The notes: generated from the letters alone by a model not told the origin. A DNA stretch of 60,179 nucleotides from Candidatus Campbellbacteria bacterium (GCA_007117035.1 SKHG01000018.1:1-60179); one strand, 5' to 3'. Shown: positions 1 to 60,179, counted from the first letter of the stretch. Translations and numbers: made by a program.

Positions 1-355
1 ACTTGCTACCAGCGGTTTGGTAGGTTTTGTCGACTGTTAGTGTGTTGCCTGAAAGTCCTTCATCACCTTCCCAAGAGATAGTGATGTTGTCGCCCCAAGC
101 TCCAGAGTTCCAACGAACTGTGTCACCGGCTTGGACCCTGATATTTAAACTACATTCAGCAACACTTCCACCAGCCATAACTGTAGATAGTGGAGAAGTT
201 AGAACAGGAGAAATTACTGGGAAAACAAAAGCAAGAAATAGCCAAAAAACAAAAATTGCTTTTACAAAAGGAAAAGGTTTTGACACATAAAAAAATCGGT
301 CAGCTTTTGAAGTCTTACTCGGAACCTTAATTAATTTTTTGTATATATTATTCAT
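1..355 (-). CDS. Secreted/surface protein with PKD-like beta-sandwich repeat (partial, runs off left edge; absent from ORF track)
   Basis: Manual translation from ATG at 355: MNNIYKKLIK...KAIFVFWLFLAFVFPVISP (hydrophobic signal/anchor)...NITISWEGDEGLSGNTLTVDKTYQTAGSK. Open to the window edge. The W-x-G-x-x-G-L-S-G...K-T-Y-x-T-A-G pattern resembles PKD domains. Confidence 0.6.
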   Translation of the reverse strand, partial: MNNIYKKLIKVPSKTSKADRFFYVSKPFPFVKAIFVFWLFLAFVFPVISPVLTSPLSTVMAGGSVAECSLNIRVQAGDTVRWNSGAWGDNITISWEGDEGLSGNTLTVDKTYQTAGSK

Positions 356-397
356 AATTTTTAACCCTTCTATACACCTATTTATTTAAGTGAACTA

Positions 398-427
398 AAC
401 TTACACCAACAATATATACTTTGTCAA
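398..427 (-). promoter_or_regulatory. Putative sigma70 promoter of the PKD-like gene
   Basis: TTGACA-18 nt-TAAGTT on the minus strand, about 40 nt upstream of ATG 355. Confidence 0.5.
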
Positions 428-483
428 GTTTTACATTTTATAAAATATGGCTAACATAAGGGATATTTCTAACTTTATGAATT

Positions 484-594
484 TGTCCTTTATAAATAAA
501 TATTGACGTATATTATGCCCTTTATATATGACTTTTTTCGGAATATATATTGTCCTTTATAATGTCCTTTATTAAAAACAATATGTCTTTTATA
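484..594 (+). repeat. Five dispersed direct copies of TGTCCTTTAT(A)
   Basis: Copies start at 484, 516 (TGCCCTTTATA), 551, 563 and 584 (TGTCTTTTATA); a degenerate inverted copy lies at 456-465. Confidence 0.8.
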
Positions 595-623
595 AAAAAA
601 CCCGCAACTTTGTAAGTTGCGGG
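594..623 (-). terminator. Intrinsic terminator of lipoprotein gene
   Basis: CCCGCAACTT-TGT-AAGTTGCGGG hairpin with an A7 run on its left (U-tract on minus strand). Confidence 0.85.
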
Positions 624-638
624 CTTGCTATAACACCA

Positions 639-1058
639 CTACTGTGCTGAAGCAGAGGATGAAGATCCAGAATTAGAACTGGAACTTCCGCCTGAGACAT
701 TCATACCTCGGAGACCGAGGCCTATTGGAATTCCTAGACCCGGACCTCTCATAATAGGATCAAGAATACCTGGGGTTTTCTCAGTTGTCCAACCTTGGAA
801 TTGAACATCCCCAGATTGATCATGTGTCCAAACGGACACAAGTGAGACGTCTCCCCTCCAGAGATTTTTTTGCTCCCAAGCCAAAACTTGTTGACCTGGT
901 TGGTGTGAAATCTCTCCTGTCTCATCATTCTGATGAGACAAGGACTGGAAGTTGACCCCTTGTGGCTCGAATGCTGTTTGCGAGTGAGTGGTGCAACCCA
1001 CCCCCACAAACAACATGATTGCTGACAAAATTGTCAGAATTATCAATTGTTTTTTCAT
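639..1058 (-). CDS. Orphan lipoprotein
   Basis: Start refined to MKKQLIILTILSAIMLFVGVG-C (SPII lipobox-like), preceded by AAAGGGAAACT; Gly-rich hydrophobic segment and Ser-rich C-tail. Confidence 0.7.
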   Translation of the reverse strand: MKKQLIILTILSAIMLFVGVGCTTHSQTAFEPQGVNFQSLSHQNDETGEISHQPGQQVLAWEQKNLWRGDVSLVSVWTHDQSGDVQFQGWTTEKTPGILDPIMRGPGLGIPIGLGLRGMNVSGGSSSSNSGSSSSASAQ

Positions 1059-1074
1059 AGTTTCCCTTTCTCTA

Positions 1075-1151
1075 GTTTTTTGTGTGGTGGATTCTGTGTA
1101 AAAGAACCCGTTAGCTAGCAGTAGAATACATAACAAAAAAGAATATGTCAA
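1075..1151 (-). repeat. Promoter/leader module copy 1 (TTGACA-17-TATTCT, GTTCTTTTACA, A-rich leader)
   Basis: 1099-1151 matches 7154-7206 at 47/53 nt; 1075-1094 matches 7131-7150 at 17/20 nt. Confidence 0.9.
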
Positions 1152-1169
1152 GGGTTTAAAATATTGAAG

Positions 1170-2033
1170 TTAGGATTTTATAAGCTTTTTTAGTCTATCA
1201 ATATTTCTCTTATCTGCTCCTTGATTATCAAATCCTGGGACCTCAGCAATAAATGGTAGTTTTTTGATTTTACGGTGATTTAAAATCAGACGAAAAACCT
1301 CTTTATTAACAAAACCTTCATTAATATTATCGTGTCTATCTCGCAACGCTCCTAGTTCGTCACGACTATCATTTATATGAATCACCTCAAGATTTTCTAA
1401 ACCAATCATTTTTTCAAAACCAAGCAAGAAATTATCTATTTTTTTCTTATTCGACAAATCAAATCCGGCTGCGTGTAGGTGACACGTATCCAGACAAACT
1501 TTTAGTCGAGGATTTTTTATATTTTTTATAATATAAGCAATCTCAGCTAAATCCATTCCAATCTTCCTCATTCCCATATTTTCGATAATTAAAAAAGTTT
1601 CTTTGGGTGTTTTATCTAAAACAATCTTTATATTTTTTAAAAGTAGTTTGTACCTATCTCGTTCTCTAAATGATACGTCTGAGTTTATATTTTTTTTTCC
1701 ATCTTTAAATGAACCGAGGTGGACTACAGTTCCTCTGACTCCAACCTTTCCAGCAGTCTTTAACTCTGAGACCAGCGAATTGATTGATTTCTGTTGGATC
1801 TCTGAACTACCAACAAGGTTTATTAAATACGATGCGTGGAAATATACTGATGAAATTTTATATTGGACACAAGCTTTTTTAAACTTTTGAATTTCTTCCG
1901 ACGACAGATTAGCTACTCGCCAACCGCGAGGTGAAGTCGAGAAGATTTGTAGACAGTTACCTCCAATCTCATGAACTCGACGAACTGCTTCCGAGTAACC
2001 CCCAGCAGTAGATACGTGTGCTCCAATTAACAT
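1170..2033 (-). CDS. nfo: Endonuclease IV (AP endonuclease)
   Basis: IGAHVS, QIF, HASYLINL, HLG, IENMG, CLDTCH, HINDS, DRH and E Zn-ligand motifs. Confidence 0.95.
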   Translation of the reverse strand: MLIGAHVSTAGGYSEAVRRVHEIGGNCLQIFSTSPRGWRVANLSSEEIQKFKKACVQYKISSVYFHASYLINLVGSSEIQQKSINSLVSELKTAGKVGVRGTVVHLGSFKDGKKNINSDVSFRERDRYKLLLKNIKIVLDKTPKETFLIIENMGMRKIGMDLAEIAYIIKNIKNPRLKVCLDTCHLHAAGFDLSNKKKIDNFLLGFEKMIGLENLEVIHINDSRDELGALRDRHDNINEGFVNKEVFRLILNHRKIKKLPFIAEVPGFDNQGADKRNIDRLKKLIKS

Positions 2034-2136
2034 ATATCAATATTCTAACATATTTCTTTATTTGATCTATCACAACCAAACTTCCAAAATATCTGTATTG
2101 TGGCTAGGACATTGTAATAGATAAAACTTGTGTGTG

Positions 2137-2209
2137 TGGACCATAGCGGGGTCGAACCGCTGACCTCGCCCATGCCATGGGCGCGCTCTACCAGCTGAGC
2201 TAATGGCCC
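2137..2209 (-). tRNA. tRNA-Ala(GGC)
   Basis: GGGCCATTAGCTCAGCTGGTAGAGCGCGCCCATGGCATGGGCGAGGTCAGCGGTTCGACCCCGCTATGGTCCA; cloverleaf, G3:U70 identity pair, CCA not encoded. Confidence 0.97.
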
Positions 2210-2398
2210 TAAATAATCTCTTTTTTAAATTATATTCTAGAACAGAAATCCTAACAAACATTTCTATCAACCACAAAATCTATATTACTTATTTTTTTAT
2301 AAATCAAAAAAGCCACATCTGTCAAAATACCTAAACCTCGTCATGCTTAATTTTTAATATATCAACCGAAAGGAGACTTAGATGAAAGTAAATTTTAT

Positions 2399-2938
2399 TT
2401 ATCGAACATCGTATGCCCAGTGCAAAAGAGCTTGGCGCTGTTTAGGACGACAACTCTCATCTCCTGGTCGACAGTTCTTCTCCACCTGAGCAAGATGTCG
2501 ATTCATCTGTCTCCAACGCTTTATTTGTCGCTCATCTTCTTCTGATAAACGTCTTCCAAGATAGTAGCGACAGTACCACTGAAACCAACCATGCGGATCA
2601 TTTTTTTGGTTAATCCAACCTTTAGAAATCCAAACCTCGAGCGACTGACTAGCCTGAAGACCAAAATAATTTAACTCAGCGTGTTTTTCTCCATCCTTGG
2701 AAAGAGCCACTCCATCAAACCAACTTTTGGGTAGATCATCAGGAATCAAACCATCTACTGCTATAAAATATGCTCCGCCGAATACTCCTAATGAGAGCAT
2801 ATCTTTTGGTGTAAGGGTTGGGTTAAACCCTTGTGCAAAATTCTTACCAACAGGTTCAGACAACTCATAAACATAATTTTTTTGAAATCTATCACTGTAT
2901 TTGATCTTCTGTGGGCGTTTGTTGTTTGAATTTTTCAT
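2399..2938 (-). CDS. Conserved protein of unknown function (TPxxMLxLGVFGG...WFQWYCRYYLGRR...RQALLHWAYD family)
   Basis: Trp/Tyr/Arg-rich motifs that look like a conserved family; I cannot assign a function. Confidence 0.75.
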   Translation of the reverse strand: MKNSNNKRPQKIKYSDRFQKNYVYELSEPVGKNFAQGFNPTLTPKDMLSLGVFGGAYFIAVDGLIPDDLPKSWFDGVALSKDGEKHAELNYFGLQASQSLEVWISKGWINQKNDPHGWFQWYCRYYLGRRLSEEDERQIKRWRQMNRHLAQVEKNCRPGDESCRPKQRQALLHWAYDVR

Positions 2939-2939
2939 A

Positions 2940-3386
2940 TTAAATGTGATGAGTAAGGTACCAAACCAGAAGTCCTAATGAACCCCACCAACCAATAAAA
3001 GATACCAGAAAACTAACCGTAATCAATTTTTGTAATTTTTGAGGCAACAACTCTTGCTCTCTCCCCTCTCTTTCCTGTTTTAAAATATACGGACTAACAT
3101 AAAAAGAAAGAAAACAACCGTTTATAATTAAAAACAGCACAATAACTATATGAGTTAATGGAATCCAAGTCAGCGGGTTATTTACATAAAAGAAGAAACC
3201 ACCAACTATTACCAAAGCTATACCAATCCAAATCAAAGGCTTGGTTACCTTATGTGCTCTGATTGTTGCTACGGTCCAGTAAGAAGACCGTCGAGCTAGA
3301 AAACCGTGTAAATCGATAACTGTTACTGCGCCCAGACCTAAAACAAAACCTGCTAAAAATATAAACAAAGCGATTGATGTTGTCAT
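2940..3386 (-). CDS. Four-TM membrane protein, unknown function
   Basis: Four hydrophobic segments; start refined to ATG 3386, which lies 7 nt after TGT-TAAAAT (leaderless pattern). Confidence 0.75.
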   Translation of the reverse strand: MTTSIALFIFLAGFVLGLGAVTVIDLHGFLARRSSYWTVATIRAHKVTKPLIWIGIALVIVGGFFFYVNNPLTWIPLTHIVIVLFLIINGCFLSFYVSPYILKQEREGREQELLPQKLQKLITVSFLVSFIGWWGSLGLLVWYLTHHI

Positions 3387-3473
3387 GGATATTATTTTAA
3401 CAGAAATCAATTTTTATTTCTTTAGTTCATTCAGATAAATAAACTAAATAAAAATATTAAACCCTTTACTCAT

Positions 3474-3504
3474 AAAAAACCACCTTACATAAATGTAAGG
3501 TGGT
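3474..3504 (-). terminator. Intrinsic terminator
   Basis: ACCACCTTACAT-AA-ATGTAAGGTGGT hairpin with an A-run on its left. Confidence 0.85.
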
Positions 3505-3520
3505 GTTCGTATTCGGTTAA

Positions 3521-3967
3521 TTATTTAAATTCATCGCATAGACCGATGTATAATCCAACAACAAGACCCATAAAAAGACATGTTGCTAAACCATAAATAA
3601 AACCCGAGAGAAAACAGGTGAAAACAATAGACATAACAAGACCGACAATAATTCCTAGAACAAGACCCCAAACAAAACCTCTAACAAGATTACTGATTAC
3701 ACCCTCCTCCTCAAATGAATTCAGTGGTTTGAAGATGTTTACTGTAATAATTATTACGATTCCGCTTACGACATAAGACAGGATCGGTATCAAAACCAAT
3801 CCAATCTGTGAGAGGGTCAAGTTTTTTGGCGTTAGATATTGCATACTATCTAAATATGAAATTAGGTATAGATTAATTTCAAACCAAAAAAAACAACCCG
3901 ATATTAAAACCACAAAACCTGTAAACAATCCAAGTGAATAACCTGGAACTCTAAGATTAGCTTTCAT
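3521..3967 (-). CDS. Orphan membrane protein with Gly-zipper-like (GLVxG) C-terminal helices
   Basis: Hydrophobic ORF with AAAAGGAGGAATA-ATG SD, its own promoter and its own terminator. Confidence 0.8.
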   Translation of the reverse strand: MKANLRVPGYSLGLFTGFVVLISGCFFWFEINLYLISYLDSMQYLTPKNLTLSQIGLVLIPILSYVVSGIVIIITVNIFKPLNSFEEEGVISNLVRGFVWGLVLGIIVGLVMSIVFTCFLSGFIYGLATCLFMGLVVGLYIGLCDEFK

Positions 3968-4011
3968 TATTCCTCCTTTTTTGTTTTTAAGAACACTCTA
4001 AGTCAAAAAAT

Positions 4012-4040
4012 ACAATAAGGTAAATTACTGCTAATGTCAA
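4012..4040 (-). promoter_or_regulatory. Sigma70 promoter of orphan 3521-3967
   Basis: TTGACA-17-TATTGT followed by GTTCTTAAAAAC and AGGAGG. Confidence 0.75.
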
Positions 4041-4126
4041 TCTGTCGTTATGGTTCAATAGGATTAATTTTAAAAACCTGCTTTACTTCCCACAAACAAG
4101 GTCTAAATAAATTAAATTCATTTTTT

Positions 4127-5350
4127 TCAGTCCACCTCACCGAAAGAAGGAATTGAGAATCTGGATTTTCTAAATTCTTTTTTATAATCTGAACTTTTCT
4201 TTAACCCTGAACACAGACCAACAACCCCTCTACCAAACCGAAGATTTAAATTATCTATTACTTTGAAAGGAAGACTTATTTCCTGGTGTCTTTCGTTAAA
4301 AAGAACCTGCTGTGTTGACTCTCTGTTTTCTAGACCTGAAAAAATTACACCTGTTGTTCGATACAAAACTCCACTCAAAAAAATACCGTCTAGAATAATG
4401 CGCGCCTGCACAACAGCTATATTGCTCGCATTAGACGGCTGAAAAAACTTAACCTCTTTTTCTTTGTATTTAAAAGTTTGAGTTTTTATAAACACAGACA
4501 TGCACTTGGCTCGAAGATTCATTCTACGAAGATCAAAAGTTGCTTTCTCAATGTGCTCTACTATTTCTTTTAGGAGAAAATCTTTGTTGGCACTAGGAAT
4601 AAAAGTCCTACTAGAACGAATTGATTTTCTAGGTGATAAATTTTCATTACCAAACGGAAAAACTTCTTGACCGTTTAACTCCTGCCATATCGTCTGAAGA
4701 GGTTTATAGAAATCTTTTTGTATTCTTCTAAAATCTTCTGAAACTAAATCAAAGGCATTACGCAAACCAACTTTTTCAAGTTTTTCTGCTGTCCTCTCTC
4801 CAATTCCCCAAACCTTGTTAAGAGGAGTAGCTTTTAAGTAATTTTCTCGATCCTGATCTTTCAAAAAAGTAAAACCGTCTGGTTTGCCCCAGTTAGACGC
4901 AATCTTAGCCAGAACCTTTGTTGATGCTAAACCAACAGAAACAGTAATACCCAACTCCTTTTTTATATCTGATTTTATATTAAAAACTGCACTCTTTACC
5001 TTTCTCTCGAAAAATAATTTACCTTTTTTAAAACGTATAAAAAATTCATCAATACTATACTCCTCTATCTCTTCTCCATACCGACGAGCAATGTCGAACA
5101 TTCTTCTTGAAAAAACCGTGTACAAAAAGAAATCAGAATGGACTACGATAACTTCCGGAAAAAGACGTCGGATTTGTGTAACAGGCATTCCTCTGGTAAC
5201 TCCTAAAACTTTAGCCTCTTTACTCATGGAGGACGCAATACCTCTTTCGGCACCAGTAATAACCGGTCGACTCTTTAAACTTGGATTGATAGACTGCTCA
5301 ACTGATGCAAAAAAAGAATCACCGTCGATATGACCTATGATGTGTGACAT
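4127..5350 (-). CDS. umuC: Y-family translesion DNA polymerase (UmuC/DinB type)
   Basis: HIDGDSFFASVEQ, YSIDE, K(V)LAKIAS, VWGIG motifs; UmuC-like C-tail (IDNLNLRFG); lies 2 nt downstream of the lexA/umuD-like gene. Confidence 0.85.
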   Translation of the reverse strand: MSHIIGHIDGDSFFASVEQSINPSLKSRPVITGAERGIASSMSKEAKVLGVTRGMPVTQIRRLFPEVIVVHSDFFLYTVFSRRMFDIARRYGEEIEEYSIDEFFIRFKKGKLFFERKVKSAVFNIKSDIKKELGITVSVGLASTKVLAKIASNWGKPDGFTFLKDQDRENYLKATPLNKVWGIGERTAEKLEKVGLRNAFDLVSEDFRRIQKDFYKPLQTIWQELNGQEVFPFGNENLSPRKSIRSSRTFIPSANKDFLLKEIVEHIEKATFDLRRMNLRAKCMSVFIKTQTFKYKEKEVKFFQPSNASNIAVVQARIILDGIFLSGVLYRTTGVIFSGLENRESTQQVLFNERHQEISLPFKVIDNLNLRFGRGVVGLCSGLKKSSDYKKEFRKSRFSIPSFGEVD

Positions 5351-5352
5351 GA

Positions 5353-5937
5353 TTATTTGTATTTTCTAATAACCCCAACAACAACAGCAGAAATTTCAAG
5401 ACTCTCTTTCGGATAAATAGGTTTATACTTTTTGTTTGCTGGTTCCAAAAAACTAATCCCGTCTTTCTTTCTTAAATATTTCATTGTCCACTTTCCGTCA
5501 ATTTCAGCGATAACAATACTACCTTCTTTTGGAGTCTTACCTCTTTCAACAACAACAATATCACCTTGCTGTATACCGGCGTCCTTCATAGAATCACCTG
5601 TCACCTTTAGGATAAAACTTGCCTCCCGATTCTCAACCAACCATTCGTCTAGAGTAATAGTATCCAAGAACTGCTCTTCGGCTGATCCTGGAAATCCAGC
5701 CTCAATAGTACCGAGAACTTTGAGTTGACCGAAAAGATTTGTTGGTATGATCCTACCTGTTTTATCTTGTGATATTACACCATCATTAACCAAACTCTTA
5801 ACTAATTTATAAACAGTATTTTTAGATTTAAAACCTAAAAGATTACCTAACTCCGAAAAACTTGGCATTCTTTTTCTTTTTTTATAAAAACCCCTCAATA
5901 TTAAAAGTGTATTTTTATTTTTAATAATTCCAGTCAT
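5353..5937 (-). CDS. lexA: LexA-family repressor with UmuD-like S24 peptidase domain
   Basis: N-terminal wHTH (MPSFSELGNLLGFKSKNTVYKLV), AG cleavage site (IEAGFP), catalytic Ser (GDSM) and Lys (WTMKYL). Confidence 0.9.
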   Translation of the reverse strand: MTGIIKNKNTLLILRGFYKKRKRMPSFSELGNLLGFKSKNTVYKLVKSLVNDGVISQDKTGRIIPTNLFGQLKVLGTIEAGFPGSAEEQFLDTITLDEWLVENREASFILKVTGDSMKDAGIQQGDIVVVERGKTPKEGSIVIAEIDGKWTMKYLRKKDGISFLEPANKKYKPIYPKESLEISAVVVGVIRKYK

Positions 5938-5943
5938 TCTTAA

Positions 5944-5972
5944 AGTATAGTAAACGAACGTTCACCTGTCCA
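5944..5972 (-). promoter_or_regulatory. lexA-umuC promoter with candidate SOS operator in the spacer
   Basis: TGGACA-17-TATACT, ATG 6 nt downstream; GAAC-GTTC-GTTT (GAAC-N4-GTTY) at 5952-5963. Confidence 0.7.
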
Positions 5973-6045
5973 CTCGATTTCAATAAATGGCCGAACGATT
6001 ATCCTATTCCACAATAAGAAAGAGTGTTTTGTGTCATAAATATAA

Positions 6046-6077
6046 AAACCCTACCGTATAAAATACAGTAGGGTTTG
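6046..6077 (-). terminator. Intrinsic terminator
   Basis: AAACCCTACCGTAT-AAAA-ATACAGTAGGGTTT hairpin (one mismatch). Confidence 0.7.
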
Positions 6078-6130
6078 ATGTCTCAGTTTTTTAACATAAA
6101 TTCTGAGAAAGATTTGCACTCCTCCCAAAT

Positions 6131-6388
6131 TTAAATTAAAGGTTTTAGAACTGAGTCATTAGTGTAATGAGCTGTGAGATCTCTTCCGGTCAATAAAAAC
6201 TTAACAGAAAATGTCTCTTCTATCTCATCCAACCTCTCCTTATGAGAAGCTAAATAGAGCGCGACTGATTCATAAATATCAATATTTTTTAAATGATAAG
6301 TATGGTGGCCTGATTGATTATTGTATATCTCATTAGCCAATTCATGTAGTAGAATTTCTACCACATCAATGTTTACATCTTTATTCAT
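6131..6388 (-). CDS. Small orphan protein (85 aa)
   Basis: ATAGGAGGAATT-ATG SD; downstream terminator; GTTCTTTTACA in leader (about 6503-6516). Confidence 0.75.
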   Translation of the reverse strand: MNKDVNIDVVEILLHELANEIYNNQSGHHTYHLKNIDIYESVALYLASHKERLDEIEETFSVKFLLTGRDLTAHYTNDSVLKPLI

Positions 6389-6631
6389 AATTCCTCCTAT
6401 TTAATTTGAGAAGTCTGTTGGGTTAACATAAATAAGAAAACAATAAACTACATTGTTTCATCTTTATTTTTTGGACCATATCATGACCCAAAACAGACCT
6501 TTGTGTAAAAGAACAAAACCCCAACCTGATTATTAGTCGGGGCAACAATGTTAAAATTATATAGTATTTTTCATATAAGTAAAGACCCTGAACTTAAACT
6601 AACTTTTCTATCTGCTTTTATTAATAATAAA

Positions 6632-6657
6632 AAAGAGTGTTGCAAGCAACACTCTTT
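6632..6657 (-). terminator. Intrinsic terminator
   Basis: AAAGAGTGTTGC-AA-GCAACACTCTTT perfect inverted repeat with an A-run on its left. Confidence 0.85.
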
Positions 6658-6673
6658 GTTTTAAAAAACCAAA

Positions 6674-7111
6674 TTAAATTCCTCCCCCGCCAAAAATGGC
6701 TTTGAGAGTTAAGAAAAGGTCTTTATTTGATTGTTCAAAAATAACAACTTTCCAGCCTTGTCGAACTCCAATTGAGACATCAGGACGCCTCGCATCAGGA
6801 AATTCGTCCCTTATCATTTCCCAGAAGATGCTGTCTAGTACGCTCATCTGGTTACTCATTTTTTGAATCTCAATCATCAGTGACAGAGAATCATCTCCAG
6901 AAACAACAAAAAGGTTCCTTTTTAGATCCTCAAATTTCTTCTTACTAGATTCTTTGAAATAAAGAATCCGTGAATACACTGTTTTGGTTCTTTGATTCTG
7001 CAGGATCCCAAGAACAGTTTCTTCTGGATTAACTTCTTTCCTCGGTTCACTAAGTGCTTCAAACTTTCCAGAAAAAATGTCTTCCAGGTGTTTTTCTAAT
7101 TCTTCAACCAT
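6674..7111 (-). CDS. Orphan cytoplasmic protein (145 aa; FWxxIRxEF...IGVRxGWKVV motif)
   Basis: AATAGGAGGTAATT-ATG SD, own promoter module and terminator. Confidence 0.8.
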   Translation of the reverse strand: MVEELEKHLEDIFSGKFEALSEPRKEVNPEETVLGILQNQRTKTVYSRILYFKESSKKKFEDLKRNLFVVSGDDSLSLMIEIQKMSNQMSVLDSIFWEMIRDEFPDARRPDVSIGVRQGWKVVIFEQSNKDLFLTLKAIFGGGGI

Positions 7112-7130
7112 AATTACCTCCTATTTTTTT

Positions 7131-7206
7131 GTTTTTTGTTTGATGAATTCCTTTAAAAGAACTCGTTAACTAACAGTAGAATGCCTAACAAAAAAGAATC
7201 TGTCAA
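7131..7206 (-). repeat. Promoter/leader module copy 2 (TTGACA-17-CATTCT, GTTCTTTTAAA)
   Basis: Near-identical to 1075-1151. Confidence 0.9.
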
Positions 7207-7493
7207 TAGTTCCGTAATATCCCAATAGCTTGGAAAAAGCAAAAAATAAAACCCAAGTATGTTGCATATACAAATCTCAAAAAACAGAAAGAAGTTTGTT
7301 TCTGTTTAGTGACGAACAAACAAACCAAAAAATCATAAAAAGTCTTACTTTTTCCTTTGTAAATCACTACTTTAAAAGTGATCTGGGTTTTGCAGAAAGG
7401 ATAAAATATGTATAATAGGGACTTGTATATTATTATATTTTCATTTTATCCAAACAAGCTTTAAAAATATTCAACGTCAGACATACATATAAT

Positions 7494-9269
7494 ATGAATA
7501 AAGAGAACAGTTTAGGAATCATCACTCGTGTAAGTGGTCCGTTGGTTGAGGCTCGAGGACTCTCAAATGCCAGGATGTATGAAGTGGTCAAGGTCTCAAA
7601 ACACAAACTTCTAGGTGAAATTATAGAACTTAATAATGATAAGGCTTCTATTCAGGTATACGAAGAAACTTCAGGTATTGCTCCTGGTGAACCTGTAGAG
7701 TTAACCGGGCAAACCATGTCAGTTGAATTAGCTCCTGGACTACTTGAATCTATCTACGACGGAATTCAAAGACCGTTAAAAAAAATTGAGGAGATTTCCA
7801 AGAGTCAATATATTACACGCGGAATTGAAACAGATGCTATTGACCTAGAAAGAAAATGGGAATTTAAACCAACCTCTAAAGAACAAACTGAGGTTCAAGG
7901 TGGTGATATTTTAGGTGAGGTACAGGAAACCGAAACTATTACTCACCGAATAATGGTTCCACCAAACATTTCGGGAACTTTAATCTCAGTCAAGTCTAAA
8001 GGAAATTACACAGTTAAAGAACCGATAGCAATTATTAAAACCAAGGATGGAAAAGAAAAAGATATTTCAATGCTACAGTATTGGCCTATTCGAACTCCTC
8101 GACCTAAAAAAGAAAAAATATTCCCTACCGAACCTTTAATTACTGGTGTTCGAATTATCGACAGTCTATTCCCAGTAGCTAAAGGTGGTGCAGCATCGAT
8201 TCCAGGTCCATTTGGTTCGGGTAAAAGCGTAACCCAGCAATCACTAGCAAAGTACTGTGATGCTCAGGTTATTATCTACATAGGTTGTGGTGAACGCGGA
8301 AACGAAATGACTGAGGCTCTAAATGAATTTCCAGAACTACTTGATCCAAACACAGGACAGTCATTAATGAAAAGAACCGTCCTTATTGCCAACACCTCAA
8401 ACATGCCTGTTGCAGCTCGTGAAGCTAGCGTCTACACAGGTATTACTATCGCCGAGTACTACCGAGACATGGGTTACTCCGTAGCCTTGATGGCTGACTC
8501 AACTTCGCGTTGGGCTGAAGCTATGAGAGAAATGTCTGGACGAATGGAGGAGATGCCAGGTGAAGAAGGTTATCCAGCCTATCTGGCTTCTCGAGTCTCA
8601 GAGTTTTATGAAAGAGCGGGTAAAGTAACCTGTATTGGTACTGACGAGAGACAAGGGGCACTTTCTGTAATAGGAGCAGTTTCACCCCCTGGAGGAGATC
8701 TCTCCGAACCAGTTTCTCAAGCCACCTTTAGAGTCACTAAATGTTTTTGGAGTCTAGACGCTTCAATTGCCTACCGAAAGCATTTTCCCGCTATCAACTG
8801 GCTAAACTCATACTCTCTATACATTGATAACATCAAAGATTATTGGGCTAAAAATGTCTCACCAGATTTCTGTCAAATCAGATCTGAAGCTATGGACATT
8901 CTTCAGCAAGAAGCAAAGTTGCTTGAGATTGTTCGGTTAGTTGGAATGGAAGCTCTTTCTGGATATGAAAAACTGATTCTAGAAATCGCCCGATCTATTC
9001 GAGAGGATTTTCTTTTTCAGAACGCTTTTGACCCAGATGATGCTTACACTCCCCTAATAATTCAGTACGAAATTTTGCGTTCAATCATCCACCTCTACCA
9101 CGAACTAAAACCTGAGAGTGAAAACCGGGAAAGAGATTTTTCAGACCTTTCTGGAATTAGTTCATTTGGCAAACTACCTGAACTAAAAAATTACAAAGAA
9201 GTAAAGGAGTTTGAAGATTTTAGAAACATAGTTACAGCTGAGGTTAAATCCTTGCCAGTGATTTCTTAA
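7494..9269 (+). CDS. ntpA: V/A-type ATPase catalytic subunit A
   Basis: GPFGSGKS P-loop, [29 protein letters not shown]; non-homologous insert typical of V-type A; no intein. Confidence 0.97.
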
Positions 9270-9279
9270 CAATAAAATT

Positions 9280-10707
9280 ATGAAAGAAAGTTCTCAAACA
9301 GAAAACAAAACAAATCTTGTAGATAAGTCATATAAAACTCTAGAATCTATTGCTGGTCCAATCATTATTGTCTCTGGAGTAAAAGGAGTTGGTTATGAAG
9401 AACTGGTAGAGATATCAATTCCAGGCGAAGAACAACCTAGGTTAGGTAAAGTTTTGGATGCACTGGAAGATCGTGCGGTAGTCCAAATGTTCAGCCAAAC
9501 TTCTGGTGCCCAACTAAAAGACTCTAAGGCTCGTTTTAGAGGTGAAATAGAGACTATCGGTCTTTCTAAAAACATTTTAGGTCGAATTTTCTCTGGACAA
9601 GGTAAAGCAATCGATGGAGGTGCAGAAATGGTTGCCGAAACTAGACGACCAATTCAAGGTGCTTCTATAAACCCATGGAGTAGACAGTATCCAGACGACT
9701 TTATTCAGACCGGAATATCTTCTATCGATATTATGAATACCTTAGTTCGTGGACAGAAACTACCAATCTTCTCGGGCTCTGGTCTACCACACGCCAAACT
9801 AGCAGCTCAAATTGCCAGACAAGCTAAAGTAGCTATCAAAGACTCCAACGATGGTTCCTCTGGAAACTTTGCGATTGTCTTTGCAACTATGGGTGTAACG
9901 TTTGACGAGGCAGAATTTTTCCGTAAAGAGTTTGAAGAGACTGGTGCTCTCAAAAGATCGGTGTTGTTTCTGAACACTGCAGCTGACTCTGTAGTTGAAC
10001 GAATTGCTACTCCACGAATGGCTTTGACCACTGCTGAATATCTAGCTTTTGAACACAACATGCATGTCTTGGTTATCATGACCGATATGACCAACTACTG
10101 CGAAGCTTTGCGAGAAGTTTCCTCAGCCAGAAAAGAGGTTCCAGGCAGACGTGGTTACCCAGGATATATGTATACCGACTTAGCTTCACTTTACGAGCGA
10201 GCAGGAAGGGTCAAAGGAAAAGAAGGTACCATTACTCAGATTCCAATACTCTCAATGCCTGATGACGACAAAACTCACCCTATTCCCGATTTAACTGGAT
10301 ACATTACAGAAGGTCAGTTTATTATCTCCCGAGAGCTAAACACCAAAGGTATTTTTCCACCAGTAGATGTTCAAGGTTCACTTTCTAGACTTTGGTCAGC
10401 TGGAGTAGGAGAAGGAAAAACCAGAGAGGATCACTCTGCACTAAAAGATCAGCTGTTTGCTTCTTATGCTGTCGGTAAGGACGCTAGAGATTTGGCTGTA
10501 GTTTTAGGTGAGTCTTCCCTTTCCGAAAGTGATAAAGCACATATGAAATTTGCTGAAGATTTTGAAGGAAAGTTTGTTAAACAAGGAGAAAGAGAAAATC
10601 GTGAAGTTACAGAATCTTTAGACCTAGGCTGGTCTTTACTAAAAATGCTTCCACGGGAATCACTAAAGAGAGTTAAGTCAGATTTAATTGATAAATATCT
10701 AAAATAA
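9280..10707 (+). CDS. ntpB: V/A-type ATPase subunit B
   Basis: [44 protein letters not shown]. Confidence 0.97.
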
Positions 10708-10741
10708 AAATTACACGACTCTATCTTCTGAAAATAATTAT

Positions 10742-11362
10742 ATGCAAAAAGTTAGTCCAACTAGAATTAACCTCCTTTCATTGAAAAAGGAACTGAAAAC
10801 AGCTGAGAAAGGATACAAACTCCTGAAAGACAAAAGGGACGGTTTGATTAAGAAATTTATGGAGATTATCAAAGAGACTCGTGATCTTCGTTCAGAGGTT
10901 GAAGAAGAGATTCCTAGAACATTAGTCTCATACATTCGAGCTTCGGCTTCAATAGCAGAAAAGATTAATGAAGCGGCTTTTTTGGTTCCAAACGCTGAAT
11001 TAGAAATAGATGTCAAAACACGATACATAATGTCAGTTCCAATTCCACATTTTGATATAAAAACAAAAGGTCGTGCTTTTTCCTATGGCTTCCTAGAAAC
11101 TAGTGGAGAGTTAGATAACTCAGTTCAAAGAATTGAAAAAATTCTTCCCAAACTCCTACACCTATCAGAACTAGAAAAGACAGTAGAAAATCTAGCAGAA
11201 GAAATCGAAAGAACTCGTCGTCGCACCAGTGCATTAGAAAATGTTAGGATTCCACAACTTAATGTGTCGATTCGATATATCAGAGAACATCTCGACGAAC
11301 AGGCTCGTGATGCAATAGTTAGCACCATGAGAATCAAAGCTATGATTATGGCAAAAGAATAA
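10742..11362 (+). CDS. ntpD: V/A-type ATPase subunit D (central stalk)
   Basis: PTRINL...KGYKLLKDKRDGL, EIERTRRRTSALE. Confidence 0.93.
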   Translation: MQKVSPTRINLLSLKKELKTAEKGYKLLKDKRDGLIKKFMEIIKETRDLRSEVEEEIPRTLVSYIRASASIAEKINEAAFLVPNAELEIDVKTRYIMSVPIPHFDIKTKGRAFSYGFLETSGELDNSVQRIEKILPKLLHLSELEKTVENLAEEIERTRRRTSALENVRIPQLNVSIRYIREHLDEQARDAIVSTMRIKAMIMAKE

Positions 11363-11367
11363 TTTGC

Positions 11368-12096
11368 TTAGGATATTAATGTTCCTTTAAAAGATCTATT
11401 GTTTAGATAATGTTCAAACTGAGCAAGTTTTTTTCCGTTTATAATTGCAACCTCTATTCCCTCTTTCTCAGCCAACTTTGAAGCAACTGGATCGAAAGGA
11501 CTATTTAATCCCGGGTTCCATTTACCATTAAACATTTTCCTAAAATCTTTCCAGGAAATATCCTTAATTGATTTGGCGTCTGGGTTTTCTCTTGGGTCTT
11601 TATCACACACAAAGTCAATATTACTTAAATTTATAACTTTTTTAGAACCTAACATTCGAGCCAGCATAACCGTATCATAATCAGTACTACAACCCGGCTT
11701 CCAACCCCCAGCAATCATAATTTTTTTTCCTTTTGGAAAAATAACCGTCTCTGAGAGATCGGTTAATATTTTCGTGGCGGTTTTTTTACCAAAAATTGTT
11801 CGGATGAGTTGAGCATTTAAATAGGTGCTATATATTCCAAGCCAGTCTAGTTCAGTAGAAGATATGTGACTAACCTTAGAAGCTGCTTTTTGATATTTTC
11901 GACAAACATCACCACCACCAATCACTAAAACGAATTTCTTACCCTGTGCAACATATCCTAGGATACAGCGCTTGAGTGATAGCAAAAATGAGGTATCGAT
12001 GTTTTCTGGAACAACCAAAGAACCGCCGACAGAGATTATAATTATTTCACCACCATCTTTCTTTTTTTTATGCTTAATCGAATTCTCATTTACCAT
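11368..12096 (-). CDS. pyrH: UMP kinase, archaeal-type
   Basis: ISVGGSLVVP, VIGGG, LDWLGI, GGWKPGCSTDYD, LSNIDFVCDKDP, PFDPVASKLA. Confidence 0.9.
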   Translation of the reverse strand: MVNENSIKHKKKKDGGEIIIISVGGSLVVPENIDTSFLLSLKRCILGYVAQGKKFVLVIGGGDVCRKYQKAASKVSHISSTELDWLGIYSTYLNAQLIRTIFGKKTATKILTDLSETVIFPKGKKIMIAGGWKPGCSTDYDTVMLARMLGSKKVINLSNIDFVCDKDPRENPDAKSIKDISWKDFRKMFNGKWNPGLNSPFDPVASKLAEKEGIEVAIINGKKLAQFEHYLNNRSFKGTLIS

Positions 12097-12287
12097 AGTG
12101 TAATATTTAAATAAATTTATAACAAACACTGCACATCATACTGAAATAAGTAGATAGTGACAAATCGCAAGCTGTGGAAAGATGGGCTCTACAAAATATA
12201 TTTTCTGCTTCCGACAAACTGTCTTTTATGATAAGATACTCGCTGTAATTAAATATAGTCTCGTAAGAGAAATTTAGATAATCAAAA

Positions 12288-12602
12288 ATGACCTACATAA
12301 AAACAATATTAAAAACTGAAAGAGAAGCTCTGTCCATAAAGGAAAAAACTGACAAAAAAGCCAAAACAATTCTTGAGCAAAAAAAGGTTCAGTTGGACAA
12401 AGAACTAGAGGACTTTCAAAAAAATCTATTGGTAGAAAGAGGAGAAGAACTCGCAAACCAAAAAAACCGCCTCAAAAAGATATATACCGAAATTATTGAA
12501 GTTGGTAAAAAGCAAAAAAATAAGATGCAGACTACTCTAAACTCAAACAAGGAGAAGTCTGTTAGTTTTATTTTAGAAAAAATAAATCAGAATAATCAAT
12601 GA
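12288..12602 (+). CDS. V/A-type ATPase peripheral stalk subunit G/H
   Basis: 104-aa charged coiled coil overlapping the start of subunit I (ATGA); canonical first position in the operon. Confidence 0.7.
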   Translation: MTYIKTILKTEREALSIKEKTDKKAKTILEQKKVQLDKELEDFQKNLLVERGEELANQKNRLKKIYTEIIEVGKKQKNKMQTTLNSNKEKSVSFILEKINQNNQ

Positions 12603-14533
12603 GCCTACTAGAGATGACTAAAATTAGACTGGTGACTCACAAAGAAAGTGTCGCCAATACTGTAGAAACACTCCAAAAAATGGGGGTTGTTGAACTAACC
12701 GAAATAAAAGATAAGACTGACTTAAAATCACTAGAAAAAACTGTATTCAATATTGATCACACCTCTAGTCGAGTTGATTTTACTGTTTCCTTTTTATCAC
12801 ATTACGAAAGAGCCCCTTTTTTGAAAAAACTATTTGAAGGAGGACGAACTCAGACAACTGAGAAAGAGATGGAAGAAATTATGAAATCGTTTTATTTCGA
12901 AGACGTTGTAAAAAGAACAACTCAGATAATTGAGTCTATAAATACCTCAAAATCTCGACTAGAAGCACTTCAGGAAGAAGAAAGATTATTACTAAATTGG
13001 ACGAGCTGGGAGACACCCTTGTCATTTCCTACCACCACCGAAGAAACTCGGACTTTATTTGTTGAAGGAAAAGAAGAGGATATTACTTCGGCTGAAGAAG
13101 AGATTGCTGACTATCCAAACTATATCTACCAAAGAGTTTCTAATATTTGCTTAGCAGTCACTTGTTTAAAAGGAGACGAAAAAGCTCTGAAAGAAACCCT
13201 CACATCATACAAGCTCGAAGAAATAAAACTTCCAAAAAGATTAGGGACGGTTACTGATGAACTAGAAAGAATTAGGAAAAGTAAAATTAAGAACTTACGT
13301 CTTTTGGATCTAGCTAAACTAAGAGCAAATAGATTAGCTAGTTTCTTACCAAAACTTCGAGTTGTTAGTGACTATCTTCATTGGAGAAAAGAAAGAAACG
13401 ATATTACTTATCAGGCTTACGGAACCAACTCCTGTTTAATATTTGAGGGCTGGGCACCAAAAAAATCTATAGACGAGATTAGTAACAGATTGGTAAAACT
13501 AGAAGACCTTTCAGCAATCGAGGAGATCGAACCAGAAGACGGAGAAGAACCACCGATTGAGATAAGAAATAACAAACTAGTCGCTCCTTTCGAATCAGTG
13601 ACCAGACTCTACGGTCTTCCAGGTAAAAAAGATCTGGATCCAACACCTTATCTAGCAGGTTTCTTTTTTATATTTTTTGGTATCTGTCTATCAGATGCAG
13701 GTTACGGTTTAGTTTTAACAGGACTGACAGCACTAATTCTTTTAACATACAAAGTAACAGGTGCTACCAAACTTTTCATCCAACTCTTTATGTTGGGAGG
13801 TATTTCATCATTTGTTACAGGACTTTTCTTCGGTGGCTACTTTGGTATCGGGCCTGAATTTTTTCCTACTTGGATAGCAAACTTACAATATTTTGACCCT
13901 GTAGCTAATCCACTACCAGTTTTCTACCTAGCTTTAGGACTAGGTGTCTTTCAGATAGTTTTTGGAATTTGTCTTGATATAGTCAGAAGTCATCGTACCC
14001 AAAATCTAAAAGAAGGTCTTCTGGACAATGTTCCGTGGTTGATTTTCTTTGCTTCTGTTATTCTTTGGGGTGGAAGTACTTTAGAAATAATTACTGGCTC
14101 AGAAAACATATACAGTTCAATAGTTTTGTTATCTCTTGTGATGATTACCTTATCTTCGGGTAGAAAATATCCTAAACTTTGGCAGAAGATATCAATGGGG
14201 ATTTTAGGTCTTTACAGTATTGTTGGTTATCTCTCTGACATACTCTCCTACTCTCGTCTCTTGGCTCTAGGTCTTGCTACTGGCGCACTTGCTTTTTCAG
14301 TCAACCTAATAGCAACTATGGCCTACGAAGCAGTACCGTTTGGTGGTATTGTGGTTATGATTATAATTCTAATAGTAGGACATAGTTTTAATCTTGCGGT
14401 CAATTTGTTAGGATCATTTATTCATACAGCTCGTTTGCAATTCGTTGAATTCTTTGGTAAATTCATTAAAGGAACAGGTAGGAATTTTAAGCCTTTCTAC
14501 CGAGAAGAGAGGAACATAATACTGAAGAAGTAA
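12599..14533 (+). CDS. ntpI: V/A-type ATPase subunit I (a)
   Basis: DPTPYLAGFFFIFFGICLSDAGYG, LSDILSYSRLLALGLA (essential Arg), HTARLQFVEFFGKF. Confidence 0.95.
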   Translation: MSLLEMTKIRLVTHKESVANTVETLQKMGVVELTEIKDKTDLKSLEKTVFNIDHTSSRVDFTVSFLSHYERAPFLKKLFEGGRTQTTEKEMEEIMKSFYFEDVVKRTTQIIESINTSKSRLEALQEEERLLLNWTSWETPLSFPTTTEETRTLFVEGKEEDITSAEEEIADYPNYIYQRVSNICLAVTCLKGDEKALKETLTSYKLEEIKLPKRLGTVTDELERIRKSKIKNLRLLDLAKLRANRLASFLPKLRVVSDYLHWRKERNDITYQAYGTNSCLIFEGWAPKKSIDEISNRLVKLEDLSAIEEIEPEDGEEPPIEIRNNKLVAPFESVTRLYGLPGKKDLDPTPYLAGFFFIFFGICLSDAGYGLVLTGLTALILLTYKVTGATKLFIQLFMLGGISSFVTGLFFGGYFGIGPEFFPTWIANLQYFDPVANPLPVFYLALGLGVFQIVFGICLDIVRSHRTQNLKEGLLDNVPWLIFFASVILWGGSTLEIITGSENIYSSIVLLSLVMITLSSGRKYPKLWQKISMGILGLYSIVGYLSDILSYSRLLALGLATGALAFSVNLIATMAYEAVPFGGIVVMIIILIVGHSFNLAVNLLGSFIHTARLQFVEFFGKFIKGTGRNFKPFYREERNIILKK

Positions 14534-14601
14534 TCCGCGATCAGATCCGCGGGTTTGTTAGTTAAGCTTAATTATTCGTTTATTCAATCAATTATTTAAA
14601 T

Positions 14602-15081
14602 ATGGAAATTATTACAATCGGAACCGCATTAGTTTTTGCAGGAGCAGCAATATCAGCAGCCTTGGGTTTTAGTGGGTCAGCAATCGGAATGGGTTACGCT
14701 GGTCAGGCTGCATCAGGAGTTCTGGGCGAGAAACCAAATCTTTTTGGTAAAATGTTATTGATGCAGGCTTTGCCTGGATCACAAGGTATCTACGGCTTCG
14801 TTGGTGCCTTTTTAATTTTGAACTTTGCTGGTATTTTAGGGGGTGAACCAGGAGTAATTATTGAAACCTCAGTTGGTTGGCAGTATTTAATGGCTGGAAT
14901 TCCAATCGGAGTAGCAGGTTTCTTTTCAGGAATGTTTCAAGGAATGGTTGCTGCATCTGGTATCTCCATGATTGCCAAAGATGAAGCGAATATGGGAAGA
15001 GCTATAATCCTCTCAGTTATGGTTGAGACCTGGGCGATCTTTGGTGTATTGATAAGCTTTATCTTGTTGACATCGATGTAA
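14602..15081 (+). CDS. ntpK: V/A-type ATPase proteolipid subunit K (4-TM, NtpK-like)
   Basis: LPGSQGIYGF, SGMFQG, MVETWAIFG; double hairpin with a single Glu in TM4. Confidence 0.95.
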   Translation: MEIITIGTALVFAGAAISAALGFSGSAIGMGYAGQAASGVLGEKPNLFGKMLLMQALPGSQGIYGFVGAFLILNFAGILGGEPGVIIETSVGWQYLMAGIPIGVAGFFSGMFQGMVAASGISMIAKDEANMGRAIILSVMVETWAIFGVLISFILLTSM

Positions 15082-15095
15082 GAAATTATAAATTT

Positions 15096-15674
15096 ATGTC
15101 TATTGAAGCCATAACAGAAAAATTACTTTCCGAAGCTAAATCAGAAAGTCAGAAAACTCTCAAAGAAGCAGAACTCAAAATATCTCAGCTGGAGAATGAT
15201 TTAGAGGAGAAGAAGAGAGATCTTCTTCTTAAAGAAAAAGAATACAGGTCAGCTAACGAAAAGGAAAATACATCAAGGGTTCAGTCCAAAGCTAGTTGGC
15301 AGGTAGAACAAGAAATTGAGAAATTGAAGCGTGAGGCTCTGGACGAAGTTTTTGAAAAAACTCTAACCAAACTAAACTCTCTCGAAAACAATGAATACAA
15401 AAAAGTCTTAACAAAACTTTTGAAAAAAGTTGAGGTAGATATTTCTCAGAAAATCACTGTCTTTATTCCAAAAAACCGAGAGAAAGAAGTGACAGAAGTT
15501 TTAATTGAAAGGTTCGGCAAAGATCATAAATTTGAAATCAAGACAGACACAAACATTTCAGGTGGAGTAATCATATCTGGATCTGAGTTTGAGTACGATC
15601 TTAGCTTCCCTTCTCTTTTACGAAACATTAAGGGTCATGTCGAGCCAGAGATATCTAAAATTTTATTTTCCTAA
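15096..15674 (+). CDS. ntpE: V/A-type ATPase subunit E
   Basis: N-terminal coiled coil, ISGGVII...YDLSF C-domain, operon position. Confidence 0.85.
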   Translation: MSIEAITEKLLSEAKSESQKTLKEAELKISQLENDLEEKKRDLLLKEKEYRSANEKENTSRVQSKASWQVEQEIEKLKREALDEVFEKTLTKLNSLENNEYKKVLTKLLKKVEVDISQKITVFIPKNREKEVTEVLIERFGKDHKFEIKTDTNISGGVIISGSEFEYDLSFPSLLRNIKGHVEPEISKILFS

Positions 15675-15679
15675 AAATT

Positions 15680-16666
15680 ATGCAAAATGGCTATATATAT
15701 GCCGGTACCAGAGTTAAATCTTTAGAAAATTCGTTACTGAACGACGAACAGGTAGATATGTTACTTGCTGGAAAATCCTTTGAGGATAGTTTTTCCACAC
15801 TACATGGAACATTTCTAGGAAGATATATAGCAAATCGAGACAATAAGGACTTGTCATTAGTTTTAGAAGAAGCCATAAATGACTCCAAAAATCTTTTGTG
15901 TCTGATTTCTCCAGAGAAGGATATTTTGGATATTTTGTGGCTCAAGTATGATTTTTATAATCTAAAGGTAATAATCAAAGGATCTATTGCAGGGCTAAAC
16001 GATGAAGAAATTGAAAAGAACTGTTTTGGGTCAGGAAAATATACCCCGCAAGAACTTCTTGAGCACTATCGAGGAAACACTTTGTCTAGAATAAATATCT
16101 TCCTACAGAAAGCTATGGAACAATCTCGATCCTACGAAGAAGTTTCAGAGATTGATCGAGCAATGAACCTTAACTACTTCGAAGCAATAAAATCTATAGC
16201 GTGGTCTAAGAAAAATAAGTTTGCTAAAGATTATGTAACACTTTTGATAGATATTTTTAACATTCAAGCTAACTTAAGAGCACTTTCTTATGGTGAGGCT
16301 CTAGAGACACCAACAGCTCTTTTTGTATCTGGTGGAAGTCTAAAACAGAGTGATCTGGAAAATAAAGATCGTATCCTAGAAAATATTCACAAAATTGGTG
16401 GAAAGGTTGGGACATGGAAAGAAGCGGTCGAGGATTATAAAAAAACTGGGGATTACGTTATTTTGGAAAGAATTAGTGATAACTATCTTGCAAATTTTCT
16501 TAAAGAAAGTAGTTATGATATTTTTTCTCCCGCTTCCCTTTTCTCATACTTTCACGCCCGAAAAAATAATATCCAATTAATCAGAAGTATACTAGTTGGA
16601 AAACAAACAGGTCTTTCAGAATATGAAATTAGAAAAATGTTAAGAAAACTTTATGGCGGAAAATAA
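15680..16666 (+). CDS. ntpC: V/A-type ATPase subunit C (d)
   Basis: YIYAGTRVKSLENSLL, YDFYNLKVII, IDIFNI, IRKMLRKLY. Confidence 0.88.
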   Translation: MQNGYIYAGTRVKSLENSLLNDEQVDMLLAGKSFEDSFSTLHGTFLGRYIANRDNKDLSLVLEEAINDSKNLLCLISPEKDILDILWLKYDFYNLKVIIKGSIAGLNDEEIEKNCFGSGKYTPQELLEHYRGNTLSRINIFLQKAMEQSRSYEEVSEIDRAMNLNYFEAIKSIAWSKKNKFAKDYVTLLIDIFNIQANLRALSYGEALETPTALFVSGGSLKQSDLENKDRILENIHKIGGKVGTWKEAVEDYKKTGDYVILERISDNYLANFLKESSYDIFSPASLFSYFHARKNNIQLIRSILVGKQTGLSEYEIRKMLRKLYGGK

Positions 16667-16985
16667 AAAATACAGCATTGCAGTGATTGGAGATCGTGAT
16701 GTTATCTCGGGTTTTCGAGCTTTAGGTCTAAAAGTTTTTGCTGTGTCTGAAAACCAATCAGCAACAGAACAGATCATAAAAATTAAAGAAAGTGGAGAGT
16801 TTGCCATTATCTTGATTACAGCCTCTGCAAAAAAAACTGTACCCGAGGACCAGTTTCGTAAACTAACCAGAGAACCTCTTCCTACCATCCTGACAATTCC
16901 AGACATAAAAGAAAGTAACACTGGTAGTATCGAACATCTTAAGGATTTAACAGAAAGAGCAATCGGTTTTGACATCCTAAGTTAA
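16653..16985 (+). CDS. V/A-type ATPase subunit F
   Basis: IAVIGDRDVISGFRALG, FAIILIT, PTILTIP, ERAIGFDIL. Confidence 0.9.
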   Translation: MAENKKYSIAVIGDRDVISGFRALGLKVFAVSENQSATEQIIKIKESGEFAIILITASAKKTVPEDQFRKLTREPLPTILTIPDIKESNTGSIEHLKDLTERAIGFDILS

Positions 16986-17090
16986 TTACGAATTATTTTA
17001 AAAAAGGGGTTGTTATAATTTCAAATTTATATTATTCTTTACTCTGTCCCAAAGTTAAATTAGTTTATGAGGGATAAACAAGAAATCAAT

Positions 17091-17164
17091 GGGCCCGTAG
17101 CTCATCTGGCTAGAGCGCCTCACTTGCACTGAGGAGGTGGCAGGTTCGAGTCCTGTCGGGTCCA
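17091..17164 (+). tRNA. tRNA-Ala(TGC)
   Basis: GGGCCCGTAGCTCATCTGGCTAGAGCGCCTCACTTGCACTGAGGAGGTGGCAGGTTCGAGTCCTGTCGGGTCCA; G3:U70; CCA not encoded. Confidence 0.97.
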
Positions 17165-17174
17165 CCCAAATACA

Positions 17175-17203
17175 CCCCATTACGTCTGTAATAGGGGTTT
17201 TTG
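17175..17203 (+). terminator. Terminator after tRNA-Ala(TGC)
   Basis: CCCCATTAC-GTCT-GTAATAGGGG followed by TTTTT. Confidence 0.75.
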
Positions 17204-17256
17204 TTTAGATGTTATCTAGTAGAATATGAATTTTTGAAAAAATACATCCTCTTGCT

Positions 17257-18231
17257 CTAAAACTTATATCTCAAAGCCAGATCAATTACATGTTCAAAAA
17301 AATCTGGTAGCTCCAAACCAGCTTCTTTTAAGGATAGAGGTAGAAGTGAAGTTGGTGACAGTCCTGGTAGTGAATTTGTCTCCAGAAAAAATATACCTCT
17401 TTCTGGATGAATAATAAAATCAGTCCGAGAGTAGTGTTGGAGGCCCAATGTTTGATGGGCTAACACTGAAGCGTTCTGCATTATTTGAATATCATTAACA
17501 GAAAAATCGCCAGGACATATCTCACGACTTTCTCCACTGTATTTAGCTTGGTAATCAAAAAAATTATGATCCACTGGTGGAATAATCTCTACAGGTGACA
17601 ACGGAAATATATTTTTATTCTGAAAACTCTCTAGAACTCCGCAAGTAGCTTCTCTACCTTCTATATACTCTTCAACCATTACCGAACTAGAGTGTTTAAA
17701 TCCTTCCTTGACAGCTTCTTCTAATTCACCAACAGAGGAAACTACACGAACACCTACAGAGGATCCAGACATTACTGGTTTAACTACAACTGGTAGACCT
17801 AATTGATCCAGAACAGAATTTGGGTCAAAAGGTTCCAAGGAATTGGATGACAAAATCACATTTTTAGCAAAAGATACCATTGGAATTTCCAAATAATTTT
17901 TAGTCAGATATTTATTCATTGAAAGAGCAGCCCCAAAACGACCAGGACCGGTGTAAGGAACACAAGCCTCGTCCAGAATTTTTTGAACACCACCATCTTC
18001 TCCAAAGGTACCGTGGAGAGCATTGAAACAAACATCAACCCTAGAGAGAATACTTTGTGGTGAAAGTACTCTATTATTCAAAGACCACTGACCTTCTTTT
18101 GATATCAGAATATCCATTCCCAAAAAATTCTTTGGCAGATTACTCAAAACAACCTCCCCACTCTTTAGCGAAACCTCGTGCTCATTAGAGGGTCCACCCC
18201 TTAAGACTCCAACCACAATATTAGATTTCAT
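17257..18231 (-). CDS. ddl: D-alanine--D-alanine ligase
   Basis: GGPSNEHEVSLKSG, ALHGTFGEDG, VKPVMSGSSVGV, FDYQAKY (Tyr indicates D-Ala-D-Ala type), ETNSLPG. Confidence 0.95.
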   Translation of the reverse strand: MKSNIVVGVLRGGPSNEHEVSLKSGEVVLSNLPKNFLGMDILISKEGQWSLNNRVLSPQSILSRVDVCFNALHGTFGEDGGVQKILDEACVPYTGPGRFGAALSMNKYLTKNYLEIPMVSFAKNVILSSNSLEPFDPNSVLDQLGLPVVVKPVMSGSSVGVRVVSSVGELEEAVKEGFKHSSSVMVEEYIEGREATCGVLESFQNKNIFPLSPVEIIPPVDHNFFDYQAKYSGESREICPGDFSVNDIQIMQNASVLAHQTLGLQHYSRTDFIIHPERGIFFLETNSLPGLSPTSLLPLSLKEAGLELPDFFEHVIDLALRYKF

Positions 18232-18274
18232 TATTTTTATTATATCAAAACACTTTAGGAACTGCGACCTCAAA

Positions 18275-19534
18275 CTATAGACGTCCAAACTGCTGTCGAC
18301 TTCTTAAATTTTTATGATAAGAAATAGCAAATCTGTGAGACTCTGAGTTAACTAGTAAAATCTCTCTCTCTAATCCATCAATAAACTCACGCGGACCTAG
18401 AATCTCTCGAGGTCTATGCCTCTCGTCTTTGACCACAGATACCACTGGTATTTTCAACTTAAATAGCCTCAAAACCTTCTGTACACGCCTTTTTTGCGCC
18501 AAACCACCGTCAACTACCACCAAATCAGGAAAAGGCCATTCAGAGTGATTTAGGCGTCTTGTAAGTATCTCTTCTAATGCGCCCGTGTCATCTGGATTCT
18601 TAACTGTTCGTATCTTAAATTTTTTGTACTGATCAAGTGCCTGGATTCCATCTTCCACAACTGACATTGCGCCGACCATAGCAGATCCCCCAAGGTGAGC
18701 AATGTCATATCCTTCTATTCTGTTCTGAACCCTTTTTTTATTTTCGAAGTCATCTTTGAGGATTGCCACATCCTGAATATGCTGTAGAGAAAAAATCTGT
18801 CTTTTTATAACTTCTGCTTTTTCAAAATTCTGTAGCCGAGCCATGTTGGTCATTTCTTTCTCTAGTGACTTAACTAATTTTTTCTTGTGTCCACGAAAAA
18901 ATTCTGCGATTTTTGAAACAGTTTTCTGGTACTCAGTTTTAGAAACTAACCCTGCACAAACTCCAGGACAAAGACCAATCTGAGTATCAAAACAAGGTTT
19001 ATTATTTTTTAACAAATCTTTAGAGTTAGTTTTTGGAACACATCGATCACGAAACGGAAATATGCGACGCACTACCTTTAATGCCTCTTTCAGGGAGCTT
19101 CCTGATGTAAAAGGACCGAAGGAATACTTAACAGATAAATTACTATTTTTTAAATCCCTTTCCCTTCTAATCAAGATTCGAGGAAAATCCTCTTTAGTAA
19201 TAATGACGTAATTAAAACTTTTATTATCTTTTTCTCGACTGTTATATATCGGCTGAATTCTCTTTATCTCTACTGACTCCAAAATCAAAGCCTCTAAAAC
19301 AGAATCGGTGGTTTGATACTCAACTGTTTCAATTTTTTCCACCATTTTGGCTATAAAAATACTTCGACTTTTTATAAGACCAGAGGAAAAATAACTCCTA
19401 ACTCGACTCTTTAAAGAAGCGGCCTTGCCAACGTACATAATACGCCTTTTTTTATCCTTAAAATAATAGACTCCAGGTTGATCAGGCAAATCCTTTGTTT
19501 TTTGGGTCTTTGTATTTATTCTCGCGTAGTTCAT
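18275..19534 (-). CDS. uvrC: Excinuclease ABC subunit C, short form lacking C-terminal HhH domain
   Basis: GIY-YIG (PGVYYFKD...YVGKAASLKSRVRSYF), Cys-rich region, UVR motif (NFEKAEVIKRQI), RNaseH-like domain (EGYDIAH, VDGG, ESHRFAISYH). Confidence 0.88.
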   Translation of the reverse strand: MNYARINTKTQKTKDLPDQPGVYYFKDKKRRIMYVGKAASLKSRVRSYFSSGLIKSRSIFIAKMVEKIETVEYQTTDSVLEALILESVEIKRIQPIYNSREKDNKSFNYVIITKEDFPRILIRRERDLKNSNLSVKYSFGPFTSGSSLKEALKVVRRIFPFRDRCVPKTNSKDLLKNNKPCFDTQIGLCPGVCAGLVSKTEYQKTVSKIAEFFRGHKKKLVKSLEKEMTNMARLQNFEKAEVIKRQIFSLQHIQDVAILKDDFENKKRVQNRIEGYDIAHLGGSAMVGAMSVVEDGIQALDQYKKFKIRTVKNPDDTGALEEILTRRLNHSEWPFPDLVVVDGGLAQKRRVQKVLRLFKLKIPVVSVVKDERHRPREILGPREFIDGLEREILLVNSESHRFAISYHKNLRSRQQFGRL

Positions 19535-19559
19535 TGTTATGTGATAAAATTATATCAAT

Positions 19560-19763
19560 ATGTTAAGTCAGCTTACAATTACTTTAAAGTGGTGGCAAGC
19601 CGGTCTATACGAACTGGCAATCCTGTCTTTAGGTATTATTGTAGGTACATATTGGCCGGAGGTATTCTCAAACTGGCTCCCACTGTTATGGCTCGCTTTA
19701 ATAGTACCAGGTAGTTACATTATTTTTATCTGGATTAGACAGAACCAAAAACAAAACAGTTAG
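19560..19763 (+). CDS. Small two-TM membrane protein
   Basis: 67-aa hydrophobic ORF filling the gap; TGA-TAAAAT upstream. Confidence 0.6.
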   Translation: MLSQLTITLKWWQAGLYELAILSLGIIVGTYWPEVFSNWLPLLWLALIVPGSYIIFIWIRQNQKQNS

Positions 19764-19809
19764 AGTTGAACAGGTTTTGACTAACATTATTAGTAAATTA
19801 TTAACAAAT

Positions 19810-20577
19810 ATGGAAGATAACCAAGTAGAAAAAAATAGTTCAGTTGAAGCAAATAGTTCTAAAAAACAACCACTAATTTGGGGTGCTATTATAATTATTT
19901 TAGCCTTGGGTGTTATAACTGCACTTATGGTAAGAGATACTGAAAGCGACAAAGTTTTGGCAACAGTAGACAACCACCCTGTTTTAGAAAATGATATAAA
20001 ACAACTAGTCAATCAAATGCTTGGACAGTACAAAGAACAAGGAGTTAATGTGGAAGAAAATCCAGAACTTCTAAACGAAGTTCGAAAAGCAGCTTTGGCA
20101 AGTAAAATTAGACAGAAGATTTTGTTTCAGTATGCTGAACAAAGAGATGTTGTAGTTAACGAGGATTCTGTTGAGGATGAATACCAAAGAATGGTTCTTC
20201 AGTTCGAAGGTGGTGAATCAGACCTACTTCAAGGTCTTAGCCAATACGGTATTACTAAAAAGGATCTTCGAAAAGATATCTTTGAGATGCTTCTTTTGCA
20301 AAAAGTTGCAAACCAGAGAGATGATTTAACTATAAGTGACCAAGAAGTTCAGTCACGATACAACAACATAGTTAGAGATAATCCAGAAACAGAGTTTCCT
20401 CCACTAAGTGAGATAAAGGAAATCTTAGTTTCTGAAATGGAACAAGAGAAAATGGGAGATGTTCTAAGAAAACTATTCGACCAAATCTATCCAGACATAG
20501 AGGTAATAATCCTTGACGAGGATCTAGTAGAGGTTGCAGAATTTCTAGGACGATCAAGCGCTGTACCTGGAATGTAA
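19810..20577 (+). CDS. SurA N-terminal-domain (PrsA-like) membrane-anchored chaperone
   Basis: TM anchor then LATVDNHPV; LFQYAEQRDVVVNEDSVEDEY; YGITKKDLRKDI; no PPIase domain recognised. Confidence 0.75.
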   Translation: MEDNQVEKNSSVEANSSKKQPLIWGAIIIILALGVITALMVRDTESDKVLATVDNHPVLENDIKQLVNQMLGQYKEQGVNVEENPELLNEVRKAALASKIRQKILFQYAEQRDVVVNEDSVEDEYQRMVLQFEGGESDLLQGLSQYGITKKDLRKDIFEMLLLQKVANQRDDLTISDQEVQSRYNNIVRDNPETEFPPLSEIKEILVSEMEQEKMGDVLRKLFDQIYPDIEVIILDEDLVEVAEFLGRSSAVPGM

Positions 20578-20596
20578 ATTTAATATTTTATTCCAC

Positions 20597-20629
20597 AACA
20601 AAACACCCAACTGTGATGGGTGTTTTGTT
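20597..20629. terminator. Bidirectional terminator between convergent genes
   Basis: AACAAAACACCCA-ACTGTGA-TGGGTGTTTTGTT. Confidence 0.8.
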
Positions 20630-20664
20630 TTATAAATAAAAATATTTAAATTTTAAAACTAATA

Positions 20665-21258
20665 CTAAATTCCATCTTTTCCACCCAAAACTTTAGATGC
20701 AGGAGTTTTGTTTTTATGAACACCGTAGAAATTCTCGGTAGCCTTGTCGTGTGAACCTAGAATAATCTTCCTCAAAGAATAAGGCTCTCTAACCTGTTTA
20801 ATTATTATTTCTCTGGTCGCTCCTGCTGTCTGAACATGCACATCGCCAAAACGCAAGAGAGTAGCCAAAATACCACGGACCTCAACTGTTATATCCTGAA
20901 CACGTTCAAAACGTAAACTTTTAACGGAACGGTTGAAAACACTGTGCTGATTTACATCTATCAACCTTCTGTTGGTAACTAACCAAACATCTAGATAGTA
21001 CTCAGTCCACTGCACAAACAAAAAGACTAAAACCAAGACCAACCAAACCAAATAGAAAGCAGAAGCAGCCCATCCAACCTCAGCAGAAAAAGAAATCTGA
21101 CCAAAAAATTCTACCAGAGGTTCAAACCGAACAAAAAACCAAAGAGAAAGAAGTGGTATAACTATCAAAATTATTGAACTTATAATAGGAAAAAGCATCA
21201 CAAACCAATGTCTTCTTATTGCGTGTTCTATGTGTTCTCCCTTTTCAAGTTTAACCAT
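20665..21258 (-). CDS. Bacterial PH-domain (YdbT/bPH_2-like) membrane protein
   Basis: IRRHWF, two TMs, WLVTNRRLIDVNQHSVFNR, VQDITVEVRGILATLLRFGDVHVQTAG. Confidence 0.8.
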   Translation of the reverse strand: MVKLEKGEHIEHAIRRHWFVMLFPIISSIILIVIPLLSLWFFVRFEPLVEFFGQISFSAEVGWAASAFYLVWLVLVLVFLFVQWTEYYLDVWLVTNRRLIDVNQHSVFNRSVKSLRFERVQDITVEVRGILATLLRFGDVHVQTAGATREIIIKQVREPYSLRKIILGSHDKATENFYGVHKNKTPASKVLGGKDGI

Positions 21259-21262
21259 AAAT

Positions 21263-21487
21263 TTAGATTAATAACAAAAATGAAACAGATAAAATTACTA
21301 ACGGAGCAGTGACAGCGAAATATATTATCTGGACGATAGCAATCGCAGGATTACCACCACCATAATTATTCCAGTGATAAGCAAGGATAATACTGAAAGT
21401 TACATATACTATAAAAAATACAGCCCACAGTAGAAAAAATATCCAAGGGTCTATCATAAAAGACTCGTCGTTTAGTAATATTTCCAT
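21263..21487 (-). CDS. Small two-TM membrane protein
   Basis: Hydrophobic ORF; ATG 21487 lies 7 nt after TGC-TATAAT. Confidence 0.6.
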   Translation of the reverse strand: MEILLNDESFMIDPWIFFLLWAVFFIVYVTFSIILAYHWNNYGGGNPAIAIVQIIYFAVTAPLVILSVSFLLLI

Positions 21488-21557
21488 TAAGATAATTATA
21501 GCAAGCAATTAAAAATTATAAAACCCGAACAGGTGTTCATATTTATCTTAAACAAAT

Positions 21558-22328
21558 CTACTCTGTACAGTTATATATTGTAAAATTACCAACCTTCTCC
21601 CTCCAGATATGTAAAGTGGTAGCATCGCAACCGAGTTGAGAGACCAAATCCTCAACCACCGAACGAACAAATGTGCCGTGACCAGCAACCAATTCAAATC
21701 GAGTAATTTTAAACTCATCAAATAATGAAGAATCAAATAATTCTTTCCAAGCTTTTAGAATTTCCTTCTGACGAAAATCACCAGACACACGTGATACTTT
21801 ATCTTCAATTATCTTAAAAAGATTTTCTGGTTTTTCTGAAAAATGAAACACTGGTTCTAAAGACATAATTTGCACGTTTCTAGTAAGAGTTCTTTCTGTC
21901 TCTAAACTGGGACGTACATTTTTTTTAATGTATCGAGAAGAATACAATGGATCATATTGTTTTATCGATCCTTTAAATTTTTTACAAAAATCTAAGACAT
22001 TTTCATCCGAGATATCACATTTTAAAGATGGAAACTTCGGTATACCCAAAACATCAAAACTGTCAGTTGAAGGCCCCCACAGACAATCAAAAGTGTATTT
22101 TTTGGGCAAACTAGTATATCTTTTTTTGTCCAACCTAGTTTCACCTGAAAGTAAAACCAAAACACCTTCTGCCATCGGGTCTAGTCGACCTGCATAAGTG
22201 ACTGGTTCGTCATCTAAAAACAAATCTGAACGAACTCTGTTTAGACACTCTAGAGGAGTCTCCCCTATTTTTTTATAGACAAAGAAGACTTCTTGTTTAG
22301 GTTTATTTGGTTTATTTAATAAAATCAT
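21558..22328 (-). CDS. truB: tRNA pseudouridine(55) synthase TruB-like
   Basis: YKKIGETP, YAGRLDPMAEGVL (catalytic Asp), GTFVRSVVEDL. Confidence 0.8.
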   Translation of the reverse strand: MILLNKPNKPKQEVFFVYKKIGETPLECLNRVRSDLFLDDEPVTYAGRLDPMAEGVLVLLSGETRLDKKRYTSLPKKYTFDCLWGPSTDSFDVLGIPKFPSLKCDISDENVLDFCKKFKGSIKQYDPLYSSRYIKKNVRPSLETERTLTRNVQIMSLEPVFHFSEKPENLFKIIEDKVSRVSGDFRQKEILKAWKELFDSSLFDEFKITRFELVAGHGTFVRSVVEDLVSQLGCDATTLHIWREKVGNFTIYNCTE

Positions 22329-22369
22329 AACTAGTGACATCTAAAGCTATTTTAGGTACAATACAGCGC

Positions 22370-23665
22370 ATGGATAACAACAGCAAGCTCTCAACTCAAC
22401 CGTACAAAGGAGTTCGGGATTTCTATCCCAAAGACATGTCTGTGTTACAACAGATTTTTAATGTAATGAGAAAATCGGTTGAAAAATTTGGATACCTAGA
22501 ATACAACGCCTCCCCCATTGAACCATCTTCAATATATCAAGCCAAGTCCGGAGATGAAATTGCAAATGAACAAACTTACAATTTTCTAGACAAAGCTGGA
22601 CGAAACATCTCTCTAAGACCAGAGATGACACCTACTATTGCCAGAATGATTGCTGGTCGAGACCAAAAAATTTCATTGCCTATCCGATGGTACTCTATTC
22701 CAAACGTCTTTCGTTATGAAAACCCACAAAGAGGCCGTCTACGTGAACACTACCAACTCAATGTTGATATTTTTGGCGGAGAACCTGAAATAGCTAATGC
22801 TGAAATTTTGATGGTAGTCCACGAAATTATGACTGGCTTTGGCGCTTCTACTACTGATTTTGCAATAAAAATAAACGACCGTACTATTCTGGCAGACATA
22901 TATAAAAAATTTGAAGTTCCTAAAGAAAAAATTAAAGATGTTTCCAGACTTCTTGATAAAAAGGAGAAAGTATCTAAAACAATTTTTGATGAGGCACTAG
23001 AATCATTGGTTGGTTCTGAGATTTCTAAACCTTTAGCAGAAATCCTATCTTCTCCAGAATTTATAATTGAAACTTTAGGTATAGATAACCCTGGGATTAA
23101 AAATGTAATCGGTTTAATAGAAAAACTTGAAAACTACGGTGTGACTAACCTAATCTTTGAACCAACACTCGTTCGAGGATTTGATTACTACAATAGTTTC
23201 GTTTTCGAAGTTTTTGACACTGATAGTGAAAATCGGAGATCACTTTTTGGTGGTGGAAGGTACGACTCCCTAACTGGGCTTTTCTCCAACGAAGAGATTC
23301 CTGCAGTCGGTTTTGGTATGGGTGATGTTGTTCTACAGGATTTTCTGAAAACTCACAACATTCTTCCAGAAAGTTTAACACCTGCTGATTTATCAATTAT
23401 TTCTGTTGATCAAAATAGTTACGATGATGTCTATTTAGTCGCCAGAAAAATTAGAGAGTTTGGTCTAAATGTTGATATTGATATCAGTAATAAAAAAGTT
23501 GGTGCTCAGATAAAAAGATCTGTCTCAAACTCTATTCCATTTGCCTTGTTTATTGGAGAAGAAGAGATTCGTAACAAGAAATACAATCTGAAAGACCTGA
23601 GAACCCAAGAAGAAAAACAACTAAACCTAGAAGAAATAGTAGAAGTAGTTAAAAATAGTAAATAA
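22370..23665 (+). CDS. hisS: Histidyl-tRNA synthetase
   Basis: KGVRDFYP, LRPEMTP, FRYENPQRGRLREHYQ, RGFDYY, GGGRYD, anticodon-binding domain. Confidence 0.96.
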   Translation: MDNNSKLSTQPYKGVRDFYPKDMSVLQQIFNVMRKSVEKFGYLEYNASPIEPSSIYQAKSGDEIANEQTYNFLDKAGRNISLRPEMTPTIARMIAGRDQKISLPIRWYSIPNVFRYENPQRGRLREHYQLNVDIFGGEPEIANAEILMVVHEIMTGFGASTTDFAIKINDRTILADIYKKFEVPKEKIKDVSRLLDKKEKVSKTIFDEALESLVGSEISKPLAEILSSPEFIIETLGIDNPGIKNVIGLIEKLENYGVTNLIFEPTLVRGFDYYNSFVFEVFDTDSENRRSLFGGGRYDSLTGLFSNEEIPAVGFGMGDVVLQDFLKTHNILPESLTPADLSIISVDQNSYDDVYLVARKIREFGLNVDIDISNKKVGAQIKRSVSNSIPFALFIGEEEIRNKKYNLKDLRTQEEKQLNLEEIVEVVKNSK

Positions 23666-23679
23666 AAAAACACAAACCT

Positions 23680-24255
23680 ATGAGGAAAATAGTCTTTGAT
23701 ATTGAAACCAAAAATACTTTTAGCGAGGTCAACTCTACGGATGTAACAGATTTAGATTTGTCATTAATTGCCATACACGATTCAGAAACCGAGGAATACT
23801 ATTCATACTTTCAAGAAGATCTTCCTGAACTCTGGCCCAGACTTGAAAAAGCAGACCTACTAATTGGCTATAACTCAGACCATTTTGATATTCCACTTTT
23901 GAACAAATACTACCCTGGAGACCTTACTGCGATAAAGAGTCTGGATATTCTAAAAGAAATTAAAAAATCTATCGGTCGAAGAATAAAGTTAGATCAAGTG
24001 GCTGAAGGTACTCTAAATATTAAAAAATCTGGACACGGTCTAGAGGCGGTTAAATGGTGGAAGGATGGTGAACTCGATAAAATAAAAAAATACTGTCTAG
24101 ATGATGTTAGAATAACTAAAGAGGTTTATGATTTTGCTATAGAAAATGGTCTGTTGAAATACAAAGAAGGTTCTAAGCTTTCTGAGATTAAGTTAGACAC
24201 CTCAAACTGGGAACAGATTAGTAATCAAGCCATGAACCATACTTTACCTTTTTAA
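23680..24255 (+). CDS. DEDD 3'-5' exonuclease (YprB/RNase_H_2-like)
   Basis: VFDIET, GYNSDHFDIP, LDIL, YCLDDV. Confidence 0.85.
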   Translation: MRKIVFDIETKNTFSEVNSTDVTDLDLSLIAIHDSETEEYYSYFQEDLPELWPRLEKADLLIGYNSDHFDIPLLNKYYPGDLTAIKSLDILKEIKKSIGRRIKLDQVAEGTLNIKKSGHGLEAVKWWKDGELDKIKKYCLDDVRITKEVYDFAIENGLLKYKEGSKLSEIKLDTSNWEQISNQAMNHTLPF

Positions 24256-24266
24256 AATAAAAATAT

Positions 24267-25055
24267 ATGTCAAAAATATCACTACCAGTATCTATTGCAG
24301 TTGCCGGATTTTTAGTCGCTAGCACAATGTTAGTAACAACTTTTGATATTAAAGATATTTTTAGCGGTTTGTTTGGTAAGGACAAACAAGCTATTGAAAT
24401 GCCGTTGGTTCAAAAATCCAAAGATCATATTCTTGGAAATCCCGACGCACCTCTTTTTATCATTGAATATTCAGATACCGAATGCCCTTTTTGTCGCGAT
24501 TTTCACAACACAGTAAAGAATATTCTAGAAGACTGGGGACCGACCGGAAATGTCAGTCTAGTCTATAGACACATGGCAACACTAAACAGTAACTCATACA
24601 ATGAAGCTCTTGCGTCTGAATGTGTTGCAGAGATATCTGGGAATCAAGATTTCTGGAAATATATAGCATCAATTTATAACCAAAAATTTGGAATGCAGAT
24701 TGACCCACAAGAACCAAGAGCAAACATTTATCTTCTAGCTACCGATCTTGGTATCCCAGAAGAGGAAATGATTGATTGTGTTGAGAGTGATAGGTTTAAA
24801 GAAAAAGTTGACCGGCAGCTTATTGAGGCTATTTCTGAAGGTGCAAAAGGAACACCATTTATTGTATTAGAATATCGAAAGGGTTTTTCTGAACAAGTTG
24901 ATGATGTTGTTAAAAATATCCAAAAACAAGCAAATGTTGCAATGTACTTCAGCTCTGACAATAAAAAGATAGTGATAGACGGAGCTTTATCATACGAACA
25001 GCTTTCATTACTTATCGATTCAATTTTTACATTACCTATTCCCGAAAATATCTAA
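24267..25055 (+). CDS. DsbA/thioredoxin-fold membrane-anchored oxidoreductase
   Basis: N-terminal TM, DHILGNPDAP, EYSDTECPFC, GAKGTP. Confidence 0.88.
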   Translation: MSKISLPVSIAVAGFLVASTMLVTTFDIKDIFSGLFGKDKQAIEMPLVQKSKDHILGNPDAPLFIIEYSDTECPFCRDFHNTVKNILEDWGPTGNVSLVYRHMATLNSNSYNEALASECVAEISGNQDFWKYIASIYNQKFGMQIDPQEPRANIYLLATDLGIPEEEMIDCVESDRFKEKVDRQLIEAISEGAKGTPFIVLEYRKGFSEQVDDVVKNIQKQANVAMYFSSDNKKIVIDGALSYEQLSLLIDSIFTLPIPENI

Positions 25056-25060
25056 AAACC

Positions 25061-27997
25061 CTACAACCTCGAAGCTCGTCTCAAAGCACAGTCAGAGCAA
25101 TCAGACTCATCGCAATAAGAATTAAACAAGGAGCCAGTCCAAACAGAATCTATTAAAGATTTTATATCATTTTTGATTTCTTCAATCTCATTTTTTTCAA
25201 TCTTTATGGTGACTACTGGACAGCGATCTTTTTGATCCGGAGTTACAAAAACCAAAGATGTTTCGATATTTTTATCTTTAAAACTAAGATTGTCGGATAC
25301 CAGGATTGTATAGAAAACAAGTTGACGGAGTTCATTTCCAGTTGAATTTTTTGTTTTTCCTCTGATAGCATTTTCGGTCATTGGTTTTTTAGTTTTATAA
25401 TCAAAAACCAAAACCTTGTCTTTGTGTTCAACTATAGCATCAAGATTACCGTGAATTGGAATAACTATTTCCCCTTCTCCTTTTATGTCGGTTCGAAACT
25501 CACTTGCTATTCTGCTTTCAGCCTTCACTCGACCCTCTAAAAGAAAATGTGGTGCGAGTTCAGAAGCTACAACTGGAGATTTATCCAGCAAGTCTTTCTT
25601 GGCTGTCTTACTCTCGTTTAAAGGCAAAAAAGAACGTTCGAAGTACTCATTAATGGTTTTTTGAAGTATCTGAATATTATTTTCCTCACTTCTTTTGCTG
25701 GAAGCCCAGATTCTAGCAAAGGCTAAGTGCATAGCATTACCTTTTTCGGCACTAGCTGAAGGTGCTTGAGGTAGTCTAAGAATAGATTGGTATAGAAATC
25801 GATTAGGACAGGTTAAGAAGTTATTCAAAGCAGTTACCGAAAGCCCGCGTTCAATAATCGATCGCTTAACAAAATCATGTAAGGTATTAAAATTTAAATC
25901 ATCTTTAATTGCTTTCTTAGTTAGGACTGAAAACTGATCAGCTGACTTTTCAACTCTTATTTGTTTAATGTGAGCTGAATCTAATTCATCTAAAAATCGT
26001 AGCGGTGTTAATGATCTACCTTGAATATTTTCCTCAGCCCAAAGTACCATAGCTTGCCTACGGGCTCGAGTTAAGGCTACGTAAAAGAGTCTGCGCGCAT
26101 CTTTTGTTTTATCCCCATCTTTTGAGTGACTTGCTAAAATGAAGTACTTATTTTTTCCACGACTTAACCAAGACTGCTCAGTAGCATATGGAATAAAAAC
26201 CCTATCAAATTCCAAGCCCTTACTACTGTGAGCAGTCATAGCCTTTACTTTAGCTTCAACAGATCCTACAGGAATTTTGACGCTTCGGTTCTCAGCTGAA
26301 CGACGATACTCCAAAAGTGCACTTATGAGATTTTGAGGGTCTCTTATATTTCTATCAAAGATTAAGGACTCAGAAAGTTTAAGTACACCACGCCAAACTT
26401 CGATACTAGAAGGGTCTTTAGAGATTATGTTTTGGTATCCGGATAAATCAGCTAGTTTGAAAATAAAATTCAAAGCATTGTCAGTTATGAGTTCATTTCG
26501 AACTAACTCAACTTCAGGTATTTCAGACGCAAGATCCTCTAAACTACCACTTTTAATTTTAGACAAAACCTTAATTGAATTTTCAAAACTAAGACCCCAA
26601 AGTCCAACTGAAACAGTTCGAGCCAATGAATCTAAACGGGTTTGATCGTTAAAAAATTCTAATAGGTCAAAAAATAATGATCCTGCAGGGTGTCGAAATA
26701 TATCTATACTCTTTTCTGATGAAACTGAGATACGAGCCTGCTCCAAAACTCCCAAAACATGTTCTAGCTCACGATTAGTTTTAACAATTATTGCAATGGT
26801 CTGTTGATCGTCCTCTGCAACAAGCTCCTTGAGACGATCAACCATATACAAATCTTGTGAACTAACATCTTCGGCAGAAACAATCTCTACTGGTTCAGCT
26901 AGTAAATCAACAGAACTCTGAAGTCTAGTTCGGAGATCAGAAAATTCACCTTCACTATAATTTTTTTCTATCATAGCAAAACTGGAGTCCAGAATACTTT
27001 GTTGCGACCGGTAATTTTTTTCCAAACGAATAACTTTCATAGAATTCCAAACCTCTTGAAAAGAAATAAAGTTCTCAACAGAAGCACCCTGAAAGCGAAA
27101 AATAGCCTGCTTCTCATCACCAACCACAAATAAATTAGGACTGTCAAAAAAATCAGCGATGACGCGAACAATAGTATTTTGTGCGTCATTGGTATCTTGA
27201 TGTTCGTCAACTAAAATATACAAGAATCGCTCCTGTAAAATTCTAAGTAGAAGTTCATCGTTTTTAAGTGCCTCCACAAGCTCAATCAAAAGGTCGTCGT
27301 AGTCGATTAAGCCTAACTTTTTCTTTACCTCTTCATACTGAGCATATACCTCTGAAAACAAAACTGTCTTTTGATATCTTTCTATTTTCTTCTTTACATC
27401 GGCTTTGATCTGCCCTTTACTTTTACCCCGTGTCGAGATACTACTTTCATCAGATTGAATAAACTCAATCTCTTTTTTTGCGTTCTCAGCGACTTTCTCT
27501 GGCGTGTTCATTTCCCTCTTAGACTCACTGATCGAAGAAACAATTTCTCCAACATACATGTCTGGTTTACCAGCAGGACGTATTTTGACAAAATTCTGGT
27601 CTTCTAAAATTTTACGGATAAGAGTCTCGGCCTCGATATCACTTATCTGTCTGGAACCCGAGAGCTGAACAAAATGCTCAGGAAACTCTCCTATAATCAT
27701 AGAAGCAAAACCGTGGAAGGTATGTATATGAACTTCATCAGCCACCGTACCAATTATCTCTCGCAACTTCATACGCATTGAACGAACTCCAGCTTCAGTG
27801 AAAGTGATAGCTAAAATTCCAGAAGGAGGCGTGTCTGTCTTACGGAGAATGTTAGCAATCCTTAAGGTTAAAATGGTAGTCTTACCAGTTCCTGGACCAG
27901 CTACTACCATTACAGGCCCTTCTATAGTATCGACTGCTTTCTTTTGAGATGAATTTAGGCTTTGGTAGCGTCTTTTAAACTCGCTTTCTTTAATCAT
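25061..27997 (-). CDS. UvrD/PcrA-like SF1 helicase fused to PD-(D/E)xK nuclease (AddA/AdnAB-like)
   Basis: AGPGTGKT, LVDEHQDTN, VGDEKQAIFRFQGA, NYRSQ, TAHSSKGLEF, RRLFYVALTRA; C-terminal GNLDAI...VFDYKT with Cys ligands. Confidence 0.9.
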   Translation of the reverse strand: MIKESEFKRRYQSLNSSQKKAVDTIEGPVMVVAGPGTGKTTILTLRIANILRKTDTPPSGILAITFTEAGVRSMRMKLREIIGTVADEVHIHTFHGFASMIIGEFPEHFVQLSGSRQISDIEAETLIRKILEDQNFVKIRPAGKPDMYVGEIVSSISESKREMNTPEKVAENAKKEIEFIQSDESSISTRGKSKGQIKADVKKKIERYQKTVLFSEVYAQYEEVKKKLGLIDYDDLLIELVEALKNDELLLRILQERFLYILVDEHQDTNDAQNTIVRVIADFFDSPNLFVVGDEKQAIFRFQGASVENFISFQEVWNSMKVIRLEKNYRSQQSILDSSFAMIEKNYSEGEFSDLRTRLQSSVDLLAEPVEIVSAEDVSSQDLYMVDRLKELVAEDDQQTIAIIVKTNRELEHVLGVLEQARISVSSEKSIDIFRHPAGSLFFDLLEFFNDQTRLDSLARTVSVGLWGLSFENSIKVLSKIKSGSLEDLASEIPEVELVRNELITDNALNFIFKLADLSGYQNIISKDPSSIEVWRGVLKLSESLIFDRNIRDPQNLISALLEYRRSAENRSVKIPVGSVEAKVKAMTAHSSKGLEFDRVFIPYATEQSWLSRGKNKYFILASHSKDGDKTKDARRLFYVALTRARRQAMVLWAEENIQGRSLTPLRFLDELDSAHIKQIRVEKSADQFSVLTKKAIKDDLNFNTLHDFVKRSIIERGLSVTALNNFLTCPNRFLYQSILRLPQAPSASAEKGNAMHLAFARIWASSKRSEENNIQILQKTINEYFERSFLPLNESKTAKKDLLDKSPVVASELAPHFLLEGRVKAESRIASEFRTDIKGEGEIVIPIHGNLDAIVEHKDKVLVFDYKTKKPMTENAIRGKTKNSTGNELRQLVFYTILVSDNLSFKDKNIETSLVFVTPDQKDRCPVVTIKIEKNEIEEIKNDIKSLIDSVWTGSLFNSYCDESDCSDCALRRASRL

Positions 27998-28070
27998 TTT
28001 AGTATTTTAACACGAATATCTGTTAGTTGTTATACTTTAATTTTAATACTTTATCTCTACTTTTTGTAAT

Positions 28071-28098
28071 AAAAAACTCTTTCAGAGAAGAGTTTTTT
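28071..28098 (-). terminator. Terminator after rpoD
   Basis: AAAAAACTCT-TTCAGAGA-AGAGTTTTTT. Confidence 0.75.
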
Positions 28099-28124
28099 AA
28101 TGAAAGATACATAGTTTATTTATC

Positions 28125-29450
28125 CTAATAATTTTTTAGCCTTTCTACTTTTTCATGCTGTCTTATCTTTTCGTGAGCCTTGGCTTCTATTTGACGAATT
28201 CTCTCACGTGTTACACCAAACTCACTACCAACTTCTTCTAGAGTATGTGTAATTCCATCCATCAGTCCGTGACGCATTTCGAGAATTCTCCTTTCTTTTG
28301 GTGGTAGATCATCCAAAATATCTTTCACGTGATCTGAGATTATTCTCTGTGATGTTGATTGGTCTGGTGAAAGCATTTTATCGTCAGCAATAAAATTACT
28401 CATAGTGGACTTACCGTCATCACCGTCATCACCAACCGGAGTTTCCAAAGAAACAGTGTTCTGGTCTATTTTTTCAATATGATATATTTTATCAACATCA
28501 ACATCCATCTCAATAGCCACCTCTTCTGGAACTGGGTCACGACCCAAATCCTGAGAAAGTCTACGGACCACCTGTTTATATTTAGCGATTGTCTCAACCA
28601 TATGTACCGGTACTCTAATGGTTCGAGATTGATCAGCTAGAGAACGAGTAATCGCCTGTCTAATCCACCATGTCGCATAAGTTGAAAACTTGTAACCTTT
28701 GGTCCAATCAAATTTATAGACTGCCTTAAACAAACCTATATTACCTTCCTGAATCAAATCAAGAAGAGTCAAGTCTGGACTACGACCAACATATTTTTTA
28801 GCAATTGAAACAACTAAACGTAGGTTTGAACGAGCTAAAATACTTACAGCCTCTTTATCGTCATTTTGTATACGTTTAGCCAACTCTTTTTCTTCCTTTC
28901 CTGTAATAAGTGGATACTGCCCAATCTCACGTAAATACATTTGAATCGAGTCATAAGAAGAAGATTCTCCAGCTGAAATCGCTCTTTGCAGAACATCTTT
29001 TTGTTCCTCAGGAGAGTTCAGAAGACCTCTACTTTCTAAGACATCAATACCGGCTGTAGTTAATTTTTCATAAAGCTCCTCAAGAAGCATAATGTTCTCT
29101 TCAATGGTTGGAAAATATTTTAAAATCTCATCGTATGTTATAAAACCACGACGACGTCCCTTATCAACCAAATCTTCTATCTGAATTTCAATCTCCTGTT
29201 TTTTTTCAGAACGGCTTTTCTTTTTATCAGTGGTTGTTTTTTTATCACTAACCTTTTGAGTAGAAGTTTTTTTAGGAGATGTCTTCTTTTGCACTTTCTT
29301 GTTTGGAGAAGTCTTTTTTACAACGGTTTTCTTTTTGGTTGCAGTTTTCTTTTTAGCCAATTTTTTTGATGGAGTAGGCTTTTTCAACACCAACTTTTTT
29401 TTAGTTGGGCTTTTCTTTTTTGTTGTTTTTTTTCTTTTATTTTTCTCCAT
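28125..29450 (-). CDS. rpoD: Primary sigma factor RpoD with Lys-rich N-terminal tail
   Basis: Region 1.1 ([13 protein letters not shown]), [46 protein letters not shown]. Confidence 0.97.
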
Positions 29451-31176
29451 TTTCTTTTAATTTATTTTTCTTAGTTTCTATTTTTTTAGAGATTTCCTGA
29501 CAAAGCAATAAAAACCGATCAGCCTCTTCACTCTGACCTAGCTTTTCAGCTTTTTTAAGTTTAACCTGAAAATCTCCAAATTCTTTCTCAAGGGTTATTA
29601 TTGTATAATATATTATTAATTCGTCAATAGCTTTTTTTAGATCAACCTGTGTATAATTCGATCGAGGTATTTCCTCAGCAAAAATTTCTTCTTCCTCCAA
29701 ATACTCCTCTCGGGCTAAAACCTGAGTCTGAAGTTCTGGTTCTGAGGACAAAAGAGACACAATTTCTTCTTCAGAAAGGACAGGTTTTTCTGCAGTTTTT
29801 TGCCAAACCAAGATTGCAGAGATTGTCCGAACAATATCCTTACTAGGTTTTTGGAGAAAGCTTGTATCTTTATTTTTTTCCGATTCTTGTTGTCGATCTA
29901 CTAAATTTTTATTTTTATTTTCTGATTGTTCTAAATCAGATATTACTGAACTTTCATCTAAACTCAACCAGTCTGACAACTTAGTGACAAAAAAGGATCG
30001 ATCCATCTTACTAGGCATAGATAGTAATATTGGAAATACTTCCTCCCGAACTGCAACAAGTTGTTTCATCTTATCTGAACTTCTTCGTACAATAAGATTC
30101 GCCCAAAACTCAACTGGATGCACTGCTCCAGAGAGAGCCTTTCTCCATTCAGACACATCACTTGAAATAACATCAGCTGGATCTTTGCCTTCAGGTAAAA
30201 CAGCGACCTTAACCTCCATACCATTTGAAAGGCTAAGTAATATACTTCGATGGGAAGCTTTGATACCAGCTTCATCTGAATCAAAAACAATAACTGTTTT
30301 TTTAGATAGACGACTAAGTCTTTTAATATGTTCAGGAGTCAAAGATGTTCCTGAAACCGCAACAGTGTTTTTCATACCAGATTGGTGTGAAAGGACTATA
30401 TCAAACTGACCTTCTACTATAATCGAGTACTTTGCTTTTCGAATTGCATCCATACCAAAATTAAGACCATAAAGAATCTCTGATTTATTAAAAATCAAAC
30501 TTTCTGGACTGTTTAGATATTTTGGAGCTTGTATTCCTTCTTTCTCAGGAAACAATCTTCCAGAAAAAGCAACTACTCGACCACCCGTATCAAATATCGG
30601 AAAAACAATTCTGTTTCGAAACGTATCGTATTTACGACCTTCTTTTTCTTTTAGGAGGCCAGCGTTTTTGATATCTTTTTCATCAAAATCTTTTGCGAGT
30701 TTTTCAAGAAGAAATCGCCACTCATCAGGAGCGTATCCGATTCTCCATCTTTTTATAGTTTCATTCTTTAAACCTCTTTTTTTAAGGTAATCAATAGCTG
30801 ATTTATTATCTTTTATTTGTTCCTCAAAAAACAGACAGGCTTTTTCCATAACCTTATAAAGTATCTCGTTTTCTTTTTGTGCTTGTCCAGAATATCCAAC
30901 TATCTCAACTCCAGCTTTTTCAGCTAACAACTTTAAAGCACCCGAGAAATCCAAACCCTCGAACTGTTGAACAAAAGAGAAAACATCACCTTTAGCTCCA
31001 CACCCAAAACAGTAATATGTTCCTCGACTTGGTGAGACAGTAAAAGATGGTGTCTTTTCTTGATGAAAGGGACACCGAGCTTTTAGATAACTACCAGCTT
31101 GTTTTAGTTCTACATAAGAACCAACAACATCTTCGATAGCCAGTCGCTCCTTTACCTTTTCTGCAGGAGAGGTCAT
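29437..31176 (-). CDS. dnaG: DNA primase
   Basis: [11 protein letters not shown]...CFGC Zn finger, [22 protein letters not shown] (VEGQFD, FDSDEAG). Confidence 0.96.
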
Positions 31177-31216
31177 TATTTTATATTGATGTGATTTTAA
31201 ATTCCAGAATCCAAAA

Positions 31217-34200
31217 TTAGGAGTCTAGTTTCTGCTTCATATCTTCGATCATCTTGGCTTTTTTGGTTCCAGCCATTCCAGTTCCAGCCGGAATCAACCG
31301 ACCGATAATAACGTTTTCTTTTAGACCAACCAACATATCCTCTTTACCTTTAACAGCTGCGTCAATCAAGATACGAGTTGTGTTTTGGAAGGAAGCAGCT
31401 GACAAGAAACTTTTTCTAGTTAACGAAGCTTCGGTAATACCCATCACAACCATATCAGCTTTAGCTTGCTCTCCACCCTTTTCTTTAACAATTCTGTTTT
31501 GCTGATCAATCTCATTTGCTTCAAGAACATCGTTTCGTGAAAATTCTGTGTCACCAGCAGACTTAATACGACGTCGAGAAAACATCTGTCTTACGACCAC
31601 TTCCACGTGTTTTTTAGAAATAGGTTCTCCTTGAAGTTCATACAACCTACTTATTTCATTAATAATATACTTCTGGGTTACATCTTTTCCTGCGTACTTG
31701 AATAGTTCATCAATATCAGAAGAACCGTCAGACATCACATGTCCTTTTTCTATCTTGTCGCCAACCTTTACTATAATCATACGCAAAGGACTGACAACGT
31801 GCTCAACTTCATTATTACCTTTCTTAGAAGAACTTTTGAGAGGTGTATCAGACAAAACAGTAATAACTTTCTCTTTACCGTTATCTGAAATATCAGTCAC
31901 AGTACCTGTTACTTTACTGATAGCAGATGGATTTTTTGGTTTTCTTTTCTCAAAAACTTCTTCCACTCTGGGTAGACCTTGAGTAATGTCACCACCAACT
32001 GAAGCAGCACCACCAGCATGGAAGGTTCTCATAGTTAACTGAGTGCCTGGCTCACCGATAGCCTGTGCTGCGACTGTTCCAACAGTCTCACCCATCTCCA
32101 CAACCTTGTTATTACCTAGATCAACACCGTAACATTTTACACATACACCACCTTCTGTTTTACAGGTCAGAGGTGATCTAACTGCAACGCTTTCAATTCC
32201 ACTTTTTTCGATTACTAGCGCATCTTCATTTGTTAGGAAGTGTCCTTTCTTAAACAGGGTATTACCCGAGGCATCAGCAACATCTTCAGACAAAACTCGA
32301 CCTTTAATGTGTTTAACAATTGAGGTCTCTATACCTGAAGCAGTTTCTTTTTTAACAACCAAACCTTCTTTGGTCTTACAATCATCTTCAATCACTACAA
32401 TATCTTGAACTGCATCAAACAATCTTCTGGTTAGATAACCAGCTTGAGCAGTCTTTAGCGCTGTGTCGGTCTGACCTTTTCTAACACCATGAGTTGTGAT
32501 GAAATATTCAATAGGACTCAAACCTTCCTTACTACAGGAAAGTACTGGGTACTCCATAATATCTCCTGCACTTTTCTGAATTAATCCTTTCATTCCAGCC
32601 ATCTGAGTTATCTGACTTAGTGAACCTCTAGCTCCAGATTTCCACATATTGTATGCAGAGTCGTTTTCGCTAAATGTAGCTGGAATCAATGATTCAATTT
32701 CATCCTTGGCTTTGTGCCAGATTTCAGTATTTTTTCGAATTCTTTCAACTTCTGAAAGTAGACCTTCATCAAACTGGTCCATAACCTTATTAGACATTTT
32801 CTTAGAATCCTCAATAACAGCATTCTTTCCTTCCGGAACCGTAACATCATCAATTCCCCAAGTTATTCCTGAGTGTGTTGCGTACTTAAAACCAAAAGAT
32901 TTTATTTTATCAATGATAGGAGCAATGTTCTCAATTCCGTATTGTTCGATAAGGTTATCAACAATTACAGCCATCCTTTTTCGATCTACTTCCTCATTAA
33001 CATATGGAAAGTCATCTGGTAAAACACTGTTGAAGAACAATCTACCAACTGTGGTTTCTAACAAACCATCAAAATCTTTAAATTTCCTTTTATCGCCTGG
33101 TAAAACTTTTATGTTAGCTCTAAAACTAACCTCGTTAAAGTTATATATATTCATTGCCTCTTCAGGACTAGAAAACATCATTCCTTCACCTTTCTCACCA
33201 GGAATCATTTTTGTCATCCAATAACAACCCAAAACAATGTCCAACATCTTAGAACTAACAATCGGATCACCACTTCCTGGTTTTAATATATTCTTCTCAG
33301 AAGCCATTATTTCCCTAGCCTCAATCTGAGCCTCTTCAGACAAAGGTACGTGTACCGCCATCATGTCACCATCGAAGTCAGCGTTAAAAGCAGCACAAAC
33401 CAAAGGGTGGACCTGAATCGCACTACCTTCGATCAATACTGGGTGGAAGGCCTGAATACCCAAACGATGCAAGGTTGGAGCTCGGTTTAGAAGTACAGAC
33501 TTATCTTTAATAACATTTTCCAAAATCTCCCAAACCTCAGGAACACCATCTTCAATCAAACGACTTGCTCCTCTAATATTAAAGGCTAACTCTCTTTCCA
33601 AGAGTTTAGAAATAATGAAAGGTCTAAATAGTTCCAGAGCCATAAGCTTTGGTAGACCACACTGATGCAAAGAAAGTTCTGGACCAATCACAATTACCGA
33701 ACGTCCTGAGTAGTCAACTCGCTTTCCCAAAAGATTACCTCGTAAGATACCTCTCTTACCTTTTAGGTTATCAGCTAGGGATTTTAATGGTCTTCTTTGA
33801 GCTTGACTCATAGAAGGTGCAGAACCATGACGCATTGTATTATCAATCAGGGAGTCCACAGCTTCCTGTAGGATTCTTTTTTCATTTCTCAAAATAACCT
33901 CAGGGGCGCCAATATCTTTCAATCTTTTCAGACGATTGTTTCGATTAATAACTCGACGATAAAGATCGTTAACATCTGAAGTAGCATATCGTCCACCATC
34001 TAAAGGAACCATAGGGCGTAAAGCCGGAGGAATAATTGGAATCTTGGTTAGAAACATCCATTCTGGACGGAGACCAGCTCTTATTAATGACTGTACCAAA
34101 GAAATTCTTTTAGTAATTTTGTCTTTTTCAACAGATCCAGCTTTTTCAAAATTTTCTAGTAGTTGTTTTTCAAGTTTTTTTAGATCAATCTTTCTTAAAA

Positions 34201-34873
34201 TATTATGAACAGCCTCAGCACCAACTTCAGCTTCAAACACTGATCCGTATCTAATAGAAAAATTGTGATAAGCAACCTCATCTAAAACTTTACCCTGGAC
34301 TATGCCATCAATCTCCTTCTTTGTTTGAGTTAGGCGTTCTTTAAATTCATCTAATTCTTTTTTCTTTTGACCTTTAACTTTACTCTTGTATTCAGCTTCC
34401 AAATCCTTCAAAAGTCTACTTTTTTCTGACTCATCAACTTCAGTAATTATGTATCCAGAGAAATATACAACTCTCTCTACTTCAGATGCTGGAAGACCTA
34501 ACATTAAACTTATTCTAGATGGTACACCACGCAAAAACCAGATATGAGAAACTGGACTAGCTAAATCAATATGACCCATTCTCTCTCGACGTACTATTGC
34601 TCTAGTAATCTCAACTCCACATTTTTCACAAACAATACCTTTGTAGCGTACACCTCTGTATTTTCCACAATAACACTCGTAATCCTTTTCTGGACCAAAA
34701 ATCTTTTCATCAAAAAGACCACTCTTTTCACTTCTCTGAGTTCGGTAGTTTATTGTCTCAGGTTTTGTAACTTCACCGTAAGACCAATCCTCGATATCTT
34801 CTGGAGAAGCGAGTCGTAGACTCAATGATTTAAAATCTCTACTATTTATGTTTTTATTTGATGCTCCGTTCAT
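31217..34873 (-). CDS. rpoC: RNA polymerase beta' subunit
   Basis: Zn finger CYCGKY...CEKC, NADFDGD catalytic motif, GEPGTQLTMRTFH. Confidence 0.98.
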   Translation of the reverse strand: MNGASNKNINSRDFKSLSLRLASPEDIEDWSYGEVTKPETINYRTQRSEKSGLFDEKIFGPEKDYECYCGKYRGVRYKGIVCEKCGVEITRAIVRRERMGHIDLASPVSHIWFLRGVPSRISLMLGLPASEVERVVYFSGYIITEVDESEKSRLLKDLEAEYKSKVKGQKKKELDEFKERLTQTKKEIDGIVQGKVLDEVAYHNFSIRYGSVFEAEVGAEAVHNILRKIDLKKLEKQLLENFEKAGSVEKDKITKRISLVQSLIRAGLRPEWMFLTKIPIIPPALRPMVPLDGGRYATSDVNDLYRRVINRNNRLKRLKDIGAPEVILRNEKRILQEAVDSLIDNTMRHGSAPSMSQAQRRPLKSLADNLKGKRGILRGNLLGKRVDYSGRSVIVIGPELSLHQCGLPKLMALELFRPFIISKLLERELAFNIRGASRLIEDGVPEVWEILENVIKDKSVLLNRAPTLHRLGIQAFHPVLIEGSAIQVHPLVCAAFNADFDGDMMAVHVPLSEEAQIEAREIMASEKNILKPGSGDPIVSSKMLDIVLGCYWMTKMIPGEKGEGMMFSSPEEAMNIYNFNEVSFRANIKVLPGDKRKFKDFDGLLETTVGRLFFNSVLPDDFPYVNEEVDRKRMAVIVDNLIEQYGIENIAPIIDKIKSFGFKYATHSGITWGIDDVTVPEGKNAVIEDSKKMSNKVMDQFDEGLLSEVERIRKNTEIWHKAKDEIESLIPATFSENDSAYNMWKSGARGSLSQITQMAGMKGLIQKSAGDIMEYPVLSCSKEGLSPIEYFITTHGVRKGQTDTALKTAQAGYLTRRLFDAVQDIVVIEDDCKTKEGLVVKKETASGIETSIVKHIKGRVLSEDVADASGNTLFKKGHFLTNEDALVIEKSGIESVAVRSPLTCKTEGGVCVKCYGVDLGNNKVVEMGETVGTVAAQAIGEPGTQLTMRTFHAGGAASVGGDITQGLPRVEEVFEKRKPKNPSAISKVTGTVTDISDNGKEKVITVLSDTPLKSSSKKGNNEVEHVVSPLRMIIVKVGDKIEKGHVMSDGSSDIDELFKYAGKDVTQKYIINEISRLYELQGEPISKKHVEVVVRQMFSRRRIKSAGDTEFSRNDVLEANEIDQQNRIVKEKGGEQAKADMVVMGITEASLTRKSFLSAASFQNTTRILIDAAVKGKEDMLVGLKENVIIGRLIPAGTGMAGTKKAKMIEDMKQKLDS

Positions 34874-34899
34874 TTTGAAAAATAATTATTTTGATAATT

Positions 34900-37800
34900 C
34901 TATTTTTTTAATTCAACATTCAAAGCCAAACCTCGAAGATTGTGAAGTAAAACATTGAATGAAGCCGGTGTATTAAGTTGAACTATTCTTTCACCCTTAA
35001 CGATCGCATCAAACGCAGCGGAACGTCCTGTTATATCATCTGATTTAATTGTTAACATCTCTCGAAGGTTGTAAGCGGCACCGTAACCCAACAATGCCCA
35101 GACTTCCATTTCTCCAAGTCTCTGTCCTCCGTTCTGAGCTTTTCCACCTAAAGGTTGTTGAGTGATTAGAGAGTAAGGACCAATAGATCGCATATGAATC
35201 TTGTCTTCAACCATATGGTGAAGTTTCAGGATATACATATAACCTACTGCAACAGGCTGATCAAAAGCCTCTCCGTCACGACCGTCAAAAAGCTTAACCT
35301 TTCCACTTCTATCAAAACCAGCTTTTTCTAGCTCATCCTTAACTTCCTTGTCGGTAGCACTTCCAAAAGCTGGAACAATGGCTTGGTAGTTTAATGTACT
35401 TGCTGCCAAACCAAGATGCATTTCCATAATTTGACCAAGGTTCATTCGGCTCGGAACACCTAAAGGAGTTAGAATTATATCAATCGGCGTTCCGTCTGCC
35501 ATATATGGCATATCTTCTTCAGGTAATACTCTAGATATAACTCCTTTGTTTCCATGACGACCAGCTAATTTGTCACCAACTGTTGCGTTTCTAATCTGAG
35601 CAACTTCAATATGAATTCTTTTTATTATACCCGACTCAAGTTTGTCTCCATTTTCTCTAGAGAAAACCTTTACTCTTATAACTCTTCCACGCTTACCACC
35701 CTCAAGTCTTTTAGAGGTGTCTTTTACGTCTCGAGCTTTTTCACCAAACAGAGAACGCAAAAGTCTCTCTTCTGGAGTTAACTGAGTCTCACCTTTTGGA
35801 GTAATTTTTCCAACTAAAATATCACCTGATTCAACCTCAGCACCAACTCTAACAATTCCATCTTCATCTAGATTTTTTAGTCTTCCCTCACCAACATTTG
35901 GAATATCGCAAGTAGTTACCTCTGGACCAAGTTTGGTATCACGCATATAAACAACAAACTCGTCCATATGAATTGTACTGAACTTACTTTCCTTTATTAA
36001 ACGTTCAGAGATAATGATCGCATCTTCATAGTTAGAACCAGACCAAGACATAAAAGCGATTAGAATGTTCTGACCTAAAGCCATCTGACCATTATCACTT
36101 GAAGAGATATCTGCCAACAGCTGCCCTTTTTTAACTTTTTGACCTTTTACCACACTTGGTCTTTGGTGGAAACAAGTAAAACTGTTAGTTTTTGAAAAAC
36201 TTATCAAACGATACTCTTTATCTTTATTATCACTTCCACGAACGACAATTTTTTTAGCATCAACTTTTACAACCTCACCTGCCTCTTCAGCTATGACAAT
36301 TCTACCTGTATCTAAAACAGCTCGCTCTTCCATACCTGTTGCTACCAACGGCGCCTCCGGCAAAATACAAGGAGTAGCCTGCTTTTGCATGTTTGAACCC
36401 ATCAAGGCTCGGTTCGCATCGTTATGATTCAAAAAAGGTATCATTGAGGTTGCAACCGAAAAAGCCTGCATGGTTGCGACATCTATAAAATCAACTTCTG
36501 AAGGATCAACTATTTCATGCGAACCTCTGGTTCTGGTCTCAACTTCATTAGTTGTTATTTTCCCATTAGAGTCGTAACTTGTTGCAGCATGTGCAATCCT
36601 ATATTTTTCTTCTTCCAAAGCATTCATATACTGAATCTCTCCAGTAATTTTTCCGTTTTTGACTTTAGCGTACGGAGTTTCAAGCATTCCAAAATCATTA
36701 ACCTTTGAATAAAGACTCAGACGAAGTATCAATCCAATATTTGGACCTTCAGGAGTCTGGATTGGACACAATCTTCCATAATGAGAAGGGTGAACATCTC
36801 GAACCTCAAAACCAGCTCGTGACCTATTTAGTCCACCAGGACCTAGTGCAGAAAGAGTTCTTAAATGCTCTAACTCTCGCAAGGAGTTCTCTTGTTCCAT
36901 AAACTGTGAAAGCTGACTTGTGGTGAAAAACTCCTTAATTCTAGCCTGAAGTGGTTTAGGACTTATGAAGTTAATTGGAAGAGTTGTGTCGCTTTCAATA
37001 GTGGACATTCGATTTTGAATGTTTCTTTTTATTTGAGCCATTCCAACTCTAAGTTTTTGTTGGAAGGTTTCGTTGAAATATCTAACTCTTCGAGATCCAA
37101 GATGGTCAATATCGTCTCCCTTAGCTTTCGGATCTGCATTTAATCTAGCAATCTCTGATACTATTCTTAATATATCTTCTCTAGAAAGAGATCTTTCTTC
37201 TAAAGCTTTTGCATCAGTACTTTTATCAAACTTTTGGTTAAACAAAAATCTTCCAACTCTTGAAAGGTCGTATCTTTCTTTTGAAAATATAGAGTCTATA
37301 AATTCTCGAGCGTTTTCCGAAGTAGCCAAGTCACCGTCTCTAAGTCTTCTGTATATCTCAATATATGCTTGATCAACAGTTTTAGCTGGATCCTTTTCTA
37401 GAGTTTTTTGAATATGGTCTAAGGTGTTTTCATCTTTAGCAAAAGCTTTTAGAATCTTTTCATTAGTATCAACTCCTAAAACCCTCAACAATGAAGTAAC
37501 AGGGAATTTTCTCTTTCGGTCTATTCGAACATACAAAACACCGTCTGCTTCAGTATCTATCTCAACCCAGACACCTCGAGACGGGATTATTTTTGCGCTA
37601 AAACATTTTTTACCTTTAATAATGTTAGATATAAAAAATACCCCAAAAGAACGAGCAATTTGAGGGACTATTATTCTTTCAATTCCACCAATAACAAATG
37701 AACCGTTTTGGGTCATAATTGGCACATCAGCCATAAATATCTCTTGTTCTTTTTCGGTTCCTTGAACTTTGTTAATTAATTTAACCTTAACTTTAAGTGG

Positions 37801-38079
37801 TGCTTCGTAGGAAAGTTTGCTGTATTTAGCCTCCCATTGATCAAGTTGAGGTGATCCCAACTCAAAACCCAAAAACTCCAACTGGAATTTTTTACCAGAA
37901 AAATCAGTTATAGGTGAAAACTCTTTCAAAACCTCCTTTATACCTTCTTTTATAAAGATATCAAAAGATTTTTTCTGTTCTTCAATTAGGTTAGGAAAAG
38001 GAGTTAGGTTTTCTTTATATGCTGCAAAAGTCTTCTTGTTTAGTGTCCCGACAGTTGGTTTAGAGTATGATTTATCCAT
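34900..38079 (-). CDS. rpoB: RNA polymerase beta subunit
   Basis: HYGRLCPIQTPEGPNIG, GSNMQKQA, GDKLAGRHGNKG, GGQRLGEMEVWAL; start refined to MDKSY. Confidence 0.98.
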   Translation of the reverse strand: MDKSYSKPTVGTLNKKTFAAYKENLTPFPNLIEEQKKSFDIFIKEGIKEVLKEFSPITDFSGKKFQLEFLGFELGSPQLDQWEAKYSKLSYEAPLKVKVKLINKVQGTEKEQEIFMADVPIMTQNGSFVIGGIERIIVPQIARSFGVFFISNIIKGKKCFSAKIIPSRGVWVEIDTEADGVLYVRIDRKRKFPVTSLLRVLGVDTNEKILKAFAKDENTLDHIQKTLEKDPAKTVDQAYIEIYRRLRDGDLATSENAREFIDSIFSKERYDLSRVGRFLFNQKFDKSTDAKALEERSLSREDILRIVSEIARLNADPKAKGDDIDHLGSRRVRYFNETFQQKLRVGMAQIKRNIQNRMSTIESDTTLPINFISPKPLQARIKEFFTTSQLSQFMEQENSLRELEHLRTLSALGPGGLNRSRAGFEVRDVHPSHYGRLCPIQTPEGPNIGLILRLSLYSKVNDFGMLETPYAKVKNGKITGEIQYMNALEEEKYRIAHAATSYDSNGKITTNEVETRTRGSHEIVDPSEVDFIDVATMQAFSVATSMIPFLNHNDANRALMGSNMQKQATPCILPEAPLVATGMEERAVLDTGRIVIAEEAGEVVKVDAKKIVVRGSDNKDKEYRLISFSKTNSFTCFHQRPSVVKGQKVKKGQLLADISSSDNGQMALGQNILIAFMSWSGSNYEDAIIISERLIKESKFSTIHMDEFVVYMRDTKLGPEVTTCDIPNVGEGRLKNLDEDGIVRVGAEVESGDILVGKITPKGETQLTPEERLLRSLFGEKARDVKDTSKRLEGGKRGRVIRVKVFSRENGDKLESGIIKRIHIEVAQIRNATVGDKLAGRHGNKGVISRVLPEEDMPYMADGTPIDIILTPLGVPSRMNLGQIMEMHLGLAASTLNYQAIVPAFGSATDKEVKDELEKAGFDRSGKVKLFDGRDGEAFDQPVAVGYMYILKLHHMVEDKIHMRSIGPYSLITQQPLGGKAQNGGQRLGEMEVWALLGYGAAYNLREMLTIKSDDITGRSAAFDAIVKGERIVQLNTPASFNVLLHNLRGLALNVELKK

Positions 38080-38244
38080 AAATAAATTAATTAACAACAG
38101 AAATTGCACTGGCGCAAAATATTCTGCGTTATTTAGGTATCTTATTAATTTCTATTAAAATAGACGATGACACTTTCTATTAAATGTATCGAAAAAAATC
38201 CTCGTTTCAATCACAACTCAATCGGACAAACAACTTAGTGCTTG

Positions 38245-38289
38245 AGTATACAGACTACTTCTTTTTTGTCAACCGTAATTTTATCCACA
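38245..38289 (-). promoter_or_regulatory. rpoB promoter with adjacent consensus DnaA box
   Basis: TTGACA-16-TATACT (38272-38245, minus strand); TTATCCACA at 38281-38289. Confidence 0.6.
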
Positions 38290-38315
38290 GGTATAAAAAA
38301 GTGATCAAAAATAGG

Positions 38316-38954
38316 CTAATTACCTTCTCGCCAACGGTCAATATCCTTATGATTACCACTTCTAAGCACTTTTGGTACCTTGTAGACTTTACCTTTATAG
38401 CGAATCTCAGCCGGACGAGTAAAGACAGATCGGCTTGATACCCTTCTTTCTTCAATCGAAACATCGCTACCTAGAACCCCTGGCAGTCGTCTGGTAACAG
38501 AATCCAGAATAACCATTGCTGGTAATTCCCCACCAGTTACTACATAAGGACCGACGGAAAGACTCTTACCAGGAAAAACTTTACGGACTCTCTCATCTAT
38601 TCCCTCATATCTACCACAAACCAAAACGATGTGTCGGCTTTTTACTGAAAGATTATCAGCTTTTTTGTTATCAAACTGTTCTCCACCAGGAGAAAGATAT
38701 ATTATTTGAACATCTTTTTTTTGACCTTTAGCTTTAGCAATAGCTCTAATAACAGGCTCCGCTTGCAGAACCATTCCAGGGCCACCACCATAAGGCTTGG
38801 CATCAACTCGAGCAAATCTGTCTTTAGTAAAATCTCTAGGATTGTAAAAACAAACTTTGATAAGTTTACGGCTCTGAGCTCGAGCAATTATTGAACTTTC
38901 TATATAAGAGGTCAGAGACTCCGGAAAAAGTGTAACAATATGAAAAGTTAACAT
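38316..38954 (-). CDS. trmD: tRNA (guanine-N1)-methyltransferase
   Basis: VTLFP, DAKPYGGGPGMVL, CGRYEGIDERV, GPYVVTGGELPA, SGNHKDI. Confidence 0.96.
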   Translation of the reverse strand: MLTFHIVTLFPESLTSYIESSIIARAQSRKLIKVCFYNPRDFTKDRFARVDAKPYGGGPGMVLQAEPVIRAIAKAKGQKKDVQIIYLSPGGEQFDNKKADNLSVKSRHIVLVCGRYEGIDERVRKVFPGKSLSVGPYVVTGGELPAMVILDSVTRRLPGVLGSDVSIEERRVSSRSVFTRPAEIRYKGKVYKVPKVLRSGNHKDIDRWREGN

Positions 38955-39022
38955 AACAGCACTTTACACCACAACAAAACCCCGTACAAGTCGGGGCTTT
39001 GTTTCAAATATTTTATTTTTAT

Positions 39023-39328
39023 CTAAAGGTTGTCTATAGCGTCTCCTGTAACTTTAACCTCAGGATTTTCAAACCTCTTTCCACCTTCTGGTTCATTTAT
39101 CTTTAAGTTAACTCGGGCATTATTTTTCATACCAACAACTCTCAAAAGAGTTCTGATTGCTTTGGCGGTATTTCCACTCCTACCAATGATCTTACCCATA
39201 TCTGCAGAGTTGACGTCGAGAGAAATAAGAACACCCATCTCATCAACTTTTCTTTCAACTTTAACATCGTCAGGATAATCAACTAGCGCTTTTACTACAT
39301 ACCCTAGAAACTCTTGATCTTTTTCCAT
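39023..39328 (-). CDS. khpA: KH-domain RNA-binding protein (KhpA/YlqC)
   Basis: LVDYPDDVKV, DMGKIIGRSGNTAKAIRTLL. Confidence 0.92.
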   Translation of the reverse strand: MEKDQEFLGYVVKALVDYPDDVKVERKVDEMGVLISLDVNSADMGKIIGRSGNTAKAIRTLLRVVGMKNNARVNLKINEPEGGKRFENPEVKVTGDAIDNL

Positions 39329-39485
39329 ATTATACAGATTTTTAATCTTTTAATTCTCACTAAACTATACCGACCTATCTGAAAAACGGTTTGTCCGTAT
39401 TCATTCCTAAATTGTAATAGAGGCTTAAACACAAGTCAACAAAATGTGAACAAGTAAAAATAGGAAAACCTCACTCAAATCTACT

Positions 39486-40007
39486 CTATTTACTTTCTTC
39501 TTCAGACTTAGGTTCTTCTTCTTTTTTATCGATCACTGGACTCTCAGTCGACTGTTCTTCCTTTACGTCTTCAGGTTGCACTTCAGGTTCAACCGGACTC
39601 TCTTCTGCTACCTGCTTATTTTCTTCAACAACAGGTTTCTCTTCCTCAGTTTTTTCTGAAGCATTTTCTTTTGCTTCATTAGAACTTACCTTTGGAGGCT
39701 CAGATTCACCTTCTTCTTTTTCTTTTACGATTGGAGATTTCTTTGGCAAAACATTAATCTTTTTCCCTTCCAATACTCCAGCATCAACCATTAGGTTGTG
39801 AACAGTATCAGAAACTTGTGCACCGTTTGCTAACCAGTGTTTTACCCTATCTTCTTTAAAGTTTAATCGGCTTTCTCGTCTGGAATCATAATCTCCCAGA
39901 ATCTCTATATTCTTTCCACTCTTCGGTCCGGACCTAGAATCGGTTACCACCAATCTAAAAACCGGCTCGTGTTTTCTACCAACTCTCTGTAATCTGATCT
40001 TTAACAT
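39486..40007 (-). CDS. rpsP: 30S ribosomal protein S16 with acidic C-terminal extension
   Basis: MLKIRLQRVGRK...WLANGAQVSDTV; about 75-aa E/K/P-rich tail. Confidence 0.95.
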   Translation of the reverse strand: MLKIRLQRVGRKHEPVFRLVVTDSRSGPKSGKNIEILGDYDSRRESRLNFKEDRVKHWLANGAQVSDTVHNLMVDAGVLEGKKINVLPKKSPIVKEKEEGESEPPKVSSNEAKENASEKTEEEKPVVEENKQVAEESPVEPEVQPEDVKEEQSTESPVIDKKEEEPKSEEESK

Positions 40008-40105
40008 CAAGTTATCTTAACAAACCAAGAAGAAAAGTCAACGTATTACACCCCCATCTAAGATAAGTACTAAAACGAGATTAGAAAATGTGGTACAGTA
40101 GCTCA

Positions 40106-42043
40106 ATGAGTAATAAAAACAAAAACAAAGATTCTCTTAATAGTAGTAAATCCAAAACCTTTAGTGGAGTAATCTCTATCTCTGCTCGTGGTGTTGGATA
40201 CCTTCCCACTACTGAGTTTGAAAAAGATATTAAAATTGAAGAACACGATCTAAACACAGCATTACCTGATGATGAAGTTGAAGTTAGTCTTTTGGCAAAG
40301 AAAAAAGAACTTCTCGGACAGGTTGTGGGTATAAAAAAAAGAGCTAGAGAAACTATTGTTGGGGTTATCGAGAAAAAAGGTAATGTTTGTTTTGTTCTGC
40401 CAGACAACAATCGCTTTTATAGAGACATCCTGATTCCAGAACCACCTAAGGATATAGAAGACGGACACAAAGCGGTTGTTAAGTTTCTACGATGGGACGA
40501 TCCTAAAAAGAATCCAGAAGGACAGATACTGAGGATTCTAGGACTGTCTGGAGAACACGAGGTTGAGATGAACTCAATCATTATTGAAAAAGGTTTTGAA
40601 GTTGATTTTCCGGAAACAGTTGAAAAAGAGGCTCGCAAACTTAAAGAACAAAACACTCCTATTCCACAAAAAGAAATTGAGAGTCGCAGAGATCTACGTG
40701 AGACAACTACTCTAACCATTGATCCAGAAACTGCTAAAGATTTTGACGATGCCCTTTCCTTTAAGGACCTTGGTGATGACAAGTTCGAGATTGGGATTCA
40801 CATTGCCGACGTTGCACACTTCGTGACTGAAGGGTCTGCTATTGATAAAGAAGCTCGTCGTCGCGGGACATCAGTCTATTTAGTAGACCGAACTATTCCG
40901 ATGCTACCAGAGGTCTTATCTAATGACCTTTGTAGTTTAAATCCTGGCGAAGATAAACTAGCCTTTTCAGCTGTTTTCCAATTAAATCGTAAAGGAGAAG
41001 TTTTGGAGAAATATTTTGATCGAACCCTGATACGTTCAGACAAACGTTTTAGTTACAAAGAAGCCGAGGAAGAGATGAAATTAGGAGGAAAATATCAAAC
41101 TGAAATAAAAACACTAAACGAAATAGCAAAAGAACTTCGCAAGAAAAAATCAAGTATGGGGGCAATAGAGTTTGAAAGTGATGAGGTTGCTTTCGAACTA
41201 GACGAAAAAGGTGTGCCAACCCGAGTCTATATAAAAGAGCACTTAGAAACCCACAAACTTATTGAGGAATTTATGTTGCTAGCTAATCGTGAGGTTGCAA
41301 TGTTTCTAGATGATAAAGTCAAAAAACAAAAAGCGATCTATCGTATACACGAAAAACCAAACCCAGATAAACTTGAAGAACTTTTTATTTTTCTAAAAGC
41401 TTTGGGACACGAATTCAATATTAAACCGGATCAGATAACACCTAGAGACATTAATAAAATTTTAGATAGGGTCGAAGGTTGTGACGAGGAACCTTTGGTA
41501 AAGACTGCAACTTTACGTAGTATGTCCAAAGCTATTTACTCTACTAAAAACATCGGACATTTCGGTCTAGCCTTCCGACACTACACTCATTTTACATCTC
41601 CAATACGTCGGTACCCAGATCTAATAGTTCACCGTCTGCTTTGGAAAAAAATTCATAATCAAAAACTAAAACAGGATATAACAGCTACTCTAAAAGCCAT
41701 CTCTCAAGAATCTACAGAAAAAGAAATCAGAGCAACCGAGGCTGAACGAGAGTCGATTAGGATGAAACAAGTTGAGTTTATGGAAAACCATATCGGCCAA
41801 ACTTTTGATGCAGTCATCTCAGGTGTAACAACATGGGGTCTTTTTGTTGAGGAACTCAGTACACTCTCGAACGGTATGATTCGTATCTCAAACATCGGAG
41901 ACGAGTACTTTGAACTTGATGAGAAAAATTACCGACTGATTGGCCAAAAAACTAAAACTACCTACTCTTTAGGACAAAAGGTTAAGGTGAAACTAACAGA
42001 TGCTAATTCGCAACAGAGACAACTGAATTTTGTTTTTGCGTAG
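40106..42043 (+). CDS. rnr: Ribonuclease R
   Basis: TIDPETAKDFDDA, HIADV, IEEFMLLAN, HFTSPIRRYPDL, C-terminal S1 domain; start refined to MSNK, 6 nt after TGG-TACAGT. Confidence 0.95.
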   Translation: MSNKNKNKDSLNSSKSKTFSGVISISARGVGYLPTTEFEKDIKIEEHDLNTALPDDEVEVSLLAKKKELLGQVVGIKKRARETIVGVIEKKGNVCFVLPDNNRFYRDILIPEPPKDIEDGHKAVVKFLRWDDPKKNPEGQILRILGLSGEHEVEMNSIIIEKGFEVDFPETVEKEARKLKEQNTPIPQKEIESRRDLRETTTLTIDPETAKDFDDALSFKDLGDDKFEIGIHIADVAHFVTEGSAIDKEARRRGTSVYLVDRTIPMLPEVLSNDLCSLNPGEDKLAFSAVFQLNRKGEVLEKYFDRTLIRSDKRFSYKEAEEEMKLGGKYQTEIKTLNEIAKELRKKKSSMGAIEFESDEVAFELDEKGVPTRVYIKEHLETHKLIEEFMLLANREVAMFLDDKVKKQKAIYRIHEKPNPDKLEELFIFLKALGHEFNIKPDQITPRDINKILDRVEGCDEEPLVKTATLRSMSKAIYSTKNIGHFGLAFRHYTHFTSPIRRYPDLIVHRLLWKKIHNQKLKQDITATLKAISQESTEKEIRATEAERESIRMKQVEFMENHIGQTFDAVISGVTTWGLFVEELSTLSNGMIRISNIGDEYFELDEKNYRLIGQKTKTTYSLGQKVKVKLTDANSQQRQLNFVFA

Positions 42044-42241
42044 AAAAAATTAAAAATATAAAATCTTGCTTTCCATACCAAACATAGTGAATTTTTTAGT
42101 CCAAACTGTCTCTACTTAGTTCACAACACTATTATTAATTTGAATCGAAATATTTGACACGCATTGTATATTATTATATAGTTGTGAAAGGAAATCAAAG
42201 AATACTTCTTTGACAAATCAATACAAAACAAGGAGGTCATT

Positions 42242-43570
42242 ATGACAACAATATTCATATTAGTAGCTGTAGCTACTTTAATTTATGCAGGATTATCTTT
42301 AGTGGTGATCCTCTTTTTAGCCAAAAGAGGTATATACTTCACTCGAATCGAAAAAGGTAATACTGTGTTCATAAACCGAGGAGATGACATGAGGGTTATC
42401 TGGCCAAATGTAGGCGGGTACCGAATGTCAAGTGATTCGGATCTCGATGGTCGACACTGGTTGATCAAAGATGATGATGAAGAAAAAAGAAATAAGGCGT
42501 TCTTTTATGGGGCTATGTGTGGAACTGTGTGGTTCCAAAAATGGCTCTGGGAGACATTCGGTATTCGTTTTATTTCATGGTTCTGGCCTAACACCAGGGT
42601 TCACACCTTTGGAATAGATCGGAAGAGATATCGAGATAAATCTTCCTCGACTAAAGAGACTCCTCTTAGTGACAGAGTTATTGTTTCTCCGGAATGTCCA
42701 GAAGTCTCTTCACTGAGAGTTATAGTTCCTAGACCTATATACATGTCGGAACTTGAACTACCTGGAGATAACTCCAAAATAAATCTCGTCATTTTGCCGA
42801 CTTTTTGGCAAGTTATACCCTCAATTCCAGTGTACTATTACAAAGGGGACTTCTTCCCTTTCATAGACGCTGCTATCGAGGCTACGATGATCGATTTTGT
42901 GGCAACTCACCGAGTAGCAGTCACAGAAGAAGGTGAATTCCATTCAGATGACTGGAATGCGTTGGGAGATGAAGACAAAAAGAAATACTTCCCAGCTCCA
43001 CTGAACTTCTTTCACTGGATGAAGATTGGAAAAGGTGAAGGTTCAGTAATTGAAAAACGTTTTCGGAACCTTAACGCTAGTAGAAGTTTCTACAACAAAG
43101 TAAGAAGGAAAAAAGGAAATGACGGAAAAAAATCAGAGATATTTAAGGAACTTGAGAGAATAACTCACGGGAAACCGCCTGAAATCTCTGGAAATATAAA
43201 GGGAGAAATCCCACACGGTATCATTCCTCGTTTTGGGTTTTCTTTAGTTAGCATTAAGCTTGCTGACTGGGAAGCTCACGAAGACACTCAAAAACTTGGT
43301 GAGGCTATCCTTACGAAACAGACCGAGCTACACAAAGCCGAAGGTACCCGCCAGGAGGCTATGGGTACTCGAGATGCAATCAAACTGAAAGCATCAGCTG
43401 AATCCGATCGGATTAACATGATTATGCAAAAATTAATCGACCAAGGTGTTCCGGCGGATGAAGCAAACCGAACCGTTCAAGTTATTCTTGAGATGGAGAA
43501 TCTGAAAGAATGGAGCGGTAAGACCTATGTAAGAGGAGGTGGTGGTGTGATGGTCCAAGACACTAACTAA
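42242..43570 (+). CDS. SPFH/band-7-like membrane protein (divergent)
   Basis: N-terminal TM, RFGFSLVSIKLADWE then AEG/EA coiled coil typical of SPFH C-termini; TTGACA-17-TATAGT promoter and AAGGAGG SD. Confidence 0.6.
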   Translation: MTTIFILVAVATLIYAGLSLVVILFLAKRGIYFTRIEKGNTVFINRGDDMRVIWPNVGGYRMSSDSDLDGRHWLIKDDDEEKRNKAFFYGAMCGTVWFQKWLWETFGIRFISWFWPNTRVHTFGIDRKRYRDKSSSTKETPLSDRVIVSPECPEVSSLRVIVPRPIYMSELELPGDNSKINLVILPTFWQVIPSIPVYYYKGDFFPFIDAAIEATMIDFVATHRVAVTEEGEFHSDDWNALGDEDKKKYFPAPLNFFHWMKIGKGEGSVIEKRFRNLNASRSFYNKVRRKKGNDGKKSEIFKELERITHGKPPEISGNIKGEIPHGIIPRFGFSLVSIKLADWEAHEDTQKLGEAILTKQTELHKAEGTRQEAMGTRDAIKLKASAESDRINMIMQKLIDQGVPADEANRTVQVILEMENLKEWSGKTYVRGGGGVMVQDTN

Positions 43571-43590
43571 ACCATCTTGTTCTTTACAAG

Positions 43591-43623
43591 CCGGTATCGC
43601 AATTATGCGATACCGGTTTTTTT
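43591..43623 (+). terminator. Intrinsic terminator
   Basis: CCGGTATCGCA-ATTA-TGCGATACCGG-TTTTTTT. Confidence 0.92.
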
Positions 43624-43787
43624 ATTAAAATTTAAATATGTTCTGTGACATTTCAGTAGTCATTAACTACTAATGTATCAAAAGTATCAGAAGTATTTAA
43701 ACATTAAACAATAAATTTGACTTTTCCTATAATCTGTACTATTGTGTTTACAGGATCAACTAACAACAAAAGAAAGGAGTTCTTTAA

Positions 43788-44528
43788 ATGGAAGAAAAAA
43801 AAGAAAGTCAAAAAGAGATCACAAAAAAACAGAGTAAGAACATTAATGGAAGTATCTGGGTTACACTTATTCTAGCGATATCATTTTTTCTATTGGTGTT
43901 CGGACTGACTATATTAATTAAATACCTAGCTGGTTCCACGGGTGTTTTGATAACCCTTGGAAACATGAAAACAGTTCTTGTAGTACTTATAGCACTACCT
44001 TTAGTGATAGCTGTTATAACCCTACTTGGTCTAGCTTTTAAAAAAAAGTCAGAAAACTCAGACTCGAATAAAAAACCCTCAGGGGTAAATAATTCATCTG
44101 ACCCTGTGAGGAAAACTATGCTTGGACTACTAACAATAGCCTTCATAGCTTCAATTGGTTGGATTACAGTCACAACCTTTCGAGGTCTAGCATCAGCCGC
44201 AGCCAGTGCTGGAGCGAGTGTTGTTGAGGCCCGAGAAGAGCGTCGAGCTTCTCTCAGGCAACAAGCAACCAGAGAAAGATTAGTCTCTGTACCAGCTACA
44301 GGGTGGAGCGAAACGATTGGAATTCCATCTAGACATGAATTCCGTTTCTTCGTAAGCGGTAAGGTTGAGGTTCAACCTTTAGGTGACGGCCATATGTTAA
44401 GGAAAGTAACGGTCGCACCAGACACAACATATTTTGAGTTCCCGCGTGGATTTAAAACTATGGGTTTCCGGTTCCGTTCTTTAACAGGTCAAGAAGAAGA
44501 AGTCTTGTTCGAGATCGAAAGGAGGTAA
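43788..44528 (+). CDS. Orphan three-TM protein with C-terminal beta-rich domain
   Basis: TTGACT-17-TATTGT promoter, AAAGGAG SD, three hydrophobic segments. Confidence 0.75.
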   Translation: MEEKKESQKEITKKQSKNINGSIWVTLILAISFFLLVFGLTILIKYLAGSTGVLITLGNMKTVLVVLIALPLVIAVITLLGLAFKKKSENSDSNKKPSGVNNSSDPVRKTMLGLLTIAFIASIGWITVTTFRGLASAAASAGASVVEAREERRASLRQQATRERLVSVPATGWSETIGIPSRHEFRFFVSGKVEVQPLGDGHMLRKVTVAPDTTYFEFPRGFKTMGFRFRSLTGQEEEVLFEIERR

Positions 44529-44532
44529 ACAC

Positions 44533-44566
44533 AAAGCGCGAGGGTTTTAACCCTCGCGCTTTTTTT
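44533..44566. terminator. Intrinsic (likely bidirectional) terminator
   Basis: AAAGCGCGAGGG-TTTTAA-CCCTCGCGCTTT followed by a T-run, between convergent genes. Confidence 0.9.
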
Positions 44567-44587
44567 CTGTAGTCTACCAAAATCTTA

Positions 44588-44914
44588 TTACATCATCAAA
44601 TCAGGTTCTTGGATTCCAAAAGTAGCCAGAAGTGTGTATATAATTCCGTAAACCGAAAACATTATAACCATTCCAATAACACCCCAGAACATATTTCTCT
44701 TACCTTTCTCTCTCGCTTCTTCATTGTCTTGACCTGAGAGAAACTCTATAATACCCCACATAAACATAACCAATGCTAAGACAAAAAGAAGTAAAATCAG
44801 AGGATTAAGAATAAATTCGTTGATTCTTAAAAGTAACGGCGTTATATCAATCGCCGAATGCTCTTGCGCATGTGCGGTCGATACTAGACTAAATTTTTCA
44901 AACAGAAATCTCAT
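44588..44914 (-). CDS. VirB2/TrbC-like pilin paralog 6
   Basis: Signal peptide AHA-Q, two TMs linked by GQDNEEAREKGK, FMWG/MFWG. Confidence 0.75.
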   Translation of the reverse strand: MRFLFEKFSLVSTAHAQEHSAIDITPLLLRINEFILNPLILLLFVLALVMFMWGIIEFLSGQDNEEAREKGKRNMFWGVIGMVIMFSVYGIIYTLLATFGIQEPDLMM

Positions 44915-44938
44915 TTATAAATTCTAAACCAAACTAGA

Positions 44939-45292
44939 TTAATTATCACCGAATTGTGGTAACCCGCCAACATTAGGATCCTTTTCAAAACCAAGACCAT
45001 CAACAAGGACATTGACAATACCAAAGACTCCCAACATCAAAACAAACGCAATAATTCCCCAAAACATTATTTGTTTTCCTTCGGCTCGAGCTGTTTCATC
45101 ACCGGCAAACAGAACAAACTTGGTTAGACCCCACAAGAAGAACAAAAAGGCTAACGCCATCAAGAGCAGAGACAATGTGTCAATCCAGTTCAAAATTCTA
45201 TACAAAAAAGTTGTTATTTCATCTTCTGCAAAAACCAAAACCGGAACAACCAAAACTAACGCAACTGCACCACCTAAAATATATTTTTTCAT
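44939..45292 (-). CDS. VirB2/TrbC-like pilin paralog 5
   Basis: VFA-E signal, ALAFLFFLWGL...AGDETARAEGKQIMFWG. Confidence 0.75.
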   Translation of the reverse strand: MKKYILGGAVALVLVVPVLVFAEDEITTFLYRILNWIDTLSLLLMALAFLFFLWGLTKFVLFAGDETARAEGKQIMFWGIIAFVLMLGVFGIVNVLVDGLGFEKDPNVGGLPQFGDN

Positions 45293-45442
45293 TTTTTTTT
45301 AACTACTAATAATTATAACCAATTTAACGACTAAGCGACCTTTAACATATAAATTATACCAACAAAGTCGATAAATAGGAAACAATGGGTGTGGAAAAGA
45401 ATTTTTCACAGCCATTGTTTTGTTACATAATGCTGAATTTAA

Positions 45443-45793
45443 TTAAAATATATTACCAAGTAGATTAACAATTCCCCAAAGCGATAACATTACTGTAAAT
45501 GCAATTACACCCCAAATCATAATTCTCTTACCCTCCTCAACCTTTTCCTTTTCACCAGCTTGCAAAATAAAAATTGTTAGGCCCCAGATAAAGAACAAGA
45601 ATGCTAGTGCAAAAACTACAATGATTAAAATATCAATTATATTCAGAATTCTAGAAAAAAAGCCAACAAGACCTGGATCATCAGGATCAGGAGTAGTGCC
45701 CCCCCAATTAATTACATCATAAAACTGTGCATTCAACATAATTGGCCAAGCAGTAAGAGGAAGGAATAAACTGTAATATATTTTTTTTATCAT
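45443..45793 (-). CDS. VirB2/TrbC-like pilin paralog 4
   Basis: LNA-Q signal, ALAFLFFIWGL...AGEKEKVEEGKRIMIWG. Confidence 0.75.
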   Translation of the reverse strand: MIKKIYYSLFLPLTAWPIMLNAQFYDVINWGGTTPDPDDPGLVGFFSRILNIIDILIIVVFALAFLFFIWGLTIFILQAGEKEKVEEGKRIMIWGVIAFTVMLSLWGIVNLLGNIF

Positions 45794-45841
45794 ATATATT
45801 TGTATTATATCTAATAATAAATAGTTTTTAAACTATTATAA

Positions 45842-46219
45842 TTATAATTCAGGTAGAAAAGGAATACCTCCCGAATAAAAATCAAAAGTTCCAGTTATAA
45901 CAGCCAAAATACTGCTTAATGAAAAAAGCACCAGAAAAGCAATCACTCCCCAAACGATCAATCTTTTTCCGTTCTTAATATCCTCATCACTACCTCCCGA
46001 CTTAAGGGCTAGAATAAATTTTGCCAGACCCCAAATAAAAATCAAAAAGGCTAAAGCAAGAAGAACTATGACTAGAACAAAAAGTAGATCTATAATAATA
46101 TCCACAAAACCCTCAACTGTGTCCGTTCCACCATACTGAGAAAAGACAAAACTGGATGGAATTAAAGACAAAACAAACAGACCAGATGAACCAAATAAAA
46201 TTTTTGAAATATTTTTCAT
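45842..46219 (-). CDS. VirB2/TrbC-like pilin paralog 3
   Basis: VFS-Q signal, ALAFLIFIWGL...GGSDEDIKNGKRLIVWG. Confidence 0.75.
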   Translation of the reverse strand: MKNISKILFGSSGLFVLSLIPSSFVFSQYGGTDTVEGFVDIIIDLLFVLVIVLLALAFLIFIWGLAKFILALKSGGSDEDIKNGKRLIVWGVIAFLVLFSLSSILAVITGTFDFYSGGIPFLPEL

Positions 46220-46226
46220 AACAATC

Positions 46227-46613
46227 TTAATAATCAGTTATTTGAATAACCGTACCTTCAATTGCATATGCAATTGCCCATGATCCCAAAAGAACAACAG
46301 CACCAATCGCAGTCCAAACAAAAGCATTTTTAGCCTCCTGAAGTTTGTCTGAATTACCTCGAGCCATCACAAACAAAAAACCTGTATAGATTATCGCAAT
46401 AACCACAATTACAAAACCAATTGGAATCACGATTCCATCAATTATTGCGTATATAAGACCTTCAAAAGAATCAATGCCTGTAAGAGGATTCGGTATACCA
46501 CCACCACCAGTTCCACCACCAGCCTGAGCTAGAACTAAATCAGCTTGAAGAAAAGCAAAAGAAAAGAAGACTAATATCACAGCCGGTAAAATAAACTTAA
46601 ATATATTTTTCAT
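46227..46613 (-). CDS. VirB2/TrbC-like pilin paralog 2
   Basis: VLA-Q signal, IPNPL, IIYTGFLFVMARGNSDKLQEAKNAFVWTAIG. Confidence 0.8.
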   Translation of the reverse strand: MKNIFKFILPAVILVFFSFAFLQADLVLAQAGGGTGGGGIPNPLTGIDSFEGLIYAIIDGIVIPIGFVIVVIAIIYTGFLFVMARGNSDKLQEAKNAFVWTAIGAVVLLGSWAIAYAIEGTVIQITDY

Positions 46614-46671
46614 TGTGTTCCAGTTTAACATAATTTAATTAAAACATTTTAATAAATTTAATAAATTCTTT

Positions 46672-47082
46672 TTATGAGAGGACATCATAAACAGGATGAA
46701 TTCTGGCTGGTGCATCACCTAAATCAATATCCGTCAGAGCAAAAAGAATTAAACTAACTATCAACCAAGCCCCCAATACTATAACCAAACCAATTCCAAC
46801 ATTCAAAAAAAGACTGTGTGCCTGCTTTATCTTATCCTGACTACCGCCTGCAGAAATATAGAGAAAACCAGCCCATGCAAACATTAAGGCCGAAATCGGT
46901 ATGGCTATCCAAATCAAAAAATTAATAGAATTTTTTGCTAACTGGACTAAATCATCCCACCCACACCCCCCGGGACCACAATCTGGCACAATCTGTGCCG
47001 AAGATATCACTGGTATAGCTAGAAAAAAAATACCAAAAAAGAGAATAAGAATTTTATTTTTGTGAAGTTTTAATAATTTCAT
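46672..47082 (-). CDS. VirB2/TrbC-like pilin paralog 1 with CxxxxC motif
   Basis: SSA-Q signal, IVPDCGPGGCG, FAWAGFLYISAGGSQDKIKQAH; start overlaps the SBP stop codon. Confidence 0.8.
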   Translation of the reverse strand: MKLLKLHKNKILILFFGIFFLAIPVISSAQIVPDCGPGGCGWDDLVQLAKNSINFLIWIAIPISALMFAWAGFLYISAGGSQDKIKQAHSLFLNVGIGLVIVLGAWLIVSLILFALTDIDLGDAPARIHPVYDVLS

Positions 47083-48395
47083 AAAATATCCATGAGAGAT
47101 TGGTGTGCTCTTTTAATAGCCGAGTTAACACCCTCACGCCCACCAGTAATCGACTCGATCATCTCACGTATAATTTGGTCTGTCTGGTTCGGATCAGGAT
47201 CAAACCAGGACCTAGAACGGATTGCAGAATCATAGAAAACATCAATGTAAAACTCTTGTCGAGTTCTGTTTGATAACATATCTCTACGAACTGGAGGTGT
47301 TGCAAACTCAGCTTCCAAAACACCAAGAGATTTAGATCCTGTCAAAAACATAATAGCAGACAGTGATCTTTGAATATCTTTGGTTGAACGACTAATTGCC
47401 AAACCTTCCATCTGACCTGTTACCACATTACGAATTCGAGGTTCACTACGACCCTCACGCAAATACGGTAAAGGCGCAACATCAAAGTTTAGGTTTGGAT
47501 TGCGAAGTTGAATCTCCTTAATATCACCTGCTCGTCCAAGATACAAAGCTGATCGCCCTTGAGAAAAATACTCGAGAGAATCCGGTAGGTTCCTGTTCCA
47601 GGAGTAAATCCGACGACTCGGATCTGCAAAGTCAACAAAGAATGATACGGCTGAAACTGCAGGAGGTCTGGTAAAACCAAAATTTTGATCTAGGCCCGAA
47701 CGAACAACACCTCCCTCTTTATAGAAAATATCTCCACCAGTCTGCATAATTAATGTTGAGATAATGTCTTTAGCGTGTCGAATATTACGATACTCACCAA
47801 AAGAAATTGCGCTTCTACTGATTGTGCTATTTTCTCTATTTGTAGCTCTCACAGAAAAATCATCAAGGTCTTCCCAAAACTGTATCGGACCAACGAGACC
47901 AATATCTGAATGTATGTCTCTGTTCCAAAACATTACCAAAGGATCGATTATAACAGGTATAGCACTTATACCAGTTTCTGTTAGATATATATCTGCGTGC
48001 TCAACAAAAGTCGATCGGAAGTTTGACTCAGAAAATCTCTCGAAAGGAATATTGACCACAAACTCACGATAGGTTGAGAGTTGATTATCTGACACGAAAA
48101 AAATATCAGGACCACTACCAACAGCTAACGCTCTAATTAACTCGTTTTCAAAAGTGTTAATATTTTTCTTTTGATACCTCAATGTAATGTTTGTCTGCTC
48201 TTCTAGGCCACTAGCCGAAACCCAGTCTCCAAAAATCTCACTGTCCATAAAACCCCAAACTTGCAAACTGATTGGTTGCGGACCACTCTCAGAAGACCTA
48301 AAGGTTGAAAAAAGAATAATTCCAATTACTAAAAGCGCGCCGAATGTACCCATCACGACTAACTGGAACGGACTCATCTGTGAGATACCTTTCAT
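47079..48395 (-). CDS. Extracellular solute-binding protein (family 1, sugar-type), membrane-anchored
   Basis: N-terminal TM, LQVWGFM, AVGSGPDIF, IPVIIDPLVMFWNRD, FSQGRSALY, NPNLNFDVAPLP. Confidence 0.85.
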   Translation of the reverse strand: MKGISQMSPFQLVVMGTFGALLVIGIILFSTFRSSESGPQPISLQVWGFMDSEIFGDWVSASGLEEQTNITLRYQKKNINTFENELIRALAVGSGPDIFFVSDNQLSTYREFVVNIPFERFSESNFRSTFVEHADIYLTETGISAIPVIIDPLVMFWNRDIHSDIGLVGPIQFWEDLDDFSVRATNRENSTISRSAISFGEYRNIRHAKDIISTLIMQTGGDIFYKEGGVVRSGLDQNFGFTRPPAVSAVSFFVDFADPSRRIYSWNRNLPDSLEYFSQGRSALYLGRAGDIKEIQLRNPNLNFDVAPLPYLREGRSEPRIRNVVTGQMEGLAISRSTKDIQRSLSAIMFLTGSKSLGVLEAEFATPPVRRDMLSNRTRQEFYIDVFYDSAIRSRSWFDPDPNQTDQIIREMIESITGGREGVNSAIKRAHQSLMDIL

Positions 48396-48406
48396 ATAAT
48401 ATAATT

Positions 48407-48955
48407 TTACCTTGCTTTGTTTTTTTTCACAACAAAAATAAATCCGTAGTGATGATCTCCAGGGTGCTCCAACTCCTCCGACAGCTCTGCCCCTTGATCT
48501 ATAAACATTTTTTTAATCAATTCCTTTGAAACCACATCTTCAGGTTGAGGACCAATACCTCCAAACGAATCAAGCCAATCCAAAACCAAGACTCTCCCAT
48601 TATTCTTTATAATTCTGATTGCTTCGGAAACACATTTCTCCTTTTCGTCTATCTGAAATAAAGTGTTAGCTAACACGACAGCATCAACTAAATCTGATGC
48701 TAAACGACTACCGTTTTCTTTTTCTAAATCACCTTGGACTACCTCAACTACATGACCCAAACCTATTCTATCTGAATCCATTCTTATTTTTTCCAAGAGA
48801 CCTGTTTGAATATCAACAGCATACACCTTACCTTTTGGTGAAACGTTCTCAGCTATCGCTAAAGTATAAAATCCCGATCCGCTTCCAAAATCAGCCACCT
48901 TCATACCGGATGATATTTTTAATGTTTTTAAATTTTTTTCCGGATCCGAGAACAT
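48407..48955 (-). CDS. Class I SAM-dependent methyltransferase
   Basis: VADFGSGSG, VYAVDI, GDLE, VDAVVLANTL, GRVLVLDW. Confidence 0.9.
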   Translation of the reverse strand: MFSDPEKNLKTLKISSGMKVADFGSGSGFYTLAIAENVSPKGKVYAVDIQTGLLEKIRMDSDRIGLGHVVEVVQGDLEKENGSRLASDLVDAVVLANTLFQIDEKEKCVSEAIRIIKNNGRVLVLDWLDSFGGIGPQPEDVVSKELIKKMFIDQGAELSEELEHPGDHHYGFIFVVKKNKAR

Positions 48956-48992
48956 AAGTTTATCTTAAATAATATTTTCTAATCCCTAAAGA

Positions 48993-51473
48993 TTATAGAC
49001 ATATGACTGCCGAAGCTGCGTCTCCACTTCGTAGTTTCATTATTCTGACTCCTTGAGTATCACGTCCAAGGCGAGGAATCCCCTCAACCTCCGTTCTGAT
49101 AACGTTTCCGTTTTTAGAAATAGTAATCAACTCTTCCTCGTCTTCTATAACTCGACCGATAATAATCTCTCCAGTCTTATCAGTAACATGTGCAGTCTTT
49201 ATACCACTACCACCTCGTTTTTGAATTTTATATTTTGAAACGCTAGTTTTTTTACCATAACCTTTTTCACTCATGACCAAAACTACTGGATCTTTGTATT
49301 CTTTTTTCGAAACGTCAGCCCAGATAACTCTATCTCCTTTCTGCAATTTCATTGCTCTAACACCTCGAGCAGACCGGCCCATCTCTCTCAAATCACTTTC
49401 TTTGAAATTAATACTTCTACCCTTTGCGCTAGTAACCATCACCGAGTCACCCTTCTTACTAAAGAAAACCGAAACCAGTCGGTCATCTGTAGACAATTTA
49501 ATCGCAATCATTCCACTACGACGAACATCAGCAAAGGAACTTGAGGAAACTTTTTTACCAACCCCAGACTCAGTAACCATCACAACAGAGCATAGGTCCG
49601 AATCCATATCTTTTGGCATCGCTAATACAGAGTTGACCTTCTCATTCTGTTCCATCGGAATAAAGTTCATAATTGACTTTCCTCTGGTTGATCGACGGCC
49701 TTCAGGAATTTCGTACATCTTTCTTTTGTACACCCTTCCGTGGTTTGTGAAGAACAAAATATCACTGTGAGCTGAGGCTGTTAAGAAGGTTGTCACAAAA
49801 TCTTCTTCCTTGGTGTTTAGATCAATCACTCCGATTCCACCACGTTTTTGTTTTTTATATTCATTAGGATTTGTTCTTTTAACATATCCTCCGGAAGTTA
49901 TAACCAAAACTGATTCCTCATCTGCAACCAAATCTTCAACAGAAAGCGTTCGTGCTCCTCCAGAAACCACTTTAGTAAGACGCTCATCACCATACCTATC
50001 TTCAATCTCTTTTAACTCGTCTTTTATTATATTTTTTACCTTCTGGGCACTTTTCAAAATACTTTCCAAATCCTTAATCAATGCTTGAGTTTGAATTAAA
50101 TCTTCCTCAATTTTCTTTCTTTCCAAACCGGCTAATTTTTGCAGACGCATCTCCAAGATAGCTGTAGCTTGTAGATCTGAAAATTTATACTTTTGCTTTA
50201 ATTTACCATGAGCTTCATTAGCATCTTTAGATGATTTTATAAGCTTAATTATTTCATCGATATGATCGAGAGCCTTTTTTAGACCTAGCAAAATATGTTC
50301 ACGCTCTTTGGCTTTACGTAGGTCATACTCTGTTCTTCGACGAATTACATCCTTACGATGTTGAATAAAGGTCTCAAGAATCAGTTTCAATGAAAATGTC
50401 TGGGGTACACCATTTAACAGAGCCACCATGTTTACATAAAAAGTATCTTCGAGTTGGGTGTGCTTGTATATTGTATTTAAGACAGTCTGTGGGTGTGAGG
50501 TATTTTTTAAATCAACCACCACTCTAATATCAGAAGATGACTCGTCTCTCAAACCTTTAATACCTTCAATTTTTTTGTCACGAACCAAGTCAGCAATCTT
50601 CATAACCATATCTGCCTTATTAACTCGATAAGGAACCGAGGAAATAACTATTCGAGAACCACCTTTATCATCGTCTTCAATCTCAGCAAGGCCACGAGTA
50701 ACAATTCCACCACGACCAGTAGCATAGACATGGTGAATATCTTTTTTATTAAAAATAATTCCAGCTGTCGGAAAATCAGGACCCTTAATATACTCTAGCA
50801 AGTCTTCAGTTGTAGCATCAGGCTTATCAATCAAGTGATTAGTCGCACCAAGTACTTCACGTAAATTGTGTGGTGGAATATTTGTAGCCATTCCAACAGC
50901 AATACCTAAAGTACCGTTCAGTAATAGATTTGGTACTCTAGCTGGTAAAACTATCGGTTCTTCTCTAGTACCTTCATAGTTCGGTCTCCAGTCTACTGTC
51001 TCTTTTTCAATATCTGCCAACATCGAAGCAGATATTTTTGACATCTTCGCTTCGGTATAACGAGGGGCCGCAGCATTATCTCCATCAATTGATCCAAAGT
51101 TTCCTTGACCGATAGCTAACGGGTAACGCATCACGAAAGGTTGAGCCATTTTGACCAATGATTCATAAACTGCCACATCACCATGAGGATGATAGTTTCC
51201 TGTTACATCACCGGTAATCTTAGCCGACTTTCTGGTTTTACCACCAGCAACCAAACCTAGTTCATGCATAGTATAAAGAATCCTACGGTGAACCGGCTTT
51301 AGTCCATCTTTTACATCAGGTAGAGCTCGAGATGTAATAACAGACATTGCGTAGTCCAAATAAGACTCTTTCATTTCAGTAACAATACTGTACGGAACAA
51401 CATGAGAGACAAAAGGAGTCTCGTCTTTATTATCTTCAAAATCTTTGTTTTTATTTTTTTTACTTCCAGGCAT
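48993..51473 (-). CDS. gyrA: DNA gyrase subunit A
   Basis: [25 protein letters not shown] (catalytic Tyr), GyrA-box QKRGG in the CTD. Confidence 0.97.
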
Positions 51474-51535
51474 TTGATTTTCTTAAAAATTTACTATATC
51501 ACGAAATCAATATTTTTTGAAAAGTTTTTTCTTAT

Positions 51536-51919
51536 CTACTGCGACGGAAATTCTGGAACATCTCTTGGTCGAGGCGGAATATTTGTCACAGGGTTATCTG
51601 TTTTCTCCAAATAATCATCTTCGTACTCTTCATCACTATCCCAATCCAAACTATCATCAAAACTTTTAAAAATGTTGTCATACACTGACTTGATATCAGA
51701 ACTAAGAGAACTCCAAGAACTACTAATGCTATTTTTTAAAGAAACAGCTGGTGAAGGTGCTGATCCACTCCCAGATCGACTTGTAGACTCTGGATAAAAA
51801 ACACCAACCCCAAGCCAACTTAAAAATATCACGGACGTTACAATCAATGAGATTGACAACGCGACACGACGTCGAAATTTTCCATCTCGCTTTCTTAACC
51901 TTTCAAGGTAAGAGAACAT
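51536..51919 (-). CDS. Single-TM hypothetical protein
   Basis: Basic N-terminus, one TM, Ser/Asp-rich tail; packed 8 nt downstream of the upstream gene. Confidence 0.7.
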   Translation of the reverse strand: MFSYLERLRKRDGKFRRRVALSISLIVTSVIFLSWLGVGVFYPESTSRSGSGSAPSPAVSLKNSISSSWSSLSSDIKSVYDNIFKSFDDSLDWDSDEEYEDDYLEKTDNPVTNIPPRPRDVPEFPSQ

Positions 51920-51927
51920 AATAAAAA

Positions 51928-52551
51928 TTAACTAGAGAGCGCAATAATCTCGCCACTTTTTTGGTCAAGGTCTTTTCTCTTTGCTACAAACTTTTCGTTT
52001 AGTGCAACCTTATCTTCCCCACCTTCATTAAAGAAACGCTTTAGTGTTTCCTGCTTATCATATTGAGCTGGGATAATAACCTTCGGAGCCATTTTAACTG
52101 CAAACTTATAGGCCTCCTCAGCACTCAAAACATCATCGCCACCAATCGGAGTGATTAAAATATCAACTCCAGACAACAGAGCAAGAGTTTCGGTATCAAT
52201 ATCCTTAACATCAGATATTGCACCCAGAATACAGACCTTGATATTATCCAAACTTATTAAATATATTGTGTTGTGTTTCTTACCACTATAAGAAGTTTTA
52301 GTTAAAAAACCACGAATGACAACTCCCTTAACTTCATACTCCCCCGGGCGAGAGATAACAAAAGCTCCGTCCTCCTCAGATTCTTTTTTCAAAATATCTT
52401 CAGAAATAAAATCGGAGTGATGAATGCTTGAGAGAACTATTCCATTATTAAAACGACCCTTACTCTTTAGTGATTCAGCTGGGTTGACCAACACCGAAAC
52501 ATCCCCATGTTGAATCTTAAAGAATTGTTTACCGAAATAAGTGATTATCAT
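51928..52551 (-). CDS. MBL-fold (Lactamase_B_3-like) protein with degenerate metal site
   Basis: ITYFGKQFFKI, PGEYEVKGV, VDILITPIGG, PKVIIPAQY; canonical THxHxDH reads SIHHSDF. Confidence 0.8.
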   Translation of the reverse strand: MIITYFGKQFFKIQHGDVSVLVNPAESLKSKGRFNNGIVLSSIHHSDFISEDILKKESEEDGAFVISRPGEYEVKGVVIRGFLTKTSYSGKKHNTIYLISLDNIKVCILGAISDVKDIDTETLALLSGVDILITPIGGDDVLSAEEAYKFAVKMAPKVIIPAQYDKQETLKRFFNEGGEDKVALNEKFVAKRKDLDQKSGEIIALSS

Positions 52552-52600
52552 AAATTACAAATTAAATCATTGTTATGTTCTTTATTATAACAAATTTTTG

Positions 52601-52645
52601 AACCAAGTTCCATATTCTTTTTTTATAAAAATATGGAACTTGGTT
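52601..52645. repeat. Perfect 16-bp inverted repeat in divergent promoter region
   Basis: AACCAAGTTCCATATT (52601-52616) / AATATGGAACTTGGTT (52630-52645). Confidence 0.9.
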
Positions 52646-52691
52646 ATACTTATCACCTAAATCAAAAACGTCGTAATTTTTGAGTAATTTT

Positions 52692-52813
52692 TTGACAATT
52701 ACGTTATTTTATATATACTAAATGCCAACAAGAGAGTTTTTTATTAATCACCTTTTCAGTAACCCCGTTCTCGCGAACCATGGATGTTAGGAGGGATCGG
52801 AGCTGAAACAGGT
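52692..52813 (+). promoter_or_regulatory. rpsA promoter and structured 5' leader
   Basis: TTGACA-16-TATACT (52692-52719); long nested stem 52750-52813 ending 11 nt before ATG. Confidence 0.65.
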
Positions 52814-52824
52814 CTTTATATTTT

Positions 52825-54006
52825 ATGAATACAAAAACAAGTAGTGCAGTATCGAACGAAGAAGGTTTAGAAACAGAACAAACAGATAGTAAAAAGGACA
52901 TTGGTTACTCTTATAACCAAGAAATAAAAGACAAAAAAGTAAGCGTCGCAATGAGCGACTTATTACAAAAAAGTCAAACACCACCTTCAATCAGCGATGT
53001 TGTTGAGGGTGTGGTTATTGGTAGTGGTACGGGCGGAGTTTATGTTGACCTGTCTCCATTTGGTACAGGTATTATATACGGAAGAGAGTTGATGAATGCC
53101 CGTGACATCATTAAGAGAGTTAATGTTGGAGACACTATTTCTGGTAAAATTGTGGACACCAGCAATGAGTGGGGTTACATCGAGATATCTCTTAAAGAAG
53201 CTCGTCAGGCAGTTGTTTGGGAGGAAGCCGAGAAAGCAGTTAAACTTGGAACAATTTTTGATTTAACAGTTGAAGAAGCAAACAAAGGAGGTCTGCTGAT
53301 GACTTGGCAAGGTGTTCAGGGATTTCTACCTGCTTCTCAGTTGAGCACCAAAAACTATCCAAAAGTTGAAGACAGCGATAAAGATAAGATTCTAGACGAA
53401 CTAAGAAAACTTACTGGCGAAAAACTTTCAGTTAGCATCATCACTGCCCTACCAAAAGAAGAAAAACTAATATTCTCAGAAAAAATACAGGGCCAAACAG
53501 AAAATGACGACAAAGAAAAACAAGTTGAAAAATACTCTGTCGGAGAAGTTGTTGAAGGAGAAGTAACTGGAATTGTTGATTTTGGAATATTTATTAAAAT
53601 CGAAGAAGGACTAGAAGGACTAGTTCACATTTCTGAAATTGACTGGGGTCTTGTTGATGATCCAAAACAGATGTTTAAGGTTGGAGAAAAAATTGAGGTA
53701 AAAATTATTGAAGTAAAGAATGATAAAATTTCACTATCAATCAAAGCCTTGAAAGAAAATCCTTGGAAGGAAGCAGCCAAGAAATACAAAGAAGGTCAAG
53801 AAGTTGAAGGTGTGATCATTAAGTTTAATAAACACGGCGCCTTGGCTAGCATTGAAGAAGGAGTAGCTGGTTTAGTTCATGTTTCAGAGTTTGGCAACGA
53901 AGATCAGCTTCGAGAAACTTTAGAACTTGGTAAGAACTATAAATTTACTATTACACTGTTTGATCCAGTCGAACAGAAGATGACTTTGACCTACAAGAAA
54001 ATATAA
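52825..54006 (+). CDS. rpsA: 30S ribosomal protein S1 (short, four S1 domains)
   Basis: Repeated S1 motifs (GFLPASQL, DFGIFIKI...GLVHISEI, GLVHVSEF). Confidence 0.92.
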   Translation: MNTKTSSAVSNEEGLETEQTDSKKDIGYSYNQEIKDKKVSVAMSDLLQKSQTPPSISDVVEGVVIGSGTGGVYVDLSPFGTGIIYGRELMNARDIIKRVNVGDTISGKIVDTSNEWGYIEISLKEARQAVVWEEAEKAVKLGTIFDLTVEEANKGGLLMTWQGVQGFLPASQLSTKNYPKVEDSDKDKILDELRKLTGEKLSVSIITALPKEEKLIFSEKIQGQTENDDKEKQVEKYSVGEVVEGEVTGIVDFGIFIKIEEGLEGLVHISEIDWGLVDDPKQMFKVGEKIEVKIIEVKNDKISLSIKALKENPWKEAAKKYKEGQEVEGVIIKFNKHGALASIEEGVAGLVHVSEFGNEDQLRETLELGKNYKFTITLFDPVEQKMTLTYKKI

Positions 54007-54115
54007 ACTCGATAACAAAGTCTAAAAAAACAAAAAACCACTCTTTAATTTAGAAGTGGTCTCGCAAGAATCACTCAACATTTGACGTGACTAATATTTT
54101 GATTCCAAAAATAAG

Positions 54116-54694
54116 TTAGTTGTATTTGTTCATAGTTTTCTCTAAACCAAATTTAATTAAACCGTCCAAAACCTCTGAGATTTTGAAGAGTGTTTCTTCT
54201 TCTACCTTTTGCACGCTCAGTACAAAATCTGATGATTCACTTGGTTTGGTCTGCGGACAGACACCTATCCGTAGACGTAGGAAGCCAACAGTGTTAAGAG
54301 AATCAATTATTGACTTAACTCCTTTATGACCACCAGATCCACGACCAAGCGACAGTCTAATCTGCCCTTTAGGTAGGTCAATGTCGTCGTGCAAAACAAC
54401 CAAGGACTCAATTTCCATATTTCCATACGAAATTACAGTATCGACCGACAAACCAGAGAGGTTCATAAAAGTTTGAGGTAGAACTAATACTGTCTGAGAA
54501 CCACTGACCTCACCGATACTTTTAAGTGAGTTTGATTTTTTATCAATTACAAATTCTGGGAAGTTATTTTTCTGAGCAAAGTAAACAACCGCTTCGCGCC
54601 CAATATTGTGCGGAGTGTTTTTGTATTTTTCACCTGGATTACCTAACCCAACTAATAAAAATTTCTTATTTTCTTTTTTTTGTTCTTCTAACAT
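54116..54694 (-). CDS. pth: Peptidyl-tRNA hydrolase
   Basis: VGLGNPG, TPHNIG, PQTFMNLSG, LHDDIDL, GGHKGVKS, RLRIGV. Confidence 0.95.
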   Translation of the reverse strand: MLEEQKKENKKFLLVGLGNPGEKYKNTPHNIGREAVVYFAQKNNFPEFVIDKKSNSLKSIGEVSGSQTVLVLPQTFMNLSGLSVDTVISYGNMEIESLVVLHDDIDLPKGQIRLSLGRGSGGHKGVKSIIDSLNTVGFLRLRIGVCPQTKPSESSDFVLSVQKVEEETLFKISEVLDGLIKFGLEKTMNKYN

Positions 54695-54764
54695 TTTGCT
54701 TTTATTATTTATTATTACTTTATACTTGAAATGTGTCTACATTTGTAATACAATAGCACAACTT

Positions 54765-55310
54765 ATGAAAGATGTTTTAACATTCTTACTCCTAGTTTTC
54801 TTGATAGTGGTGCCAATAAGAATATTTGTAGCCCAGCCATTCATTGTAAATGGTGCTTCTATGGATCCAACTTTCAATACTGGTCAGTATCTAATTGTCG
54901 ATCAGTTAAGTTATAGATTCAACTCACCTAAACGAGGAGATGTGGTGGTCTTTCGATATCCTAATGACCCAAACCAGTTTTTCATAAAAAGAATTATCGG
55001 TCTACCAGGCGAAAAACTCGAGATTCAACAAGGTTCAGTTACAGTTTACAGCAAAGAAAATCCTTCAGGGGTAAAGTTGGAAGAACCCTACATAAAAAAC
55101 AACTCAAAAAACGATAATCTAGTCATAGCACTAAACAAAGACGAGTACTATGTTTTAGGAGATAACCGCTCTGCCAGTTCCGATTCCCGTTCATGGGGTC
55201 CTTTGTCAGCCTCAGAAATAATTGGTCGACCACTGTTCCGTTTAATTCCTTTTAGAACTATCTCAATTTTTCCTGGGAAATATAAAAGTGATTACATAGA
55301 TCCAAATTAA
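54765..55310 (+). CDS. lepB: Signal peptidase I
   Basis: VNGASMDPT (Ser), FIKRIIGLPGE (Lys), GDNRSASSDSR; start refined to MKDVL. Confidence 0.95.
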   Translation: MKDVLTFLLLVFLIVVPIRIFVAQPFIVNGASMDPTFNTGQYLIVDQLSYRFNSPKRGDVVVFRYPNDPNQFFIKRIIGLPGEKLEIQQGSVTVYSKENPSGVKLEEPYIKNNSKNDNLVIALNKDEYYVLGDNRSASSDSRSWGPLSASEIIGRPLFRLIPFRTISIFPGKYKSDYIDPN

Positions 55311-55350
55311 AATAACAGCGAACGGAATTTATAAAATTAACAAAAGTCTT

Positions 55351-56628
55351 ATGATTCAGCAAAAATCCTCAAACATAAAATTGTTAACTGACTACACACC
55401 CAACAATAGTTTCGATGCTTTTCCTTTCGGGTTGTATGAATGTACTCCCGCTGCTGAAATCGCAATGTACTACGGTTTTACATCAGTTCATAGACTAAAA
55501 CCTTCTGACATTGACCCAGAAGCCAATCAGATTGTTGATAGTTTAAATTCTGTTTTTCCTTGTCACGAGTCAGATCAAAAACTTTTTAACACAAAAGAAA
55601 AAGCGACTTTGATAAAAATGTATCGCGAAGGACGCTTTCCTTCCCTACCAAATCCCATAATGCTTTATTATGAAAAACCCTTAACTCAACAAAAATCCAA
55701 ATCAACATACAAACACTCTTGCAGCATAGACATTATCGGAGTAGAAAAGAGTATAAGCGAAGCTTTGGTCATCCAGAGTTCCTTAGCTATTCTTGAGGAT
55801 GCTGGTTTTTCAAACCTAGAAGTTGAGATAAATAACACAGGTGACGATGAATCACGAAATCGTTACGAGAGCGAACTTAAGTTATATATAAAAACCTCCT
55901 TAGGTTTAATGCCCGACAATATGAAAGATGCGTGTCGAACAGATCCGTATATGCTTTTTTCATTTAACAACACTTTGGCAGAAAAATTACAAAACAATGC
56001 TCCAGAACCAATTGCTTATCTTTCAGATAAAAACAGAAAGCACTTCACAGAAATCTTAGAGTACCTTGAGGGTCTTGGTATAGCCTACAGCATTAAAAAT
56101 AATCTTTTAGCTAATCGAAAAGTTCAGTCACAGACAATATTCCGAATCATCTCAAAGGATTTACCCAGCACAAACAGAGAGATAATTTCAGCTCGAGGTA
56201 TGAGATATTCAGCTTTAGGAAGATCACTTGGTTTTAGAAAAGAAATTCCTGCCATGGGAGTTTACCTTTCATATATTGCACCTCTCTCAAATCGAAAAAA
56301 ATCATTAACCAAAAGAATAAATCCAAACTTTTGCTTTGTTCACCTCGGATTTGACGCCAGGCTTAAAAGTCTTAAAATTATTAATGATCTTCGCAAAAAG
56401 AGAATCCCTTTGTGTCATTGCCTAACTCGAGAAAAATTAACACCCCAAATGTCTTTTGCTGGAAAATTAAATCTTCCTTATATGATAATAATTGGACAAA
56501 AAGAAGCTGCTGAAGGTACGGTTATAGTCCGGAGTATTGAAAACCGATCTCAGGAAACAATTCCCCTTACAAAACTCTATGATCATCTTAGGAAGTTAAA
56601 AAGACGAAAAACCAGAGTTATAGTTTAG
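55351..56628 (+). CDS. Catalytically degenerate HisRS paralog (retains anticodon-binding domain)
   Basis: Overall HisRS-like layout (YYGF, DIIG, LEVEIN, RY..L, PYMIIIGQKE...VIVRS) but lacks RPE, the motif-2 Arg and RGxDYY. Confidence 0.75.
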   Translation: MIQQKSSNIKLLTDYTPNNSFDAFPFGLYECTPAAEIAMYYGFTSVHRLKPSDIDPEANQIVDSLNSVFPCHESDQKLFNTKEKATLIKMYREGRFPSLPNPIMLYYEKPLTQQKSKSTYKHSCSIDIIGVEKSISEALVIQSSLAILEDAGFSNLEVEINNTGDDESRNRYESELKLYIKTSLGLMPDNMKDACRTDPYMLFSFNNTLAEKLQNNAPEPIAYLSDKNRKHFTEILEYLEGLGIAYSIKNNLLANRKVQSQTIFRIISKDLPSTNREIISARGMRYSALGRSLGFRKEIPAMGVYLSYIAPLSNRKKSLTKRINPNFCFVHLGFDARLKSLKIINDLRKKRIPLCHCLTREKLTPQMSFAGKLNLPYMIIIGQKEAAEGTVIVRSIENRSQETIPLTKLYDHLRKLKRRKTRVIV

Positions 56629-56688
56629 TAAAATAGAAGACTCAAAGACCCTTGAAAGTTGACTTGGACTATGGTATCTTAAATTCTT

Positions 56689-56937
56689 ATGACAGCAACA
56701 CAAGTTAAAGTAGAAAAAAATAACAACGAGAATACTACATCTCTTATAAGACGCTTTACAAAAAAAGTTCAGGGTTCGGGTTTGGTTCAAAAAGTTCGTT
56801 CAATTCGTTTTCGATCAAGACCTTCCTCTACCCTTAAAACAAAACGAGAAGCTTTGAAGAGAATTGAGAACATTAAGAACAGAGAGCGTTTAGTAAAACT
56901 AGGTAAACTTCCTGAGAATCGATACGGCCGACGATAA
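56689..56937 (+). CDS. rpsU: 30S ribosomal protein bS21-like
   Basis: VKVEKNNNENTTSLIRRFTKKV...RFRSRPS; small and very basic. Confidence 0.75.
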   Translation: MTATQVKVEKNNNENTTSLIRRFTKKVQGSGLVQKVRSIRFRSRPSSTLKTKREALKRIENIKNRERLVKLGKLPENRYGRR

Positions 56938-56960
56938 AAAGCACAGAAACTTAAACACAA

Positions 56961-57392
56961 ATGAATAAAGGAAAACAAGAAGTAAAAACAGATCCCTTAA
57001 ATATTGGGGGTTTGTTTTTTTCTTGGTCTACCAAATCAAAGCCACCCCAATTACCTTACGAAAAAATAAAAGACAGAGTCCTGGGAAAAAAGTACGGATT
57101 GAGTCTGGTTATGATCGGAGAAAAGAAAGCTAAAGACCTTAACCAAAAATATAGAAGCAAAAATTATCCAGCAAATATTTTAAGTTTCCCTTTATCATCG
57201 GACGAAGGTGAGATTTTTATCTGTCTCAAAAAAGTTGAGTCTGAATCTAAGCAATACGAACGAACATATAGACAATGCCTGGCACTTTTTTTTATCCACG
57301 GTTTATTGCATTTGAAAGGTTTGCAACATGGGAGTAGAATGGAGAAAGAAGAAGAAAAAATTTTGAAAGAATTTGGACTTCTACCAAAATAA
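56961..57392 (+). CDS. ybeY: rRNA maturation endoribonuclease YbeY
   Basis: LNQKYRSKNYPANILSF, GEIFIC, IHGLLHLKGLQH. Confidence 0.93.
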   Translation: MNKGKQEVKTDPLNIGGLFFSWSTKSKPPQLPYEKIKDRVLGKKYGLSLVMIGEKKAKDLNQKYRSKNYPANILSFPLSSDEGEIFICLKKVESESKQYERTYRQCLALFFIHGLLHLKGLQHGSRMEKEEEKILKEFGLLPK

Positions 57393-57487
57393 AATCTGAG
57401 AGGTTTTATGTTCGCTGAATCTAAATACGGATTTGCGAAAAAGTAATTTTAATACAAACACTACACATTTTAAGAACTGAGTATTTT

Positions 57488-58666
57488 ATGAGCAGAAATA
57501 TAATCACAGGAATAGATATAGGCACACATCAAATAAAAGTATTGATAATTGAACGTGCTCAGTTAAACAACAGTTTTATTCCAAAAATTTTAGGAGCAGG
57601 TACCGCAGAGTCTAAAGGTTTAAGACATGGGTATATAGTAAACAAAGATGACGCTAAAAAAAATATTCAGGAAGCAATATCTATGGCCGAAAGGTTGGCT
57701 GGTGTTTCAGTAAAAAATGCTTTTGTTTCTGTTGGAGGAGTAGGACTCTCATCAACAAACTCTAAAGGCAAAGTTTCAGTTACTAGAGCTGATATGGAAG
57801 TCACTGAGACTGACATAAAAAATGTAAGCGATGTTGCTGAAATAGATATCCCTACATCAATAACCCTAAACCGAAAAATAATTCACAGTGTTCCTGTTGA
57901 ATATAAACTTGATGGACAGGTTGTTTTAGGAAACCCTGTTGGACTAAAAGGCGCAAGTCTTGAGGTTAAGATGCTTTTCATAACATCCTTAGAACACCAC
58001 CTAACTGATCTTATGGATGTTATTGAATCTCTAAACATCCAGATTGAAGATGTGATTGCTTCACCGATTGCTTCGAGCTTTGTTTCGCTTTCCAAAACAC
58101 AAAAGATTGCTGGTTGTGTATTGGTCAATATAGGATCCGAGACTGTTTCGGCCGTGGTTTTTGAAAACAATTTACCAATTTCTTTAGAGATCTTCCCTGT
58201 TGGTGGTTCAGACATTACCAACGACATTGCTCTTGGCTTCAAACTAACCCTAGAAGAAGCAGAGCAGGTTAAGCTGGGAGGAATTACTCCTAACGATCTT
58301 TCATCTAAAAAACTAGACGAGGTTATAAATTACAGGTTATCTGAAATTTTTAAACTTATTAACAACCACCTCAAAAAAATTAATAGACAAGAACTACTAC
58401 CAGCTGGTGTAGTAATCACTGGTGGAGGTTCTGCTTCAAAAAATATTTTAGATTTGGCTAAAAAAAATACGAACCTCCCCTCTTCAATAGCTCAACTTAA
58501 CCGATCCTCAAAATCTCACCACCTCAAAGACTCTTCCTGGTCAGTTGCGTACGGTCTCTGTATAATTGGTATGACAGAAGGAGGAAACAAAAAAAACAAA
58601 ACAAGTGAAATATTTCGTAGAAACTGGAAACCTGTATCAATCTGGATTAAACAGTTCTTACCGTAG
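57488..58666 (+). CDS. ftsA: Cell division protein FtsA
   Basis: GIDIGTHQI, SKGLRHGYIVN, VNIGSET, GGSDITNDI, VITGGGS. Confidence 0.93.
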   Translation: MSRNIITGIDIGTHQIKVLIIERAQLNNSFIPKILGAGTAESKGLRHGYIVNKDDAKKNIQEAISMAERLAGVSVKNAFVSVGGVGLSSTNSKGKVSVTRADMEVTETDIKNVSDVAEIDIPTSITLNRKIIHSVPVEYKLDGQVVLGNPVGLKGASLEVKMLFITSLEHHLTDLMDVIESLNIQIEDVIASPIASSFVSLSKTQKIAGCVLVNIGSETVSAVVFENNLPISLEIFPVGGSDITNDIALGFKLTLEEAEQVKLGGITPNDLSSKKLDEVINYRLSEIFKLINNHLKKINRQELLPAGVVITGGGSASKNILDLAKKNTNLPSSIAQLNRSSKSHHLKDSSWSVAYGLCIIGMTEGGNKKNKTSEIFRRNWKPVSIWIKQFLP

Positions 58667-58737
58667 TTTGAAGTCCAGTTTTGATTTTGTCTTCTTTTTT
58701 GTTACTATGTTAATGTAATATAATTATTAAAATCAAT

Positions 58738-59913
58738 ATGCCACATATAAAACCAGAAGTTGAAGCTTTCGCAAGAATAAAAGTGTTCGGAGTTGGAGGT
58801 TCCGGAAAAAATGCCGTCAACCACATGGTTGACTCAAAAGTTAAAGGTGTTGATTTTGTAGCGGTAAATACCGATGCTCAAGACCTTCACCACACAAACA
58901 CCAAGAAAAAGATTCATATTGGTAAAAACCTGACCCGAGGACTAGGAACAGGAATGAACCCAGAACTTGGGAAAAAAGCTGTTGAAGAAAACAAAGAAGA
59001 GATTCAAGAAGCAATTAAGGGAGCCGACATGATATTTATCGCAGGTGGAATGGGTGGAGGAACCTGTACTGGTGCTTCCCCACTTATCGCCCGAATGGCT
59101 AAGGAGCTTGGTGTCCTGACAGTAGCAGTTATAACCAAACCTTTTTCTTTTGAAGGTGTGCAAAGAATGCGTTACGCTGAGCAAGGTTTAGAGGAACTGA
59201 AAGCAGCTGTTGACGCTATTATTACTATTCCCAACGATCAGCTTTTCCAAACAATCAGTAAAGAGACAACAGCAAACAATGCTTTTGCAATGTGTGACGA
59301 TATCCTAAAACAAGCAGTTGAGGGAATTTCCGACCTTATCACAAATCCAGGAATCATTAACACAGACTTCGCTGACATTAGATCTATAATGGATAATGCA
59401 GGAACAGCCTTAATGGGAATTGGTAAGGCTAGTGGAGAAAAACGAGCCTCTGAGGCCGCTAATATTGCTATTAATTCCCCACTCCTAGAACTTTCTATTG
59501 ACGGTGCTCAAGGTGTCTTGTTCTCAATCGCAGGTGGAGATGATCTAACTATGTTCGAGATAAAAGAAGCAGCCGACACTATCACCAACTCAGTTGATCC
59601 AAACGCGAAAATAATTTTTGGAACCGTAAAAGATGACAAACTTCGAAAAGGTGAAATCAAGATTACAGTTATTGCTTCAGGCTTCACAGAGGATGCTGTT
59701 CGCAAAAGTCGAAAAAACAAGGCAATGACAGAAATTTCTGAAAATCCTGTAGATAAGAAAAACGAGATACAAAACAAAGCTACCGAAGAAAAGAAGTTAA
59801 GTTTGGACAATAAAACAAAAACTAATCTTATCGATATTGACTCACCAGAGGATGATGACGATTCAGACTGGAGCGCAGTTCCAAGTTTCCTAAGAAGATC
59901 AAAACTTAAGTAA
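58738..59913 (+). CDS. ftsZ: Cell division protein FtsZ
   Basis: GVGGSG, NTDAQDL, GGMGGGT tubulin signature, NTDFADI, C-terminal VPSFLRR. Confidence 0.98.
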
Positions 59914-59964
59914 TAATTACTCAGATAACTAAATCAGCAGTTTTTACTGTGGCCTATTAAATTT

Positions 59965-60179
59965 ATGGATAAAACATACGACCTTGTAATAGTCGGCGGA
60001 GGACCAGCCGGAACTGGAGCCGGAGTCTACGCAGCACGTAAGAAATTAAAAACAGCTCTAATAACTAAAGACTGGGGTGGACAGAGTACAGTCTCACAAG
60101 ATATTCAAAACTGGATAGGAACTATTTCAATATCAGGTGACACATTTGCTAAAAATTTAAAAGAGCATGTTAAGGCTTA
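59965..60179 (+). CDS. FAD-dependent pyridine nucleotide-disulfide oxidoreductase (TrxB/AhpF-like), partial; absent from ORF track
   Basis: Manual translation MDKTYDLVIVGGGPAGTGAGVYAARKKLKTALITKDWGGQ..., open to the window edge. Confidence 0.88.
   Translation, partial: MDKTYDLVIVGGGPAGTGAGVYAARKKLKTALITKDWGGQSTVSQDIQNWIGTISISGDTFAKNLKEHVKA

Follow-up and report, generated by a model that had tools for sequence, protein, structure and literature searches.

The stretch of DNA analysed here (the window: 60,179 nucleotides from Candidatus Campbellbacteria bacterium, GCA_007117035.1 SKHG01000018.1:1-60179) encodes two proteins of the histidyl-tRNA synthetase (HisRS) family, one intact and one deprived of its catalytic motifs. 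Foreign genes often replace synthetase genes, and the displaced copy is normally assumed to vanish. Which of the two genes is the resident one, why has the inactive copy been kept, and what could a HisRS without chemistry still do? A first-pass annotation of the window had compared the 425-amino-acid product of the inactive gene with the intact HisS at 22370 and had described it as a dead HisRS paralog with a C-terminal tRNA-binding domain, proposing a tRNA-binding or sensing role such as GCN2-like detection of uncharged tRNA or tRNA scavenging. In what follows, HisRS-like genes at the loci of related genomes were typed by two HMMs and by motifs into intact bacterial-type HisRS (A), dead HisRS (D) and an intact HisRS of a different type, the replacement (R).

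A dead synthetase with a complete HisRS fold

The reading frame was recovered at the expected place and length (table 1), and several lines of evidence assign its product, P0001, to the HisRS fold. Indeed, the only Pfam match is HGTP_anticodon (PF03129; residues 339-415, 7e-10), whereas the NCBIfam hisS model TIGR00442 aligns with residues 122-405 at 106.6 bits, below its cut-off of 286.75. The best sequence match in the PDB is the S. aureus HisRS 1qe0 (2e-23, residues 83-415), and the AF2 model, obtained with 85 relatives as input (pLDDT 88.2, pTM 0.90), matches HisRS chains along its entire length in Foldseek (E 3e-24, probability 1.0). The 425 residues are taken up by the HisRS fold alone, with no output domain found by Pfam or in the AF2 model. 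P0001 belongs to a family of dead HisRS, as indicated by 452 bits on the 85-member dead-family profile together with its motif loss and its position between lepB and rpsU.

Alignment to intact HisRS bears out the loss of RPE, of the motif-2 FRxE/R residues and of RGxDYY noticed at first reading. FNTKEK stands in place of LRPExT (RPE being replaced by NTK), the motif-2 FRxE..QxGR loop reads PLTQQKSKSTYK, the HisA motif LVRGxDYY has become LLANRKVQ, and the glycine and arginine of motif 3 (G..R) are S307 and A310. Half of the HisB motif GGGRYD is retained as RGMRYS (G283, R285 and Y286, i.e. G-x-R-Y), and conserved residues of the insertion domain persist (P218, L224, H231, F232, E237 and L239).

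This erosion is common to the family: the 112 D proteins compared have lost GxxD, RPExT, the motif-2 arginine and loop, NPLRILDSK, RGLxYY and G..R of motif 3, together with further positions conserved at 90% or more in A (E53, the KEMY loop, R/PQ/GR/R of motif 2 and the HisB aspartate). More than half of them have had the motif-2 loop deleted altogether. The motif-1 proline, L49 in P0001, is retained in just 40% of them, which makes the dimerization of D uncertain. Across the 112 proteins no new conserved residue has appeared in the former pocket, the D-specific changes being D148 to E and three cysteine-to-serine replacements in the insertion domain; this argues against a new catalytic activity of D.

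As regards these cysteines, live A-type HisRS of the order carry three conserved ones in the insertion domain (C179, C236 and C239 in the numbering of L001:4046-5350; approx. 75-80%), which form a possible metal site. They are serine in 81-94% of the dead copies; P0001 has S168, S225 and N228.

Table 1. Positions of the HisRS genes, of the parts of the dead HisRS and of its neighbours in the window, followed by the short replacement enzymes of related genomes (ABD, anticodon-binding domain).
Feature	Coordinates	Strand	Remarks
Active replacement HisRS (R type, P0002)	22334..23665	+	GTG start; ATG at 22370 may be start
lepB (signal peptidase I)	54606..55310	+	Upstream border of slot
Dead HisRS (D type, P0001)	55351..56628	+	425 aa; from fold, family, slot and motif loss
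Pseudo-catalytic N-terminal part, residues 1-165	55351..55845	+	Motif-1 region, former RPE, former motif 2; least conserved in D
HisRS insertion domain, residues 166-245	55846..56085	+	C-terminal half conserved; NPLRILDSK lost
Class II core, C-terminal part, residues 246-315	56086..56295	+	HisA lost, HisB half kept, motif-3 Arg lost
ABD, residues 326-415	56326..56595	+	Keeps every position >=90% conserved in live relatives
GUG-reader equivalents G382-Q-K-E385 ... R394 ... Q401	56494..56553	+	Aligned to T. thermophilus HisRS
rpsU	56689-56937	+	Downstream border of slot
ybeY	56961-57392	+	Downstream border of slot
ftsA	57488-58666	+	Conserved slot continuation
ftsZ	58738-59913	+	Conserved slot continuation
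ABD-less R (G495)	L050:2408-3508
ABD-less R (G475)	L052:2514-3491
ABD-less R (G461)	L054:2518-3513
ABD-less R (G440)	L056:2523-3452

The dead gene occupies the ancestral hisS slot

All 44 A loci and all 31 D loci, that of the window included, lie in the same arrangement, (S1)-pth(-)-lepB-[X]-rpsU-ybeY-ftsA-ftsZ, so that the neighbours lepB, rpsU and ybeY named by the first-pass annotation are accompanied by pth on the minus strand, ftsA and ftsZ. The main R type has a separate conserved slot, truB(-)-[R]-RNaseH-like-DsbA-like, which is also that of P0002 in the window, and genomes of the same order with an intact gene in the lepB-rpsU slot have no second HisRS. Since A and D share one slot, and since intact-slot genomes are without another HisRS, the dead gene of the window is by position the ancestral, bacterial-type hisS of the lineage and the intact HisS is the newcomer. 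Thus, of the idea of a side paralog, the dead HisRS fold stands, whereas the relationship is reversed: the dead gene is the positional ortholog of the hisS of its relatives.

No terminator-like sites were seen between lepB, the dead HisRS gene and rpsU. The lepB frame, opened by a TTG at 54606, runs for approximately 90 bases over the 5' end of pth, which is divergent (54116-54694, -), so that lepB probably begins at a later start codon.

The replacement enzymes

P0002 displays all catalytic motifs together with its own ABD, and scores 340 bits on TIGR00442. It is closest to the HisRS of Thermoplasma acidophilum (1wu7, 266 bits) and of trypanosomatids (T. cruzi, 245 bits), bacterial-type structures reaching 135 bits at most, and its motif 3 has the GFGMGD form common to Thermoplasma and trypanosomatid HisRS. 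From these sequence similarities, P0002 is a Thermoplasma/trypanosomatid-like newcomer enzyme, and its identity to P0001 is only approximately 14-22%.

In four family-level genomes (G495, G475, G461 and G440), the sole catalytic HisRS is a protein of 309-366 aa with intact motifs and without an ABD, alongside a full-length D with an ABD. These four short enzymes form one R subclade. In other R copies (L044, L046, L048 and L058) the insertion domain is shortened.

Two further R loci are unusual. In G501, the replacement HisRS forms residues 379-815 of an 817-aa frame (L038:551-3004), and Pfam recognizes nothing in the 375 N-terminal aa; a fusion is possible, as is a start-codon artefact, the contig being 3.9 kb long. 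G472 (L100, L101 and L102; 7% contamination) contains two R of different subtypes and one D. Either the bin mixes several organisms or one replacement enzyme is giving way to another in this lineage.

Distribution of the dead family

A search of 5.8 billion proteins yielded 85 D-family clusters of 363-457 aa with the same motif loss, the named sources of which are Parcubacteria-type Patescibacteria. In the ESM Atlas, PF03129 is the sole domain of at least eight clusters, each with 80-118 members and mostly from Minisyncoccota. We found no description of the family in the searchable literature. Its members are deposited as ‘His/Gly/Thr/Pro-type tRNA ligase C-terminal domain-containing protein’, as ‘hypothetical’ or, wrongly, as ‘histidyl-tRNA synthetase’, a matter of consequence for annotation as profile scores alone fail to separate them from live HisRS. 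Indeed, the dead-family profile gives live A HisRS 360-425 bits, and a phylum tally made with it (366/401) was therefore discarded as a count of D and replaced by locus-level typing. The tally also included one unpublished genome, G154, on which none of the present claims depends.

The order was represented by one genome from each GTDB family, 71 in total. Of these, 49 contain D together with R, 27 of them being checked by locus and the remainder inferred from a second TIGR00442 match of 83-165 bits. Another 20 contain A only, every one verified in the slot. R appears by itself in a single genome, in which FtsA was likewise not found, so that the whole slot is probably unassembled, and in the last genome no HisRS was found (assembly gap). 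Among the 71 family-level genomes there is thus no intact A together with R, and no demonstrable case of R without D. In the sample of 41 genomes of the class, D was detected in five only: that of the window (G000), G143, G429, G416 and G433.

Selection and recurrence

The D frames are open at all loci examined, two of them ending at contig ends. In the closest D pair (62% identity), pN is 0.26 versus a pS of 0.86, similar to R pairs; as dS is saturated in every available pair, the comparison is one of pN with pS rather than a dN/dS ratio. D has evolved 2-4 times faster than A, and unequally along its length: among same-order genomes, mean pairwise identity is 0.67 in A versus 0.31 in D for the N-terminal catalytic part, and 0.64 versus 0.47 for the ABD. 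The best-conserved part is consequently the ABD in D and the N-terminal catalytic part in A. Judged from these comparisons, the D copies are kept by purifying selection and are not decaying.

The same outcome has been reached more than once. When a tree is computed from the markers that flank the slot (pth, lepB, rpsU, ybeY and ftsA), the D genomes G429, G416 and G433 fall among class-level A genomes, outside the order. In the HisRS tree computed with class-level A sequences (LG+C20), the D of G429 and G433 nest in the class-level A clade (SH-aLRT 96), and the order's D clade (99) nests within the order's own A sequences. Constraining all D together costs a dlnL of 70.3 (p-AU 0.0053), in a test run after the tree had been seen and on trees weakened by long-branch effects, as D branches are long. 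For this reason G416 and G143 cannot be placed reliably. Genomes of the G429/G433 type also use another replacement, which bears LRFDLT and is closest to the HisRS of Nostoc, Elizabethkingia and human (cyanobacterial/eukaryote-like). These separate placements and different replacement types indicate that the displaced-but-kept outcome arose, by conversion of A to D, at least twice (AU p = 0.005; post hoc test, long D branches). A single origin of D was suggested by the grouping in a tree computed without class-level live sequences; it broke when these and a site-heterogeneous model were introduced, and the AU test rejects it.

The anticodon-binding domain and tRNA-His

Retention of the C-terminal tRNA-binding domain, one of the initial observations on this gene, is supported both by the PF03129 match and by the residues that would read the anticodon. 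In T. thermophilus HisRS, E388, K397 and Q404 read G34, G36 and U35 of tRNA-His, respectively (PMC4357726). Their equivalents in D are E385, R394 and Q401, which 99%, 97% and 95% of the 112 proteins retain, respectively. They have identical spacing (+9, +7) and also align with a Glu, a Lys and a Gln of E. coli HisRS. With the ABD and its GUG readers preserved, D most likely still binds tRNA-His by the anticodon arm. The tRNA-binding role first proposed for the gene is compatible with this conservation, as D has lost none of the ABD positions that live relatives conserve. The contacts to the acceptor end and to G-1 (motif-2 loop and N-terminal GxxD) are lost in D, so that it could bind whole tRNA-His with low affinity.

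The tRNA-His of three D+R genomes (G000, G447 and G469) is ordinary, with G-1 and C73, and a special tRNA requirement is not apparent. An altered tRNA-His identity as the cause of the replacement was rejected on the same grounds, D+R genomes alone being compared.

The genome of the window contains a second, different tRNA-His gene on contig C58, whereas the tRNA-His of C38 (36.8% G+C) fits the genome. More generally, many of its contigs (C25-C40 and C58) are 3-4 kb long with a G+C content from 33% to 68%, the window having approximately 36%. Some of the small ones probably stem from contamination, which is rated at 3.5% for the bin.

A displaced HisRS, probably kept for tRNA binding

The account that we favour is as follows. 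The gene at 55351..56628 is the original, vertically inherited bacterial-type hisS. A second type of HisRS, here the enzyme of 22334-23665, entered the lineage and assumed aminoacylation, after which the original copy lost all residues that bind histidine and ATP and that hold the acceptor end. Purifying selection has retained a full-length HisRS-fold pseudoenzyme, in which the ABD with its GUG-reading residues is preserved most of all, along with the fold and some of the insertion domain. D would then bind tRNA-His via the anticodon arm, leave the acceptor end free, and act as a non-catalytic tRNA-His-binding factor, be it a cofactor, a chaperone or a sensor. Taken whole, this statement of a displaced ancestral HisRS turned non-catalytic tRNA-His-binding pseudoenzyme is in our judgement reasonably probable; origin, loss of chemistry and selection are much firmer than the whole, and the analysis shows these directly, as it does the recurrence and the conservation of the ABD. 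We infer both the binding of tRNA-His by D and its use, the binding from residue conservation.

A displaced HisRS has thus been kept very long, and at least twice, in some of the smallest known genomes, without its chemistry and with its anticodon reader. Its retention implies a HisRS function that is separable from aminoacylation and that the incoming enzyme cannot supply. To find this function, a natural comparison is offered by genomes with A only, with D and R, and with D and an ABD-less R.

Several other explanations have to be weighed against this account. D could be an obligate partner of R, supplying anticodon recognition or stability in such a way that charging needs both genes, either in a heterodimer like that of SLIMP, a dead SerRS paralog, with mitochondrial SerRS2, or as a trans cofactor like Arc1p. 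The strict co-occurrence of the two (both present in 49 genomes, and R nowhere demonstrable in the absence of D), the ABD-less R found beside a full-length D in four genomes and the shrunken insertion domain of other R copies all speak for such a dependence. However, P0001 and P0002 are very dissimilar, D shows poor conservation around motif 1, the R of this genome already has an ABD, and HisRS relies mostly on G-1:C73 and is able to charge minihelices. Moreover, a tRNA in complex with T. thermophilus HisRS is held mainly by a single subunit, which contributes both the ABD and the active site (PMC4357726), so that a canonical heterodimer would not lend the ABD of D to the active site of R. We regard an obligate partnership as unlikely. 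A bolder formulation, to which we give slightly less credit, is a naturally split HisRS, in which histidylation would need a foreign catalytic R, ABD-less in one subclade, and the dead ancestral D, the latter supplying anticodon recognition or delivery in trans; if true, the dependence would account for the constant retention of D and for the repeated evolution of this arrangement. The ABD might otherwise bind a transcript that imitates the anticodon arm, as known from E. coli ThrRS, which would make D an mRNA-binding regulator that kept an ancestral autoregulatory or operon function. A HisRS precedent exists in yeast, whose enzyme reportedly binds an anticodon mimic in its own mRNA (PMC6542539), and the location of D inside a conserved rpsU-ybeY-ftsA-ftsZ cluster without terminators would suit such a regulator. 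Yet U-GUG hairpins are not enriched near the A/D and R genes: for hairpins with a 7-nt loop, one was found upstream of the A/D genes versus approximately 0.9 expected and two downstream versus approximately 0.9 (74 loci), and none upstream of 33 R genes versus 0.66 expected. Regulation of this kind is, to our mind, quite improbable.

We give slightly less weight still to the reading of D as a functionless relic in slow decay, kept since its deletion would disturb the expression of lepB or of rpsU-ybeY-ftsAZ. The rapid evolution of D, the absence of any newly gained conserved site and its tight packing between essential genes would fit; but genomes this reduced readily lose useless DNA, and the frame has stayed open and full-length in 49 of the 71 family-level lineages and in 85 database clusters, with pN far below pS. 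In addition, side chains with no role other than GUG reading are 95-99% conserved, and the conversion has recurred independently; a relic is therefore decidedly improbable. That D is still an enzyme, either with HisRS activity from an unorthodox active site or with another ligase substrate in the style of EpmA, AsnA or the amino acid:carrier-protein ligases, could be argued from the persistence of the class II core fold and of the HisB G-x-R-Y. It becomes very improbable when one considers that the whole family is without the arginines of motifs 2 and 3, on which class II enzymes universally rely to bind ATP, that most D proteins have dispensed with the motif-2 loop and that the former pocket is lined by no D-specific conserved residue. 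The least credible reading, to which we attach next to no weight, is that of a HisZ-like regulatory subunit of ATP phosphoribosyltransferase. HisZ is likewise a bacterial, catalytically inactive HisRS homolog, but its HisRS-like core lacks an ABD and works with HisG, whereas the ABD is the best-kept part of D. A profile search for HisG (PF01634), which recovered the protein in all 14 named control genomes, gave no match in the genome of the window (96.6% complete), from which we conclude that D is not HisZ, as the first-pass annotation had held; P0001 accordingly scores 15 bits on TIGR00443, for a cut-off of 271.65. Among the 71 genomes of the order, a single HisG match was found (G439:C93:2255-2590). 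As it lies on a small contig and the bin comprises 190 contigs, it is probably a contaminant.

Comparison with known systems

A non-catalytic tRNA-His-binding factor derived from a resident enzyme can be set beside several known proteins. With bacterial HisS (1qe0, E. coli 1htt and T. thermophilus 4rdx), D has in common the three-domain architecture, the predicted fold and an ABD with the GUG-reading Glu, Lys/Arg and Gln, and the live hisS of close relatives occupies the same genomic slot. Unlike them, D is without the motifs for histidine, ATP and the acceptor end, and a different HisRS does the charging. SLIMP and the accessory subunit of DNA polymerase gamma are dead proteins of the class II synthetase fold, and Arc1p/Trbp111 are trans-acting tRNA-binding cofactors. 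Like D, each is a dead fold or a tRNA cofactor kept for binding; they differ from it in parent enzyme and in partner, and to our knowledge none is a displaced ortholog in its original operon.

The closest analogue of D in mode of action is the HisRS-like pseudoenzyme domain of GCN2, although D is not a member of that family. In GCN2, a HisRS-derived pseudo-catalytic domain and ABD are kept for tRNA binding instead of catalysis (PMC11363354), and D combines the same two elements, its tRNA binding being predicted. However, the GCN2 domain is eukaryotic, is fused to a kinase and other domains and binds uncharged tRNAs generally, whereas D is bacterial, free-standing and without an output domain, and keeps anticodon readers specific to tRNA-His. 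The origins differ as well, by displacement of a resident enzyme for D and by duplication and fusion for the GCN2 domain.

Finally, the acquisition of archaeal-type TyrRS and TrpRS by CPR bacteria provides a precedent for a foreign synthetase replacing the bacterial one; in the available part of the source (PMC5370408), no displaced enzyme is reported as kept in the form of a pseudoenzyme. Here, the displaced HisRS is retained as a conserved dead pseudoenzyme with its anticodon reader.
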